Of a stretch of 64,000 nt of DNA, positions 1-64,000 are shown piece after piece. The notes under the pieces are model-generated. The model was not told the DNA's origin. It saw only the letters and a list, made by a program, of their open reading frames with translations, and searched no databases. The translations under genes were made by a program, and so were the position numbers. How positions within the stretch are numbered: the first letter of the stretch is position 1; every line of letters begins with the position of its first letter. This DNA comes from Gammaproteobacteria bacterium (GTDB lineage Bacteria > Pseudomonadota > Gammaproteobacteria > Ga0077536): the NCBI GenBank assembly GCA_963662545.2, contig CAXXLL010000002.1, positions 928,001 through 992,000 of the forward strand, written 5' to 3'.

Positions 1-910
1 AATTCCGTTCAAAATCACTGACGACATGGATCGCGTAGGCGAAGCCGACGACATACACAACGGGCGGCAAGATGATCGTCACGAAATTCAAGGCGTGGCC
101 GGTTGCAACGAAACAGACGAGGGTGCCGATCAGTGCGACGGTATTTGCTATCAGTGGTATGAGGACGCCGCGCAGGCTCCTGAAACCCAGGGCCGCAACG
201 ATGAGGGTCCCAAGTACCGCGAGCGGCATGATTCGGTACAAATCGCGTAACAAAACGCGACTGATTTCGAGCCTCACGAATAGCGGACCCGAAACAAACT
301 GCCGGATCCCCCGGGCTTCGTCACGCGACGCTTCCGAAATACGGTCTACGAGCTCAATGAGTGTCCGCGTATCGAGCGCTGGCTCAAATTGAATCGCGAG
401 CAGTGCGCCGCGACCGTCCGCCGACACCAGGTGTCCGGAAAATAGTGGATTGGCGAGCGCTTCTTCCCGAAGGCGGTCCGCTGCCGCTTGATCGGCAGGA
501 AGGTTTTGTAGAAACGGATCGATCTTCGTCACCGCTTCGTGAGCGCGAATATTGAGAGCCGTGGCCAGGCTTTCCACTTTGATGACACCCGGCAGGCGTT
601 GGATCCGCCGCGTTAAGCGCTTCAGGCCAGCGAGCCGTTCGGGCGAGAAAAGATCGTCAGTGGTCCAGGCGACGAATAGCAAGTCGTCGGTAGCAAACCG
701 TTGGCGCGTTTGCTGGAGGACTTTCAACGCATCCCCGCTTCGCGGCAACAGTGCTTCCATCGACGGGTCGATATCGAGCTTCGGCTCGAATTTCTCGAAA
801 TCGATCAATTGCTCGAGCGCCGGCAGGGTCAGCAACGCGACGCACAAAAGGATCAGCCGCGGATGATCGACGATTACATCGGATAAGCGCGCCAGCGCAC
901 TAATGCCCAT
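1..910 (-). CDS. RND/MMPL family exporter, N-terminal part (runs off left edge)
   Basis: ATG at 908-910 (minus). Translation MGISALARLSDVIVDHPRLILLCVALLTLPAL... followed by a periplasmic domain and TM helices. Lies downstream of a lipoprotein-sorting gene. Not in the ORF track because it is truncated. Confidence 0.8.
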   Translation of the reverse strand, partial: MGISALARLSDVIVDHPRLILLCVALLTLPALEQLIDFEKFEPKLDIDPSMEALLPRSGDALKVLQQTRQRFATDDLLFVAWTTDDLFSPERLAGLKRLTRRIQRLPGVIKVESLATALNIRAHEAVTKIDPFLQNLPADQAAADRLREEALANPLFSGHLVSADGRGALLAIQFEPALDTRTLIELVDRISEASRDEARGIRQFVSGPLFVRLEISRVLLRDLYRIMPLAVLGTLIVAALGFRSLRGVLIPLIANTVALIGTLVCFVATGHALNFVTIILPPVVYVVGFAYAIHVVSDFERN

Positions 911-954
911 CCCAGAATTTTCCCCGTGCGCCGACAGCCGACTCTAGCAGCCTG

Positions 955-1785
955 TCAGTGGGCCTTCTTGACCTCGGCGAATGTGAAAAGACTGTCCCGC
1001 AACTCGGTATCGATTTCGACGTCGATCACGTCGAAAATGGTGTGACTATTCTTTTTGAGATTGTACATGACGGTTCGGAACGGTACGGGACGTCCGTTGA
1101 TCTCCCGAACACTGTCGCGCACGGTCACGAGCGTCTTATCGAGCGCACCGTTATGGCCGAAAAATTCCGTTTTGATCGGAATGCACAAGGCCTGGTCGAT
1201 ATAGGTCCGGATGCGGGAATAAGCGGAAGTATTCTCGTCGGGATGCGTCTCGATCACGTGAGCGCCATACCCATCAAGATCCGCATCTTCGAGCTGCGTG
1301 ACCGACGTATCGTCCATAAATCCTTGCAGGTGGACCGCGTCTTCATAGGTAAAGTCGGTTCCGAGTATTGAATTTGACATCGCGTTACCCGCCACCCGCC
1401 GCGGCCGCCCGAGATCGGGCGTGTACACATATAAAATCGGATCGGCATCCTTGGGCTTGATGATCAGCGCCGATAGCCCCGCTTCATTCGCAGGCAGTTC
1501 GACGCGGAAGAGTACCTTCATATGCCCGTCGTCAAAATGCTTCCAGTACACAGTCCTGGTCGATTCCCGAGACCAGCCCGTCTCATCTACGACCGTCACG
1601 AATTGTTTCTGCTTTATCGTTTGCTTGGGTAATGCGCGGTCCGCGCAGGCCTTCAATTCGGAACCCTCGTCGACGGGCGTATCAGCGACCGTGGTGGAAG
1701 ATAGGAAAAGCGAGGCGAAGCCGATGGACGCCGCCACGCCAACCATCCGTATCAGACGACGCCCAAACGGCGATTTCACATACAT
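955..1785 (-). CDS. Outer-membrane lipoprotein-sorting (LolA-like) protein
   Basis: Signal peptide and a YVYTPDLGRPRRV...ILGTDFTYED motif typical of the family; adjacent to the RND gene. Confidence 0.8.
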   Translation of the reverse strand: MYVKSPFGRRLIRMVGVAASIGFASLFLSSTTVADTPVDEGSELKACADRALPKQTIKQKQFVTVVDETGWSRESTRTVYWKHFDDGHMKVLFRVELPANEAGLSALIIKPKDADPILYVYTPDLGRPRRVAGNAMSNSILGTDFTYEDAVHLQGFMDDTSVTQLEDADLDGYGAHVIETHPDENTSAYSRIRTYIDQALCIPIKTEFFGHNGALDKTLVTVRDSVREINGRPVPFRTVMYNLKKNSHTIFDVIDVEIDTELRDSLFTFAEVKKAH

Positions 1786-2037
1786 GGGTTGAGGGGAAGC
1801 TCGTTTCTGGGTTTTTCAGGTACGCAGTGTGGCTAAAGGTAAGGCGTGCCGGCGGTGCCGAGTTTATCCCTTGGGCGGCCAAATGGGTATGTCCGCCTCG
1901 TTGGCCAAGTAGTTCACGCACCGGCTTCGTCTAGCGATCGGTGCGCCCGCCCCGGAACGGCGTAAACGCTGATAATTTTGAGATAGGATCTAGATAGAAT
2001 GGCCGCTCGAATCGAAAACGCGCTGAGGAGGAAGACG

Positions 2038-2403
2038 ATGGCCATCGAACGTATGCAAAGCGGTTCTCGGATGAGTCAGATAGTCGTCAATGCGGGTACC
2101 GTTTACCTGGCGGGCCAGGTCGCCATGGACGCGCCCGGCGGATCGGCTACCGACCAGACGAAGAACATTCTCGATCGGATCGATGCCCTGCTCGCCGAAG
2201 CGAGCTCCGATAAATCGAAAATTCTGTCCGCGACGATCTGGCTATCGAACATCAAACTGTACGACGAGATGAATACGATTTGGGACGCGTGGATTGACCC
2301 GGACAATCCCCCCGCACGCGCTTGCGTGGAAGCAATCCTGGCGTTTCCCGAGTACGACGTGGAGATCATGGTCGTTGCCGCCCAAAATAGAGAAAAACCG
2401 TGA
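2038..2403 (+). CDS. RidA/YjgF family protein
   Basis: [17 protein letters not shown] and PARACVEA motifs. Confidence 0.9.
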
Positions 2404-2981
2404 GTCGAATCGTGGAGGAAGTCCTCGCAGCCAATGAACGATACGCGGTGAACTTCGGTGACAAGGGCGCGCTTGCGATTCCGCCTTCGCGACGCTTTGC
2501 CATTCTCACCTGCATGGACGCGCGGCTCGATCCCGCGCAATTCGCGGGTTTGAACGAGGGTGATGCCCATGTCATCCGCAACGCGGGCGGCCGCGCGAGC
2601 GACGATGCGATCCGATCACTAATCATCTCCTACAAGCTGCTTGGCACGAGAGAATGGTTCGTGATTCACCATACCGATTGCGGCATGGAAACATTTACCG
2701 ATGCGATCATGCGAGACCTGCTCGCAAGCAGCTTGGAGACTGCGTCCGTAGATGCATCCGGATGGCGGGATACGGGCGACGGGCCGGGCTCGGCAGAGGG
2801 CGACTACATCGATTGGTTGACGATTTCGGACAATGCGCAGAGCGTGGTCGAAGACGTAGAGCGCATCAGAAACCATCCCCTGGTTCCGGCCGGGATTCCG
2901 GTTTACGGCTACATCTACGACGTGAAGGTCGGCACACTCATCGAAGTCCCGGAAGCGATGGCGGTGGGTAAGACGACCTAA
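2400..2981 (+). CDS. Beta-class carbonic anhydrase
   Basis: TCMDARL, RNAGG and HHTDCGM zinc-binding motifs. Confidence 0.92.
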
Positions 2982-3028
2982 AGCGCGCCGAGCCGCACCG
3001 ATGTGGTCAGCCCCTGCGAGTGCGGGGC

Positions 3029-4006
3029 TCAGGCGAACGCCGGCATGACTTCCCCGGCCAGCAGTTCGTAAGACTCCTGCGACGAAGGCAAACCGATATA
3101 GTAGGTCACGCCCGTGCCCTTGATCCGCGTTTCAAGTTCGCGTTTGACCTCGTCGGGCGTGCCGATCAGGGCGACCGGCGAGCGCTGGGCGGTCTCGTAA
3201 TCGGGGAAGCCGAGCTTCGATGCCATCTCCCGCAGTCCGGCGTCCGCCGGATCCTTCGACAGCCCGAACAGGACCAAACCGCCCAGTTCGATGTCCTGGG
3301 GATCGCGGTCGAGGTCGGACATGAAGCCGTGCAGCATCGCGATCCGCCGTTTCATCGTGGCCATGTCGAAAGCGACCGTAGCGGCCGGGTCGTTGACGAA
3401 ATCGCGGCCATTGGACGTAGGTGGAATGATGTTGAGAATATCGGCGTGTCGCGCGGCGATTTTGAGCAGGCCCTTGCCCGATCCGCCGAGCATGAAGGGC
3501 GGATGCGGTTTCTGCACCGGCCTGGGGTTGTTGTAGGCCTTCTCCACCGAGTAGTGCTTGCCCTTGAAGGACGGGACATCCTGTGTCCACATGGCTTTCA
3601 GTATGCCGATGCAGTCTTCGAGTTGCTCTAGACGTTTCCGCAGGGACGGAAATTCGTACCCGTGCATTTCGTATTCGATGCCTTGCCAGCCTGCCCCCAA
3701 CCCGCAGATGAAACGCCCGTTACTGGCGAGATCCAAGGTCGAGGTGATCTTCGCCAGCAGGGGCGGCGTACGGAAATTGGCGACCCCTACGGCGGGCGCG
3801 AGTCGAATGGTGTCAGTGACCGCGGCAATGGCCGTCAACGTGGTAAAGCATTCCAGTTGTGGAGATTGTGGCGTTCCGAGCGGCGAATAGAAGTGATCAT
3901 TATGAGAAACGGAATAAAAGCCGTCGCTTTCCGCGCGGCGTGCCGTTTCTTGCGCCGCGGTGACGTCGGGCGGGAGCATGAATAGGCCAAACTTGATATC
4001 ACGCAT
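3029..4006 (-). CDS. LLM-class flavin-dependent oxidoreductase
   Basis: DHF, LAKITSTLDLASNGRFICGLGAGW and PRPVQKPHPP motifs. Confidence 0.9.
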   Translation of the reverse strand: MRDIKFGLFMLPPDVTAAQETARRAESDGFYSVSHNDHFYSPLGTPQSPQLECFTTLTAIAAVTDTIRLAPAVGVANFRTPPLLAKITSTLDLASNGRFICGLGAGWQGIEYEMHGYEFPSLRKRLEQLEDCIGILKAMWTQDVPSFKGKHYSVEKAYNNPRPVQKPHPPFMLGGSGKGLLKIAARHADILNIIPPTSNGRDFVNDPAATVAFDMATMKRRIAMLHGFMSDLDRDPQDIELGGLVLFGLSKDPADAGLREMASKLGFPDYETAQRSPVALIGTPDEVKRELETRIKGTGVTYYIGLPSSQESYELLAGEVMPAFA

Positions 4007-4279
4007 GATTGATTCTTATCCTTTTCGTTCTGATCCTTGGATACCAGGCGCATTTAATCATCCTCCACACGGCCATGGATAGGCCTCACGCGACAGCGCG
4101 CCCTCGGGTGAGGCGCGCAAGATCAACGCGGCGAAATGGAGGTTTGATGAAAACTGTATTCGTCGAAAATATCATCAAGCCGTTGAATCAACGTGTCGCA
4201 CAAATTGTTAGACTGAACCCTGACTAAGATAATTATCCCTTAAGAGGCTGTTAACTCATTCAAGCGGAGGCCCCCTGCC

Positions 4280-4900
4280 ATGACTGTTCCGAAATGGCAC
4301 ATCGAAATGGATTACATCGAATCGTGCAATTGCGACTACGCCTGCCCCTGCAATTTCATCGGCTACCCTACGGACGGCAAGTGCCAGACCATGGCCGCCT
4401 ACCATATTCGTAAAGGGACATATGGCGAGACGCCGTTGGACAATATCAATCTAGTGATGGCGGCTTCATGGCCCGGCGCCATTCACCAGGGCAACGGTAC
4501 CGTGCGTCTGCACGTCGGTGACTCGACCAGCGAGCCGCAGCGCGAGGCGATCGTGATGATTTGGTCTGGCCAGGCCAAGGGCAACGGCCCCTTCGAGCTT
4601 TTCTCCAGCACCTTTTCGACGGTGGAGACGCCGTTATTCACGACCGTCGAGATCCACGTCGACGGCCGCAACAGCTGGTTTCGCGTGCCGGGCATGATCG
4701 ACGTGCAGCTCGAACCATTCACGAATCCCGTGTCGGGCGATGTGCAGGATATCCAGGTCCACATGCCAGAGGGCTTCATCTTCAAGAAGGCGCTCGCGGC
4801 GAAGACGCGCGTGATGAAACTGCTCGGCATGGGGCCTCTGAGCTACGACCATACCGGGCAGAATGCGTTTTTTGCCGAAGTGGCGTACGCGGGACCGTAA
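4280..4900 (+). CDS. DUF1326 family Cys-rich protein
   Basis: ESCNCDYACPC N-terminus and WPGAIHQGNG. Confidence 0.85.
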   Translation: MTVPKWHIEMDYIESCNCDYACPCNFIGYPTDGKCQTMAAYHIRKGTYGETPLDNINLVMAASWPGAIHQGNGTVRLHVGDSTSEPQREAIVMIWSGQAKGNGPFELFSSTFSTVETPLFTTVEIHVDGRNSWFRVPGMIDVQLEPFTNPVSGDVQDIQVHMPEGFIFKKALAAKTRVMKLLGMGPLSYDHTGQNAFFAEVAYAGP

Positions 4901-4930
4901 GCTGATGAATTCGCCGGGCATTGGATCCAA

Positions 4931-5908
4931 TCACCGCAAACGAGGGTGGGAAAAATGTAATCGCGCATCGCAAGCTCGCGACGTGATCGATTCGTACAGG
5001 CGCAGGTTTCCGAGGGTTTGCCATCGCGCGGACTTTTTCTCGCCGTCGCCAAAGTCCGCAAGGTCGATGCGATAGATCAGTTCAGCGCCCGGATAGCGCT
5101 CCACTCGGAGTTCCTCCCGGAAGTCGTCAAAGTCTACGCGTGGTGTCTCCGGTTCGATGATCAAGCGCATCCAGTACGGCGAGACTACCGCCGCGCCCGG
5201 GTCAATTCCGGCTTCGGCTGCATGGGTGATCGGTCGGAAGGTCAGATTTGCACCGCCGGACCCCGCTTCCTCGTCTGCGACTTTGAGATCGCGGCGCAAG
5301 CGCAATGCTGCACGGATCGTCCCAAATGCAGGAAGGCGGCCGAGCTCAGGATCGTTATCGAGCACAGCATCGATGATATGGGATCGTTTTGCGCCACCAA
5401 AAGCCTCCATCACGAATAGATTGACGGAGTGCGCGGGCGATTCGAAATCGCTAACAGGGAACATTTTGATGGCCAGGCCAAACGTGCGGCGGTGCCGGGC
5501 CGTGGTCTCCCCGAACAGAACCGAGCCCCGCACGATCGCTTTCTCATGCGTTCCCGCGGCGAACGTTCCCGTGTATGGGGAAGCTTGCTCGATGGTCCAG
5601 TCGCCAGAAAAGCAGATGCCGTTGGCCTGCAAGAGTTTTCGGCCCCGCGGATAATCATGAAGATCGGCCTCCTCTGACAGGATGCGACGCGCCGCGGCGC
5701 GGAGCGCGTTGTCAGGGCGCTCGCCGGAGGGGCCGAACGATTCGAGGTCAACCGGAAAGGTCGGCAATTGAGCGTAGGGCTGCCGGAATACGAACTCGCG
5801 CAGATCCGTGAACCGGGATCGGGTCTCGGCGTTCGCGTCGAAATGCCACGACCAGGCAAGCAAAAGCAGGGCCGAAATCTTAACAGCAGGTAAATACGGA
5901 CTGGTCAA
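4931..5908 (-). CDS. Secreted catalase-like fold protein (start uncertain)
   Basis: Long ORF with a signal-like segment (KISALLLLAWSW) and RKLLQANGICFSG...IVRGS...GLAIKMF, resembling catalase-related beta-barrel proteins but without the catalytic His. Confidence 0.55.
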   Translation of the reverse strand: MTSPYLPAVKISALLLLAWSWHFDANAETRSRFTDLREFVFRQPYAQLPTFPVDLESFGPSGERPDNALRAAARRILSEEADLHDYPRGRKLLQANGICFSGDWTIEQASPYTGTFAAGTHEKAIVRGSVLFGETTARHRRTFGLAIKMFPVSDFESPAHSVNLFVMEAFGGAKRSHIIDAVLDNDPELGRLPAFGTIRAALRLRRDLKVADEEAGSGGANLTFRPITHAAEAGIDPGAAVVSPYWMRLIIEPETPRVDFDDFREELRVERYPGAELIYRIDLADFGDGEKKSARWQTLGNLRLYESITSRACDARLHFSHPRLR

Positions 5909-6008
5909 AGTAATACATGAAACTGCGCCGTGTCGATTGAGAAGACCGTCGCTACATCGAAGGGTTCCATCGGCGAACTTTTGGGCCGTCAGAGTCTCTA
6001 ATTGCATC

Positions 6009-7265
6009 GTGAACGACAAAAAGACTGCGATAAAAATAACTCGGGAGAGAATGGGAGGGGTGTATTCCCCCAACCAGGTCCTGGGTCGTACCCTTGCGAT
6101 CGGCTGCACTGCGGTCGAGATTACCCAGCGCTGTAATCTCGATTGCACGCTCTGCTACCTGTCGGAACACTCCGAAGAAGTCCGCGATATTCCACTGGAA
6201 GAAGTGTTCCGTCGCCTCGATCAAGTGCGCGCGCAATTCGGCCCCGACACCAGCGTTCAGATCACCGGCGGCGATCCGACCCTGCGCAAGCACGACGAGC
6301 TGATCACGATCGTGCGCCATGCCAGGAATATAGGACTTTTCCCGGCACTTTTTACGAACGGTATCGCGGCTTCGCGCAAGCTGCTGACCCGGCTTGCGCG
6401 CGCCGGCTTGTGTGATGTCGCCTTTCATGTCGACACCACCCAGAGGCGTGGCGGCTTCAACAGCGAAGCCGATCTCAACACGGTGAGGCAGGCGTATCTG
6501 GAGCGGTCGGCCGGACTCGGCATCAAAGTCATTTTCAACACCACGATCCATGACGGAAATCTGCACGAAATCCCGGCGCTCGTACAATTCTTTACCCGTC
6601 ACGCGGACCAGATAGAACTGGTATCGCTGCAGGTACAGGCGTCGACCGGACGCGGTGAGTGGGATACGCGGTCCACATCCGTGTCACTCGACTCGGTGCG
6701 GCGGCAGATTGAAAAGGGCGCCCGCCGCCCGCTGCCCTGGGACATTATCCGCGTCGGTCATCCCGGCTGCCATAGCTACGTCCCCACCTTCGTGATCAAC
6801 GAAAAGATTCATCCGATCATCGAAGATGTCGAATTGTTTTCGCGCTTCCTCGACGACTTCGACGGCGCACATTACGATCGCCGCGAAAGCAAGGCGCGCC
6901 TGCTGGCCGGTTATCTGATTGCATTCGCGAAGCGGCCGCGCTGGATCTTAAAAGCGGCACGCTTCGCCGGCAAGGCTGCATGGCGCGCCCGCCGCGACCT
7001 CTTTGCGGCCCGTCTACGTGTCCAGCGCCTGTCCTTCTTCGTGCAGAATTTCATGGATGCCGCGAACCTCGATCCAGAACGCATCGAAGCCTGTTCTTTC
7101 ATGGTCATGACCGATCGGGGGCCGGTTTCGATGTGCCAGCACAATGCGAATCGCGACGACTATATCCTGCGGCCGATTACGTTTTACACGCCCGACGGCG
7201 CGCGCCGGGTTTTCCACCCAATTGCGGATACGTCCCGCGCGGAGAAGCGACGGCATGTCGTCTAA
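6009..7265 (+). CDS. Radical SAM protein (start uncertain: 6009 or 6051)
   Basis: CNLDCTLC (CxxxCxxC), QITGGDPT and C-terminal FMDAANLDPERIEACSFMV...MC. Confidence 0.9.
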   Translation: MNDKKTAIKITRERMGGVYSPNQVLGRTLAIGCTAVEITQRCNLDCTLCYLSEHSEEVRDIPLEEVFRRLDQVRAQFGPDTSVQITGGDPTLRKHDELITIVRHARNIGLFPALFTNGIAASRKLLTRLARAGLCDVAFHVDTTQRRGGFNSEADLNTVRQAYLERSAGLGIKVIFNTTIHDGNLHEIPALVQFFTRHADQIELVSLQVQASTGRGEWDTRSTSVSLDSVRRQIEKGARRPLPWDIIRVGHPGCHSYVPTFVINEKIHPIIEDVELFSRFLDDFDGAHYDRRESKARLLAGYLIAFAKRPRWILKAARFAGKAAWRARRDLFAARLRVQRLSFFVQNFMDAANLDPERIEACSFMVMTDRGPVSMCQHNANRDDYILRPITFYTPDGARRVFHPIADTSRAEKRRHVV

Positions 7266-8040
7266 AGTGGTGCTCACAATTCAAATTCGACCCGGAGCCT
7301 TCCTCCTCGCGTTGCTGTTGTCCGTATTCGCCGTACCCTCTTTGGCGGTGGATTACGACGCGGCTATCAAAGCCTGGGGCAGGGTACTCGACCTCTATGT
7401 CGATGAAGCAGGACGCATCGATTTTCGTGCGCTCTCAACCGATCGGGCGGACCTCGATCGCTTCGTCGGCGTGTTGGCGGAAATAGGCCCCGGCAGCCGC
7501 GCGGACCTGTTCAATTCACCTGAAAAAGTCCTGGCTTACCACATCAACGCTTACAATGCGCTCGCGATGCACGGCGTAATCGAAGCGGGGATCCCGGAAG
7601 GATTCAATCGCTTCTTCAAGCGCGTACGCTTCTTCAGATTTCGTGAAGTGAAAGTGGACGGCGCAAGGACGAATCTCTACGACTACGAAAACGACGTCAT
7701 CCGACCACTGGGTGATCCCAGGATTCACTTCGCATTGAACTGCATGGTGCGTGACTGTCCGCGTCTGCCCGTCAAACCGTTCGACGCTGCGATGCTCGAT
7801 TCGCAATTGGAAAGCGCAACCGTCGATTTCTTCAATAACCCGCGGTACCTGCGCGCGGATAATGGGAAAAAGGAAGTCTGGCTTTCGGAGATCCTCAAAT
7901 TTTATACGGAGGATTTTGTCCCAAGCGCCCGCGCGCAGGATCTGATCGGGTATGTGAATCCTTACGTCGAAGCGAAGATTCCAACCGACTACAAGGTGCG
8001 TTTCACGTCTTATGACTGGGCGATTAACCAGCAGCCCTGA
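7255..8040 (+). CDS. DUF547 domain protein, exported
   Basis: LAYHINAYNAL, DPRIHFALNC and YDWAIN motifs; signal peptide; overlaps the radical SAM stop. Confidence 0.88.
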   Translation: MSSKVVLTIQIRPGAFLLALLLSVFAVPSLAVDYDAAIKAWGRVLDLYVDEAGRIDFRALSTDRADLDRFVGVLAEIGPGSRADLFNSPEKVLAYHINAYNALAMHGVIEAGIPEGFNRFFKRVRFFRFREVKVDGARTNLYDYENDVIRPLGDPRIHFALNCMVRDCPRLPVKPFDAAMLDSQLESATVDFFNNPRYLRADNGKKEVWLSEILKFYTEDFVPSARAQDLIGYVNPYVEAKIPTDYKVRFTSYDWAINQQP

Positions 8041-8049
8041 GAAACTGAC

Positions 8050-8074
8050 AAAAAAACGGCTCCCGAAGGAGCCG
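8050..8074 (-). terminator. Intrinsic terminator
   Basis: Hairpin CGGCTCC-CGAA-GGAGCCG preceded by an A7 run (U-tract on minus), between convergent genes. Confidence 0.75.
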
Positions 8075-8103
8075 CTGAACCGGTTAAGGATTCGAAAACA
8101 ACC

Positions 8104-9243
8104 TTAAGCCGGTGGGTCGAATCCAAGTTCGTTGGGAAAGCCCTCGATGTCCGGCGGTGGGTAATAGCGATCCGAACCGAGCGCGTCGACGCGGGCGAAG
8201 AAGTCTTCGTCGGCGGCGAAACCCATCGGGCCGATCTGCCGTAGATTCATCGCTTGGCGGTAGATGTTCCACGATTCCGGGCGAAGCTCGACGGCGGCCT
8301 GTAGGAAGCTGTTGCCCTCGGCTTCGTTGCCGCTTGTATGCAGGTAAAGCCCCAACCTGAAGTTCGCGTTGGCCAGCGCCACGTTGCCAGTCGGCAGTTG
8401 CATGTGCGCGCGCGCCGCTGCTTCGCTGAACACGTGCCTGCTCTCGGCGCCGTTGACGGCCCAGTCGCGCACCGCGTTGACGTAGGTCTCCTGTGCCTTG
8501 GCGATGATGGCCGCCGAATCCTCCGGCACGGAGAGGTCTTCGCGGTTCATCGAGCGCCAGCCGTCGTGAGAACCGGCGGTTTCGGTCGGCCGGACGATGC
8601 GGCCGTTCTCATCGATCCAGACCGACTGCGGTACGTTCACCATATTGTAGAGATCGGCCACGTGATGTTCGCGATCGATCAGGTTGACGTAAGTCGGCTT
8701 CGCTTCCTCGATCCACTCGCGCGCCGTTTCGTTTCCGCGGCTCTCCTCGGCGACCGATATGATGATGAAATTCTCGTCTTTGACTTGCTCGTACATTGCC
8801 TGCCACACGGACAGGTCATAACGGCACCCTCACCAGGAGGACCAGGTAGTCAAAAATACCCGTTTACCACGGTAGTCGGACAGCGAATGCGGTTTACCGT
8901 CGAGATCGGGCAGGGTGAAATCGGGCGCTTCGAGGGTCTCGAGTGCCTTGGCGCGTTCGCCGGCGCTGTTGCCGAGCATCCAGGTGTCGCCCGCGGCGTC
9001 GTGCAATACCGGGCTATCGATGTGCCGCCAGAACTCGGCGACGTTCACGGCGCCTTCGCGCACGAACTGATCGTCTCGATCCTTCGGCACCGGTACGCAG
9101 ACCTCACCGCGGCACAGGCCTTCCGGTTTCATCGTCCAGCCGGTTGCGCGCGTGACGTCTTCGATCGGAAGCCAGAGGCTTTCGTCCGCGGCTTCGGCAC
9201 CGGCAACGTCGGTTGCGCCGGCTTCAGTCAATATTGTGGCCAT
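8104..9243 (-). CDS. Selenocysteine-containing TlpA/AhpC-TSA-like redoxin (Sec UGA at 8830-8832)
   Basis: ORFs 8830-9243 and 8104-8808 are in frame across a single TGA at the active site (TTWSSW-U-GCRYDL); SECIS-like hairpin CCTGTC-CGTGT-GGCAGG downstream. Confidence 0.82.
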
Positions 9244-9273
9244 CCCGCTTTCTCCCGTGATTTTCTGCTTCTA

Positions 9274-9320
9274 GGAACCTCTGAACAATTCAGATATGCC
9301 ATGACTTATTCAGAGGTTTC
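9274..9320. mobile_element. Internally deleted MITE copy (GGAACCTCTGAA family)
   Basis: GGAACCTCTGAACAA...TTATTCAGAGGTTTC terminal repeats, same as the copies at 20624 and 26214. Confidence 0.7.
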
Positions 9321-9484
9321 TTAAATATCAGCCTGCCAGCCCGGAGCATAGCGCATTGTCACCACGGTGGGTGGGTCGAACTGTTGCCGGCGGGGAGACC
9401 GCGATGCGCTACACTCCAGGGCATGCTCCCGGGTATCATTTAAATTCCCCGCGCATGGAATTCGTGCGGACGAGGAGAGGGACC

Positions 9485-10651
9485 ATGAACCCACCGCAAC
9501 TGCCCAGATTGCCCATGGCCGGCGCCGTCGATGCCGACGGGCACATACTCGAGGCGCCCGATCTCTGGGAGCGTTATCTGGAACCCAAGTACCGCGATCG
9601 CGCGATTCGCATTAAGAAGGATCCGGAGGGTCTGGAATACCTCGAAGTGGACCGCAAACCGGCGAAGATGTCGCGCAAAGGGCTGCCTTCGAACCTCGGC
9701 ATCATGGACCAGAACGGCGGGTTCCATTATGAGCGCGAGCCGACGGGCAGCGGTTACGTCGACAATGCGTCGTTCGGATCGATGGATCCGGCCGAACGGA
9801 TTCAACGCCTCGATATAGAAAATATCGAACGTGTATTTCTCTACCCGACGGTCGGACTTTTGTGGGAACCCGAGTGCGAGGATCTTGAACTGGCGATGGC
9901 TTATGCGCGCGCCTACAATCGATGGATCGTGGATTTCTGCTCCGATTCGGCAGGCAGGCTGCTCCCTATCGCGCACATCCCATTCGGGATCCCGGAATTG
10001 GCCGAGGTGGAACTTCGGCGCGCCGCGAAAGACGGCGTGTTGGGGTTTTATTCCGCGCCGTTCATCTGGAGTCGCAAGGGCCACGGCCATCCCGATCATC
10101 ACCGTATCTTCGCCGCGGCCCAGGAACTCGGCCTGCCGTTCGGGATCCACCCGTCATTCGAACCCCATTGGTCCGCATCGACCCGCTTTGGCAAGATGAC
10201 GGGCCGCGATACCGCCTTTTATCAGAATATCGTGGCGGGCAATGCCATTCGCGAGGGATTCACGACACTCTTTCAATACGGGGTGTTCGATCTCTTTCCC
10301 GAACTTCGGGTCGTCATCCTGGAAGTGGGCGCCGGCTGGATCGGGTACTGGATCGAGCGCATGGATGCCGCCTACGATTCGCCACTCGGCCGCAGCGTGC
10401 CCTTGAAGGACAAGCCAAGCGATTATTTTCGTCGCCAGTGCTGGATTTCCGGGGACCCGGATGAGCGCTCGCTGGCTGGCGTCATCCCATACGTTGGCGA
10501 AGACCGCTTTTTCTGGGCCAGCGATTTCCCGCATGCCGATCACCCGCCTGAATATGTTCCCAATTTGATCGAACTCCTCGCGCTTGTTCCGGAGTCAGGG
10601 CGGGAAGGATTGCTCGGGAAGAACGTGCTGGACTGTTACGGATTAAATTGA
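9485..10651 (+). CDS. Amidohydrolase_2 family protein
   Basis: DADGHILE, GIHP, ILEVGAGW and WASDFPHAD motifs. Confidence 0.9.
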   Translation: MNPPQLPRLPMAGAVDADGHILEAPDLWERYLEPKYRDRAIRIKKDPEGLEYLEVDRKPAKMSRKGLPSNLGIMDQNGGFHYEREPTGSGYVDNASFGSMDPAERIQRLDIENIERVFLYPTVGLLWEPECEDLELAMAYARAYNRWIVDFCSDSAGRLLPIAHIPFGIPELAEVELRRAAKDGVLGFYSAPFIWSRKGHGHPDHHRIFAAAQELGLPFGIHPSFEPHWSASTRFGKMTGRDTAFYQNIVAGNAIREGFTTLFQYGVFDLFPELRVVILEVGAGWIGYWIERMDAAYDSPLGRSVPLKDKPSDYFRRQCWISGDPDERSLAGVIPYVGEDRFFWASDFPHADHPPEYVPNLIELLALVPESGREGLLGKNVLDCYGLN

Positions 10652-10683
10652 ACAAACCTTGCCAAATGAGGAGTCACTAAACC

Positions 10684-11151
10684 ATGGGTGAAAAGCTGAG
10701 AAGCGGGGATACCCTGCCGCCGATTACCTTCGATCGGGTCAATGGCGGAAACGTCACCTTGCCGGGCGATCTCGAAACCGATTTTGCCGTAGTGCTCTTC
10801 TACCGCGGACACTGGTGACCCTTTTGCCGCCGGCAGTTAGTCGGCTACGAGAAAGCTAAAGCGGAACTCGACGCGCTCGGTGTCTCCGTATTTGCAGCGA
10901 GTGTCGATACCGGTGATAAGGCTCAGGAAGTGGCGAGTGAGGTGTCGTTTCCCATCGGCGCCGGCGTGACGCGGGAGCAGGCCGAAGCGATCGGCGCATG
11001 GTGGGACGACGGGCGCAGCATCGTTCAACCGGCCCAGTTCCTCATCCGACGCGACGGCACGATCGTCCAGTCGACCTATTCCGATGGCCCCCTAGGACGC
11101 CTGCTGGCCGAGGACGTGCTCGGCCTGGTCAAATTTCTGGTCAGCCAGTAG
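10684..11151 (+). CDS. Selenocysteine-containing peroxiredoxin-like (AhpC/TSA) protein (Sec UGA at 10816-10818)
   Basis: ATG 10684 after GAGGAG; FYRGHW-U-PFCRRQL (UxxC) in frame with ORF 10930-11151; hairpin GCCGGC-AGTTA-GTCGGC with loop 16 nt after UGA. Confidence 0.87.
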
Positions 11152-11219
11152 CGGCGCGGATCGATATCTGGCGCTAGTAGCCGGCGAGTCCGTCAATCCT
11201 TGCATCCCCCGGTTCAGGG

Positions 11220-12017
11220 TCATCGGCCGTGGTAGACGGGTGCCCGTTTCTCCATGAACGCACGCGGGCCTTCCTTGGCATCCTCGGTCTGGAACACAGG
11301 CGCGGAAACTTCCGTTTCGATCCGCAGCGCTTCCGCTTCGGGTTTTCCGAGGCATGCCTTCGTCGAACGGCGGATGGCCTTGACGGCCAGCGGGCCGTTG
11401 GCGGCGATCTTCTCCGCAATCTCCATGGCTTTGGCCATGACGTCCTCAACCACGTAATTGAGGAACCCCAACGCGAGGGCTTCTTCAGCGGTGATCAAAT
11501 CCCCGGTCAATAGCAATTCCATGGCTTTCGCATAAGGGAGTTGCACGGGAAGACGCACCGAAGAACCTCCGGCGGGGAAGATTGCCCATTTGACTTCCTG
11601 TACTCCGAATTTGGCCTCCGGTACGGCGACCCGGATATCGGTGCCCTGCACGATCTCCATGCCACCCGCGATGGCGTGGCCGTTGATCGCCGCGATCACC
11701 GGTTTCTCCGGATCAAAATCGCGCAGTATGGAGCGTCCCAGCAGGTCGGGTTCGCTCATGACCCGTTCATCCCAATCGTTTTCGGGTTGACGCCCACCCG
11801 AGATCAAGGGTATGAGCTGTCCGAGATCCGCGCCCGCACAGAACGCGCTACCGGTGCCGGTCAATACCGCAACGCGGACCTCGTCGTCGTCGCGCACGCG
11901 ATGCCAGGCATCGTCGAGGCCGACCGCCACCTCAGGATTGATGGCGTTTCGCGCATCCGGTCGATTCAAAGTGACGACGGCGACGTGACCGGTGAGTTCG
12001 TAATCGAGTAATGCCAT
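11220..12017 (-). CDS. Enoyl-CoA hydratase/isomerase
   Basis: LNRPDARNA, FCAGADL and AINGHAIAGGME motifs. Confidence 0.92.
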   Translation of the reverse strand: MALLDYELTGHVAVVTLNRPDARNAINPEVAVGLDDAWHRVRDDDEVRVAVLTGTGSAFCAGADLGQLIPLISGGRQPENDWDERVMSEPDLLGRSILRDFDPEKPVIAAINGHAIAGGMEIVQGTDIRVAVPEAKFGVQEVKWAIFPAGGSSVRLPVQLPYAKAMELLLTGDLITAEEALALGFLNYVVEDVMAKAMEIAEKIAANGPLAVKAIRRSTKACLGKPEAEALRIETEVSAPVFQTEDAKEGPRAFMEKRAPVYHGR

Positions 12018-12154
12018 GTTTCCCCCTCGTTTTGAACCTTTGCAATTCGCTCCGGGTCGCCTCGATCATAGATAAAAATGTCGATGAAATCGCCTGATCG
12101 CCAAGCTGCGGTCGAATCCGATCAAGTGAGTGCCGACCAAATTGATAAGATGGG

Positions 12155-12979
12155 GTGATTTGGCTCCAAAACCAAAGGTATGACGTGTTCAGTTACGTAG
12201 ATAAATCAATACGCGAGGATCTCGAATCCGACCGCTTACTGGTCACGCTCGACCGCGACAGCGCCGTAGTCACGGGCAATGATCCCTCCGCGTTCATATC
12301 CATACTCGGGCCGGTACCGATCCCGCGCTTGATCGGATCCCAGGAAGTCGCCCTCGATTGGTATCCTTTCGTGCGCCGCACCGAGCTCTCTCACGTGCTG
12401 GATGCTGCCCGCGACGTTGTCGACGGGGCAAGTACGGCATTTCGCGATCTGTTGCAAAGCTCGATGTCGGTTAATTCCGTTTTTGCCTTGCCGGGTTTTC
12501 GTGACAACGAAGCGCCGTTGGTGCGTTTGCATTCCTGCTGCCTGACCGGTGACGTGTTCGGCTCGCGCCGCTGCGACTGCGGGCCGCAGCTCGAGGCGTC
12601 GTTCGAGCAGATCCTCGCCGAGGGGGACGGCGCAGTGGTGTACATGAGCGGCCATGAAGGTCGCGGTATCGGCCTGTGGGCCAAGGCGATCACCTATCTG
12701 CTGCAGGATCAGGGCAAGAACACCTACGAGGCCAACGTCGCGCTGGGCCTTCCCGAAGATTCGCGCGACTTCAGCGACGCCGCTGTGCTGTTGCGCTATT
12801 TTTTATCCGGCCGGCCGCTGAAGCTCTTGTCCAACAATCCGGACAAGCGCGCGCAGCTGGAGGATTACGGCCAGGCCGTCACGGAAGTCGTTCCGATCGT
12901 CGCCGGCGTTAACGAGCACAATATTCGCTACATCGAGGCGAAGCGCCGCAAGGGACACCTGGTGCCCGACGATCTTTAG
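12155..12979 (+). CDS. ribA: GTP cyclohydrolase II
   Basis: VRLHSCCLTGDVFGSRRCDCGPQL, HEGRGIGL and LLSNNPDK motifs. Confidence 0.9.
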   Translation: MIWLQNQRYDVFSYVDKSIREDLESDRLLVTLDRDSAVVTGNDPSAFISILGPVPIPRLIGSQEVALDWYPFVRRTELSHVLDAARDVVDGASTAFRDLLQSSMSVNSVFALPGFRDNEAPLVRLHSCCLTGDVFGSRRCDCGPQLEASFEQILAEGDGAVVYMSGHEGRGIGLWAKAITYLLQDQGKNTYEANVALGLPEDSRDFSDAAVLLRYFLSGRPLKLLSNNPDKRAQLEDYGQAVTEVVPIVAGVNEHNIRYIEAKRRKGHLVPDDL

Positions 12980-13020
12980 AAGCGGTGAAGTTCGCTCGCC
13001 AGCGGGCGCGTCGAACAGAA

Positions 13021-13971
13021 TCACGGTAAATCGTTGATATCGCCGGGTGGACCTTCGTGGTGCGGACGGGTCGGGTGCGCCGCTAGGACGGGTTCACCCC
13101 CAACCGGTACGGCGCGGGAGAGGAATTCGATCACCGCGTCGCCGAATACATCGTTTCTGTCGCCGGCGACCATGTGACCGGCACCGGTGATATTGACGTA
13201 TTCACTGTGCGGGCACATGTCGAGAAAAGCCTGTGCGCCGTTCTCGCTCAATACCTCGGAGAGCCCGCCGCGCACGAGCAGGGTCGGCAGGGGTAAATTC
13301 CGGGCGCACGCTTCCAACCGGGCAATGCGCTTCTCGATATCGCGCGGCGCGGCCATAAAGCGTGGATCCCAATGCCAGCGATACCTGCCGTCATCGCTCA
13401 AGCGCAGGTTCTTAGCCAGGCCGCGCAGGTCTTTGGGCGGCTGGCGATGCGGCTGGTAGGCACCGATCGCCTCCGCAACCTGTTCCAGCGTATCGAAGCC
13501 TTCGGGTCGCTGGCTCATGAAATTGAATATCTTCTTGACACCCGCCCGTTCCACCTTGGGGGCAATGTCGACGAGCACGAGCGCAGTCGCGTCCACCCGA
13601 TCTTCGCCGATGGCGACGAGGCTCGTACCGCCACCCATGGATGCACCGACCAGGACCGGGCGGCTGTGCCCGAGCGCATCCAGCAGGCACAACAAATCCT
13701 CCACCATGATGTCCTGTCCGTAGGTGCCGTCGGGCGACCAGTCCGAATCACCATGGCCGCGGGCATCAAATGCCACGGCGTGATAGCCCGCTTCGCCTAA
13801 CGCTTGCCCCGCTTTTTTCCAGGCATGCCGCGTTTGCCCGCCACCATGCTGCAGCAGCACTAGCGGACCTTCGGGGTCGCCCCAGGAATCTCCTGCCAGC
13901 GTGACGCCGCCGGCGCCCGGCCAGCGGTGCATGGGATCCGGGGTTCCGGGTAAGTGTTGGCCTGCGCTCAT
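13021..13971 (-). CDS. Alpha/beta hydrolase
   Basis: HGGGQTRH, GASMGG and AGHMVAGD motifs. Confidence 0.88.
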   Translation of the reverse strand: MSAGQHLPGTPDPMHRWPGAGGVTLAGDSWGDPEGPLVLLQHGGGQTRHAWKKAGQALGEAGYHAVAFDARGHGDSDWSPDGTYGQDIMVEDLLCLLDALGHSRPVLVGASMGGGTSLVAIGEDRVDATALVLVDIAPKVERAGVKKIFNFMSQRPEGFDTLEQVAEAIGAYQPHRQPPKDLRGLAKNLRLSDDGRYRWHWDPRFMAAPRDIEKRIARLEACARNLPLPTLLVRGGLSEVLSENGAQAFLDMCPHSEYVNITGAGHMVAGDRNDVFGDAVIEFLSRAVPVGGEPVLAAHPTRPHHEGPPGDINDLP

Positions 13972-14092
13972 GGGAAACGGTATCCAAAGGTAATGATTGA
14001 GCGAATATTATGCACGCCGGAGATAACGCTGGCCCACCCCTTGGATAGAATGAGCAGCGTCAATCAGACCGCGGTACATGAAAGGAGGAGCC

Positions 14093-14686
14093 ATGCCTAC
14101 GCTTCTAAAAACGTTCCTGAACGGATTGCTCGCCTTCCTGCCGATCTTCGTCACCGTTTACGCGATTTATTATTTCGGTCTGTGGCTCGATCGCTTCAGC
14201 AGCGAATTGGTGCACGCGATCGCACCGGAGCTGCCGTACGTACCGGGCTTCGGAATCGTAGTCGGCGTCGGTAGTATTTTGATCCTCGGCGTGCTCGTCT
14301 CTTCAGGGCTCACTCGCTGGATCTACAACCTGATTGAAATTCCCCTTACGCATCTGCCCGTGGTCAAAGAGCTCTACGTAGCCCTCAAACAGCTTACTGA
14401 ATTTCTAAAACCTGATAATGCGCGACATGGCGGCCAGGTCGTGAGCGTCAGGCATCCGGACTTCGCCGTCAGTATGGTGGGTCTTTTGATGCGCCGTGAT
14501 GTCGACGACCTCGATGACCAAATAGCATCGGGTGATTACGTCGCCGTCTACCTGCCTTTGAGCTACCAAATCGGTGGATACACGCTGTTCATGCCGCGCG
14601 ACTGGGTCACGCCTGTCGACATGTCGGTTGAAAAGGCGATGCGCGCCAGCTTGACGGGCTGGATGCAGGTGCGGGACGAGGGTTAG
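14093..14686 (+). CDS. DUF502 family membrane protein
   Basis: FLNGLLAFLPIFVT...LPVVKELY...YLPLSYQIGGYT. Confidence 0.85.
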   Translation: MPTLLKTFLNGLLAFLPIFVTVYAIYYFGLWLDRFSSELVHAIAPELPYVPGFGIVVGVGSILILGVLVSSGLTRWIYNLIEIPLTHLPVVKELYVALKQLTEFLKPDNARHGGQVVSVRHPDFAVSMVGLLMRRDVDDLDDQIASGDYVAVYLPLSYQIGGYTLFMPRDWVTPVDMSVEKAMRASLTGWMQVRDEG

Positions 14687-14710
14687 GGGACCCCTGCGAG
14701 AAGCTTCTCA

Positions 14711-14791
14711 GGGTCAGGTCTTTCATTGCCACATAACGCCGTTGGATATTTGTGTCGCGGCGTCAGAATGTGGCAATGAAAGACCTGACCC
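14711..14791. repeat. REP-like long inverted repeat
   Basis: Perfect 24-bp arms GGGTCAGGTCTTTCATTGCCACAT / ATGTGGCAATGAAAGACCTGACCC. Confidence 0.85.
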
Positions 14792-14882
14792 CAGTATCAA
14801 CGGTATAGTGAACGAGTTCTTGATCCGGCCGGGTTGAGCGCTAAGCTATTGGGCGTTGCACAGCAGCAACGGGAGAGATTCA

Positions 14883-15674
14883 ATGATTGTAGAGCAGGTT
14901 TGGACGGGCAACGCCTATCGAAATTTCAATTACCTGCTGGTGTGCGGGGAGACCGGGGAGGCGATGGCCATTGATCCACTCGATCACGAGAAGTGCCTCA
15001 CGGCCGCGAAATCAAACGGCTGGCAGATCACCCAGGTGTTGAATACGCATGAGCATTTCGATCACACCGGCGGCAATGAGGCTGTTATCGCCGCTACTGG
15101 AGCGAAGCTGCTGGCGCACGCAAATGCCAAGGATGCGATTCCCGGCATGGACCGCGGCCTGGGTGCGGGCGATGTGATCAAGATTGGCAACACCGTCGAA
15201 CTCGAAGCACTGGATACGCCGGGGCATACCATGAGCCACGTGTGTCTCCTTTCGCATACGGATACGCCGGCGCTTTTCTGTGGGGACACCTTGTTCAATG
15301 CCGGCGCGGGGAATTGCCACCACGGCGGACATCCCGCCGAGCTTTACGATACCTTCGCCGATCAACTGGCAAAGCTGCCGGACGACACCCTGATCTATCC
15401 CGGCCACGACTATATCGGCAACAATCTCGAATTCACGCTCGATCGCGAACCTGACAACGATAAGGCGAAATCCCTGCTCGCCGAGGTGAAAAACCAGGAT
15501 CCCAACGCGCCCTTGGTCTCCACCCTGGCGCTCGAAAAGGAAATCAATACCTTTTTCCGCCTGCGCAATCCGACGGTGATCGCAAAGTTGCGCGAAGCGT
15601 TCAGTGATCTGCCCGAGAACCCGGATCCTAAAACCGTCTTCCTGAAATTGCGCGAATTGCGCAACAGCTGGTGA
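14883..15674 (+). CDS. gloB: Hydroxyacylglutathione hydrolase (glyoxalase II)-like MBL hydrolase
   Basis: THEHFDH, TPGHT, GDTLFNAGAG, PGHDY and LRELRNSW motifs. Confidence 0.85.
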   Translation: MIVEQVWTGNAYRNFNYLLVCGETGEAMAIDPLDHEKCLTAAKSNGWQITQVLNTHEHFDHTGGNEAVIAATGAKLLAHANAKDAIPGMDRGLGAGDVIKIGNTVELEALDTPGHTMSHVCLLSHTDTPALFCGDTLFNAGAGNCHHGGHPAELYDTFADQLAKLPDDTLIYPGHDYIGNNLEFTLDREPDNDKAKSLLAEVKNQDPNAPLVSTLALEKEINTFFRLRNPTVIAKLREAFSDLPENPDPKTVFLKLRELRNSW

Positions 15675-15696
15675 GCAACTGGACCAGTATCTGGCG

Positions 15697-16317
15697 ATGC
15701 TGAGATCGCTGATCGTCATCCTCACCATCGCGGCCATTGGCGCGGCGGGTCTGATCTTCTCGGGGGTCTATAACGTGAGCGCAGATTCACCGGATTCTCC
15801 ATTAACCGAATGGCTGCTATCGAAAATCATGCACGCGTCGGTGGCGCGGCGGGCAAAGGATGTCAGCGTTCCTGACTTGGACGATGCAGAGATGCGGCTG
15901 GCCGGCGCCGGCGATTTCGACTTCATGTGCGCATCGTGTCACGGCGCACCGGGTCGGCGCGCGGATTCCGCCGGGCAGGGTTTGAATCCGGCGCCGCCCG
16001 ACCTGTCCGAATCTGCCGCGCACATGACGCCGGGCGAACTTTTCTGGATCACCAAGCACGGTATCAGAATGACCGGCATGCCGGCCTGGGGCGCCACGCA
16101 CGGCGATGGCGACTTGTGGCCGGTGGTTGCATTCATGACCGTACTGCCTGAGCTCGACGGTAAGGCCTACCAATCGATGCTCAAGCGAGCCGAGCGCAGG
16201 GGACATCACGCCGTGAAGAGCGACGGCCATCATGATGCTGATACGGGCGATCACGATCATGGCGAAGCCACGGAATCCGAGTCACCGACACACGATCATG
16301 CGGCCCATTCCCATTGA
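15697..16317 (+). CDS. Monoheme c-type cytochrome with His-rich tail
   Basis: CASCH, GIRMTGMPAW and a C-terminal H/D-rich segment. Confidence 0.85.
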   Translation: MLRSLIVILTIAAIGAAGLIFSGVYNVSADSPDSPLTEWLLSKIMHASVARRAKDVSVPDLDDAEMRLAGAGDFDFMCASCHGAPGRRADSAGQGLNPAPPDLSESAAHMTPGELFWITKHGIRMTGMPAWGATHGDGDLWPVVAFMTVLPELDGKAYQSMLKRAERRGHHAVKSDGHHDADTGDHDHGEATESESPTHDHAAHSH

Positions 16318-16384
16318 TTTTGCTTTTAATGACCTTATTGCATTCCCTCACATCGGAGGCGATTGAAGCGGTTCGCCGTTAACC

Positions 16385-17218
16385 ATGCTGACTGTGCTGG
16401 CCGAACACGAGACCGCCATCCGGCTGGGCGCGTTCGGGGGCGTGTTCGCGGTCATGGCTTTGTGGGAACTGATTGCGCCGCGCCGAGCGCTCAATCTGTC
16501 GCGCTGGCAACGGTGGCCCAACAACATCGGCATCGTCGTGTTGAACTCGGTGCTCGTCAGGTTCGTGATCCCGACGGCCGCGGTTGGGATTGCCTTAACG
16601 GCCGAGTCCCATGCCTGGGGATTGTTTAACCAGTTGCAGCTTCCGGCCTGGATTGAAATCGTCGCCGCGATCTTGCTGCTCGATTTCGTCGTCTTCCTAC
16701 AGCATGTCATGTTTCACGCCGTGCCCGTTTTGTGGCACCTGCACCGCATGCATCACGCGGATCTCGATTTCGACGTCACGACCGGTTCGCGCTTCCATCC
16801 ATTGGAAATTCTCTCGTCCATGCTGATCAAGATAGTGGCGGTGTTGATGCTGGGGCCGGCAGTCGCTGCGGTCGTGCTATTCGAAGTACTGTTGAATGCG
16901 TCATCGCTTTTCAATCACGGTAACGTCCGCATGCCAGGCGCGCTCGACCGGATGCTCCGCACCGTTATCGTGACCCCGGACATGCATCGCGTGCATCACT
17001 CGATCGATCCACGCGAAACCAATAGCAATTTCGGTTTCAATCTGTCGTTGTGGGACCGGCTATTGGGTACCTACCGAGCGCAACCGGCCTTAGACCACAA
17101 TGCAATGACCATCGGACTCGAGCAATTCAGAGAGCCCGGCGCGTCACGAATTGACCGGCTCGTCATGCAGCCTTTCCTGGGTGCGGACGAACGCTACTCG
17201 ATCAATCGGCGCCGTTGA
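16385..17218 (+). CDS. Sterol desaturase/fatty acid hydroxylase family protein
   Basis: HVMFH, HRMHH, FNH and HRVHH histidine boxes. Confidence 0.9.
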   Translation: MLTVLAEHETAIRLGAFGGVFAVMALWELIAPRRALNLSRWQRWPNNIGIVVLNSVLVRFVIPTAAVGIALTAESHAWGLFNQLQLPAWIEIVAAILLLDFVVFLQHVMFHAVPVLWHLHRMHHADLDFDVTTGSRFHPLEILSSMLIKIVAVLMLGPAVAAVVLFEVLLNASSLFNHGNVRMPGALDRMLRTVIVTPDMHRVHHSIDPRETNSNFGFNLSLWDRLLGTYRAQPALDHNAMTIGLEQFREPGASRIDRLVMQPFLGADERYSINRRR

Positions 17219-17252
17219 GTAGAATGTGATAAATCATACAGTGGCGCGCATT

Positions 17253-19187
17253 CTACTTGCCTTGCAAGGACCGCGCCTTCGCGGCAGCGACATACCGCTC
17301 CACGTCCTCAGCCAGCAGCAGTCGTTCGCTCTCGAGTTCGGCCGCGGCCCGTGCGACGGCTTCGATATAATCCTCGGAACGCGGATAACGCTCTGCGATT
17401 GAAGGTCTCGGATCCCCTGCCGCGATCCGTTCCGCCGCCGTCGCCGCGAACGGAATGTACGATCCCACGACCATCAGCGCGCCCTCGGCGAAATTCTTGC
17501 CCCGCATGTTCCAACCCGTATGTGTGCCGAGCGGGACCATGATGTCGGGCGAGCGTATCCCCGCGGTCTCGTTGCCGTCCGCATCGACGGTGGGTACCAG
17601 CACCCGGTATGCGCGGCCGGCGATCGGTCGCGGCGGCTGCTTGCTGTAGTCCATTGCGGACAACTCGTTGACTAGTCCCGTGTAGTTCACACCCGCTATG
17701 TCGGGAAATCCCAGTCCTTCCCGCGGTAGCGGCGCTACGAGCGTGCCGTCACCGGCACGTGGAAAACGGCTGGTGGGCGGCCGCGTCCCGCTGCTCGCCC
17801 ATGCGTCCAGCGCCACGAGTAGTGCGCGGCACAAGGCGCCGTAATCCAGCATATTCACCGCATTAGCGGACGGTTTGAAAAATGGTTCCGCATGTCCCAG
17901 CATCGCCGGCCCCGCGTGTCCGCTACCACTGAAAAGATAGACGCGGACTTCATCCGGGAGACCGATATCCGCACCGGCCTCGTCGGTCACGACCAGCGAG
18001 CTGCGTCCCTGCCAGAACTCGGTGCTCGAATCGACGTGCATGAATTTAGGGCAGGTATTGGATGCCAGGCAACGCTCGAGAATGCCGCCCGTCTTCCCGT
18101 CGATCGGATCCAAGCGGGTCGCATACGTGAACGGGAACTGATCGCCGGGATAGGCGTGATCTTCGTGCTGCCGGTGAAATCGGCCGGGCTGGGAAAAGGG
18201 CTGGTTGATGAACATGCGCCGCGATCCCGTCAAGGTCGCGTAGATACCGTCGAATACCCGGCGACCCTCCATGTCTTCGTTGAATCCCAAGTGTACGAAC
18301 TCGCGCAGGAAGCGTCCGGGCTGCGATCGGCCGTAGGCGATGACCGTTTCGATCGCGGGACCGTCGGCGCCGAGACTCAGCGGGTTGGGCGTGCCGTCGT
18401 CGTCTGCGCGTGCATGACGCATGAACGCAACGACGTCGCGCACAGCGGCGAATCCGAGGCCCATGACGATGGGGTCGCGCGCCGGATAGATGAATTCGTA
18501 AATGGCGCCCGCATCGAACCCGGCGCTAAGATCGATTTCGATTTCGGTCGGGGATCGGTAACGCCAGCGCTCGGGCGGCACCGCTACTCGATCGTCCAGC
18601 TGGTGCTGGCGGACGGTGAGCGTCGCAACGTTCTGATCTGCCGTGCTGGCGGGATACGACAGCGGCGCGACGGCCGGGCCGTCCGTATGAGCGAAGATGA
18701 TCTCCTCCCGCGAGGTCTCGACGATGGGCGCGCCGTTGTCCGTCGCCACCGGAAAATGCGCGAGCAGATGGCTTTCTTCCGGGCCGACGCCGCCCTGCCA
18801 CGCGCTGAAGAGGATCACGTAACCCTGTTGCATGAGAAAGGCGTTGCCGGCGTCTGCCGCAGCCGAAGGATCGTTCGAACCGGGGCCCTTCTTAACGTCG
18901 TTGACATCGATCAACGCGAGCTTGTCACCGCGGTTCGGCGCATCGTAGAAGATTTTTCGATTGCTCTTCTCAATGTCGGTGGGTTTCAACAGGCAGAAGT
19001 CCGCCTGGTACGCCACCCGCCCAACGGCGTTCGTCGGCGCCTTGTCGAGGTTGACGATGCCCGCGTTCAGCCGGTGCGAAGGATCGGCTTGGCCCGAGGC
19101 GCGGCCCACGATTTTCTCGTAGGTCCCGGCGCGGCCAAACGAGATCCCGTCGAAAACGCTTTCCACGCGGCTTATTTCGATTTTCAT
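17253..19187 (-). CDS. Alpha/beta hydrolase-domain protein (tannase-like, about 640 aa)
   Basis: GxSQxGRFLR, VDSSTEFWQGR and DADGNE motifs. Confidence 0.75.
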   Translation of the reverse strand: MKIEISRVESVFDGISFGRAGTYEKIVGRASGQADPSHRLNAGIVNLDKAPTNAVGRVAYQADFCLLKPTDIEKSNRKIFYDAPNRGDKLALIDVNDVKKGPGSNDPSAAADAGNAFLMQQGYVILFSAWQGGVGPEESHLLAHFPVATDNGAPIVETSREEIIFAHTDGPAVAPLSYPASTADQNVATLTVRQHQLDDRVAVPPERWRYRSPTEIEIDLSAGFDAGAIYEFIYPARDPIVMGLGFAAVRDVVAFMRHARADDDGTPNPLSLGADGPAIETVIAYGRSQPGRFLREFVHLGFNEDMEGRRVFDGIYATLTGSRRMFINQPFSQPGRFHRQHEDHAYPGDQFPFTYATRLDPIDGKTGGILERCLASNTCPKFMHVDSSTEFWQGRSSLVVTDEAGADIGLPDEVRVYLFSGSGHAGPAMLGHAEPFFKPSANAVNMLDYGALCRALLVALDAWASSGTRPPTSRFPRAGDGTLVAPLPREGLGFPDIAGVNYTGLVNELSAMDYSKQPPRPIAGRAYRVLVPTVDADGNETAGIRSPDIMVPLGTHTGWNMRGKNFAEGALMVVGSYIPFAATAAERIAAGDPRPSIAERYPRSEDYIEAVARAAAELESERLLLAEDVERYVAAAKARSLQGK

Positions 19188-19381
19188 TGGACCGCCCCAC
19201 GGCCATTTCGGTTACGAACCCGCGCCGCACGATAGCATATCGGCGCCTTCCGTCCGCGGCCGCCGTGTCCCGCTGGCGACACGCGGAACCGACGGGGAAA
19301 CGCGTTGAACAGCCGGTCGGGATGTGGTCCTATCATGAAAAGAATCGCTCGAAGATGCCGCAACCCCGGGGGAGGAACGAG

Positions 19382-20623
19382 ATGGCAACTCCAAAGGTTA
19401 TCGTGCAGATCTATCCGATGCTGCCCGCCAAAGATCGTGCGGACCGCGAACGCCTGCGTCCGCTGGGACGCAACCGTGAGGTTTATCACGAGGTCATCCA
19501 CGACACCTGGGACCTTGTCCGCGAACTCGACCAAAAGCCGATCTGGGGCATAAGCACGATCGAGCACCATCTTCATTCCGAAGGCTACGAACTCGGTCCC
19601 AATCCCGGCGTCTTGAACGCCTGGTGGGCGAGCCAGCTAAAAAACGTCTACGTTGGCGCACTGGGCTACGTCATGGCGACGCGCGATCCCATCCGGGTGG
19701 CCGAAGAAACCGCCATACTGGATCACATCACCAAGGGTCGGTTCTTCGTCGGACTGACGCGCGGCTACCAGTCGCGCTGGATGAATACCTTGGGCCAGCA
19801 CGTCGACGCCGTTGCGACCGTGTCCGACGGCGGTGCCGACGACATCCGCAACCGCGAGATGTTCGAAGAGCGCGTGAACATGCTGATCGAATGCTGGACC
19901 CAGGAATCGGTAGCGAGCAAGCAGCCCCATTACGAAATTCCGTACCCCTACGAGACCGGTGTTGCGGGATATCCGGCACGTGAGAGTATCCAGACCGCGG
20001 GGGCCCCGGGCGAACTGGGGCCGGACGGCAACATCAGGCGGGTGAGCGTGGTGCCGAGCACTTACACCAAGCCGTATCCGCCGGTCTTCGTGCCGATGAG
20101 CGGCAGTGCGGCGTCGATTCCCTTTCTGGCCAGAAACGGTTTTCGGCCAGTCTACTTCACGCCCTTGCAGTCCCTGATCGAGTTCGCGAACCTCTACGTC
20201 GAAGAAGGACGCGCCGCTGGAATCGACTATGCGCTGGGCGAGCGCCAGTGCATCGCGCGCTGGGTTCACCTGGGCGATGAGAAAGAATTCCGCGACAAAC
20301 TCAGGCGCTACGACGAAGAAATGTATTACCAGCATTATTCGACTTTCTATGACAAGCTGCCGCGCTCCGACGATCACGAGACCAATATCGACAACATGAT
20401 AGGCAGCGGTATTTTTACGGGCGGTTCACTGAACCAGCTTAAGGATCAGTGGCACCATATTTACGAAGGACTGCCCGCCGAATACATCACGCTCATCTGG
20501 CATTACGCTCAGTGTCCGAAGGAAGTGATGCTCGAAGAACTGGACATTTTCCTGGAGGAGGTGCTGCCCGAACTCGACGCCGCTTCTTCCGACGAAAGCG
20601 GATCCTTAGCCCGGGTGTCTTAG
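19382..20623 (+). CDS. LLM-class flavin-dependent monooxygenase
   Basis: IEHHLHSEG and DPIRVAEETAILDHITKGRFFVG motifs. Confidence 0.88.
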   Translation: MATPKVIVQIYPMLPAKDRADRERLRPLGRNREVYHEVIHDTWDLVRELDQKPIWGISTIEHHLHSEGYELGPNPGVLNAWWASQLKNVYVGALGYVMATRDPIRVAEETAILDHITKGRFFVGLTRGYQSRWMNTLGQHVDAVATVSDGGADDIRNREMFEERVNMLIECWTQESVASKQPHYEIPYPYETGVAGYPARESIQTAGAPGELGPDGNIRRVSVVPSTYTKPYPPVFVPMSGSAASIPFLARNGFRPVYFTPLQSLIEFANLYVEEGRAAGIDYALGERQCIARWVHLGDEKEFRDKLRRYDEEMYYQHYSTFYDKLPRSDDHETNIDNMIGSGIFTGGSLNQLKDQWHHIYEGLPAEYITLIWHYAQCPKEVMLEELDIFLEEVLPELDAASSDESGSLARVS

Positions 20624-20784
20624 GGAACCTCTGAATAAGTCATGGCCCATCTGTCTTGCCCATGAAATCGCGGAGCCTTACGTTACGAACCTTAGCCCTA
20701 GTCCCGCTATGGTCTTCGATTCGTGCCTTGACCTGCACCATTGCATGAACCATTCAGACGCAACATGACTTATTCAGAGGTTCC
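20624..20784. mobile_element. MITE, 161 bp, TTAG target duplication
   Basis: TIR GGAACCTCTGAATAAGTCATG at both ends; TTAG on both flanks. Confidence 0.85.
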
Positions 20785-21047
20785 TTAGGCGACCGGCCGG
20801 ACACGTGTTGAAAGCGGGACTCGAGGTCTCCCGGGATCTCGGCAGCGTACACCATTCATTTCAGGTGATCGCTCAAACAATTTCGCGATCGTCCCACCCT
20901 CCGAACAGACAGCGGCGAATATCGCGCCGGCTGCCTGTCCGGTGGACTCAATTGCCGAGTTAACTGGATAGCCCGAATACCTTTTCCCGTAGCGGGTTTC
21001 ATATAATGCCCGCACTTCAAAAAATAACAGGGACGATCGGAGAAAGC

Positions 21048-21959
21048 ATGGCCAACGACAAGACATGCAGTCGCGAAGACATCGAAATCAACGCCGACGG
21101 CGAGACCGTCCGCGGCTGGTTGTTCCGCCCGCCCGGTAGCCCGGACAAGATGCCATGTATCGTGCTCGGCAATGGTTTTTCGGCCGTCAAGGAAATGGGC
21201 ATGGCGGACTACGCCGAGCGCTTCGCCGCAGTCGGCATGGCGGCCCTTGCGTTCGATTTCCGCAATCTCGGCGAGAGCGACGGCAGTCCGCGACAGGAGA
21301 TCGATCCCTGGAAACAGATTGAGGATCTGCGCCACGCGATCACCTATGCGAGCACGCTACCGTTCGTCGACGCCGATCGCATCGGCCTTTGGGGTACGAG
21401 CTATTCGGGCGGGCACAACCTGGTGATCGGCGGGACGGATCGCCGCGTAAAGTGCGTGGTCGTGCAGATGCCGACCATCAGCGGCCACTGGAGCGGGTTG
21501 CGCCGCGTCCCGATGGACAAGATCCCCGAGGTGACGGCAGCGCTCGCCGCCGACCGCGTCAAGCGCATGCAGGGTGAAGCCCCGACCATGCGAGCGATCG
21601 TTGGTGACCCCGACGTGCACCCCATTTACACCGCCGGCGAAGTGCGCGAGTATTTGGAGAAGTACGCTGTGGGTATTCCGACCTGGCGCAACGAAGTAAC
21701 CCTGAGAACGCTTGAACACGCGAGAGCGTACGAGCCCGGCGCTTACATCGAGTTCATCAGCCCGACGCCGTTCCTCATGATCATCGGATGCCAGGACACG
21801 CTGACCTGCTACGATCTGCAGCTCGAGGCATATCATCGCGCCCTGGAACCGAAGAAGCTCGTGATGCTGAACGGCGGGCATTTCTCCTGCTACGACGAGG
21901 AGTTCGACTTGGCCTGTGGCTCTGCCGTCGACTGGTTCACTACTCACCTTTTCGCCTAA
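21048..21959 (+). CDS. Alpha/beta hydrolase (S9/S15-like)
   Basis: GFSAVKEM, GESDGSPRQE, WGTSYSGGH and GGHF motifs. Confidence 0.85.
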   Translation: MANDKTCSREDIEINADGETVRGWLFRPPGSPDKMPCIVLGNGFSAVKEMGMADYAERFAAVGMAALAFDFRNLGESDGSPRQEIDPWKQIEDLRHAITYASTLPFVDADRIGLWGTSYSGGHNLVIGGTDRRVKCVVVQMPTISGHWSGLRRVPMDKIPEVTAALAADRVKRMQGEAPTMRAIVGDPDVHPIYTAGEVREYLEKYAVGIPTWRNEVTLRTLEHARAYEPGAYIEFISPTPFLMIIGCQDTLTCYDLQLEAYHRALEPKKLVMLNGGHFSCYDEEFDLACGSAVDWFTTHLFA

Positions 21960-22048
21960 AGACCGAACGAGCAGGGCGGACTGGAACCTTCATAGGTATA
22001 CTGCTCCCGATACGCGATGGAATGACAATGCTGTCGTAATCGTACGCC

Positions 22049-23263
22049 ATGTATGAAGTTTCGAAAGAGGCGCTTAAAGGCGCCTTTACCTTTCTGCCGA
22101 TCGAAGATGTGTACTACGGGCCGGGAGTCATCGCCGGGCTCGCCGATCGATTGGCCGCGAGCGGGATCCAAGCGGCACTCCTCATTACGGGCAAGACGCT
22201 CGCCAACAAAACGGATCTCGTCGAACAGGTAATGGCAGCGGCGGGTGGCCGTGTCGCGCACGTCTTTTGCGACACCGTACAGCACGTACACCGCGGATCG
22301 GTGATGAATGCCATCGAACGTGCCCGCTCGGCCGGTGTCGACGGCATCATTTCGTTCGGCGGCGGTACGCCCAACGACACCGGCAAGGCCGTGATCCTCG
22401 GGCTCGCCGAAAACGTGCAATCGGAAGATGATTTCGATCGGCACCGCGTGCGCTTTGAATATCCCGATACGGTCGAAGTCCCACCCGTAAAAGGTGACGC
22501 GCTGCCGATGATCGCGATCTCAACGACACTCTCGGCTGGCGAGTTCACTCATTTTGCGGGTATCACCGACAGCGCGCGCAAGGTCAAGGATCTGTATATC
22601 GACAAGAAGCTCGCGGCAAGCGCGGTTTATCTCGACCCGGAGCTGACCCTGGAGACGCCGGATTGGCTGTGGCTTTCGACCGGCATACGCGCGGTCGATC
22701 ATTGCATCGAGGCGCTCTGTTCGACGACCGCGCACCCGTTTACCGATGCGCTCGCGAGCCGTAGCCTCACCATGTTAGATCGCTACCTTCGCACGTGTAG
22801 GTTCGACGGTGGCGATCTCGTGGCCCGCACCCAGGCGCATATCGCGGCCTGGATGTCAGTGTGTGGCTTGGCTAACGTCAATCTTGGTCTGAGCCACGGC
22901 ATCGGTCATCAACTGGGTGCGCGCAACGATGTGCCGCACGGCGTGACATCGTGCGTAATGATGCATCCCACCATGACCTTCAACAAGGATAACGTTGGGA
23001 CCCGGCAGGCATGGATCGCCGAGCTGATGGGCGAGGACATCACCGAACTCAGCGCCGAAGCGGCAGGGCAAGTGGGACGCGATGCCGTGCTGAATCTGAT
23101 CAAAGACCTTGACCTGCCGCATCGCCTGCGTGATGTCGGCATGACGCCGGATGACTTTCCGGCGATCGCCAGGGATGCGCTGGAAGATCTTGTGGTGGCG
23201 ACCAACCCGCGTCCCGTCACATCCGTCGAAGAAATCATCGATCTCCTTCACACCGCTTATTGA
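22049..23263 (+). CDS. Iron-containing alcohol dehydrogenase / maleylacetate reductase-like
   Basis: GGGTPNDTGK, TTLSAGEFT, DHCIE and HGIGHQLG...PHG motifs. Confidence 0.88.
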   Translation: MYEVSKEALKGAFTFLPIEDVYYGPGVIAGLADRLAASGIQAALLITGKTLANKTDLVEQVMAAAGGRVAHVFCDTVQHVHRGSVMNAIERARSAGVDGIISFGGGTPNDTGKAVILGLAENVQSEDDFDRHRVRFEYPDTVEVPPVKGDALPMIAISTTLSAGEFTHFAGITDSARKVKDLYIDKKLAASAVYLDPELTLETPDWLWLSTGIRAVDHCIEALCSTTAHPFTDALASRSLTMLDRYLRTCRFDGGDLVARTQAHIAAWMSVCGLANVNLGLSHGIGHQLGARNDVPHGVTSCVMMHPTMTFNKDNVGTRQAWIAELMGEDITELSAEAAGQVGRDAVLNLIKDLDLPHRLRDVGMTPDDFPAIARDALEDLVVATNPRPVTSVEEIIDLLHTAY

Positions 23264-23305
23264 TCTGAACATGACGCAAGAAACCACCGATCCCCGCATC
23301 GCACG

Positions 23306-23355
23306 CCGCGATTTCATGGGGAAGGTAGATGTGCCATGATTTATTCAGAGGTTCC
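23306..23355. mobile_element. Partial MITE (one end only)
   Basis: CGCGATTTCATGGG..GTGCCATGATTTATTCAGAGGTTCC matches the end of the 26214 copy. Confidence 0.7.
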
Positions 23356-23409
23356 CTTAATATGCCTCCCATGGAATGGCAGCAGACGCCCGTACCGGGG
23401 AGTCGAGAC

Positions 23410-23832
23410 GTGCTGAAATGGGAGATCGGCGACGTCACCATCACGCGGGTCGTCGAACTGGAGGTGCCGACATCGGCACGTTTCCTGTTCGACGGTGTTT
23501 CCCAGCACGACCTGCTCGGGATCGAATGGCTCAAGCCGCATTTCGTGACCGAGAAGGGCTATATGCTGCTCAGTATTCACGCCTTGCTGGTTGAATCGGA
23601 AGGCCTTCGCATCGTCGTTGATACCTGCCTCGGCAACGACAAGGAAAGAAAGGTCGATGGCTGGGGCATGCGAGACGGTCCGTTTCTGGCCGATATCGAA
23701 GCCGCCGGTTTCCAGCGTGAAGCGGTCGACGCGGTCATGTGCACCCATCTGCACGTCGACCACGTCGGTTGGAATACCATGCGGGTTGACGGTCGTTGGG
23801 TGCCGACCTTTCCGATAGCGCATCGGTGTTGA
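23410..23832 (+). pseudogene. MBL-fold hydrolase, N-terminal fragment
   Basis: THLHVDHVGWNT...WVPTFP then abrupt loss of homology; matching C-terminal half at 32023-32328. Confidence 0.8.
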
Positions 23833-23993
23833 GAAATCGGATCGTCGTAAGGCAACACTTGATCCCGTCTGTTTCGGGAATCTGAACCGCGACGGTACAA
23901 TTCAGTACTAACATATAAATAAGTATCTGCTCGGTGTCCGCGAACTACCCCCGTCTCAACAATTCTTCACGCAAATCCTACAGGAGATAGGAT

Positions 23994-26213
23994 GTGATAA
24001 ATCATGCAGTGGCGCGCATTCTCCTCGCCGGAGGTGTGGCCGGAGGCGTCCTGTTCTCTGAATTGGCCGCGGCCATCGACTGGAATTTTACCGGCTTGTT
24101 TCGTCAGGAAATCGCCTACAGCATCGCCGGTAACAATAATGAAATGAATTCAATGGGCAGCGTGTTCAACGACCGCATCGTGCCGCATTACACCAACGCC
24201 AGTTTCAATGCGGGGAACGCGGCAGCCCCGGCGCGAGCCAACCCCGCGAGCTTGTTTGCCTTCGGGACTACGCCACGGGCTGCGGGTACCTTCGGGGCTA
24301 CGACACGATTTGCGGGCGCCAATACGCTTTCTCCGGTCAACTGCCGCTTCGGGAACCTCAATGCGATTCAGGCGGGCAGTTCGGGCTTGGCCGGGGACGG
24401 CGGCTTCCGTGGCGTTCTCTGCCCCAATGGCGGCGGCACGTCCTACGTGCCCGGTGCCAATCCCGCCGCGGGCGCCGGCTTCAGCCCGCAGGGCGCAGGC
24501 TTGAACGACGACATCAACTTCAATTTATTCAACACGCGCGTCGAGCTCGACCTGCAGGCGCGGTTCAACAACCATTTCGCCGCCTTCGTGAAATTCCGCG
24601 CCTATTACGACGGCACGCCGAAGTTCACCGATGGCCAGCTCGGCGACCCTTATGAAAATCCGTTCTGGGGAACGCGCGCGACCGCCACGGAATGGAACTC
24701 GCCCAGCTTTGTCGTCGACCTGCCGATGGCCGATATTGACTACAACGTCGGCCGGCTCTGGATCCGCGTTGGTCATCAGGTCATTGCTTGGGGCGAGGCC
24801 TACTTTTTCCGCGTAATGGACGTCGCCAACGGACTCGACCTGCGCCGGCATCTGACGCTAGGTCCAGGTGGTGAGGAATTCCAGGATCAGCGCGTGGCAT
24901 CGCCGGGAATCCGCCTCAACTACACCTTTCGTAACGACTGGGAAATCGAAGCCTTTGCACAGCTGTTCTCGCCGACCATTCTTCCCGCTGCGAATACGCC
25001 ATACAATTTGATCTCGGCCACGTTCACGCTCGATGAGCGCGACGAGTACGACGATGCCGAATTCGCGATCAACTTCGGCGCGCGACTGTCCGCACCGGTG
25101 ACCGAGAGATTGACCCTGTTGGCGATGTACGCCAATCGCCGCAACCCCGGCGGCGTGTTCCGCTTCGCAGAGGCGCCACTATTCAATGGGGGCACGCAGA
25201 ATCGATTTTGTGCCGGTGCGTTCAACGATACCAACAATCTGCTGAACACCCTGGGCCTGCAGGGGCTACGGGCCGCGCGCGGTATCCCGGCCATGCCGGC
25301 CCTCTCGCCCGGAACCAAGACACTGAATCACTGCGGTTCGGCGGTCGCGCCCGACCCGATAGCGGCGAGTTCGACCGAGTTCTTTCATCTCGTGAGCCGC
25401 AGCCGACTCGACCCGATGAAGGTCGCGCGGGTGGTCGTCGACGAATGGCCGGCCACGGCCTGGGCCACGCGAGACATCTTCGGCTTCGGCCAGGAGTTCA
25501 ACGTGGTCGACGCGCTCAGCACCCTCGAAGGCTTCCACAGCTTGCTCGGCGGATTCCGCGGGTGGGCCACGCGCGAATTCAAGCGCGAACACATCTTCGC
25601 GGTCGGCGGCAACTACATCGTCAACGCCGATCCGCTGTCCTTCTGGGATCAGCTGATCATCCGCGGTGAAGTTGCGGTGACGCCGCACAAGAAGTTCACC
25701 GATCTCGGATTGAGCTTCAAGTTCATCGAGGAGACGGAAGTCGTCTCTGCGCTCATCTTCGAGAAGCTTCACCGCTGGACGGCCGACTTCCCGTCAATAT
25801 ACATGGTGGCGCAGTGGATGCACCGCACGGAGTCGGACCTGTTCGGAAGACATTTGAGCGGCACGGAGTCGGTGCCCTTGAGTAAATTCCTGGATCCGGC
25901 TACCGGTGACTTTACCCCGTCGGCATTCGTCGATGGGGCTGCTTCACCCAAGGGCAGCGACGCGGCCGACTACGTGGTGTTCGCCTTCCAGCAGCCCTTC
26001 CCCAACCTGCGATGGCGGGTCGATCTGTCGATCCTGGTCGACGTCGAAGGCGGTTATCTGGTGCAGCCGGGCCTCCGCTTCCGCCCGAGCGCATCCTGGC
26101 AGTGGGATCTGTACGCCAACCTCATCGAGGACGGCGGCGACGAAAACGACGACATCATGGAAACGCTGGACTTCGCCGACGAAATCTTCGCCCGCCTGAC
26201 CTACTACTTTTAG
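23994..26213 (+). CDS. DUF1302-like outer-membrane beta-barrel protein
   Basis: Signal peptide, RVGHQVIAWGEA..FRVMDVANGLDLRRH and C-terminal RLTYYF. Confidence 0.8.
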   Translation: MINHAVARILLAGGVAGGVLFSELAAAIDWNFTGLFRQEIAYSIAGNNNEMNSMGSVFNDRIVPHYTNASFNAGNAAAPARANPASLFAFGTTPRAAGTFGATTRFAGANTLSPVNCRFGNLNAIQAGSSGLAGDGGFRGVLCPNGGGTSYVPGANPAAGAGFSPQGAGLNDDINFNLFNTRVELDLQARFNNHFAAFVKFRAYYDGTPKFTDGQLGDPYENPFWGTRATATEWNSPSFVVDLPMADIDYNVGRLWIRVGHQVIAWGEAYFFRVMDVANGLDLRRHLTLGPGGEEFQDQRVASPGIRLNYTFRNDWEIEAFAQLFSPTILPAANTPYNLISATFTLDERDEYDDAEFAINFGARLSAPVTERLTLLAMYANRRNPGGVFRFAEAPLFNGGTQNRFCAGAFNDTNNLLNTLGLQGLRAARGIPAMPALSPGTKTLNHCGSAVAPDPIAASSTEFFHLVSRSRLDPMKVARVVVDEWPATAWATRDIFGFGQEFNVVDALSTLEGFHSLLGGFRGWATREFKREHIFAVGGNYIVNADPLSFWDQLIIRGEVAVTPHKKFTDLGLSFKFIEETEVVSALIFEKLHRWTADFPSIYMVAQWMHRTESDLFGRHLSGTESVPLSKFLDPATGDFTPSAFVDGAASPKGSDAADYVVFAFQQPFPNLRWRVDLSILVDVEGGYLVQPGLRFRPSASWQWDLYANLIEDGGDENDDIMETLDFADEIFARLTYYF

Positions 26214-26375
26214 GGAACCTCTGAATAAGTCATGGTGCGTCTGAATTGTTCATGCAATTGTGCAGATCAAGGCACGAAGCGCAGGCAATAGCGGGGACTA
26301 TTGGCAAGCTTCGTAACGCCGAGCTGCGCGATTTCATGGGCAAGGCAGATGTGCCATGATTTTTTCAGAGGTTCC
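26214..26375. mobile_element. MITE, 162 bp, TTAG target duplication (opposite orientation to the 20624 copy)
   Basis: Same TIRs; interior is the reverse complement of the 20624 copy; TTAG flanks. Confidence 0.85.
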
Positions 26376-26494
26376 TTAGGTAACGAGTGCCGGATGCGGA
26401 TGTGTGCAATGCTCCGACGACCTGATTGAGACGTCTTAAAACATCGCGCTTGCCTCCAAACGGTTGAATTGCCGTGGCCGACGCCTCCACCGGT

Positions 26495-27613
26495 TCACAT
26501 ATCACCGCCGGTCGTTACCCACCACCGCTGGCTGCTGAAAGGCGTGTCAAAATCGAACCGTTCGCCCACTCGCGGGGTGACGACCTTGACGCCTGTCTCG
26601 GCGGCCGCCGACAAGGTTCGCTCGATCGGCTCGCTCCACTCGTGATACGCCAGATTAAACGTTGCCCAATGCACCGGGTAGAAGATATCGGCCCCTAGGT
26701 CGAGGTGTGCCTGTACGGCCGATTCGGGATCCATGTGTATATCGAGCCACGAATCTCCGTAAGCGCCGATTTTCATGATCGACAAATCAAAAGGCCCGAG
26801 GCGTTTACGAATCATCGAGAAATGAGAGGCGTATCCCGTGTCGCCGCTGTAGTAGAGCGATCGATGCTCTCCCTTTACGACCCATGACGACCAGAGTGTG
26901 GAATTATCGGCGTATCGCCGCCCGGAATAATGGCGTGCGGGCGTGTTGTAGAGGGTGATCGTGTTCAACGGCAACGATTCCCACCAGTCCATTTCATGAA
27001 TCTGCGTATCCGCGACGCCCCACCGCTCGAGATGGGCGCCGATCCCGAGCCCCATGTAGAAGTGTGTGCCGGTCTGTGCGAAATGCTTGATGGCATGCAT
27101 ATCGAGATGATCGTAATGATCATGTGAGATAAGCACCGCATCAATCGCTTGCATTCGCTCAAGCACGAGAGGCGGAGGGTGAAATCGCCGCGATCCGGCG
27201 AAATCAAACGGCGAGGCGAATTCACCGAACACCGGATCGGTCATGATGCGCAGGCCATCGATTTCGATCAGCACACTCGAATGACCAAACCAAACGAGGC
27301 GGAGTCCGGACGCCGCGTCCTCGAAATCCGCGTCGGAAAGTTCGAGCACCGGGATCTCGAGCTGAGGCTCGCGAACCTGCCCGCCCGTGTAGTTGTTGAC
27401 CATGGTGCGAAGCTTGTCGAAATCTAAAGGCTCCTGCAGCGGTGTGTTCTCGAATCTCCCACCGACGAACTGAGGTGATTGCCGGATCCGATCGAGATGC
27501 GTGCCCTCGATCGTTCCGCCGAATACCGGCATACGGAGAACTAAGAGAGCGATAGCAAATAGGACGACCGCCGAGCCGAAGAGCCAGGCGAGTAGGCGTT
27601 TGAATATCTTCAT
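26495..27613 (-). CDS. MBL-fold metallo-hydrolase (NAPE-PLD/RomA-like)
   Basis: WFGHSS, SHDHYDHLD, YSGDTGY and PVHWATF motifs. Confidence 0.9.
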   Translation of the reverse strand: MKIFKRLLAWLFGSAVVLFAIALLVLRMPVFGGTIEGTHLDRIRQSPQFVGGRFENTPLQEPLDFDKLRTMVNNYTGGQVREPQLEIPVLELSDADFEDAASGLRLVWFGHSSVLIEIDGLRIMTDPVFGEFASPFDFAGSRRFHPPPLVLERMQAIDAVLISHDHYDHLDMHAIKHFAQTGTHFYMGLGIGAHLERWGVADTQIHEMDWWESLPLNTITLYNTPARHYSGRRYADNSTLWSSWVVKGEHRSLYYSGDTGYASHFSMIRKRLGPFDLSIMKIGAYGDSWLDIHMDPESAVQAHLDLGADIFYPVHWATFNLAYHEWSEPIERTLSAAAETGVKVVTPRVGERFDFDTPFSSQRWWVTTGGDM

Positions 27614-27918
27614 GGAATTGGATGAGGGAATTTCAGGGACAGTTTACTTATTAAGATGATTTAGCCTAATTACAAAAAGGTGGAGAGATGGCCCGTTCTC
27701 TTGCGAAAGACTATTTCAATGAAGCAAGTGGAAAGTAAATTCGGTCGCAAGGCACCCGTATATTCGAAATAGTCGCCAGAGCGCGTCCTTCCCACGGCGC
27801 GGGCTAGAATGATAACGAGACCTCCAAAGTGCAGCGAAGAATTTAGCGCGCGCGACTCCAGCTCAACTGCTCACGCAACTTGCTGGTAGACACGAGCAAA
27901 CTCGCTAGTCAGGAATAT

Positions 27919-28536
27919 TTATAATAGCTGCAGGGTAATTAGCGGTATGTTTATCGTTATCAAGAATGCAGTTAAAGATAGTGAATATTTTCCTTTTGAT
28001 CTTATCGGTGAAAGCATCAAAAGGCTTAATACAATATAAACGATCGCCAAATAACTGGAAGGAATATTTATTAATAACGACAAATAAATTAAGTGAGCAG
28101 CAAGCGAGGCTTGCAAGCCGACTACAACGCCGCGTGAATTCTTTTCAACATTAAACCGTGCCAGTCTATAAATTCCAGAAAATACAAAGCAGCACGCGGC
28201 AATCATCAGGTACTCATTTCCTGAATGTAGACTAATAAGAAATGGTGGAATAAGAAAAGCGATTACGTCAACTAAGGAATCCAAGTCCGCCCCGAGCGGG
28301 GAAAACATATTAAATTTTTTCGCTATAAAACCATCTAAAGTGTCAAATATGTCGCAAACGGTCCAAAGCAATAAGGCACCTAACAAAAAGTGGTTATTTA
28401 GCAGTAGATAAATCCCACTTAGTGCAAATGCCAAAGTAAAACACGTGACAAAATTTGGAATGGTTAAATTCTCAAATCGTTCGTCGAAAAAGAACTTGTA
28501 ATTTTCGTTTTTTGTATTCAAAGCGATGATTTTCAT
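27919..28536 (-). CDS. CDP-alcohol phosphatidyltransferase (PssA-like), AT-rich
   Basis: DTLDGFIAK...GADLDSLVD and YRLARFN motifs. Confidence 0.88.
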   Translation of the reverse strand: MKIIALNTKNENYKFFFDERFENLTIPNFVTCFTLAFALSGIYLLLNNHFLLGALLLWTVCDIFDTLDGFIAKKFNMFSPLGADLDSLVDVIAFLIPPFLISLHSGNEYLMIAACCFVFSGIYRLARFNVEKNSRGVVVGLQASLAAHLIYLSLLINIPSSYLAIVYIVLSLLMLSPIRSKGKYSLSLTAFLITINIPLITLQLL

Positions 28537-28686
28537 AAATGTTTTAGCCCTGGATTGTTAAAACCCCTCTATTATTGCCGCTAATTTGTACGCTTATTGG
28601 CCGACGAACAAGGACGAATTCTTACGTGAATGTGGGGACCTTATGGTTGTGTAAGTTTGCTTGAACTCGATGGCTTAACGATATTT

Positions 28687-28706
28687 GGGGGGGGGGGGGG
28701 GGGGGG
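28687..28706. repeat. Poly-G tract (20 G)
   Basis: Direct count of the homopolymer. Confidence 0.9.
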
Positions 28707-29201
28707 AGTGCAGCTGCGCATGGTTCTAAAAGTCGGCGTAAGAGCGGATAAGATCGCGCAGGTTTTTCGGTAGGAAATATCTGTCGATGATAATTGCCTG
28801 ATTTCATTGGTTCGAAACACAATTTCATGCCCGCACTTTTGAGATTCCGGTGCGGGCGATTCATGCTCTGGCGGTTTTCGCTGCTTTTCAAGACGAATCG
28901 TCGTCGCAGCGCAATCAATCTACTCGCGGAAACGGAAGTCCGCTTAGGAAGCGTGAGCATTATAGTCTAATTAGTCGCCGCGCGCGCGTAAGCTACTTGA
29001 AAGCGTTGTGCAGAAGCGGGACTTGACAGCTATATCTGTGAAGTCGAGCACGCCTATACTTCCAACGCGACGTGCGCTTTGAACGAAAGGATCGATAAAG
29101 AACGCTAATAAATCAAGGGGCTATCATGTCGATGCAAAGCCCTTAGCCCGCAAGGGCAAATGAGTTTATACCCTAAATAGCGACAGCCGCCCGGAGCAAT
29201 C

Positions 29202-29474
29202 ATGTGCAGGAATATAAAGACTCTCTTCAATTTCGAACCACCGACGACGAATGATGAAATTCGGGATGCATCGATCCAGTTCGTGCGAAAGCTCAGTGGT
29301 TCCACTAGACCATCTAAGGCGAATGAAGCCGCTTTCGAGCGTGCTGTTGACGATATCTCTACTGTGGTGCGGACGCTTCTCGATTCGCTGGTCACCTCTG
29401 CACCACGAAGAAATCGCGAAGCCGAAGTGGCTAAAAATCGGGCGAGAGTTGCTGAGCGGATCGGTACGAGATGA
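29202..29474 (+). CDS. DUF2277 family protein
   Basis: MCRNIKTLFNFEPP...QFVRKLSG. Confidence 0.9.
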   Translation: MCRNIKTLFNFEPPTTNDEIRDASIQFVRKLSGSTRPSKANEAAFERAVDDISTVVRTLLDSLVTSAPRRNREAEVAKNRARVAERIGTR

Positions 29475-29815
29475 GCTTCAAATCAATTTATTGGAGGCTT
29501 CTGAACACACTGGCGCGAGTTTTCGGGCTCATGTCCACGGCCTCTGGGGCATACTTTGCTGCGCGGGGTATTTACTACCTTATTGAGCCAGAGGTGGTCT
29601 ATCCGAAAGATATACTTGGCTTCCATCCTTCATTCCGCCTGTTTGCGATTGCTACTGTTCTCTTGGTTATCGGTGTGCATTTCATTCGGGGTGAAGCACA
29701 TCGCCCAGACCTCCCGGAAAATAGGAAGCCTGGTCGTTCCCTATCGCGGCGGACGCATAATTGGTGGAATGGCGAACCCCTGAATGATCAACCGGATCGT
29801 GAAGCCGACCCCTAA
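29471..29815 (+). CDS. Hypothetical membrane protein
   Basis: Two hydrophobic segments; ATGA overlap with the previous gene; stop lies within CCTAAC. Confidence 0.6.
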   Translation: MSFKSIYWRLLNTLARVFGLMSTASGAYFAARGIYYLIEPEVVYPKDILGFHPSFRLFAIATVLLVIGVHFIRGEAHRPDLPENRKPGRSLSRRTHNWWNGEPLNDQPDREADP

Positions 29816-29890
29816 CGAGAAAATTTCAGTCGACGGGAATAACCAAGCGGCTGGTCTTCGACCTTAATGATTTAGTAGGAATGGCGTGAA

Positions 29891-30340
29891 ATGGACATAT
29901 GGGTAGACGCAGATGCATGCCCTGTCGTGATCAAAGATATTTTGTATAGAGCGGCAGAGCGGACCAGAGTGCAGCTGACGCTTGTCGCTAATCAAGCTCT
30001 GCACGTACCGCCGTCGCGCTTCATTAATTTTCTACAGGTAACATCTGGTCTTGATGTCGCTGACAATGAGATAGTTAAAAGGCTTAGCGTGGGTGACCTT
30101 GTAATCACGAGTGACATTCCCTTGGCGGCGGAGGTGATTGAGAAGGGAGGACATGCTCTCAATCCTCGTGGCGAACTGTATTCGGCGGACAATATTAGAG
30201 ATCGTCTTAATATGAGAGACTTTATGGATACGCTGCGATCCAGCGGAATCTATGCAGGTGGTCCGGCGGCGCTAAGCCAAAGTGCACGGAAATCTTTTGC
30301 GAATCAATTGGACAAATTGCTAACTAGTGTGCATCCCTAA
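29891..30340 (+). CDS. yaiI: YaiI/YqxD family protein (last codons supplied by the IS end)
   Basis: [18 protein letters not shown] and LNPRGELY motifs. Confidence 0.9.
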
Positions 30341-32022
30341 ACGCGATGCGGTTGAAATAAAAAGGAAAATTTGTCGCTTAAGGGATCGAAACCTCCGGTG
30401 GGTCGTGATCTAATGGAACTTCAAACCTCTGATTTTCCACACAATCATCGACACCACAGGAGGGGGAATGCGTCAGAAACGCACGGCCCAAGCGAGTATA
30501 TACGAGCTGTTTGCTGACCATGACCTGGGGCGAGAGCTGCAGGGCATGTCCGAGTGGCTCGATGCTCACCCCAAGGTCCTCACGCCGGTCATGAACGATC
30601 TGTGTCGGCGGGGTTTGAAGCCCACCGGTCGACGCGGACTGTCGGCGGAGTCGGTGCTGCGCTGCGCGGTGCTCAAGCAGCACCGGCAATTGAGTTACGA
30701 GGAGCTGGCCTTTCACCTGCAGGACTCGGCGAGCTTTCAGGCCTTCGCCCGGTTGCCGGGTAATGAACGTCCGAAGAAGTCTGCCTTACAGCGGGTGGTC
30801 TCGGCGATCCAGGTATCGACGTGGGAGTCTATTCATCGCGCCCTGCTGGCGACGGCGAAAGAGACGCGCATTGAGCCGGCACAGCGTGTACGGATTGATA
30901 GCACGGTAACGGACAGTGCCATCCACGCGCCGAGCGACAGTCATCTGCTGTGGGATGGCGTGCGTGTTGTGGTTCGTCTGCTCGCACAGGCGCGCGAGTT
31001 GCCTGGCGCGCCGGAGTTGTGCTTCGTGAACCACACTCGATTGGCGAAGAAGCGTGCGCGGGCGCTGTGGTATGCGCGTGGTGCGAAGCAACGCCAACGT
31101 CTGTATCGCGATTTGATTGGGGCGACGCGTTCAACCTTGGAAGCGGTAGCGAGGGTACGTGAGCAGCTGCTGAGCCCGGGCGTCACCGGCGTTGAACTGC
31201 CGGACTGGCTAGCGCAGGTAGCGCACTACGAAACACTTGTTCTGCAGGTGATTTCGCAAACTGAGCGGCGGGTGTTCGGCGGTGAGAAGGTCCCCGCGAG
31301 CGAGAAGTGCGTGAGCTTGTTCGAGCCGCATACCGACATCATCATAAAGGGTGCGCGCGACGTTCAGTACGGACACAAAATCAATCTGGCTTCGGGGCGC
31401 AGTGGCCTCATCCTCGACGTGGTCATCGAGCGAGGCAATCCGGTCGATAGTCAGCGCTTCATGCCGATGCTCGAACGGCATCGAACACACTACGGGACGA
31501 TGCCACGACAGGTCGCCGCCGATGGCGGCTATGCGAGCCTCGACAATCTCCGGGCGGCGAAAGCAGAAGGCATCGAAGACGTTGCCTTCCACAAGAAGCG
31601 CGGGCTCGCGATCGCCGACATGGTCAAGAGTCAGTGGGTCTATCGACGCTTGCGCAACTTCCGCGCCGGCATCGAGGCCGGTATCTCCTGCCTGAAGCGT
31701 GCATACGGATTGGCACGTTGCACCTGGAAGAGCCTGCCGCACTTCGAAGCCTACGTGTGGTCTTCTGTGGTCGCCTACAACCTCAGCCTGCTCGCGCGCT
31801 ATCAACTCGAATAGCGACGTTCACTCGCACTAACTGACCTCCTCGATATCGTCGAACGGGCGACTTTGGGTTGCAGCGCTCTGCGGCCGGCGAACGTACT
31901 CACAATTACGCTCGAAGAGCCCTTCGACCCCCACCGAACCGCCGCTACCGCTCCAACAACCTACTTTCAACACCTCGATTTCTCCGTGCCCATCGAAGAA
32001 AATGCCTGTTTATGGACGGACA
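30328..32022 (+). mobile_element. ISNCY-type insertion sequence
   Basis: Ends TGTGCATCCCTAAA / TTTATGGACGGACA are imperfect inverted repeats; identical CTAACTAG on both flanks. Confidence 0.8.
30468..31814 (+). CDS. ISNCY family DDE transposase
   Basis: RIDSTV, SLFEPHTDII, ADGGYAS and FRAGIEAGISCLKR motifs. Confidence 0.9.
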   Translation: MRQKRTAQASIYELFADHDLGRELQGMSEWLDAHPKVLTPVMNDLCRRGLKPTGRRGLSAESVLRCAVLKQHRQLSYEELAFHLQDSASFQAFARLPGNERPKKSALQRVVSAIQVSTWESIHRALLATAKETRIEPAQRVRIDSTVTDSAIHAPSDSHLLWDGVRVVVRLLAQARELPGAPELCFVNHTRLAKKRARALWYARGAKQRQRLYRDLIGATRSTLEAVARVREQLLSPGVTGVELPDWLAQVAHYETLVLQVISQTERRVFGGEKVPASEKCVSLFEPHTDIIIKGARDVQYGHKINLASGRSGLILDVVIERGNPVDSQRFMPMLERHRTHYGTMPRQVAADGGYASLDNLRAAKAEGIEDVAFHKKRGLAIADMVKSQWVYRRLRNFRAGIEAGISCLKRAYGLARCTWKSLPHFEAYVWSSVVAYNLSLLARYQLE

Positions 32023-32328
32023 CTAACTAGCGAAGTCTGGTTCGAGCCGACCCCCGGTCACACACCCGGTCACGTTAGTGTAAGGATCAGTTCCCGAGGT
32101 GAGGACGCCGTGATCACGGGTGATATGACGCACCACCCCGCCCAATTGGCGCATCCCGAATGGGCGGCGAAAGTCGATTTCGACCCGGCACAATCAACGG
32201 CGACCCGACGACAGTTCTATCGACGCTACGCCGACCAGCCCGTGCTGGTCATCGGGACGCACTTCGCGACGCCGACGGCGGGTAAAATCGTCCGTGACGG
32301 CGCCGCGTACAGATTGGACACCAGCTAA
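32023..32328 (+). pseudogene. MBL-fold hydrolase, C-terminal fragment
   Basis: LTSEVWFEPTPGHTPGH...TGDMTHHPAQ...GTHF begins directly at the IS end. Confidence 0.8.
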
Positions 32329-32371
32329 GCACGGTACCCCGCCCCGATCGCGCATACCTGATGACGAACAT

Positions 32372-33352
32372 ATGCGAATAGGACTCTGCATCCGGGGATT
32401 CACCCGGATCCTCGCTATCCTGAGAGAAGCGCTGCCGCACGACGAGGTTTTCGAGTGCGATCGCAGTGAAGTCGTCGAAGTATCGAAAGACACCGACGTC
32501 TTTATTCCCACGGTCTCTCCGATCCCGGCAGAGGCCTTTCTTGCGCCTCGTCTCACGCTCGTACAGCAGTACGGCGTTGGGCTCGATAGCGTGGACATCC
32601 CCGCCGCGACCCGTGCCGGGGTGCTGGTCGCGAACATCCCGAGCGTCGGCACCGGTAACGCCGAGTCCGTCGCCGAGTTCGCCATCGCGCACATGCTGAT
32701 GCTGTCGCGTCACATCCCGACCGCGTTCGAGCGGTTTCGGGAAAAGCGCGTGGGATCGCCGCTCGGCGGCTGTCTCTGGCAAAGCACGGTCGTCATCCTC
32801 GGCTACGGCGGTATCGGTGAGGAGATCGCGCGCCGGCTCGCAGGCTTCGGCACCCGCATCATCGCGGTTTCGCGTCACGGTCCAAACGGACCGCGACCGC
32901 GCGACCCTTCGGTCCATCTCGATTGTCACGTCGATGCCGAAGAAATGGACGATGCCCTTGGCGAAGCCGACTACGTCGTCGTCGCCGCGCCCGCGACACC
33001 TGAGAACGTCGGCCTCGTCGATGCTTCGGTCTTCGCGCGGATGAAGCGCGGCGCTTACATCGTGAACATTGCCCGCGGCCCCGTGATCGACTACGACGCC
33101 TTGCTCGCGGCGCTTCGTGACGGGCGGGTGGCGGGTGCCGGGCTCGACGTCTTCTGGAACGAACCCTTCGACCCCGACGATCCCCTGTTCAAGGAAAACG
33201 TGATTGCAACGCCTCACATAGGCGGCGTGACCGAGCGTAGTTTGGTGGGGATAGGGAAAGCGGTCGCCGCGAACATCGAATGCGTACGCAAGGGTGAAAT
33301 CCCATCGTGTTGCGCCAACCCGGAAGCTGGGCGCGGACGGCTTGGTCATTAG
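32372..33352 (+). CDS. D-2-hydroxyacid dehydrogenase family protein
   Basis: GYGGIG, VNIARG, GLDVFWNEP and TPHIGG motifs. Confidence 0.92.
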   Translation: MRIGLCIRGFTRILAILREALPHDEVFECDRSEVVEVSKDTDVFIPTVSPIPAEAFLAPRLTLVQQYGVGLDSVDIPAATRAGVLVANIPSVGTGNAESVAEFAIAHMLMLSRHIPTAFERFREKRVGSPLGGCLWQSTVVILGYGGIGEEIARRLAGFGTRIIAVSRHGPNGPRPRDPSVHLDCHVDAEEMDDALGEADYVVVAAPATPENVGLVDASVFARMKRGAYIVNIARGPVIDYDALLAALRDGRVAGAGLDVFWNEPFDPDDPLFKENVIATPHIGGVTERSLVGIGKAVAANIECVRKGEIPSCCANPEAGRGRLGH

Positions 33353-33373
33353 CAGGCTTGTTTACAACCTGAT

Positions 33374-33424
33374 AAAGGTGCCAGGTTTATTTAAATGGAG
33401 CACTAGTTAAATAAACCTGTCACC
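33374..33424. repeat. REP-like palindrome interrupted by IS4
   Basis: AAAGGTGCCAGGTTTATTT...AAATAAACCTGTCACC; the arm is completed (CCTGACACCTTT) at 34765-34776. Confidence 0.7.
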
Positions 33425-34764
33425 CTGAGGGATCCCCACAAATTCGACTAGCAAAATTCAAGTTGCACAATGGCGCGTGCCTGTAGATCCCGGAGCGCCT
33501 GTAATAAAGTTGAGCGCTGGATTTGAAGTTGCTTGGCAATGAGGCGAGCACCAACGAATACCACGGATAGGACGGGCTTACGTCTTTCGGTATTGGCCTG
33601 TAAACCTTTCACTAAACCTGTTTGGTAACCGACCAAGCCGACCAACCATTGGGCCAGTGTGGCCAATGCGCACAGCAAGAGTAAGTTCGCCACTCTCTCG
33701 GGATCACGTCCCATGTTTTCTCTAAGTGCAAAGCCGTAACGGGGCGACTTCATGTCGCGGAAGCTCTCTTCAATCTGCATGCGGCGACGATACACGGCAA
33801 CTACCCGATGCGCACTACGAAGGTTGTCCGGCAGATTGCTGGCCAATAACCACGGCTCACGCGCCGCTGCCGACGGTTTCTCGGTATTGCGAGCCCGCGC
33901 CGGTTTGCCGTAAGCCGTATAGCAGACACGCCCGCGTTTCTTACCTTTGTAAACGAATAAATGGGTGTCCAGCGGATTACTTTTCGTGATCAAAAAACGA
34001 CCCAGTGACTTCGGACGAGCATTGGCTTGGCCGTAGAGCACTTTGTTCGAATGCCATGCCGCCTCATCCATACCTCGCACGAGGTGACGATGACGGATGC
34101 GACCCACGTAATACCATCCCATTGAGGCCACAAGACTCAACCAGGGCGTCCGAAATCCTGCATCACTGACCAAGATCGGACAACAGCCCGCAGGCAGAAT
34201 GGCCTTCAGTCGCTTCAGAAAGCGTTTCTCCGCTTTGACACTCGCGTAATGGTGTTCGACTTCTTCATACACGGGGATGGCTCGACCACCGACCGCTAAG
34301 GCCGCCCGCAATACATAGAGCTCTTGACGTTGATCCAGATTAGACCAATCCACCAACACCACCGGATGCGCACAGTCCGATACCAATAACCGAGCTATCC
34401 ATTGATACCACTGCAAACGCTCACCACCGAGCTGACGATTACCCAGCAAGCGATCGACGCGCTTAATCGCGTGTTTCTCGCTCGTGCCACTGTCTATGCT
34501 CCGACCGATATGCGTCAGCCACAAACGTCGGCCCCGAAGTAAACCGCCGACCGCCGCCCAAACCGAGAGTCGACGACCCAAATGCACACCGTATAGCGCT
34601 TCGCTGCTCATTTCATGTAACAATTTCAATACCTGCATGGCTCACCTCGTCGTTCACAGATTGTCTTGCAACAACTGAGATCAACTCGAGCCATGCAGGT
34701 TCCACGAACCCACAAATCAATCTATCGCTTTGTATTTCGTTGGGGTTTTATGGGGATTCCTCAG
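33425..34764 (-). mobile_element. IS4 family (IS10-like) insertion sequence
   Basis: TIRs CTGAGGGATCCCCA / TGGGGATTCCTCAG; 9-bp target duplication CCTGTCACC/CCTGACACC. Confidence 0.88.
33448..34638 (-). CDS. IS4/IS10-type transposase
   Basis: KHAIKRVDRLLGN, VDWS, DAGFRTPW and YRRRMQIEESFRDMK (YREK) motifs. Confidence 0.92.
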   Translation of the reverse strand: MQVLKLLHEMSSEALYGVHLGRRLSVWAAVGGLLRGRRLWLTHIGRSIDSGTSEKHAIKRVDRLLGNRQLGGERLQWYQWIARLLVSDCAHPVVLVDWSNLDQRQELYVLRAALAVGGRAIPVYEEVEHHYASVKAEKRFLKRLKAILPAGCCPILVSDAGFRTPWLSLVASMGWYYVGRIRHRHLVRGMDEAAWHSNKVLYGQANARPKSLGRFLITKSNPLDTHLFVYKGKKRGRVCYTAYGKPARARNTEKPSAAAREPWLLASNLPDNLRSAHRVVAVYRRRMQIEESFRDMKSPRYGFALRENMGRDPERVANLLLLCALATLAQWLVGLVGYQTGLVKGLQANTERRKPVLSVVFVGARLIAKQLQIQRSTLLQALRDLQARAIVQLEFC

Positions 34765-34815
34765 CCTGACACCTTTATGTTGCGAATTGTCGTTAGCTGT
34801 CACGGTGAAGAACGC

Positions 34816-35259
34816 ATGAGGGAAATTGGCGGGTGCTATTGCGGCTCTGTACGTTACGCCATTTCCGGGGAACCCCTCACGGTCTACGCATGCCATTGCA
34901 CAGATTGTCAGAAAGCGTCTGGCTCGGCATTCACTATCGGCGTTATTCTTTCCTCACAACAATTTCGGCTAACATCAGGTTCGATCGAGGTCGATTCGTT
35001 TCAGGTAAGTGGCAACGACCTACTGCGGAATTATTGCGCCAACTGTGGCTCGACGGTATGGCATGCCTCCCCAAAACACGAGGGATATATTTCGCTAAAA
35101 GGTGGCACGCTTGATAACAAATCCAATTTGAGTCCAGTTGCTCACTTATGGTTTCGTAGTGCGCTTCCTTGGGTCCAAGTAGACGCTACACACAAAATTT
35201 TCGATCAGCAGCCCGAAATGTCGGAGTTAATTGAGCTGTGGAGCCACCGTGCCACCTAA
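34816..35259 (+). CDS. GFA family protein
   Basis: GGCYCGSVRY, CHCTDCQK and YCANCGS motifs. Confidence 0.9.
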   Translation: MREIGGCYCGSVRYAISGEPLTVYACHCTDCQKASGSAFTIGVILSSQQFRLTSGSIEVDSFQVSGNDLLRNYCANCGSTVWHASPKHEGYISLKGGTLDNKSNLSPVAHLWFRSALPWVQVDATHKIFDQQPEMSELIELWSHRAT

Positions 35260-35540
35260 CCAGTCGCTGTAACACGCCGCTCAACTCAACATGTTCGATC
35301 TTGCTCAGGCCGGAGTCGGCGCGCAGGAGTTCGAGATACGGTGTGACGAAGGCCCACATGCGCTATAGACGTTCGTAATCGCGAGACAGGTTTCGATTCG
35401 CCCGCAAGCGGGCTCCTATGGTAGCTCGCGAGATGTAGGAGTTCGCTTGCGGGCGAATGATGCGTAATCACATTGCTACCCATCTTTGGGAGCAACGGTT
35501 TATCGAATTAGTATTCGCGCTATGCGCTGTAATTTTTGCT

Positions 35541-35951
35541 TCAAGCCAGGCGGACGACGGCCTGGCCGGGCGTTGTTACGGCCCCTTGTTCGTTCTTGAT
35601 GAATAGCTTGAGCGTGACCAGGCCTGTTTCCCGATCGATCCCCGTTACTTCTCCGCCCGATGTCAGCGTGTCACCGAGGTACGACGCTTTCCGGTTGGAA
35701 TATTCGAACTCGATGAATTCGCCGTCGTCTCCGATCCATTCGAAAACGGCCTGGGTCAACCAGTCGCCCTGCAAGGGGCCGTCGATTACGATCCCCGGGT
35801 GATGCTCCACCTCTTTGACGTAGCGTTCATCATAATGAATGCGGTGCGGATTCCAGATGGCCGCGTTGTATAAAAACAGTGAAACATTGGTCGCGATAAA
35901 AGTGCGCTCGGGGAGCGTGTGGCCGATATCGATATCAGTCAATCCAGGCAT
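35541..35951 (-). CDS. MaoC/hotdog-fold dehydratase
   Basis: WNPHRIHYD and GPLQGDWL motifs. Confidence 0.85.
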   Translation of the reverse strand: MPGLTDIDIGHTLPERTFIATNVSLFLYNAAIWNPHRIHYDERYVKEVEHHPGIVIDGPLQGDWLTQAVFEWIGDDGEFIEFEYSNRKASYLGDTLTSGGEVTGIDRETGLVTLKLFIKNEQGAVTTPGQAVVRLA

Positions 35952-35957
35952 GACGGC

Positions 35958-36413
35958 TCACCGGTTGATTCGGCTCTGGGTCTCCTGCATCACGAGTTCA
36001 CCTTCTTCGGTCTTGATGGTGATCTCGTAGGTGATGAAGATGAGTGGCCCGCTTGACCCCTGCTTTTCGTAAATGTCGGTGATCTCGCGCTGGATCAACA
36101 ACACGGCGCCCGGTCTGATCGGGCGGTGGTAGCGCTGTTTGATGCCGCCTGCCATAACGCGCTTGAGCGGCAGATCGGGTAGCAGGATATCGCGCCGTAA
36201 ACCGTCGGGGCCGAGTTCCTCGAGCATGCAAATGGGCGTCGAGGCGCCGAACAGGAACATCGGAGGCGCTTCGTCGCCCTTTCGATATTTCTCGAGTCGC
36301 TGTTGGGTTGCGACCGCATATTTGACGATGTCACGGCGCGTGATCTCGATGCGCTGCGGCGGTGCGGAGCGGCCGATCCAGGCGCGTATTTCGGGCGTGA
36401 TCAACTCACTCAT
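35958..36413 (-). CDS. MaoC N-terminal-type hotdog protein
   Basis: APPMF, RVMAGG...YHRPIRPG and KQGSSGPLIF motifs. Confidence 0.85.
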   Translation of the reverse strand: MSELITPEIRAWIGRSAPPQRIEITRRDIVKYAVATQQRLEKYRKGDEAPPMFLFGASTPICMLEELGPDGLRRDILLPDLPLKRVMAGGIKQRYHRPIRPGAVLLIQREITDIYEKQGSSGPLIFITYEITIKTEEGELVMQETQSRINR

Positions 36414-36434
36414 AACCGGTTTCACGTATCGCCA

Positions 36435-36854
36435 TCATATCGATCCGGTGATCGCTCGGAATCGCGGCAGGGTGATTTCGCTGGTGACGTCCTCAAAGAA
36501 GACTTCGACCGCGAGGTCGATGGTTACCTCGGCCTCGTCCGTTCCGACCAGCGGCGCTTGTACCCGCACGCCTTCCTCCATATCGGCAGTCACCGTCACG
36601 TAAGGTGTTTCGCTTTTGAATCCCGAATGAAATCCATGGTGGTTGACCGTCCAGCTGTAGACCTTGCCGCGTCCGGACGATTCGATCCAATCGTAGGCCA
36701 TCGAAAAACAATGATCGCAGACCGAGCGTGGGTAATGACGAATCTTTTTGCATTGCCGGCAGCATTGAAATAGTAGCCTGTGCGTCTTCAAGCCATCCCA
36801 ATAGGGTTGGCTTTCGGTCGTCGGCTCGGGCAGTGGTTTGTCGTAACCGGACAT
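36435..36854 (-). CDS. Zn-ribbon/OB-fold (DUF35) protein
   Basis: CRQC..YPRSVCDHC and SSGRGKVYSWTV; adjacent to a thiolase-like gene. Confidence 0.88.
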   Translation of the reverse strand: MSGYDKPLPEPTTESQPYWDGLKTHRLLFQCCRQCKKIRHYPRSVCDHCFSMAYDWIESSGRGKVYSWTVNHHGFHSGFKSETPYVTVTADMEEGVRVQAPLVGTDEAEVTIDLAVEVFFEDVTSEITLPRFRAITGSI

Positions 36855-36859
36855 CGTTG

Positions 36860-38008
36860 TCAGCGCCGCATGATGGCAATGGAGCCGTCGCCGAGATCGC
36901 CATATCCCGTCACGAGACCCACTTCGGCGCCGTTGACCTGCCGGCGGCCCGCGTCGCCGCGCAACTGGCACACCAGTTCTACGATGTGATTCATGCCGGC
37001 GATGTGCGCCTGCGAGAGGAGTCCGCCGTGCGTGTTGACTGGCAGTTCGCCGCCGAGACCGATGCGCCCGTTTTCGACGAACGGCCCGCCTTCGCCCTTT
37101 TCGCAGAATCCCATGTCTTCGAGCTGGCAGATCACGGTGTAGGTGAAGCAGTCGTAGATCTGCGCTACGTCGATGTCGGCGTGGCTCACCCCGGCCATCG
37201 CAAACGCCTTGGGTGCGGCTTTGGCGATTCCGAGACGCGTCATGTCGGGGCGCTGGGTGATTGTGCTCGGCGATTCCGGGTGCCCTTCGGCGACGCCGGC
37301 GATGACGATTGGAGCGTGCCGAAGATCCTTTGCGCGATCGAATGCGCTCACGACGACCGCGGTGGCCCCGGCGCTTTCCAGGCAACAGTCGAACAGCCGG
37401 AATGGATCGGCGATCATGCGAGAATCGCGGTGATCGTCCAAGCTCATCGGTTTCTGCATCATTGCGTTATCGTGGAGCTGTGCATGCTTGCGCATCGTCA
37501 CGGCCACATGACCGAACTGTTCGCTGGTGGTGCCGTAGACTTCCATGTGGCGGCGCGCCATCGGCGCATAGAACTGTGCGGGCGCGTTCGTTCCGAGTGG
37601 CATTTCGAATTCGCTGACGACCCTGAACTGCGGCATCTGGCTGATGCGCTGAGCCGCGCGTGAAGTCGAGGCGCTGGCGCGGCCCAGCGCGATGAGGACA
37701 TGCCGTGCAACACCTGTCGCAACGGCCATCGCCGCCGTCTGCAAAGCCGCCACGGCACTCGCGCCGCCCATCGGGATGACGGCTGAATAACGCAAGTCGT
37801 CGATGCCGAAATTGGTGATGAAATCTTCGGCCACGATGCCGCCCAGCCCGTAGGGGATGACACCGTCGATATCCTTGGGGCTGAGTCCCGCGTCTTCAAT
37901 GGCAGACAGCGAGGCTTCGAAAGTAAGGGTCTGTTGGCTTTTGTCCGAGTCTTTCGCGTAGCGGGTCTCGCCGATGCCGGTGACCGCTGCTCTGTTGCTG
38001 AGTTCCAT
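36860..38008 (-). CDS. SCP2-type thiolase family protein
   Basis: LFDCCLES, QIYDCFT and PVNTHGGLLSQAH motifs. Confidence 0.9.
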   Translation of the reverse strand: MELSNRAAVTGIGETRYAKDSDKSQQTLTFEASLSAIEDAGLSPKDIDGVIPYGLGGIVAEDFITNFGIDDLRYSAVIPMGGASAVAALQTAAMAVATGVARHVLIALGRASASTSRAAQRISQMPQFRVVSEFEMPLGTNAPAQFYAPMARRHMEVYGTTSEQFGHVAVTMRKHAQLHDNAMMQKPMSLDDHRDSRMIADPFRLFDCCLESAGATAVVVSAFDRAKDLRHAPIVIAGVAEGHPESPSTITQRPDMTRLGIAKAAPKAFAMAGVSHADIDVAQIYDCFTYTVICQLEDMGFCEKGEGGPFVENGRIGLGGELPVNTHGGLLSQAHIAGMNHIVELVCQLRGDAGRRQVNGAEVGLVTGYGDLGDGSIAIMRR

Positions 38009-38013
38009 GGGAG

Positions 38014-39030
38014 TCAGGCTAATTCAGCGCGCAGCATAAACGCACGCAGGGTTGAAATATAAGCGCTCGGCGTTTCGGCATGCGGCATGTGCGAGGCCCC
38101 GGCGAACACTTCCACTTCGGCGCCCGGCGTCCTATTACGGAAAGCGTGCGTACTGGCGGGCGTGGCCTCGTCGTACTCGCCGCAGGTGTAGAGCGTCGGT
38201 GTGCGGATCTCCGGCAGACGCGGTTCGATGTCGTAATCCTTGAGGGTGCCGGTGAGTTGGCTCTCGCTCGGACCCCACATATGGCCATAAAGCCGGGCGT
38301 TGAATAATTCAAACGTCCTCGAGACAAAGTGCGGCCACGGATCGAGGCGGCAGACGTGGCGACGCAGCCATACCATGTCGGCGGCGTGGTATTCCTCGGA
38401 TGCCGTTGTTCCCGCGCTTTCGTGGTGCTCCAGAGTCGAGCGAATGTCGGGCGGCAGGGCGGCGCGCAATCGCTTGGCGTCAGCCATCCATCGCCTCGCG
38501 CTCAAAAAAGGGCTGGCCAAAATGGTCCCGACGAGTCCCTCCGGCCAGCGGACGGCGTATTCGGCAACCCAGGTTGCGCCGCAGGAGCTGCCGAGCAGGA
38601 ACAGGCGGTCGAGGCCTAAAGCATTGCGCAGCGCGTCGATTTCAGAGACGTATCGCTTCACCGTCCAGTTTCGTTCGTCGTGGGTGCGCAGACCCCGCCC
38701 GCAATCAAGCTGGTCGTAGAAGATTACCGGACGTTCGTCCGCCAGTTTGACGAGTGGCAGCAGGTAGTGATGGCTGGCCCCCGGGCCACCGTGCACGATA
38801 ACCAGCGGAATTCTTCCGCTCGAGAAGTGCCAGCGACCATCGATACGGTACCAGATCCGGCCGCCGTCGACGCCGATGTAACCCGCGTCATCCGGATCCG
38901 GAATGATGGCCTCGGCCTTATCCGCGGATACGGAGAGCGCGGGTTTCATCGCCAGGGCGGCCGCGATCGCCGAGCCGAGAAAGCGCCGTCGATCGAACCT
39001 TAAACTCTCTGATCGCATGTTGTCGGCCAT
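38014..39030 (-). CDS. Proline iminopeptidase-family hydrolase with Tat signal
   Basis: DRRRFLG, HGGPG, YDQLDCG and GEYDEATP motifs. Confidence 0.88.
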   Translation of the reverse strand: MADNMRSESLRFDRRRFLGSAIAAALAMKPALSVSADKAEAIIPDPDDAGYIGVDGGRIWYRIDGRWHFSSGRIPLVIVHGGPGASHHYLLPLVKLADERPVIFYDQLDCGRGLRTHDERNWTVKRYVSEIDALRNALGLDRLFLLGSSCGATWVAEYAVRWPEGLVGTILASPFLSARRWMADAKRLRAALPPDIRSTLEHHESAGTTASEEYHAADMVWLRRHVCRLDPWPHFVSRTFELFNARLYGHMWGPSESQLTGTLKDYDIEPRLPEIRTPTLYTCGEYDEATPASTHAFRNRTPGAEVEVFAGASHMPHAETPSAYISTLRAFMLRAELA

Positions 39031-39214
39031 CGTCGATAGTCAGCGGGAAGACTCCACCCTATTATGATCTTCGATTCGAAAAATGGAATGTCCCATTTTC
39101 TTCCTATCGTTTCTCATTCAATAAAACATCCCAATATTGAGGGAATGCCGGATTTCACCGGCACCGGCCAGTATAATCGATGCCCACCATCGTCATTCGC
39201 AGAGGGCATGCGTA

Positions 39215-40936
39215 ATGCGGAAATATCTTCATATCGATTTGCGTGATCAATCCATTCGGGAGGAAGAATTTTCCGGCGAGCAGGTTGCCCGGGCGGGCCG
39301 TTATTTCATTGCCAAATCCCTGGTGGAAATGGGTGTTGGCCCGGTCGATCCGCTGGGGCCGGAGAATCCGCTGATCTTTTCTGCCGGTCCCTTCGCCGGC
39401 AGTAGCTGGTCCAACGCCAACCGTACCAGCGTCGGCTGCAAGAGCCCGCTGACGGGCGGTATCAAGGAGTCCAATGGCGGTGGTTCCTTCGGTCTTGCCA
39501 TGGGGCAGCTTCACATCGCTGGATTTACGCTCTACGGCATGGCCGCGGAGTGGGTGGTGATCCACCTACGTAAAGACGGCAGCTTTAGCTTTGATACGGC
39601 CGAGCCCTATATGCGCAAGGGCAACTTCGAGTGCGCCGAAATGCTGCACGAAAAGTACGGGAAAAAGGTGTCACTCGCGATCTGTGGTCCGGTCGGCGAG
39701 TATCAGGGACTGCTGGCCGGAATCGCGATGAGCGATACGGATCGCAGGCCGGCACGGCTTTGCGCGCGCGGCGGGGTCGGCGCCGTAATGGGCAGCAAGA
39801 AGGTCAAGGCCATCGTCTGCGACCTGCACAAGATGCCTTCCTTTCACGACCGTAAGAAGGTGATGAAGGGCGTTAAAGAATACGGCAAGATGATCAATAA
39901 CGACGCCGCGGTCGACGTGCTCAAGAACTATGGCACCGCCATGATGGCGGATTACACGAATTACGTCGGCGGATTGCCGGTCAATAATTTCAGCAGTGGC
40001 CGCCAGATCGACACCGACGCAGGCCCCCTCAAGATGGGTGGTGACTTCATTCGCGAGCGCAACCTCGCGCGCGGCGGCCAAACCTCGCATGCTTGCATGC
40101 CCGGCTGCATGATCGAGTGCAGCAACGTCTATGCCGATGCGGATGGCAAGGAGATCGTCTCGCCCGTGGAGTACGAGACGCTGGGGCTCATGGGCACGAA
40201 TTGCGGGCTTACCGATCCGGACGATCTGGCGCGGCTGAATTACCTGGCGAACGACTTAGGCATCGACACCATCGAAACGGGGGCGATGATGGGCGTTCTG
40301 CTCGATGCCGGGCTGGCCGAGTTCGGCGACGTTGAATTTCTCGCCTCGGTCATGGAAGAGATTCGCACCGGTACGGAGCGGGGCAAGCTGTGGTCGCAAG
40401 GCACGGCCCGCGTCGGCGAACACTATAAGGTGCGCCGCACGCCGGTGATCAAGAAACAGGGGATCAGCGCCTATGATCCGCGCGTGATCGAGGTGACCGG
40501 AATCTCCATGATGGTCACGGCACAAGGCGCCGACCATACGACTGGCAACGCGCCCAAGTACGAATGCAGTGGCAAGGGCATCGACGAACTGGTCGATATC
40601 AGTATGGAAATGCAGGTACTGTGCGCAACGGCCGATTCACTCGGACTCTGCATATTCGGGCGCTCGGTCACCAATACGCACGTCGACATGATGGTGAATT
40701 CGATCAACGACGCCTGTGGCACGGACTTCAAGCCCGAATTCTTCGATAAACTCGGACGCGACACTTTGCGCTATGAAGCGGAATTCAACAAAGCTGCCGG
40801 GTTCACCGAAGATGACGACGAACTACCGGACTTCTTCTACGAAGACGCACTCGAGCCCAGCAACAAGGTCGCTCGTTTTCACGCCGCGGAGGTGAATGAA
40901 TCAGTCAGGCGCTGGTGGCAGCAACACCTCGCCTGA
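39215..40936 (+). CDS. Aldehyde ferredoxin oxidoreductase family (W/Mo) protein
   Basis: KSPLTGGIKESNGGG, RGGVGAVMGSK, CMPGCMIEC, EYET and DLGIDTIE motifs. Confidence 0.92.
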   Translation: MRKYLHIDLRDQSIREEEFSGEQVARAGRYFIAKSLVEMGVGPVDPLGPENPLIFSAGPFAGSSWSNANRTSVGCKSPLTGGIKESNGGGSFGLAMGQLHIAGFTLYGMAAEWVVIHLRKDGSFSFDTAEPYMRKGNFECAEMLHEKYGKKVSLAICGPVGEYQGLLAGIAMSDTDRRPARLCARGGVGAVMGSKKVKAIVCDLHKMPSFHDRKKVMKGVKEYGKMINNDAAVDVLKNYGTAMMADYTNYVGGLPVNNFSSGRQIDTDAGPLKMGGDFIRERNLARGGQTSHACMPGCMIECSNVYADADGKEIVSPVEYETLGLMGTNCGLTDPDDLARLNYLANDLGIDTIETGAMMGVLLDAGLAEFGDVEFLASVMEEIRTGTERGKLWSQGTARVGEHYKVRRTPVIKKQGISAYDPRVIEVTGISMMVTAQGADHTTGNAPKYECSGKGIDELVDISMEMQVLCATADSLGLCIFGRSVTNTHVDMMVNSINDACGTDFKPEFFDKLGRDTLRYEAEFNKAAGFTEDDDELPDFFYEDALEPSNKVARFHAAEVNESVRRWWQQHLA

Positions 40937-40963
40937 CAACCTGCTGAGAAACACCGCCAAGAT

Positions 40964-42145
40964 TTATGGCGGAAACAGATCGACGGCGTCGTAACCGTAG
41001 ATCCAGCCGGGATCCGCGAATCCTCCGCCGCGAAATTCCTCACCGTTCTCGTCGCGCCCGACTGCGTGATTGAGCTGTCCCTGTTCCCACGCGGCGGCCT
41101 GCATCTTGGACGTCCGTTCGAGGCGTGCCTGCTCGTAGTTCCTCAAGGCGGAGGCGGAACTCGCAGCATAGTCAATGCAGGCCGCGAGGACCCATGCGTC
41201 CTCGACCGCCATCACCGCGCCCTGTGCCAGATAGGGCACCATGGGATGCGCGGCGTCGCCAAGCAGTGTCACTCGGTCGGTCGACCAGCTCGGTAGCGGA
41301 TCGCGCACGAGCAAGGCCCACTTGTAGCATTCACCCTGAAGCGTCAGATCGACCAGCGTACGGACGATCTCATTCCAGCCGTCGAAATTTCGCGTGAGCG
41401 ACTCCTTGTCCGCCTTGGTCGTCCACGATTCGTCCAGCCAGCCGTCTTCCTCGATCAGGGCAACGTAGTTGATCAACTCGCCGCGCCGCACCGGATAGGC
41501 GACGAAGTGCTTGCCGGGTCCGACCCAGACGTTGAGCTTGGGTTCCACGAAATCAGGCGGCAGCATTTTCGTCGCGACCATGCCGCGGTAAGCAACGTGC
41601 CCGGTAAAGCGCGCGTCGATTTCTCCGTGGATCGAGGCTCTGACCCGAGAATGCACGCCGTCGGCTGCGATGAGTATTTCGGCTCGCTCGGCCATGCCGT
41701 TTTCGAATTCAACGGTAACGCCATCGTCGCCCTCTACGATAGCGACGGCTTGACGGTCAACGGCAATGCAATCCGGGTCATTTGCAAGCACCGCCTGAGA
41801 TAAGGCGGCGTGTAGATCAGCGCGATGGAAACTGTAAAACGGTGCGCCGAAGCGGCGTTCGAATTCGTCGTCTAGCGGACCTTCGAAGTTGGCGATCCCG
41901 GTTCTGAAATGCTTTGTTGAAATGGCCCGAGGGCGGGCCGCCACTGATGCCAACGCGTGTTCCAGCCCGAGTGCATTGAGGACTTTCATACCGTTCGGAC
42001 TCAAGTGCAGGCCGGCGCCGATTTCGCCCAAGGCGCGCGCCTGCTCGAAGACTCGAATGTCGAATCCGCGGTTTTGCAAGGCCAGTGCCGCGCTGAGCCC
42101 GCCGATGCCGGCGCCGATGATCGCGATGGACGTGGACTTTTTCAC
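40964..42145 (-). CDS. FAD-dependent aromatic monooxygenase (salicylate hydroxylase-like)
   Basis: GAGIGG, ADGVHS and LLGDAAHPMVPYLAQG motifs. Confidence 0.9.
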   Translation of the reverse strand: MKKSTSIAIIGAGIGGLSAALALQNRGFDIRVFEQARALGEIGAGLHLSPNGMKVLNALGLEHALASVAARPRAISTKHFRTGIANFEGPLDDEFERRFGAPFYSFHRADLHAALSQAVLANDPDCIAVDRQAVAIVEGDDGVTVEFENGMAERAEILIAADGVHSRVRASIHGEIDARFTGHVAYRGMVATKMLPPDFVEPKLNVWVGPGKHFVAYPVRRGELINYVALIEEDGWLDESWTTKADKESLTRNFDGWNEIVRTLVDLTLQGECYKWALLVRDPLPSWSTDRVTLLGDAAHPMVPYLAQGAVMAVEDAWVLAACIDYAASSASALRNYEQARLERTSKMQAAAWEQGQLNHAVGRDENGEEFRGGGFADPGWIYGYDAVDLFPP

Positions 42146-42493
42146 GGGACGGATCGGATCTCAAGAAGGTTGGGAGAAATTAGTCTGCGCCCATTTCAGT
42201 GTCAAATGGATTGGGGCGGCTGGTGAACGCAATCGGTGCGGCTTCGCAGAGAGGCTTGAATCCGCTGGCAGATTCGATGCCCGACGGCTGATACATCAGC
42301 GGGCGGGGAAACTGTAATGGTCTTTGCCGTAGTGGACGACTCGCGATTGCGAAGTGCGATTTCACGCATTTATTGCGACATTCGTCACATCTGGGCGCGA
42401 CCAATGCCTGTCATTGGGCGTCAAGGCCGACTAATCTATGTCGATAGCAGAGGCAGGAATTGAACTGCCGGAATTGGTCAAGGAGTGTTGCAG

Positions 42494-42730
42494 ATGAAAA
42501 CCCCCGTAGTATTGCTGGCTTTGATACTGGCTGCTCTTATTTGGAGCCAAACCGGTGTCGCGAGCTACGTCGCCGGCCGGACCGTCCCGCCGGACGTCCA
42601 GTCGATCCTGTTGGAAACGTCTTCGGAGAACCCGGTCACCTACGAAGGCAGTTCAGGTAAGAACAAATCCAAGCTTCGAACCGACACCAAGAAGTGTTCA
42701 AAACGGGACAAGGACTGCAACGACGAATAA
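42494..42730 (+). CDS. Small secreted hypothetical protein
   Basis: AGGAG RBS, signal peptide and charged C-terminus with two Cys. Confidence 0.55.
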   Translation: MKTPVVLLALILAALIWSQTGVASYVAGRTVPPDVQSILLETSSENPVTYEGSSGKNKSKLRTDTKKCSKRDKDCNDE

Positions 42731-42813
42731 CTAAATCAGGGCGCCTGCCGGACGATGGGCCTGCACGTCTTGCATGGACCTGCAGGCTTATGGTGGTCCC
42801 ACCCGCAAGCGGG

Positions 42814-43569
42814 CTAAGCGCCAGCCGATTTCCCGCCATCGACGGGTAGTGCGACGCCTGTCATAAAACTGGCGCGCTCCGAGGCAAGGAATGTAAAAGC
42901 CTCGACCACATCTTCGTTTGTCGGCAGGTGTTTGAGCTTGCTGGCCTGCGCGAAAGCTTCGTAAGCCGCCTTGGGATCGTCTGCGCGGTTAAATCCCTGC
43001 CACCCCATGTCATTATCGACCGTCGTCGGGCAGACGCAATTCACCCGGACCTCAGGCGCGAGTTCCATTGCCATCGAGCGCGTCAGGCTGGCGACGGCGC
43101 CTTTCGAAGTGCAGTAGACAGTGATGTTGGCGAATCCCATCACGCCCGCGATCGATGAGTGATTCACGATCACGCCTTTCGATTCCCGTAGGGCCGCAAG
43201 CGCGGCGCGGCTGCAAAAGAAAGTGCTTTTGACGTTGGCATCCATGGTCGTGTCCCACATCGTTTCATCGGTCTCTTCGATGGATGCGATGGGATATAAA
43301 CCGGCGTTTTTGATGAGAATGTCGAGCCCGCCAAGTCCGTCGAGTGCGCGCCCGACTGCGGCTTCACAGCCCGCGGTGCTCGACAAGTCGCCCGCCGCGG
43401 GAACAAAATTTTCGCCGCTGCCGAGCTTAAGAATCGATGCCGCCACGCCATCTTCCGTGCGGCCGTTGATCGCGACCCGCGCGCCATGCTCATGAAAACG
43501 CCGGGCCAATGCCTGGCCGATGCCCCGGGTTGACCCCGTGACGAGAACGCGTTTACCGCTGAATTCCAT
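42814..43569 (-). CDS. SDR family oxidoreductase
   Basis: TGSTRGIG, NAG and YCTSK motifs. Confidence 0.92.
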   Translation of the reverse strand: MEFSGKRVLVTGSTRGIGQALARRFHEHGARVAINGRTEDGVAASILKLGSGENFVPAAGDLSSTAGCEAAVGRALDGLGGLDILIKNAGLYPIASIEETDETMWDTTMDANVKSTFFCSRAALAALRESKGVIVNHSSIAGVMGFANITVYCTSKGAVASLTRSMAMELAPEVRVNCVCPTTVDNDMGWQGFNRADDPKAAYEAFAQASKLKHLPTNEDVVEAFTFLASERASFMTGVALPVDGGKSAGA

Positions 43570-43827
43570 AACTGCTCCCGCTCCGTACGCCGCAATGGAC
43601 GCCAAGTGGGAGAATTTACTTTGAATTGATCCGCGGATCACCTGTGCAGCGGATGTGCGATGCTATCGACTATAGGACCAGGGGGTGGTCTCGAAGCTTT
43701 CTTTGCCGCGGGCGGGGCGTTTGCCGACAAGCCGGCTCCTACTTCCGCATCGATAATTCTACGCCTGCCATCCTTGGCGTTGCTTCCCGGACTGCGTTTT
43801 ACCCCGGCCCGCACATGGATGTACGCG

Positions 43828-44457
43828 CTAAGCGGCCTGCGCCGCCCTCGCCGGAAACGGGTCCTTCCATGCGGGCAAGATCAGGAGCTGGTCGTGCCAG
43901 CGCTTGATCTGTGGGAAGTCGTCGAGCGGCAGTTGCGCTTCTGCGGCCGTCGGCAGCATCGAGGCGACCGCGAAGTCGGCAACGCTGAGCGAGTCGGCGA
44001 CGAGGTATTCGCGACCATCGAGATGCTGTTCGAGAACGCTCGCGAACTGCTTGAAAAAGCCGCTCGCTTCCTCGATCAGATCCGCATCCGGCTCACCCAT
44101 GCCGAAAGCCGGTTTGATGTAGTTTTGGAAATAAAGCGTACTGGCGTGGCGCGAAAAATGCGCGATGTCCCACATGAACCATTTCAATACCTCGACCTGT
44201 AGAGCGTTGGCCCGTGGCCACAACTCGGATCCGGCAAGCTGGGCGATATAAACCATGATCGCGTGGCTTTCCCACAGTGCAGTGCCGCCGTCTTTTAGCG
44301 CCGGCACCTTGCCGTTCGGATTAATCGCCAGGAATTCAGGTGATTTCTGCTCGCCCTTGGTCAGGTCGATTCGCACCCATTCGACGGGCGCGTCCAGGTA
44401 TTTCGCGACCGCGCAGGGCTTACGCGGGTTCGGGGTTTCGAAGTAGTAAAGTTTCAT
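43828..44457 (-). CDS. Glutathione S-transferase
   Basis: INPNGKVP, LWESHAI and LSVADF motifs. Confidence 0.9.
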   Translation of the reverse strand: MKLYYFETPNPRKPCAVAKYLDAPVEWVRIDLTKGEQKSPEFLAINPNGKVPALKDGGTALWESHAIMVYIAQLAGSELWPRANALQVEVLKWFMWDIAHFSRHASTLYFQNYIKPAFGMGEPDADLIEEASGFFKQFASVLEQHLDGREYLVADSLSVADFAVASMLPTAAEAQLPLDDFPQIKRWHDQLLILPAWKDPFPARAAQAA

Positions 44458-44526
44458 AGCAGTCTCCATGGTGGGGTCCAGTTTGTCGTTTCGAATACCG
44501 GTTTCGCCAAGCGTAATTCCAAATAT

Positions 44527-44546
44527 AATATGTTCAAGAACATATT
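44527..44546. promoter_or_regulatory. Probable TetR operator
   Basis: Perfect palindrome AATATGTTC-AA-GAACATATT between divergent gst and tetR genes. Confidence 0.7.
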
Positions 44547-44592
44547 TTAAAATCGCGCTAGGCTGTAGCGATCCAGCCTTGAGCCAACCCGT

Positions 44593-45180
44593 ATGCCCTA
44601 TACCGCAAAGCACAAGCAAAACACCCGCGCCCGCATCGTCGAATGCGCCCGCCAGCTGTTCAACCGACGTGGTTTCGTCGAAGTTTCGATCGACGAGATC
44701 ATGGCAGAAGCAGGATTAACTCGCGGCGGTTTTTATAATCATTTCAACAACAAAGAAGATCTATTTGTGGAAGCGATTGACCTGTACGCTCACTGTAATC
44801 CGGCCGATCGCTGGGACGATGTGGTGCTCGATTTTTCGGCATCCGGGCGCGAGCTCGCCCGGCAGATGATCAACGCCTACCTCTCTCTTGCTCACCTTGA
44901 AGACATTGCGGGGCATTGTCCGCTGATCGCGCTGCCGTCCGATGTGGCGCGGGCTACCCCACGCGTCAAGGATTCTTACCGCAAGTTGCTCGAAGGGATG
45001 GCCGGCATCTTCCAGGCGGGCGTCAACTCTGGCAACGGCGAGGAGCCGCGTGATCGAGGCCTGGCGCTCGCGGCCCTGTGTGTTGGCGGTATGGTGTTGG
45101 CGCGGACCTTCGATGATCCGGCCTTTGGCAACGAGATTCGTGAAGCGGTCCGAATAATGGCCCTCGAACTCATTGAGTAA
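44593..45180 (+). CDS. TetR/AcrR family regulator
   Basis: SIDEIMAEAGLTRGGFYNHF helix-turn-helix. Confidence 0.92.
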   Translation: MPYTAKHKQNTRARIVECARQLFNRRGFVEVSIDEIMAEAGLTRGGFYNHFNNKEDLFVEAIDLYAHCNPADRWDDVVLDFSASGRELARQMINAYLSLAHLEDIAGHCPLIALPSDVARATPRVKDSYRKLLEGMAGIFQAGVNSGNGEEPRDRGLALAALCVGGMVLARTFDDPAFGNEIREAVRIMALELIE

Positions 45181-45206
45181 CCGTTCGACGTAGGACCCGG
45201 GACGGC

Positions 45207-45743
45207 TTACAACAACGGCTTATCCGATTTGGCCGACTCCGACCAGTAAAGCGCCTCGTTCGAATCCCGGCGGACACCCAGGCCTTCAGCGTACATGTTG
45301 GCGATGAGTGCCTGCGCCTGTTTGTGACCGTACTTCGCGGCCTGCAGCAGCAGCGGCGCAGCGTCGTCGAACTGCTTACGGGTGAACATCGTCATCGCAT
45401 CGTTGACGAGGATCCGGCATAACCGGGCCTGACCTTCGCGGGTAGATTGCTCGGCGACGAGATTGGGTTTGTCCGGATAAGTCACTTCTTCGAGGCGCTG
45501 CTCGGATTCGGCGGCCTTTTCGAGTTCGATCGGGTCGACGTGTTCGACCTGGTAGATCTTCATGATCAAGTAGGCCGCCTTCATCGAACCGCGGGCCGCG
45601 GCGCGGTAGAGCCAGTTCAGGGCATCGCCGAGGTTCTTGTCGACACCACGACCGAGGTAGCGAATTTTTCCGTATAAATATTGGGCTTTAGAATCGTTCT
45701 GACGCGCGAGGTCCAACAGTCTTGTACTCAGCGGTGTGGCCAT
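45207..45743 (-). CDS. Sel1-like repeat protein
   Basis: AQYLYGKIRYLGRGV and AQALIANMYAEGLGV repeats. Confidence 0.8.
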   Translation of the reverse strand: MATPLSTRLLDLARQNDSKAQYLYGKIRYLGRGVDKNLGDALNWLYRAAARGSMKAAYLIMKIYQVEHVDPIELEKAAESEQRLEEVTYPDKPNLVAEQSTREGQARLCRILVNDAMTMFTRKQFDDAAPLLLQAAKYGHKQAQALIANMYAEGLGVRRDSNEALYWSESAKSDKPLL

Positions 45744-45899
45744 GTGAATATCTAGGCTCGATAGCATTAGTCGAAGCATCATAGTTCGAATTAAAATTCC
45801 TCGCCCCCCAATCCTCCGAATTCCCCCGGACTATGCCCAATATCATAAATATTTACGATTCGGCGGCGACGTGCGCGAGTGGTCGCTGAGGAGCAGACC

Positions 45900-46946
45900 A
45901 TGAACGTCACCGAACACACCGTGAAAGGTAAAACGCACACGAGCTTCTACCTCGCGGCAGGGACCGAGTCCGGACCGCTGGTGATCTTCCTGCACGGCTG
46001 GCCCGAGCTCTCGATCAGCTGGCGCCATCAGCTGCCCGTACTGGGCAGCCTTGGATTCAGGGCGATCGCGCCCGACATGCGCGGTTACGGCCGTTCCAGC
46101 GTGTATGCCGAACGTAGCGATTACGCCCTTGAGAGAATCGTCGCGGACATGATCGAACTCCTCGATGATCTCGGTCAGGAGCGCGCGATCTGGATAGGGC
46201 ACGACTGGGGTTGTGGCGTGGTCTGGAGCATTGCCAGCCACTATCCAGGCCGTTGTCACGGCGTTGCCAATCTGTGTGTCCCTTACCGGACCTTGGAGAT
46301 CGGCGCCGACACACTGATCGAGCTCGTAGACCGCAAGGTCTACCCGGTCGGCGACTACCCGGCCGGGCAATGGGACTATCAACGGTTCTACGAAGAAAAC
46401 TTCGCACGCGCGGTGCAGGTGTTCGATGCGAACCCCCGCAATGCGATCAAGGCGCTGTTTCAGAAGTGGGGGCCGGAAGGCACCGGTAAGCCGGCGCTCA
46501 CGGCGACCACGCGGCGCGACAAGGGTTGGTTCGGCGGCGCCGAAGAAGCACCGGATGTACCGCGAGATGACGATATCGTCTCCGAGGCGAATCTGTGCAT
46601 TTACGCGGCGGCGCTCGAACGCAACGGATTTTTCGGTGCGTGTTCGATCTACATGAATCACGAAGTGAACGCCGAATACGCAAAGCGCGCCAAAAACGAC
46701 GGCTATCTCGACATGCCCGTGCTGTTCCTGACGGGCGAGTACGATCATGTCTGCGAGTGTATGAGCTCGAGATTGCCGGAGCCCATGCGAGAATACTGCC
46801 GCAACCTGACGGAACGAACGATACGGTCGGGACATTGGATGGCGCAGGAGAAGCCACTGGATGTTAACAACGCGATCGTACGCTGGCTCGCGACGACCGG
46901 TTCGGGCGTATGGCCCGAGCCGCCGTTACCGATTGCCGAGACCTAA
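45900..46946 (+). CDS. Epoxide hydrolase-like alpha/beta hydrolase
   Basis: HGWPE, GHDWG and GHWMAQEKP motifs. Confidence 0.9.
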   Translation: MNVTEHTVKGKTHTSFYLAAGTESGPLVIFLHGWPELSISWRHQLPVLGSLGFRAIAPDMRGYGRSSVYAERSDYALERIVADMIELLDDLGQERAIWIGHDWGCGVVWSIASHYPGRCHGVANLCVPYRTLEIGADTLIELVDRKVYPVGDYPAGQWDYQRFYEENFARAVQVFDANPRNAIKALFQKWGPEGTGKPALTATTRRDKGWFGGAEEAPDVPRDDDIVSEANLCIYAAALERNGFFGACSIYMNHEVNAEYAKRAKNDGYLDMPVLFLTGEYDHVCECMSSRLPEPMREYCRNLTERTIRSGHWMAQEKPLDVNNAIVRWLATTGSGVWPEPPLPIAET

Positions 46947-46969
46947 GCTCTATAATCTGAAAGAACATC

Positions 46970-48541
46970 ATGCGACCCATAGACTATTTCGATCACGGCG
47001 TTCAATTAGGCCCCGAACGTCTCTTTCTCATCGGTGCCGGCAAGCAAATCAGCTTTGGCGAAGCGCAGGGTATGACCGAGGCAATCGCCAAGGGGCTCTA
47101 TGCCGGCGGATTCGAGATCGGTGATTCCGTCGCCGTTTACTCGCCTAACGACCCGACTGCCGTCGTGTGCATATTCGCGGCCGCGCGGGCCGGCGGCGCA
47201 TGGATCCCCATCAGCGTGCGCAACTCGGCCAGCACCAACGCCGAATACATGGCCTACGTAGGTACCCGGTGGCTGTTCTTTCATTCCGAAGTCGCCCGGG
47301 AAGCAGCCGAAGCCATGGCGAGCCTGACCGATCTCAAGGGTATGATCTGCATCGATTCCGATGACTGTGGCAGTCCGTCGCTCGACGCATTCTGCAAGTC
47401 CGGTGCCGGCACTCAAATACCGGACTGGTCGGATCCTTTCAGCGCGTCGGATCACGTCTTTTCACGCTGGCCCACCGGCGGTACCACGGGGCCCTCAAAG
47501 GGCGTGGAGATGACCAACCATTCGATCGTCACCATGTTCGAACTCGGTCTGCGCCATTACGTGGGCGACCGGACCGACGACATCGTGCACCTCGCAGTCG
47601 CGCCGATCACGCACGCCGCCGGTCTCATGATTTTTGTGTTCGCGGCAGCAGGCGGAACGACGGTGGTGCATCCCGGCTTCGACGCGACGCAGGTCCTCGC
47701 GGCGATCGAAGAACACAAGGTAACCCATATTTTTCTACCGCCGACCGCGTACTATGCGCTCCTCGATCACCCGCTGGTAAGAAATTACGACTATTCCAGC
47801 CTCCGCCAGATCCTGATCGCGGCCGCGCCGGTGTCGCCGGACAAGTTTCGCGAAGGGGTCGACATCTTCGGCCCCGTGATCTGCCAGTGCTATGGGCAGG
47901 CCGAAGCGCCCATGCTGATCTCCATGCTGTCGCCGGGGGTCGTCGCGGCGGCTGCGCGCGGTGACCATCCCGAGCGCCTCAAAAGCTGCGGCAAAGCCAC
48001 CTCGTGCACTCAAATCGCCATCCTCGACGATGACGGCAATGGCATGCCCCTCGGAGAGCGGGGCGAGATCTGCTGCCGGGGTCCGCTGGTCACGCCGGGC
48101 TATTTCGAAAAGCCCGAGGCGACGGCGGAAGCGCATAAGTTCGGATGGCACCACACCGGGGATATCGGTTATCTCGACGCCCAGGGATACCTCTACATAG
48201 TCGACCGCAAGAAGGACATGATCATCACGGGCGGTTTCAATGTTTTCGCGACCGAGGTTGAAGAGCCGATACTGGCCATGCCGGAAGTGTTGGAATGCGC
48301 GGTAGTCGGCGTGCCCGACGATAAATGGGGCGAGGCGATCACGGCCGTGATCGTGCTCAAGCAAGGAGAATCACTGACTCCGGAGACTCTCATGGAACGA
48401 TGCCGCCCGAAGCTCGGCGGCGTCAAGTCACCGAAATCCGTCGAATTCTGGGACGCCATACCGAAGACCAGCGTCGGCAAGACGGACAAAAAAGCCATCC
48501 GCGCGAAATTCTGGGGCGATCGCGAGCGGGCGGTCAACTGA
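46970..48541 (+). CDS. AMP-dependent acyl-CoA ligase
   Basis: TGGTTGPSKG, YGQAE, HTGDIG and DRKKDMIITGG motifs. Confidence 0.92.
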   Translation: MRPIDYFDHGVQLGPERLFLIGAGKQISFGEAQGMTEAIAKGLYAGGFEIGDSVAVYSPNDPTAVVCIFAAARAGGAWIPISVRNSASTNAEYMAYVGTRWLFFHSEVAREAAEAMASLTDLKGMICIDSDDCGSPSLDAFCKSGAGTQIPDWSDPFSASDHVFSRWPTGGTTGPSKGVEMTNHSIVTMFELGLRHYVGDRTDDIVHLAVAPITHAAGLMIFVFAAAGGTTVVHPGFDATQVLAAIEEHKVTHIFLPPTAYYALLDHPLVRNYDYSSLRQILIAAAPVSPDKFREGVDIFGPVICQCYGQAEAPMLISMLSPGVVAAAARGDHPERLKSCGKATSCTQIAILDDDGNGMPLGERGEICCRGPLVTPGYFEKPEATAEAHKFGWHHTGDIGYLDAQGYLYIVDRKKDMIITGGFNVFATEVEEPILAMPEVLECAVVGVPDDKWGEAITAVIVLKQGESLTPETLMERCRPKLGGVKSPKSVEFWDAIPKTSVGKTDKKAIRAKFWGDRERAVN

Positions 48542-48554
48542 CGCCGGCGCGGAT

Positions 48555-49439
48555 TTATATTCCGTTACGCTCCATCCATCCGGCGATCGCCTGGCCGATC
48601 GCCGGCGGATGGTCTTCCTGTATGTAGTGCGTGCCGGCGCCGACGTGCACGGCTTCCAGGGCGGGCAGGTTCTCGCTGCACCAATCAACCATCTGTTGCG
48701 GGATCAGGATCCCGGGATCCGCATACAGCAGGAGCTTGAGAACGTCTGATTGCTGCAGTTTCTCCATGTAGGCCATCTGCATGTCGTTGATGTTCTTGGG
48801 TTCACCGCCGATGCAGAGATTCTGCGGGAATTTGCACAGGATCTTTCTTGACTCGGGGTCGATCCAGGGCGCGCGATAGGCGTTGTGCTCGTCTTCCGTG
48901 AGCTGGCGATTAATGACGCCCGGTAGTACGCCTTCGATGAAGAGATTCTTTTCGACCATCATGTTCTCTGCTGCTTCCTGCGATGCTCGCAAGGTCTGGA
49001 AGAACTCGCGCAGATCATCGTCGAGCGCATCGTAACCCTGTACCGGTAACAGGAACGCGTCCACGAAGGCCAGGCCCTTGACGTTCTCGGGGTGTCGCAT
49101 CGCGTAATGGAAACTGGAGAAAGAACCTCAATCGTGTATCACAAAAGTGATGTTCTCGAGGTTTCGAGACCAGATGAATTCCTCGATGTATTTGATGTGA
49201 TCGGTCATCTCGTAGTCGATGTCGGGCTTGTCCGACATGCCGTAACCGATGAGGTCGAGCGCGATCAGCCGGCCGCGTCCTTCGAGTTCCGGCATGATGT
49301 TGCGCCACAGATAAGACCAGGTTGGCTGGCCATGCAGGAACAGGACGGGGTCGCCCGTACCCGATTCGACTTAGTGCATCTTCGAACCGAAGACCTCAGC
49401 GTACTTCGATGGGTAGGTAAAATCGCCGGGTTTGGTCAT
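48555..49439 (-). pseudogene. Haloalkane dehalogenase pseudogene
   Basis: [14 protein letters not shown] and HYIQED motifs; in-frame TAA at 49371-73 (MH*VE) and TGA at 49128-30 (IHD*GS). Confidence 0.85.
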
Positions 49440-49500
49440 TGCCAATTTTGATACCCTTCGATCACGCGCGACGGTGTGTGATCTGGTTGGCGCGATGGGT

Positions 49501-50304
49501 TCAGGCGACGCGCACCGGTTGCCACGGTTCCTCATTCATGTTGTTCATGGCGTCGTAATCGTCGAACTTGCTGTAGGCGTAGGGCATGAACTCGTTGGCA
49601 TCGACCCGCGTGAGTTCAGTGCAACGGGCAGTAGTGTCCGCCTCGGTATAGCTGGCGCCCAGCATTTCGACGATCTCGATTTCGCCGAGCGGGTCGAGCG
49701 GGGTGTTGGCAAGCTTGAGGGTCGCGGTGCCCGACTCGACCTTGGCATTCATGACTTTGAAGGTCGCCATGACCAGGATCGGATCCCACTCCAGACCCTG
49801 GCCGTCGCATTTCGGCAGGAACTTGTAGTGAAAGTTCGTGAAGCCGCTCGGCGGATTCGCGACCGGTGTTTCCATCTTGGCCTCAGTCTCAATGATGGTC
49901 TGGCCGTAGCGTGTGACTGAACCGACCAGCTTGTCGCCATTGCGATCGAGCTTGGTGATGGCATATTTCTTGGGTTCGCCGAAGGTGTCCCGCCCGAAGA
50001 TGATCGCGGCGTCGCTCGACATCTGCATCGCCAGGCAGTAATCGCCCACGTGTTCACCGTGGCGTGCCTGCACGTAGAAACAGGCGCCCGAAAACGCGTG
50101 GCACACGTTGCTGCGGCCCCAATGCCCCATCAGCAGGGTTGCGATTGGCTCGTCGGTGGGCTCGAGGCCCGGCGGGAGGACGTGAGCGATGATGTCCGGC
50201 CTCGTAAGATACTGAACTGCGAGGAGCTTCGCGCTCATGAACTCGGCCTCAGCGAGGGTTGATTGAATGCGTTCGATTTCTTCTGGTGTCTTGACGAATC
50301 CCAT
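49501..50304 (-). CDS. Acetoacetate decarboxylase family protein
   Basis: GRDTFGEPKK Schiff-base motif. Confidence 0.85.
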   Translation of the reverse strand: MGFVKTPEEIERIQSTLAEAEFMSAKLLAVQYLTRPDIIAHVLPPGLEPTDEPIATLLMGHWGRSNVCHAFSGACFYVQARHGEHVGDYCLAMQMSSDAAIIFGRDTFGEPKKYAITKLDRNGDKLVGSVTRYGQTIIETEAKMETPVANPPSGFTNFHYKFLPKCDGQGLEWDPILVMATFKVMNAKVESGTATLKLANTPLDPLGEIEIVEMLGASYTEADTTARCTELTRVDANEFMPYAYSKFDDYDAMNNMNEEPWQPVRVA

Positions 50305-50431
50305 GAATAGCTCTCCGTTCCTAAGCTTCAACGCAGGTTTAACTATGCACCGGAATGACATCCGGCGCCACTGCGCGGGGAATCGCGGGCAGGCCAGCTA
50401 TTTCCTGCGAGAATATTCTCGAAATAAACGG

Positions 50432-52334
50432 TCATTTGCCAACTTCTGCAAAATCTATCGTCTCAATTTCATCCCTTGACTGCGCTAACCAAAGCTGTGC
50501 TTCGGGACGCTTTAAAACCTTGTTCATATAGTCTGTGGAAAGCTCGGATACAGACACATCGTAAGTGGTAAATCGAAAAACGACAGGCGCAAACATACAA
50601 TCCGCAATTGAAAATTTGGAGTTGACCCGCTTTCGTGGATACCTGACCCTTTTAGAAGGAGGATTCCACGATGCCCAAAACACGAACTGCCTATCCACCG
50701 GCCTTCCGGCAACAGATGATCGAACTGGTACGGGCGGGCCGCAGCCCGGAAGACCTTGCACGCGAGTTTGAGCCGACCGCACAGACCGTACGCAACTGGG
50801 TCGCGCAGGCCGACCGTGATGAAGGTCGCCGCAACGACGGTCTGACCACCGTCGAACGCGAAGAACTGCGGCGTCTGCGTCGGGAGAATCGGCGGCTACG
50901 TGAGGAACGGGAGATCCTTTCAAAAGCCACGGCCTGGTTCGCTCGGGAGACCGATTCGAGGAAATCTTCGAGTTCATGAAAGTGAATCAGGCCACCTACC
51001 GGATCGCGCCGATGTGCCGGCTACTCGGTGTCTCCCCGAGTGGCTACTACGCGTGTCGGACACGTGAACCCTCAGCGCGGTCGAAGCGCGACGCGCAACT
51101 CAAGGCACGTATCCAGGCCATCCACAGCTGGAGTCGAGGCACCTATGGGGCACCGCGTATTCACGCCGAGCTCGCGGATGAGGGGGCGCACGTGGGTCGC
51201 AAGCGCGTCGCCAGGCTGCTGCGTGAATTGGGTTTGGCCGGGGTGAGTCGACGCAAAAGGACGCGCACGACACGCCGCGATCACGATGCCCACCCGGCGC
51301 CGGATCTGGTCGAGCGTCACTTCGTGGCTTCGCGGCCGGACGCACTGTGGGTTGCTGACGTGACCTACGTGCCGACGTGGGCGGGGTTCGTGTATCTGGC
51401 GGTTGTCGTCGATGCATTCAGTCGGCGCGTCGTAGGCTGGTCGATGGCGACGCATCTGCGCACTGAGCTCGTGCTCGAGGCGCTCAATATGGCGCTATGG
51501 CAGCGTCGACCGAAGAATGTGATCCATCACAGTGACCAGGGCTGTCAGTACACTTCGTTCGCCTTCGGCAAGCGCTGCCGGTTAATGGGTGTACAACCGT
51601 CGATGGGATCGGTCGGCGATTGCTACGATAACGCGATGGCCGAGAGCTTCTTCGCGACGCTCGAATGCGAACTCATCGACCGCCACAGTTTCAAGACGCA
51701 GGCCGAAGCGAAGATGGCGATCTTCGAGTTCATCGAAGGCTGGTACAACCCGCACCGTCGTCACTCATCCCTCGGTCAGCAATCACCGCTAAACTATGAA
51801 AATAATTATCAACAGGCTGCTTGAAACCCAAGCGCTATACCGTCCACGGAAACGGGGCAACTCCAATTCACCAAATAGCCATGGGCTCAAATTAGAATGT
51901 TTTTTTCTAAATCCGGACCACAAATCATCAATTCGAGATATTTCCTTTTCTAGTTCAGTGCTTATTGTCACCTTACGGGAGCGTGCCCTACAGTTCATAG
52001 GCATATTTTCTCGAATAGAAAAAAAGCCTGAATGCATCTCAGCACTGCATGACCGCGCTTCTGCTCTGGACTCTGAATCGGCAGGCCAGCCTTTGCCGTC
52101 TAAGTATTGTTCTGAAATGTACTCGCAAATCGCAAGAGAATCCCATACAACGGTATCTTTATCTTGAAGCACCGGCACTTTACCTGCGGGTGTATATTTC
52201 TCTAATTCGGAGCGAGTACTTTCCGTAAACAATGGGATCCGCACTTCTTCAAAAGAAATATTATTCACGGCAAGTAGTAACCATGGCCGCAATGACCAAG
52301 ACGAATAATTCTTGTTACCTATAAAGAGTTTCAA
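50432..52334 (-). pseudogene. Glutathione S-transferase interrupted by IS3
   Basis: N-terminus GNKNYSSWSLRPW...WLFGE (51866-52334) continues as FSIADCMFAPV at 50616 downward. Confidence 0.88.
50617..51865 (+). mobile_element. IS3 family element (orfA 50671-50979, orfB 50976-51824)
   Basis: TIRs TGGAGTTGACCCG / CGGGGCAACTCCA, ATT target duplication, DDE motifs WVADVTY, HSDQG and AESFF. Confidence 0.93.
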
Positions 52335-52407
52335 TGTTTCTCCGGGAAATGTAATGCAGCAAGGCGTCGGCCCTAATTCGAATGTTCTACGGCAGTACTC
52401 GCAAAGT

Positions 52408-52716
52408 TCACCGCTGTTCCGAAGGGATATCTTTCACGCCGGCAACAAATTTTGCCAATTTTTCTTTTTCATACGATAGGTGGACCCGCAGCGTCGAGGC
52501 AGGTTGGTGGGCCAGGCTGAGTCCTTGTCGCCTTTCGGTAGTTGGTCGAACCGGTCTCGGCGTGAAACCGCCGCCGCAGTTCGGACATACGTTATTCAGG
52601 ATAGATTCCACGCATGCCGAGCAAAACGTGCATTCATAACTGCAAATGAGAGCGCCAGTCGAAATTGGAGGAAGATCTTTGTCGCAATATTCACAATTCG
52701 GTCGAAGTTTGAGTAT
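52408..52716 (-). CDS. DUF1272 protein (cassette-like; start codon atypical)
   Basis: LRPNCEYCDKDL..ICSYECTFC..CPNCGGGF. Confidence 0.8.
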   Translation of the reverse strand: MLKLRPNCEYCDKDLPPISTGALICSYECTFCSACVESILNNVCPNCGGGFTPRPVRPTTERRQGLSLAHQPASTLRVHLSYEKEKLAKFVAGVKDIPSEQR

Positions 52717-52742
52717 TAGATTAATCGCTTTTTTGGCCTGTC

Positions 52743-52835
52743 GTATAACATCTGAGTCGCGCAGCGGCATTTTGGCGGCGCGATCATCTTGAATCGAGCC
52801 GCCGTAATGCCGTACGTTTAAAAGAAGGCTTAGGC
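52743..52835 (-). other. Degenerate attC site
   Basis: GTATAAC...CGGCATT-GGCGGC / GCCGCC-AATGCCG hairpin...CTTAGGC. Confidence 0.5.
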
Positions 52836-52975
52836 GACGCCCTTGATTCGACTAAGGGAAGACCTACGCCTTTTCCCATATTGCTAGCGCGCTTGTCGAG
52901 CGGCTCCCCCGCGGGAAACGCCCATCCTCGCGGCGGGATGAACCCGCGCGTCGAAGGATGGGCTGGCGTTAAGCA

Positions 52976-53350
52976 TCAAGCATCATTCATGCAGAAGAAA
53001 TTGAGCTTGTTACCGTCGAGATCGCGGAAATAGCCGATGTAGAAGGCATCGGCGCGCACGCCGGGTGCACCCTCGTCGGTGGCGCCGAGTTCCAATGCCT
53101 TGGCATGCAGGCGATCGACCGCCGTCGGGTTTTCCGCGGCGAGTGCGGTCATCATCCCGTTGCCGATGGTTGCCGGCTTCTCATCGAACGGCTTAATGAC
53201 TACGACCATCGGTTGACCCGGTGCGGTCACCCAGCCGATTAGGCGATCGTTCTCCATTCCGCGCGTCGCGCCAACCTCGCCCAGCAGCGCATCGTAAAAT
53301 TTGCCGGCGCGATCCATATCGTTCGTGCCGAGTGTTATATATGCAATCAT
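52976..53350 (-). CDS. VOC/glyoxalase family protein
   Basis: TLGTND..FYDALL, GATDEGAPG and YFRDLDGNKL motifs. Confidence 0.9.
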   Translation of the reverse strand: MIAYITLGTNDMDRAGKFYDALLGEVGATRGMENDRLIGWVTAPGQPMVVVIKPFDEKPATIGNGMMTALAAENPTAVDRLHAKALELGATDEGAPGVRADAFYIGYFRDLDGNKLNFFCMNDA

Positions 53351-53396
53351 TACTATTTCTCCATTTGGTTATGGTCAATAGAAGCGGTACTTATTG

Positions 53397-53891
53397 TCAG
53401 GCATCAAATTCTCGCCAGTCAGGGAAATCGATTTTCGTTTCTCGCTGTTTTTCGACGAACGCTATGAATTCGGATGGCATCGTTCCCTGTATCGATTGAA
53501 ATACTTTCCAGCCTCCCGGCGTGTTGTATACAGTCGATATGTCGTACTTGATCCAGAGTTCGTGATGAGTATGCAAACCTTCTTCGCTAAGAAGCGTCCA
53601 GACAGATTTATGATTGTTGATGTATTACGCCATCAAAAACAAAAATCTTGTAGCTTCGTCGTCCGTTAATGATTCAGGGGTGGACATGCCCCTCATTAGG
53701 ATGCCCCCTAGCTTTTCGTCTTGGGCGATCTGAGCATTGATGCTATTCCAGCTTTGATCCAAAGTCGTCAACATCGCGAGTTTGTTCTGTTACCGATTCG
53801 CGCGGAGCTCAAACGCCACGAATAGCAATGTAATAACCGTTGCTATAGCAGCAATCAATTCGGCGAGGCTTCCTATTTCACCAATGCTCAT
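53397..53891 (-). pseudogene. Cassette protein pseudogene (paralog of 60720 and 63235)
   Basis: MSIGEIGSLAELIAAIATVITLLFVAFELRANR*...; two in-frame TAA (53790, 53625); TPGGWKVF motif; 165 codons. Confidence 0.75.
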
Positions 53892-53982
53892 TATTGATGT
53901 CTAAAGGCGCCGCTGTTTGACGTCCGGGTTGATCCGGAGGTGAGGTGTATATTTTTTCATTGAGCCCGCCGCGTTGTCTCAA

Positions 53983-54357
53983 TCATAAGGGATTCTTGTT
54001 GCGCCACGTCGGTATAAAAATCACGAATATGCGAAGAACAATGGCGATCAATGGGCACGCCACTAAAATTATGATGCTAAGAAAGACACGAGCGAGGTCA
54101 CTTCCATGCTGGAAACGTTCGTCTCGATCCGCTTGCCATGCTTTGTAGCAGTGTTTATGACCGTCGATTGGGGAAAACGCAAAATCAATAACGGTTTCGA
54201 GTGCTTTCCAATAGAGTTGAGCTCGGCGGGCGTTCACTGAGAAGAATCCTACGCGGGCGGAAATCGTTGCATCGGGGTGTCCGCCCGCAATAGCATTACC
54301 AAGTTGATCAATCGCAATCAGAATTGCGAGTGGCCAATTTTCGTACTGCTGTAACAC
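53983..54357 (-). CDS. Hypothetical protein, 5' end fused to an attC remnant
   Basis: LIAIDQLGNAIAGGHPDATISARVG; the first codons derive from attC arm sequence. Confidence 0.6.
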   Translation of the reverse strand: MLQQYENWPLAILIAIDQLGNAIAGGHPDATISARVGFFSVNARRAQLYWKALETVIDFAFSPIDGHKHCYKAWQADRDERFQHGSDLARVFLSIIILVACPLIAIVLRIFVIFIPTWRNKNPL

Positions 54358-54381
54358 GTCCGGTTGCTCTACAAGTTAGGC
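54348..54381 (-). other. Half attC (R'' arm only)
   Basis: GCTGTAACACGTCCGGTTG...GTTAGGC matches the arm of the intact attCs. Confidence 0.7.
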
Positions 54382-54424
54382 GGGCGTTGCATTTCAAACG
54401 TGCACTCAGCCGGCGTTCGTGTGC

Positions 54425-55165
54425 CTAAATACTCATAACGCCACGTTGTGGCTCAGGCCTGAAAAACGTCTTTGGTGCTATCGGGGCGGCAAGCTCCCGA
54501 AGCGCGTCCCGTTGTTTCGGAATTGGAGTACGAATTGAGATATCTTCGAATTCACGAAGCTTTGTAAAGCTTGGAAGATCCAATAGTCTGTTAACGAACG
54601 AAGCTGTTATTGGAAATTTGAACATATCCAGTTTTGTTCTGGCCAATGAGATATTGCGAAAAAACGAGGCAATCGCAATATCCGCTAAGGAAATCTCACC
54701 AAACAGAAAGCCGTGCTCCGGCAGCACGGATTCCAAATAGGTGAGTATTCTGGGGATATCTACTTCTAGCGTAGTCTTTAGTACGGTTGGGTCCTTTTCT
54801 TCGCCCCAAACAGATCGCCTTATGACGAGTTGATTAAAATACCGCCAAATAAAGACCTCGCCGATACGAGAATCTGCGTATTCTTCTAGCCACCTGGCTT
54901 TTGCACGCATTGTCGGGTCATTTGGATATAACGACGGCTCCGGATATCTATCTTCAAGGTACTCGCAAATGACCGTCGAATCCGGAATTGCCAATTCTCC
55001 ATCAATCAGCACGGGTATGCGCCGCACGGGGCTAAGCTTTGTGAATTCGTCATCCCCGTAAAAGGGCACGATCGGATCAATGTCGTAAGGCACGCCCTTA
55101 AGTTCCAAGCACACCAGTACCTTTCGAACATAAGGGGATAGATAAGAACCGATTATCGTCGCCAT
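54425..55165 (-). CDS. Glutathione S-transferase (cassette)
   Basis: SPYVRKV, SPVRRIP, DSTVICEYL and SLADIA motifs. Confidence 0.9.
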   Translation of the reverse strand: MATIIGSYLSPYVRKVLVCLELKGVPYDIDPIVPFYGDDEFTKLSPVRRIPVLIDGELAIPDSTVICEYLEDRYPEPSLYPNDPTMRAKARWLEEYADSRIGEVFIWRYFNQLVIRRSVWGEEKDPTVLKTTLEVDIPRILTYLESVLPEHGFLFGEISLADIAIASFFRNISLARTKLDMFKFPITASFVNRLLDLPSFTKLREFEDISIRTPIPKQRDALRELAAPIAPKTFFRPEPQRGVMSI

Positions 55166-55239
55166 TTGGAATTCCAGTCGTCTGGATCGTTAAGTGGATG
55201 TTGCACTTCTCTCGGATATTTACGTGAATGTTTCAAGTG

Positions 55240-55428
55240 TCATTTTGGTTCATCTACGCCTAGATCCCGAAATATCTTCCGAGCCAAATGATCGTTGATT
55301 TCTCGATGGCGTGGAACCGCGGAACGCCTATTGTGGGAGGGATTGTGCTACCAGGAATGGCGACCGCCTTCCCGTAGCAATTCGCAACCAGATGATTCGA
55401 GGTGTCGAATCAGATTGCGGCGCTTCAT
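55240..55428 (-). pseudogene. hicA: HicA toxin with in-frame TAG
   Basis: MKRRNLIRHLE..REGGRHSW*HNP..VPRHREI; TAG at 55348-50. Confidence 0.85.
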
Positions 55429-55637
55429 ACGCCGATCTCAAGTTCCTCGTAGTCGTCCCCTGCGGCTGTAATCGCGTCCGAGCGATTAAATTCCAAAGCT
55501 TCGCGCAGGGTTACCTTCAACGACTTCACCAATTCCTCTCGAGTCGTTTCCTGGCAATTGACTCCGGGCACTTCTTGAACCCAGCCGATCCACCATCCGG
55601 CATCTTCCTTAATGACTGCTGTGTAGCTCGTATTCAT
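55425..55637 (-). CDS. hicB: HicB family antitoxin
   Basis: WWIGWVQEVPGVNCQETTREEL. Confidence 0.85.
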   Translation of the reverse strand: MNTSYTAVIKEDAGWWIGWVQEVPGVNCQETTREELVKSLKVTLREALEFNRSDAITAAGDDYEELEIGV

Positions 55638-55667
55638 CCCAATAGTCTAGCTCACGATTCTTTTGTC

Positions 55668-55775
55668 ACCTAACGTTGGGATAACCTGCAGATTACAGCG
55701 CACTTTGGAGATGTGAGAATACCGGCACGGCGGAAAAGTGCGCTGTATGCTGGCAGGTTGATCCCGTTGTTAGGT
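55668..55775 (-). other. attC site
   Basis: ACCTAAC...GTTAGGT, imperfect palindrome with GGATAACC/GGTTGATCC extrahelical G. Confidence 0.88.
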
Positions 55776-55835
55776 GTATTTTTGATATTCTCTATTTCCT
55801 CTTAGTAACGATCGAAAGCTACGCCGCACAAATTA

Positions 55836-56072
55836 TCAATCCTCTGGTAAGGCGTCGAATTCCTTTTTTTTATTCTCGAACCATTCATTCATCGCGTCGG
55901 GCTTTTGCATAAGGTCTCGCATTTCCTTCATCGCTTTCAGATGGGCTTCATCTTCGCGTTCATACATTTCCATTCCATGTTGTTTGCTCATTTCGGCGAT
56001 TTCGTCGTAAGAGTTGGCTTGAAATTCCGTTTCGCATGCTCCGCCTAGTTGCCTGCAATTCATTGTTTTCAT
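55836..56072 (-). CDS. DUF1059-like small protein (cassette)
   Basis: MKTMNCRQLGGAC...SKQHGMEM. Confidence 0.75.
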   Translation of the reverse strand: MKTMNCRQLGGACETEFQANSYDEIAEMSKQHGMEMYEREDEAHLKAMKEMRDLMQKPDAMNEWFENKKKEFDALPED

Positions 56073-56085
56073 TCTTCTGCCTCCT

Positions 56086-56172
56086 TAAGTTCAGCCGCGC
56101 TTGACGGCGGGTGACCGGAGCGGAAGCGCAGGGAGCTCGCGGTCAAGCGTCGGCTGCAACTTTTTGTTCGGT
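56086..56172 (-). other. Divergent attC site (R' degenerate)
   Basis: Minus strand ACCGAAC..AAGTTGCAGCCGACGCTTGAC..GTCAAGCGCGGCTGAACTT hairpin. Confidence 0.7.
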
Positions 56173-56196
56173 GAATGTTGCATTTCAGTCGTGAAT

Positions 56197-56472
56197 TCAG
56201 GTGCGTTTTTCGACGAGTTTGCCGGCTACATATTTGTGAAGCACGCTCGCCACAAGAGTTTGGTACGGAATGCCTTCTTGTAGAGCACGAGCTTGCAAAG
56301 CTCGGAGATCCCTCGATGAGAGGTGAATATTTATCCGCGTGTCTTTCTTGAACGTGGCTTGGGCATACTCTTTATGACATTCGATTTCCTTGCCGCTGCC
56401 TTTTGATTTTCTGAGCTTTCCTGCATCAAAAGCGTTAAGGATTTCCTTCTCTTTTTTATCGAGCTTACTCAT
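56197..56472 (-). CDS. CopG/RHH-type antitoxin
   Basis: KKDTRINIHLS..ALQEGIPYQTLVASVLHKY. Confidence 0.85.
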   Translation of the reverse strand: MSKLDKKEKEILNAFDAGKLRKSKGSGKEIECHKEYAQATFKKDTRINIHLSSRDLRALQARALQEGIPYQTLVASVLHKYVAGKLVEKRT

Positions 56473-56650
56473 CTGAATTCCCAACATATTGTTTCGTTGC
56501 TTTACGACTCGGAATAATTGTCTTTAGGAAGATCTCATCTTCGTCTTCGATGAACGGAACCAGATACGCGTAGTCTTCGATAATTACAACGGAGATCTTC
56601 TGCCCCGGGTAGCTTCGCTGATTCGGGTGATTGAGGATCGCGACTTCGTT
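56465..56650 (-). pseudogene. BrnT-like toxin, 5'-truncated
   Basis: HPNQRSYPGQ...YAYLVPF..IFLKTIIPSRKATK; N-terminus replaced by a half attC. Confidence 0.75.
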
Positions 56651-56654
56651 ACAA

Positions 56655-56696
56655 AAAGCGAGCCTGTAAGCGGTCAGGTTGATCCGCTGGTTAGGT
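56655..56696 (-). other. Half attC (deletion removed the R' arm)
   Basis: CTGTAAGCGGTCAGGTTGATCCGCTGGTTAGGT. Confidence 0.7.
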
Positions 56697-57080
56697 GTTC
56701 GTATCGCCATGGGTACGCACATAAGAAAAATACCAGAGAGCAGCGAGAAAAATGGCGACCATCGACAGAGTAGTTCCCCATATCATGGCGGGCATAAACC
56801 AAGCAGGGTCCGCTAATGCCTTATGCCATTTTAAACCGGAGCCCATTTGATCGCGAATGGCGGCGACGTTCGCAAGGTTTCGGTTTGTCCCAGTAATTAT
56901 AACTACGGATGAAATTGCATAGATCCAAACTACCGCTCGTGCTAATCCACTAGGAAGCGATTTTCCTGCAAAGTACCCGACAGCCAGTAGCGCCGAAGTT
57001 ACTGATATGAAATTCATAAAGTACGTCATGACAGCGCTCGTCTGCGCCAAAAACAGATCAGCTAACTCGTAATCACTCAT
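56691..57080 (-). CDS. Hypothetical membrane protein (cassette)
   Basis: Three hydrophobic helices; stop lies within ACCTAAC. Confidence 0.75.
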   Translation of the reverse strand: MSDYELADLFLAQTSAVMTYFMNFISVTSALLAVGYFAGKSLPSGLARAVVWIYAISSVVIITGTNRNLANVAAIRDQMGSGLKWHKALADPAWFMPAMIWGTTLSMVAIFLAALWYFSYVRTHGDTNT

Positions 57081-57094
57081 ACTTTTACTTGAAC

Positions 57095-57354
57095 ACCTAA
57101 CGAGGTTGTAGGAAAAGCCCCACAGACTGAAAATGTGCCAAATTCGGGGGTCTCGATACCATTACCCTAACCGAGATCGTCGCTTACAGAGCGTCGGACG
57201 AGGCCGAATTTCTGAGCGATTATTCGCAACGACTTATCCTACAACCTCAACGCTAGGATAACCGGCGTGTTACAGCAGGCTCCTTTGTGGCGAAAATGCG
57301 CAGGCGCCCCAAAGGAGCCTGCTGTAACACGTCCGGTTGATCCACTGGTTAGGT
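57095..57354 (-). other. attC site interrupted by a MITE
   Basis: ACCTAAC[147 bp]AACGCTAGGATAACC...GTTAGGT. Confidence 0.85.
57102..57248. mobile_element. MITE-like element, 147 bp
   Basis: TIRs GAGGTTGTAGGAAAAG / CTTATCCTACAACCTC; AAC on both flanks. Confidence 0.8.
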
Positions 57355-57355
57355 T

Positions 57356-57649
57356 TCATTTTTGAGGCTTCCGCCAGTAGTTCGGCTCAAGATGAAGGTG
57401 AGCAACGGCAACAATGAGAATTTCTTCGTCAGTTACTTCGTAGATTAACCCGTATTTGAATCGGCGGGTCCTGCACCGGCGGGTGTTTTCGCTGAGCGGC
57501 GCCTAAGCAATCGGGTGTCGTTCTATCCGTTTTGTCGTAGCGCGTACTTCTTCTAGAAACTCTTGACCGAGACCGTCACGCTGATCATTTAGGTACTCAA
57601 TGGCATCTCGGAGTTCTGCGCGAGCCGGATCTAGAAAGCGAACTTTCAA
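57356..57649 (-). pseudogene. RelE/ParE toxin with in-frame TAG
   Basis: MKVRFLDPARAELRDAIEY..GLGQEF..HPIA*APL..RFKYGLIY..IVAVAH; TAG at 57503-05. Confidence 0.85.
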
Positions 57650-57867
57650 GCGCCTTCCAGATTCGCAAACACTTCATCCGACGAATACGCTTGGATTTCG
57701 CCTGCACGGTAAGCGCGGAGTCGATCTTCCGCCTCCTTCGCCCACAATGCGTCAATGTTCGGGGCAGGTTTGTCGAAGCTGTTCAACAATTCCTCAACCA
57801 GGCCGACGCGCTCGTTAGGCGAAAGACCAAGCGCTTCTCGATAAAGCTTTTTTGCATTCTCAGTCAC
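57646..57867 (-). CDS. Addiction-module antitoxin
   Basis: ALGLSPNERVGLVEELLNSFD..WAKEAEDR. Confidence 0.85.
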   Translation of the reverse strand: MTENAKKLYREALGLSPNERVGLVEELLNSFDKPAPNIDALWAKEAEDRLRAYRAGEIQAYSSDEVFANLEGA

Positions 57868-58013
57868 AGGATTTCTCTTCCACGTCCGATAATATAAGTA
57901 TAGACCGGAGTCGAAATGAGACCTAACAGTTAATTAGGGAGTGTTGCACTTCACTTGGAAATCTAAGTGTCTCTACTTCGCAGCAAGGACCTTCGGACAG
58001 GGATACGACGCTC

Positions 58014-58604
58014 TCAGACAGATGCATTCTTAGTTTTGACTATCTGTGTTCCCATTAAACGATCGATGAGCCGAACAACCGGTTTGCGTAAAAACACGCC
58101 CACGATAATAGGCCCGACAAACGCGCCAAGCAGAAACCACAGGTTCGATCGAGCGTATTTGAGCGGATATATTTCGTTATTACGTACTCGATATTCAGAA
58201 AGCGATGACCAAGGCGTGTCTCCAACCATAAATACCTGGACGATCTGGCTTTCGTCGCTTTCAGGGAGTACTGAGATGGTCGCACTAGTCTCTCCTCGAC
58301 TCCAATTGCGGGAGGGCGGGTGCTCAGGCAATAAATACTGCACATTGCGGAAGTTCTCTTCGGCCAAATCGGCTCCATATCGATATACATGCGTATCGGA
58401 AGCTTCCTCACCATATTCGGCTATGAATGCGATGTACATCTGGGACGTTTCGTTCGGTTCAACGTCATCGAGGAACCACTTGGCGCTACTATAGTACGCC
58501 GTCCCCGGGCCTACACACGAGCCGATAAACAGCGCGGATAGCACGACGAGTTTTAGGCAGCCGGCAACGAATCGCTTTACGAACCCAATGACTTCTTCCG
58601 ACAT
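58014..58604 (-). CDS. Hypothetical membrane-anchored protein (cassette)
   Basis: N- and C-terminal TM segments; lies between array boundaries. Confidence 0.7.
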   Translation of the reverse strand: MSEEVIGFVKRFVAGCLKLVVLSALFIGSCVGPGTAYYSSAKWFLDDVEPNETSQMYIAFIAEYGEEASDTHVYRYGADLAEENFRNVQYLLPEHPPSRNWSRGETSATISVLPESDESQIVQVFMVGDTPWSSLSEYRVRNNEIYPLKYARSNLWFLLGAFVGPIIVGVFLRKPVVRLIDRLMGTQIVKTKNASV

Positions 58605-58656
58605 TTCTTGCTTCTCAATCACTATGTGCGTATCTGAGAGTTTGTCTGCCGGACAC

Positions 58657-59919
58657 TGGAGTTACCCAAGAACCGTAGACACGTTCATGGGATTAGGTTG
58701 TAACTCGTAGTTATCGGGGCTGAGATAGCCGAGCGCCGAGTGCCGGCGTTGGCGGTTGTAGAAGATCTCGATGTATTCAAACAGGCCGGCACGGAGTTCA
58801 TCGACCGTGCGGTAGTTCTCCGGATAGATGAGTTCGACCTTCAGGCGGCTGAAGAAGGACTCCATGACGGCGTTGTCCCAGCAGTTCCCCTTGCGGCTCA
58901 TACTCGGTTGAATACCGGAGTCCGTCAATAGTTGTTGGTATTCGTTGCCGCGGTACTGCACGCCACGGTCGGAGTGCAGCAGCAGCCCTTCAGAGATATC
59001 CCGGCGAGACACCGCCATCGTCAGTGCATCGACGATGAGCGTTTCGCGCATGTGGGGCTCAAGTGTCCAGCCGACAATCTTGCGCGAATACAGGTCCAGC
59101 ACCGCAGCGAGATAAGCCCAGGTGCGACCGACCTTGATATAGGTAATGTCAGAGACCCATTTGCGATTCGGCCCGTCGGTGGTGAAGTTCCGGTCGAGCA
59201 GGTTGTCTTTGACCTGCGTCATCGATTCGACCCGCTTCTCGTAGCGGAAGCCTTTGCCGTTCAAGGCCCGCAACTGCAGCGAACGCAGCAATTTGGCCAC
59301 ATAATTTTTGCTGCACGGCACACCGTCTTCAACCAATTCCTTCGTCAGACGCGGCGCCCCATAACGCCGTTTGAAGCGGTAATACAGATAGCTCAGTACC
59401 TGCCGCATCTGCTCACGTCGCCTGGCCTGCTCACTCAGCGGCCGCTTCAGCCAGGCATAAAAGCCCGACCGCGACACCTCTAACACCCGACACATCAGCG
59501 TCACCGGATAGGCACCCCGGTTCTCTGCGATTAAGGCGTACTTCACTTGTCGGGGTTGGCAAAGTACGCCGTCGCTTTTTTTAGGAAATCTCGCTCCTGC
59601 TCGAGCTCCGCTACCTTCCTCTTCAGGCGACGGATCTCGGTTTTCTCTTCTTTCGAATAATCTGTGCCGTCCGCCAGCTTGAACTGCTTGTTCGACAGAT
59701 TGTTGAACTGGGCGCGCCAGTTGTAGATCTGACCGGGATGGAGCCCGAGTTCTTTCGCCACCTCGGTCGCCGTACGACCGGGTTGATCAGCTAGGCGAAC
59801 CGCTTCTTGACGGAACGATTCCGGATACGACTGCGTTTTCTTCTTTCTCGGCATCGTGACACTTCCAATTGCATCTTAGTACGATGCATTAGGGTGTCTA
59901 CTTTTCGTGGGTAACTCGG
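58657..59919 (-). mobile_element. IS3 family element (orfA 59543-59854, orfB 58662-59546)
   Basis: TIRs TGGAGTTACCC / GGGTAACTCGG; WVSDITY, HSDRG and MESFF motifs; A7G slippery site. Confidence 0.92.
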
Positions 59920-59921
59920 GA

Positions 59922-60031
59922 ACCTAACGCAAAGTTAACCGGCGTGTTACAGCCAGCTCCTTTGGGGCGAAAATGCGGAGCCGCCCCAAAGGAGCTGGCT
60001 GTAACACGTCCGGTTCAACGCCTTGTTAGAG
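59922..60031 (-). other. attC site
   Basis: ACCTAAC...GTTAGAG with long internal hairpin. Confidence 0.9.
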
Positions 60032-60263
60032 GGCGCTTATATCGCTCGACGTACGAATCGAGAAGACGCCGAATCATTTTCTGATAAGGCGTGTTGCGTC
60101 TCTCGGCCTCGCCTTTGAAGAAATCGACGCTCGATTTACTTAACGAGATCGTGACCTTAACGGTCTCATCTCGGAAAGCAAGTTCGTCTGGCGAGGGCAA
60201 GAAGTCCTCGATGACTTCGATGTCCCCTATAGGTTCATCGGTGTACTTTATTTTCGCGCTCAT
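60015..60263 (-). CDS. BrnA/CopG-like antitoxin
   Basis: DFLPSPDEL..VKVTISLSKSSVDFFK..PYQKMIRRLLD. Confidence 0.85.
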   Translation of the reverse strand: MSAKIKYTDEPIGDIEVIEDFLPSPDELAFRDETVKVTISLSKSSVDFFKGEAERRNTPYQKMIRRLLDSYVERYKRPLTRR

Positions 60264-60528
60264 AGACTCTCTTACCTTTTCTCCAATATCCGGCGCCAAA
60301 TATTCGGATTACGTTTCGGCGATAGGTGAACCTAACCGTCAAAATCCCTTCACCGGCCTCGCCGAAACAGTAATAACGCTCTTCGGTTTCGCTGCTATGC
60401 GCTAAATCCTTGGCGATGACTCGTTTCGGATCGGCGAATGCGTATTGAGCTTCGGCAAAGAAAATACGGTGTTTCGCTTGATTCTCGGCGTCCTTTTCCG
60501 AGTCCCACTCAAAGCTTTCCTTGCTCAT
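60235..60528 (-). CDS. brnT: BrnT family toxin
   Basis: FEWDSEKDAENQAKHRI..FADP..HSSETEERY..IRIFGA. Confidence 0.88.
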   Translation of the reverse strand: MSKESFEWDSEKDAENQAKHRIFFAEAQYAFADPKRVIAKDLAHSSETEERYYCFGEAGEGILTVRFTYRRNVIRIFGAGYWRKGKRVYERENKVHR

Positions 60529-60599
60529 AGGGTAAGTATAGAACTGATATGGCTATATCGCCATATGAATATGTGGCGCAGAGATGTCTGGTTTCAGCC

Positions 60600-60709
60600 C
60601 TCTAACGCTAGGATAACCTGCGCGTTACAGCGCGCTTCTTTGGAGCGAAAATGCGAAGCCGTTTCAAAGAAGCGCGCTGTAACACGTCAGGTTGATCCTT
60701 TTGTTAGGC
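60600..60709 (-). other. attC site
   Basis: CTCTAAC...GTTAGGC; R boxes are complementary to those of neighbouring attCs. Confidence 0.92.
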
Positions 60710-60719
60710 GGCGCGTACA

Positions 60720-61238
60720 TTAATCTTTTCGTGTGTCCAGAATAGGCATCATATCGATCAGCGAAGGTAGGTCTGGTTCTTCACGAAGATGCCTCTCCAA
60801 TTCGAGCCCAACTTCCTTATCTACTACTTGGATTACTTGAGGCCAGACTTTTCTTCCACCGGGGGTCCTTATAAAGGCTCCCACATATGCCAGCCATGTA
60901 GTGTAGTCCACCTCACTCAATAACCCTTGTTTATGCAAGCTTAGTACGTTCTGTAGTTGTACGACATGCTCTATGAGTAGAAATGTAAATCGTGTCTTTT
61001 CTATCCGATCGAGTTCATCGAAGGATGACAGTCCGCGAGCGTGTACATCAGCCACTTCGCTATTTGTTATCGTAGGATTAACGATACGGTCTCGCGCCCC
61101 GTCCAGCATATTTTGTACCGAAGCCGCTTGAGTAGCACGAGTATTTCCCCGTACTTGAATGGCCAGATACACAACGGATATGACGACTGCTACAGCACTG
61201 ATAATTTCGCCAATTGCCGCCGCTGAATCCAAATTCAT
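60720..61238 (-). CDS. Hypothetical cassette protein, N-terminal TM family
   Basis: AIGEIISAVAVVISVVYLAIQVRGNT...TPGGRKVW. Confidence 0.8.
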   Translation of the reverse strand: MNLDSAAAIGEIISAVAVVISVVYLAIQVRGNTRATQAASVQNMLDGARDRIVNPTITNSEVADVHARGLSSFDELDRIEKTRFTFLLIEHVVQLQNVLSLHKQGLLSEVDYTTWLAYVGAFIRTPGGRKVWPQVIQVVDKEVGLELERHLREEPDLPSLIDMMPILDTRKD

Positions 61239-61256
61239 TCCGTGTCTTCCCGTGCC

Positions 61257-61366
61257 GCCTAACGCCAGGATAACCTGCGTGTTACAGCGCGCTTCTTTCG
61301 GGCGAAAATGCGTAGCCGACCTAAAGAAGCGCGCTGTAACACGTCAGGTTGATCCGTTTGTTAGGT
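61257..61366 (-). other. attC site
   Basis: GCCTAAC...GTTAGGT, near-identical to the 60600 site. Confidence 0.92.
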
Positions 61367-61375
61367 GAATGTTGC

Positions 61376-62697
61376 GGTACGGACCGGGTAGATAGGTAAC
61401 ATTATAGTCAAGGTACATGGGTGACAGATCAATGGTATTAGGTTCCTCAAAGGAGGAGTCCGATGCCCTGGAGAGAAACGTCACCAATGAACGAAAAAAC
61501 GCAATTCATCGCAGACTATCTGCGCGACCTGTTGACAGTTACCGAGCTGTGCGAACATTACGGCATCAGTCGCAAGACTGGCTACAAATGGATTGATCGG
61601 TATCTAAGCGAAGGTCCGGCGGGTTTAGAGGAACGCACACGGCGGCCTAGAACTTGCCCGCATAAAACGCCGGCGCGGCTCGAGCGCCTGATCATCGATG
61701 CGCGACAACGTCATCCGACTTGGGGCGCTCGTAAATTGCGGACGTTTCTATCGCGGAAGCACCCGCGAGAGCCGTGGCCAACACGGACAACCATTCATGA
61801 CATCCTAATCCGTGAAGGATTCATCCGGACACCGCGGCGCTCACGCAAACTCGGGCATCCGGGAAAACCTGAAACCCGAATGAATGCACCCAACCAAACC
61901 TGGGGCGCCGACTTCAAAGGGCATTTCAAGACCGAAGACGGGCGGTATTGTTACCCGTTGACCGTCACCGATGGCTTTAGTCGATACCTCATCGGATGCC
62001 AGTCATTACTCACGACCGCCGTTGAACCATCGAAGGCGGTGTTCACCCGCTTATTCAAAGAATACGGACTGCCAGAACGCATCCGTACCGACAACGGCGT
62101 CCCCTTCGCGACGAACACGCTCGGTCGATTATCAACGCTGTCTGCCTGGTGGATCAGGCTTGGTATTTATCCCGAGCTCATCGAACCCGGAAAGCCTCAA
62201 CAAAATGGCCGACACGAACGGATGCACCGAACCTTAAAGGCGGAGACGACTCGACCTCCGGCCGGGGACTATCGCGCGCAACAGAAACGATTTAATCGGT
62301 TCCAGATTGAATTCAATGAAGAACGCCCTCATGAAGCGCTCGACATGTTCACACCTGCCGACTTCTACGAATTTTCTGCCAAAGAAATGCCTAGCAAAAT
62401 CCCGCCGCTCGAATATCCTGACCGTTTCATCAAGCGCTTCGTCAGTGCCAACGGTGGCATCCGATGGCATTCCACCCATGTGCCTGTCTCAATCGCGTGT
62501 GCCGGTGAGTACATAGGATTAGAGGAAATCGACTGTGGTGTTTGGAACGTCTATTTCGGAACGCTTAAGCTCGGCCGAATGATTGAAAAATACAATCGGA
62601 TCGAAGATGCTTACGGCCGACTAAAACGACATTATCGATAACAAAAGTGTTACCCATCTACCTTGGCACTTTTGTTACCTTTCTCCCGGTCCGCTCA
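61376..62697 (+). mobile_element. IS481 family element (transposase 61463-62641)
   Basis: MPWRETS, ISRKTGYKW, WGADFKG, RTDNG and QNGRHER motifs; long imperfect TIRs (CGGACCGGG..GGTAACA). Confidence 0.92.
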
Positions 62698-62926
62698 TTT
62701 GCATCCGGTTCGCATAGTCACGACCAGATGTTGGTGGGGGTAGCGGCTTACCATCCTGTTCGTAGAGTTCAATAGCTTCCTCTACGATTCGACACAATTC
62801 TTCAAAGACTTCTTTTTCGTTTGCTCCGTGACAACCGCCCAACACAAGTCCAGGGGCACTGCCGACATAACACTCGTCTTCGTCAGACCACTCAACAATT
62901 TTCGCGTAACGAGCACTTCCTTTCAT
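62675..62926 (-). CDS. hicB: HicB family antitoxin (C-terminus altered by IS481)
   Basis: VEWSDEDECYVGSAPGL..CHG..GKPLPPP. Confidence 0.8.
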   Translation of the reverse strand: MKGSARYAKIVEWSDEDECYVGSAPGLVLGGCHGANEKEVFEELCRIVEEAIELYEQDGKPLPPPTSGRDYANRMQMSGPGER

Positions 62927-63120
62927 TTCTTTATCTCCGCGAGCACCTTTTGGACTGCTCGAATCTGATATTCTTTTGCGTCGTCTCCAAGTTTGCCCGA
63001 AATCGTTATGGGATTCGATATATTCGGATGCACAAAGTTTCGATGACTTCCCTTTCCGCCTCGATTCTTAAAGCCTCCGCGCTCCAAGTCGGCAATTAGC
63101 TCTCGGATCTTGGGAGGCAT
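62923..63120 (-). CDS. hicA: HicA family toxin
   Basis: GGKGSHRNFVHP..ITISG..DAKEYQ. Confidence 0.88.
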   Translation of the reverse strand: MPPKIRELIADLERGGFKNRGGKGSHRNFVHPNISNPITISGKLGDDAKEYQIRAVQKVLAEIKK

Positions 63121-63130
63121 TCTGTGTGGC

Positions 63131-63240
63131 GCCTAACGCTAGGATAACCTGCGTGTTACAGCGCGCTTATTTGGAGCGAAAATGCGAAGCCGGTTCAAAG
63201 AAGCGCGCTGTAACACGTCCGGTTGATCCATTGGTTAGGT
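63131..63240 (-). other. attC site
   Basis: GCCTAAC...GTTAGGT, same family. Confidence 0.92.
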
Positions 63241-63699
63241 GGCTGTTTTCTCAAGGTGTTGGTCAACAAATTGCGTAAAGGCATCGCTGAATCTCCATTT
63301 CTGTGCCGACCACCACTTCCGTGCGCCAATGCCTTCGTACGTCTTTAGCGCGCTTTCACGGTAGCCCTCCCATTCTTGACGGGGAAACTTGCCGCTCGAA
63401 GCGGTATAAAACATATATTGAACGGATCGCGACCATGCCCACATGGCGATGTTGAATCTCGCGCGCTCTGCTTCGCTCAATTCCTCATCCGCGATACCCC
63501 TTTCCCACAGTAGCGGAAGATCTGGCTCCGCCATTAAAGAGCAGAGAAAATCTCTCGAAAGCTGTATAGAAAACGAGAAATTCGCGTCGTTCTGCGCGGC
63601 CGTGTTTCGCCTTAGTTCTACGACGAGATATAGGAGGGAAATAACGACGCAGATTACGCCGGCCCCTTCTACCAATACGCCGATGGCTTCCCAATTCAT
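63235..63699 (-). CDS. Hypothetical cassette protein, N-terminal TM family
   Basis: MNWEAIGVLVEGAGVICVVISLLYLVVELRRNT...GARKWW; stop lies within ACCTAAC. Confidence 0.8.
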   Translation of the reverse strand: MNWEAIGVLVEGAGVICVVISLLYLVVELRRNTAAQNDANFSFSIQLSRDFLCSLMAEPDLPLLWERGIADEELSEAERARFNIAMWAWSRSVQYMFYTASSGKFPRQEWEGYRESALKTYEGIGARKWWSAQKWRFSDAFTQFVDQHLEKTAT

Positions 63700-63714
63700 C
63701 GATTTACTCTGGCC

Positions 63715-63824
63715 ACCTAACGCCAGGATAACCTGCGTGTTACAGCGCGCTTTTTTTGGGCGAAAATGCGGAGCCGACCTAAAGAAGCGCGCTGTAGCAC
63801 GTCAGTTTGATCCGTTTGTTAGGT
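63715..63824 (-). other. attC site
   Basis: ACCTAAC...GTTAGGT, same family; the next cassette is cut by the window edge. Confidence 0.92.
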
Positions 63825-64000
63825 TGCGGGTTCATTTCGACGCCGATAACTTGTTTCTGGTTTGATTTCGTCAAGAAGGATACCAGAGCGAAACCTCCTT
63901 ACAATCGAATAAGATTTCGGCTTTTTAGGGGCACGAATTGCCTCGCGATCCGAAGACACCATAGCGGCAGTGAATTCCCCCGACTACCTTCCCGGTAGTC

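Follow-up and report, generated by a model that had tools for sequence, protein, structure and literature searches.

A 147-bp MITE at the Crossover Triplet of Integron attC Sites and Its Probable IS1182-Family Parents

The integron array and the interrupted attC site

The DNA analysed here, referred to as the window, is a stretch of 64,000 nucleotides that corresponds to C2:928001-992000 of genome G000. A chromosomal integron cassette array on the minus strand (55675..64000) occupies its right-hand end and continues beyond it to an intI gene at C2:996723-997664, ~4.7 kb past the end of the window (462 bits vs. a cut-off of 265). A second intI gene that is also above the curated cut-off is present on contig C3. 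Within the array, attC sites of one type lie at ~55675, 57252, 59929, 60607, 61264, 63138, and 63722. A search of the genome with a 24-nt attC word, allowing up to 6 mismatches, returned 53 places, which on recounting comprise 42 uninterrupted attC sites (YYTAAC-GCTAGG), 4 sites interrupted by a MITE, and 7 degenerate or chance matches.

One of the interrupted sites lies in the window. Its R' core (57095..57101, GTTAGGT on the minus strand) is severed by the MITE from the rest of the site (57249..57353, minus strand), which consists of L', L'', the central 27-nt arms (57266-57292/57305-57331), and the R'' core (57347-57353). Its cores, ACCTAAC...GTTAGGT, together with the imperfect palindrome (fold z-score of -10.5) and the position within an array that has an intI gene, identify 57095-57101 plus 57249-57353 as an integron attC. 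An extra base in one of the L boxes reportedly marks L''. In this site the extra base is located in the 57333-57340 arm, and since the cassette ORFs are also on the minus strand, the minus strand of the window is the attC top strand. Consequently, the core that has been split, as GTT|AGGT on the top strand, is R', and the triplet that has been duplicated is the GTT of GTTRRRY. Integron crossover takes place between the first and second base of this core (PMC8876359).

The cassettes on either side are both encoded on the minus strand. The ATG of the downstream ORF (56691..57080; 129 aa, no Pfam match) is located 21 nt past the R' core. The upstream cassette (57359..57867) is of the toxin-antitoxin type and contains an intact antitoxin gene of the Unstab_antitox type (57646..57867) and a ParE-like toxin gene that is interrupted by a single in-frame stop (57359..57649); both halves of the latter match the ParE_toxin profile slightly under its cut-off.

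The MITE itself is 147 bp long (57102..57248, plus strand; match to the family profile, E = 2.4e-46). As written, it is in the orientation common to all members of the family, which is that of the attC bottom strand. Its left terminal inverted repeat (57102..57117, plus strand, 16 nt) is GAGGTTGTAGGAAAAG, a word that also ends the full-length IS1182-type elements described below, and its right repeat (57233..57248, minus strand, 16 nt) has the reverse complement GAGGTTGTAGGATAAG. The two arms are complementary at 15 of 16 positions and are separated by 115 nt. A degenerate version of the repeat word occurs exactly twice in the 64-kb window (57102-57117 and 57233-57248), compared with a chance expectation of ~0.38 at up to 3 mismatches. 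The element is flanked by two copies of AAC, one at 57099..57101 (plus strand), which the top strand reads as the GTT of the R' core, and one at 57249..57251 (plus strand). When the MITE and one AAC are excised in silico, the sequence becomes ACCTAAC-GCTAGGATAACC, the junction shared by the genome's 42 paralogous attC sites that are uninterrupted. Thus, the first-pass annotation of a 147-bp element with 16-bp terminal inverted repeats, placed in the R' box with AAC/GTT on both sides, is confirmed both by the coordinates and by the uninterrupted paralogous sites.

The MITE contains no transposase gene; an ATG-led frame of ~44 codons, read by eye, is closed by a stop in the copy at C2:432892. 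It is a plain inverted repeat without an AAC...GTT core pair of its own, such as an integron cassette has, and its terminal repeats are kept across 121 aligned copies among the matches listed. The predicted fold of the bottom strand shows the MITE branching off to the side between the R box and the remainder of the host attC, which creates a three-way junction. An internal hairpin (profile positions 45-49/61-65) contains many G-U pairs on the bottom strand. An outward promoter was considered and rejected: there is no σ70-like site in 56900-57500, and a TATAAT-like hexamer of the family consensus reaches 5/6 in only 32 of 121 copies among the matches listed and does not do so in the window's copies. 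A structured RNA was likewise rejected, as the only Rfam matches are miRNA-like, below threshold, and confined to the attC hairpin. A group II intron search found no match in 56950-57450 at E values up to 1. In public sequencing data, contigs of runs X3, X5, and X7 extend across the left junction by 35 nt, and thus the insertion is present there; the RNA runs cover almost none of the stretch. No public-run contig joins across the MITE in the manner of an empty site; contigs of this kind cannot show absence.

Copies of the element and the site that they occupy

A BLAST search of the window's genome reveals five copies of the MITE (100, 98, 80, 77, and 74% identity). In each of the five, YAAC precedes the left repeat and AACG follows the right one, and the orientation relative to the site is always the same. 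Four of the five occupy 4 of the 46 attC sites of the main type, while the fifth (C3:1843k) sits at the base of an 81-nt attC-like hairpin (-27.9 kcal/mol) in which AAC pairs with GTT. The pair of copies that are 98% identical (C2:985102 and C2:433581) have different flanking sequences on both sides. The word CTAACG occurs 845 times in this genome; nevertheless, 4/4 of the copies having that word are found in the 46 main-type attC sites. Thus, the word alone cannot explain the placement.

Some of these copies have neighbors of their own. At C2:432892-433727 two copies (77% mutual identity) lie in adjacent attC sites 689 bp apart, within a small attC cluster that is far from either intI gene. 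The attC bearing the copy at C3:1949649 carries an additional insertion of ~90 bp in its L'' box (C3:1949545-1949633), which is bounded by an 11-nt direct duplication (CTAGGATAACC) and is unique in the genome. A contig of run X12 contains a junction like that of this insertion, as a loose end at window position 57263.

No cognate transposase with matching ends was found in the window's genome. The best transposase match, which is 28-29% identical, belongs to a 1.79-kb multi-copy element whose ends differ from those of the MITE. This IS1182/IS5-like element is present in at least 15 copies that are ~98% identical, encodes a 487-aa transposase, and is located at C2:680-715 kb, C2:2575-2586 kb, C3:888-918 kb, and elsewhere in G000. 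Given the lack of a cognate transposase, the five MITE copies are now orphans, either moved earlier by an element that was lost or transient, or brought in with cassettes.

The same genome harbors a second MITE family of seven copies, with an interior homologous to that of the attC MITE (profile E values of 1e-12 to 1e-19). Five are on contig C2 (C2:76188-76338, C2:76814-76964, C2:445141-445290, C2:737836-737986, and C2:1609215-1609365), and two are on contig C3 (C3:2555798-2555947 and C3:2557693-2557834). Their ends (...TGTTGAAAAAGTC) differ from those of the attC MITE and their flanks are CTA|...|TAG, as if TA had been duplicated within CTAG; several of the right flanks are repeated sequences themselves. 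The two families therefore have a common interior together with differing ends and target. In addition, ~12 places in G000 (for example, C2:392143, C2:1034180, and C3:503666) contain short palindromes, CAGGCTGTTGAAAAACTCGTTTTTCGACAGCCTG, after TTAG, which resemble two IS5/IS1182-type repeat ends placed back to back.

Outside this genome, one of 60 relatives (G017, from another genus of the same family) has a copy of the MITE with 73% identity, which occupies the same triplet but of a shorter, unrelated attC. When genome contigs were scanned for the 16-nt repeat alone, most of the 120 loci obtained were chance matches, and the true relatives were then selected from them by repeat-pair searches and by a profile built from six known copies, with flanks excluded. 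The profile search identifies true MITEs in metagenome-assembled genomes (MAGs) of Binatia, Rhodocyclaceae, Porticoccaceae, and Rhizobacter and a partial copy in Chiayiivirga; the MAG copies all have YTAAC|...|AACG junctions. Further short pairs with the terminal repeat of the MITE are present at L023 2001-2167 (Marinobacter oulmenensis, 167 bp), L064 1871-2016 (146 bp), and L072 1753-1870 (118 bp). Their interiors do not match the MITE profile, and they may be other miniature derivatives of the IS lineage.

Metagenomes were scanned with a pattern that consisted of the two repeat ends only and was thus blind to the flanks, yielding at least 123 loci. Among the matches listed, the profile hit 122 of 123 loci; 3 are partial, and at least 118 are distinct full copies, whose lengths cluster at 137, 147, and 158-159 bp. 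AAC is present on the left in 110 of the listed copies, on the right in 108, and on both sides in 101 of the 117 that could be evaluated; the 16 exceptions mostly have a one-base change in one triplet. All 118 listed copies are in one orientation relative to the site, when orientation is assigned from the interior sequence alone. Ten of the listed pairs of MITEs that are at least 95% identical differ in both flanks, and thus the MITE moves independently of the sequences on either side. Taken together, these copies and the full-length elements below make up a family that is apparently undescribed and widespread and that homes to one spot in attC.

Alignment of 111 distinct flanks among the matches listed gives a target consensus of C (0.90), T (0.90), A (0.98), A (0.97), C (0.97) | G (0.87). 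Downstream of this CTAAC|G there is a weak T.AGCGGCG signal in the same set of listed flanks, corresponding to the L box. The hairpin character of the sites was assessed by a rough test, in which AAC must pair with a downstream GTT and the number of basal-stem pairs must reach a threshold, with shuffled flanks as the control. When 16 or more basal pairs are required, 57 of the 106 real sites among the matches listed pass vs. 21 of 530 shuffled ones, leaving 49 of the 106 that fail; at a threshold of at least 14, the numbers are 66 of 106 and 45 of 530. A stricter test, which looked for the reverse complement of the left 7-mer within 200 nt and was passed by 39 of 107 listed sites, has been superseded by these fold-based tests with shuffled controls.

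The arm that is used can be judged in two other, likewise rough, ways. Among the 66 listed sites that fold well, the 3' arm is longer in 48, the 5' arm is longer in 13, and the arms are equal in 5; the asymmetry of the 48 is that of the window's own site. In 88 listed sites with sufficient left flank, an ORF starting at the site and reading away from it is clearly longer in 54, an ORF reading into the site is longer in 16, and 18 are undecided. Taken together, the hairpin, arm, and flank-ORF tests favor the R' end as the usual target, without establishing it for each copy. In sites read by eye, a G after AAC is usual at R' but not at R'', which would explain the use of one arm.

Full-length insertion sequences, the proposed mechanism, and its rivals

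Elements with the same ends that do encode a transposase are found in other genomes. A repeat-pair search identified a 1796-bp element with the ends of the MITE in a Rhodocyclales MAG (L015 221-2016), where an attC flanks it with CGTT on one side and GTTAGGG on the other. The 508-aa protein that it encodes matches DUF772, DDE_Tnp_1, and DDE_Tnp_1_6, all above their Pfam cut-offs. The NCBIfam model for IS1182, NF033551, aligns from end to end with this protein and two related transposases at 263.1, 268.5, and 274.5 bits, so that one exceeds the model's cut-off of 270 bits and two are slightly below it. A homologue with 86% identity has been named "IS1182 family transposase" by NCBI. The full-length elements are 1727-1839 bp long with terminal repeats of 15-16 nt, a length and repeat structure typical of the IS1182 family. 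Homologues of the transposase (41-68% identity) are present in one of the four other MITE-bearing MAGs (that of Porticoccaceae, in several copies), in 14 genomes out of 400 sampled from the window's class, and in three records of a plasmid collection, including Pseudoalteromonas piscicida NZ_CP074588.1. A candidate at L040, a repeat pair of 1747 bp, was rejected as a chance match, because a 650-aa ORF runs across the repeat.

Both ends are in view in 14 full-length copies (L015, L265, L271, L272, L275, L277, L278, L279, L280, L281, L283, L284, L285, and L287), and 14 of 14 are bounded on either side by AAC (GTT when read on the opposite strand); for L278 and L284, the sequence on one side is limited to 3 nt. 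Copies from the Porticoccaceae MAG, which carries a MITE as well, and from P. piscicida NZ_CP074588.1 are among them. These counts leave out L274, L276, and L286, which come from two unpublished genomes. In L269, a truncated copy, ATC takes the place of AAC at one end. As read from coordinates, the transposase gene is co-oriented with the cassettes in 13 of the 14, L015 being the exception. The orientation of the MITE is strict while that of the IS is 13/14, and the orientation bias may reflect either an asymmetric reading of the target or selection.

The anatomy of the MITE, its family of copies with a fixed target, orientation, and duplication, and the full-length elements with the same ends and target argue strongly that the element in the window is a non-autonomous MITE of an IS1182-family lineage, which inserts specifically into attC and is probably moved in trans by a DDE transposase. 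The transposase responsible is likely to be that of the full-length elements. A simple origin of the MITE by internal deletion of such an IS can be rejected, as there is no similarity past the terminal repeat. Since its interior does not come from the ends of a full-length element, what connects the MITE to the IS is the 16-bp ends together with the target and the duplication. In the proposed mechanism, the transposase, supplied in trans, would bind the 16-bp terminal repeats and insert the element beside the AAC (bottom strand) or GTT (top strand) of the R' core, within CTAAC|G at the foot of the attC palindrome. Cleavage of the two strands with a 3-base stagger would then duplicate AAC. Classical transposition of this kind is the most economical reading of the insertions. 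The choice of target would depend both on the CTAACG word and on the stem-loop-forming character of attC; the word is too short to account for the observed specificity, and so we infer that the palindromic stem-loop nature of the site contributes, in keeping with the inverted-repeat targets reported for IS1272, another IS1182-family member (PMC5678879).

The first-pass annotation had offered two explanations of the element. One was a non-autonomous, IS1182/IS5-like element that targets attC, a suggestion that is supported by autonomous IS1182-type elements with the same ends, target, and AAC duplication in other genomes. A transposase gene within the same terminal repeats, which it had suggested looking for, is present in those genomes but was not found in the window's own. 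The pattern that it had set against its proposal, namely further copies scattered over non-attC sites with duplications of varying sequence, is not what the other copies show, either in the genome or in metagenomes. Its other explanation was a gene-less hairpin, that is, a cassette without an ORF, which IntI would integrate and excise at G|TT, so that the GTTs are crossover scars. This is attractive in that IntI recombination would also leave GTT on both sides, all copies share the crossover triplet and a single orientation, which is what IntI would be expected to produce, and the genome has two intI genes and no cognate transposase. However, the ends of the MITE form a plain inverted repeat, which is a side branch of the host attC in the fold, and without a core pair of its own the MITE does not provide the two folded sites needed for an IntI synapse. 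Furthermore, the same ends, target, and triplet flank elements of 1.7-1.8 kb with their own DDE transposase, and the sequence of the terminal repeat is conserved across phyla, whereas attC is conserved in structure rather than in sequence. The explanation by IntI must therefore be considered improbable and was not upheld.

It is equally improbable that the transposase hits any CTAACG-like word, or inserts nearly at random, and that the copies in attC are simply survivors on neutral cassette boundaries that have been spread by cassette exchange. Such a process would fit with a strongly conserved target of only ~six bases and with one pair of contigs, discussed below, in which the MITE travels with a cassette. 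It is at odds with the concentration of 4/4 CTAACG copies in 46 main-type attC sites when the genome offers 845 such words, and with the 118 listed metagenome copies, none of which has a clearly non-attC context and whose deviations are mostly single-base changes in one AAC. In addition, the ten nearly identical MITE pairs among the matches listed are in unrelated sites of the same kind. Finally, the 147 bp could be imagined as a native, non-mobile part of an unusually long attC variant, given that its predicted fold makes it a branch of the attC hairpin, but the 42 paralogous attC sites that lack it are joined exactly at one AAC and other copies reside in unrelated attC types in other phyla, making a native origin extremely improbable.

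The attC that the MITE interrupts may still be used by the integron. Two contigs, L188 and L229, agree exactly over a 159-bp MITE, the attC body, and at least 300 nt of the upstream cassette, but from the outer CCTAAC onwards their sequences are wholly different. This arrangement is that expected of recombination at the outer G|TT of a MITE-bearing attC and hints at such an event; other rearrangements could also give rise to it, and it comes from one pair. It is thus possible, but only as a tentative suggestion that we consider doubtful, that MITE-bearing attC sites still recombine via IntI, and that the transposon, either the MITE or the full IS, travels within mobile cassettes or at their head. 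In that case the GAGG end of the MITE, following GTT, would rebuild a core-like GTTGAGG beside the attC body, and the folding strand would still close the R box around the element as a three-way junction. If true, the lineage would be a transposon that uses the integron as a vehicle between genomes and phyla, which would explain the orphan copies in genomes without the transposase.

Significance and comparison with known systems

The family is abundant in environmental metagenomes and occurs across several phyla, and it would consist of classical DDE insertion sequences and their miniatures that hit the crossover triplet. The insertions sit exactly where cassettes are cut and joined, and consequently they may block, bias, or hitch-hike on cassette exchange. 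They will also disturb the detection of attC by programs that expect intact sites. In addition, the system provides a tractable case of a DDE transposase that would read a short word plus a structured target with strict orientation.

Several known elements share some of these features. Correia elements are bacterial MITEs that are small and non-autonomous, with terminal repeats and short duplications, and IS1397 and ISKpn1 home to the repeated palindromes of REP/BIME; both groups differ from the lineage described here in family and in target. Members of the IS1202 family (relatives of ISAjo2) are transposase-coding insertion sequences that insert in one orientation, at a fixed distance inside the dif/pdif sites of tyrosine recombinases (PMC10132070). 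In cassette data from plant-associated sources, 49% of transposases are assigned to the IS5 family, a figure given in PMC11089894 without an analysis of targets.

The parent elements resemble the IS1182 family, which includes IS1272 of Staphylococcus, in transposase architecture, and their transposases score close to the cut-off of the family model, on either side of it. The three newly inserted copies of IS1272 were all located in inverted-repeat structures (PMC5678879). These targets are varied, with no reported target duplication. In contrast, the lineage here uses one class of site, at one position, with a constant 3-bp duplication.

Two kinds of elements are described as inserting into attC itself. 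The IS1111-attC group (ISPa21, ISPst6, and ISKpn4) is, like the present lineage, site- and orientation-specific (PMC3001079, PMC11187229). However, its DEDD transposase is guided by a seekRNA, and the elements have subterminal repeats and a circular intermediate (PMC11187229). The lineage here instead combines a DDE transposase with terminal repeats and a 3-bp duplication, and it lacks the DEDD/seekRNA character of that group. To our knowledge, IS1111 elements make no target duplication.

The group IIC-attC introns, such as S.ma.I2, are also attC-specific, insert in one orientation, and can affect the expression of the next cassette (PMC3001079). They are retroelements, composed of a ribozyme and a reverse transcriptase, that insert into the bottom strand and have an outward promoter; the MITE is only 147 bp, with no group II intron signal and no conserved promoter. 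Both the IS1111-attC elements and these introns are positioned near the 5' end of attC and are antisense to the cassettes (PMC3001079), while the lineage here is found at the 3' (R') crossover triplet, with the IS gene mostly sense to the cassettes. Thus, the initial supposition that the known attC-targeting elements differ in kind from the one in the window is borne out by the descriptions in these sources (PMC3001079, PMC11187229). The openly searchable full-text literature contains no description of an IS1182-type or other DDE-type element, or of a MITE, that targets attC. To the IS1111-attC group and the group II introns, the only attC-targeting elements described there, the present lineage would therefore add a third kind, which works differently from either.
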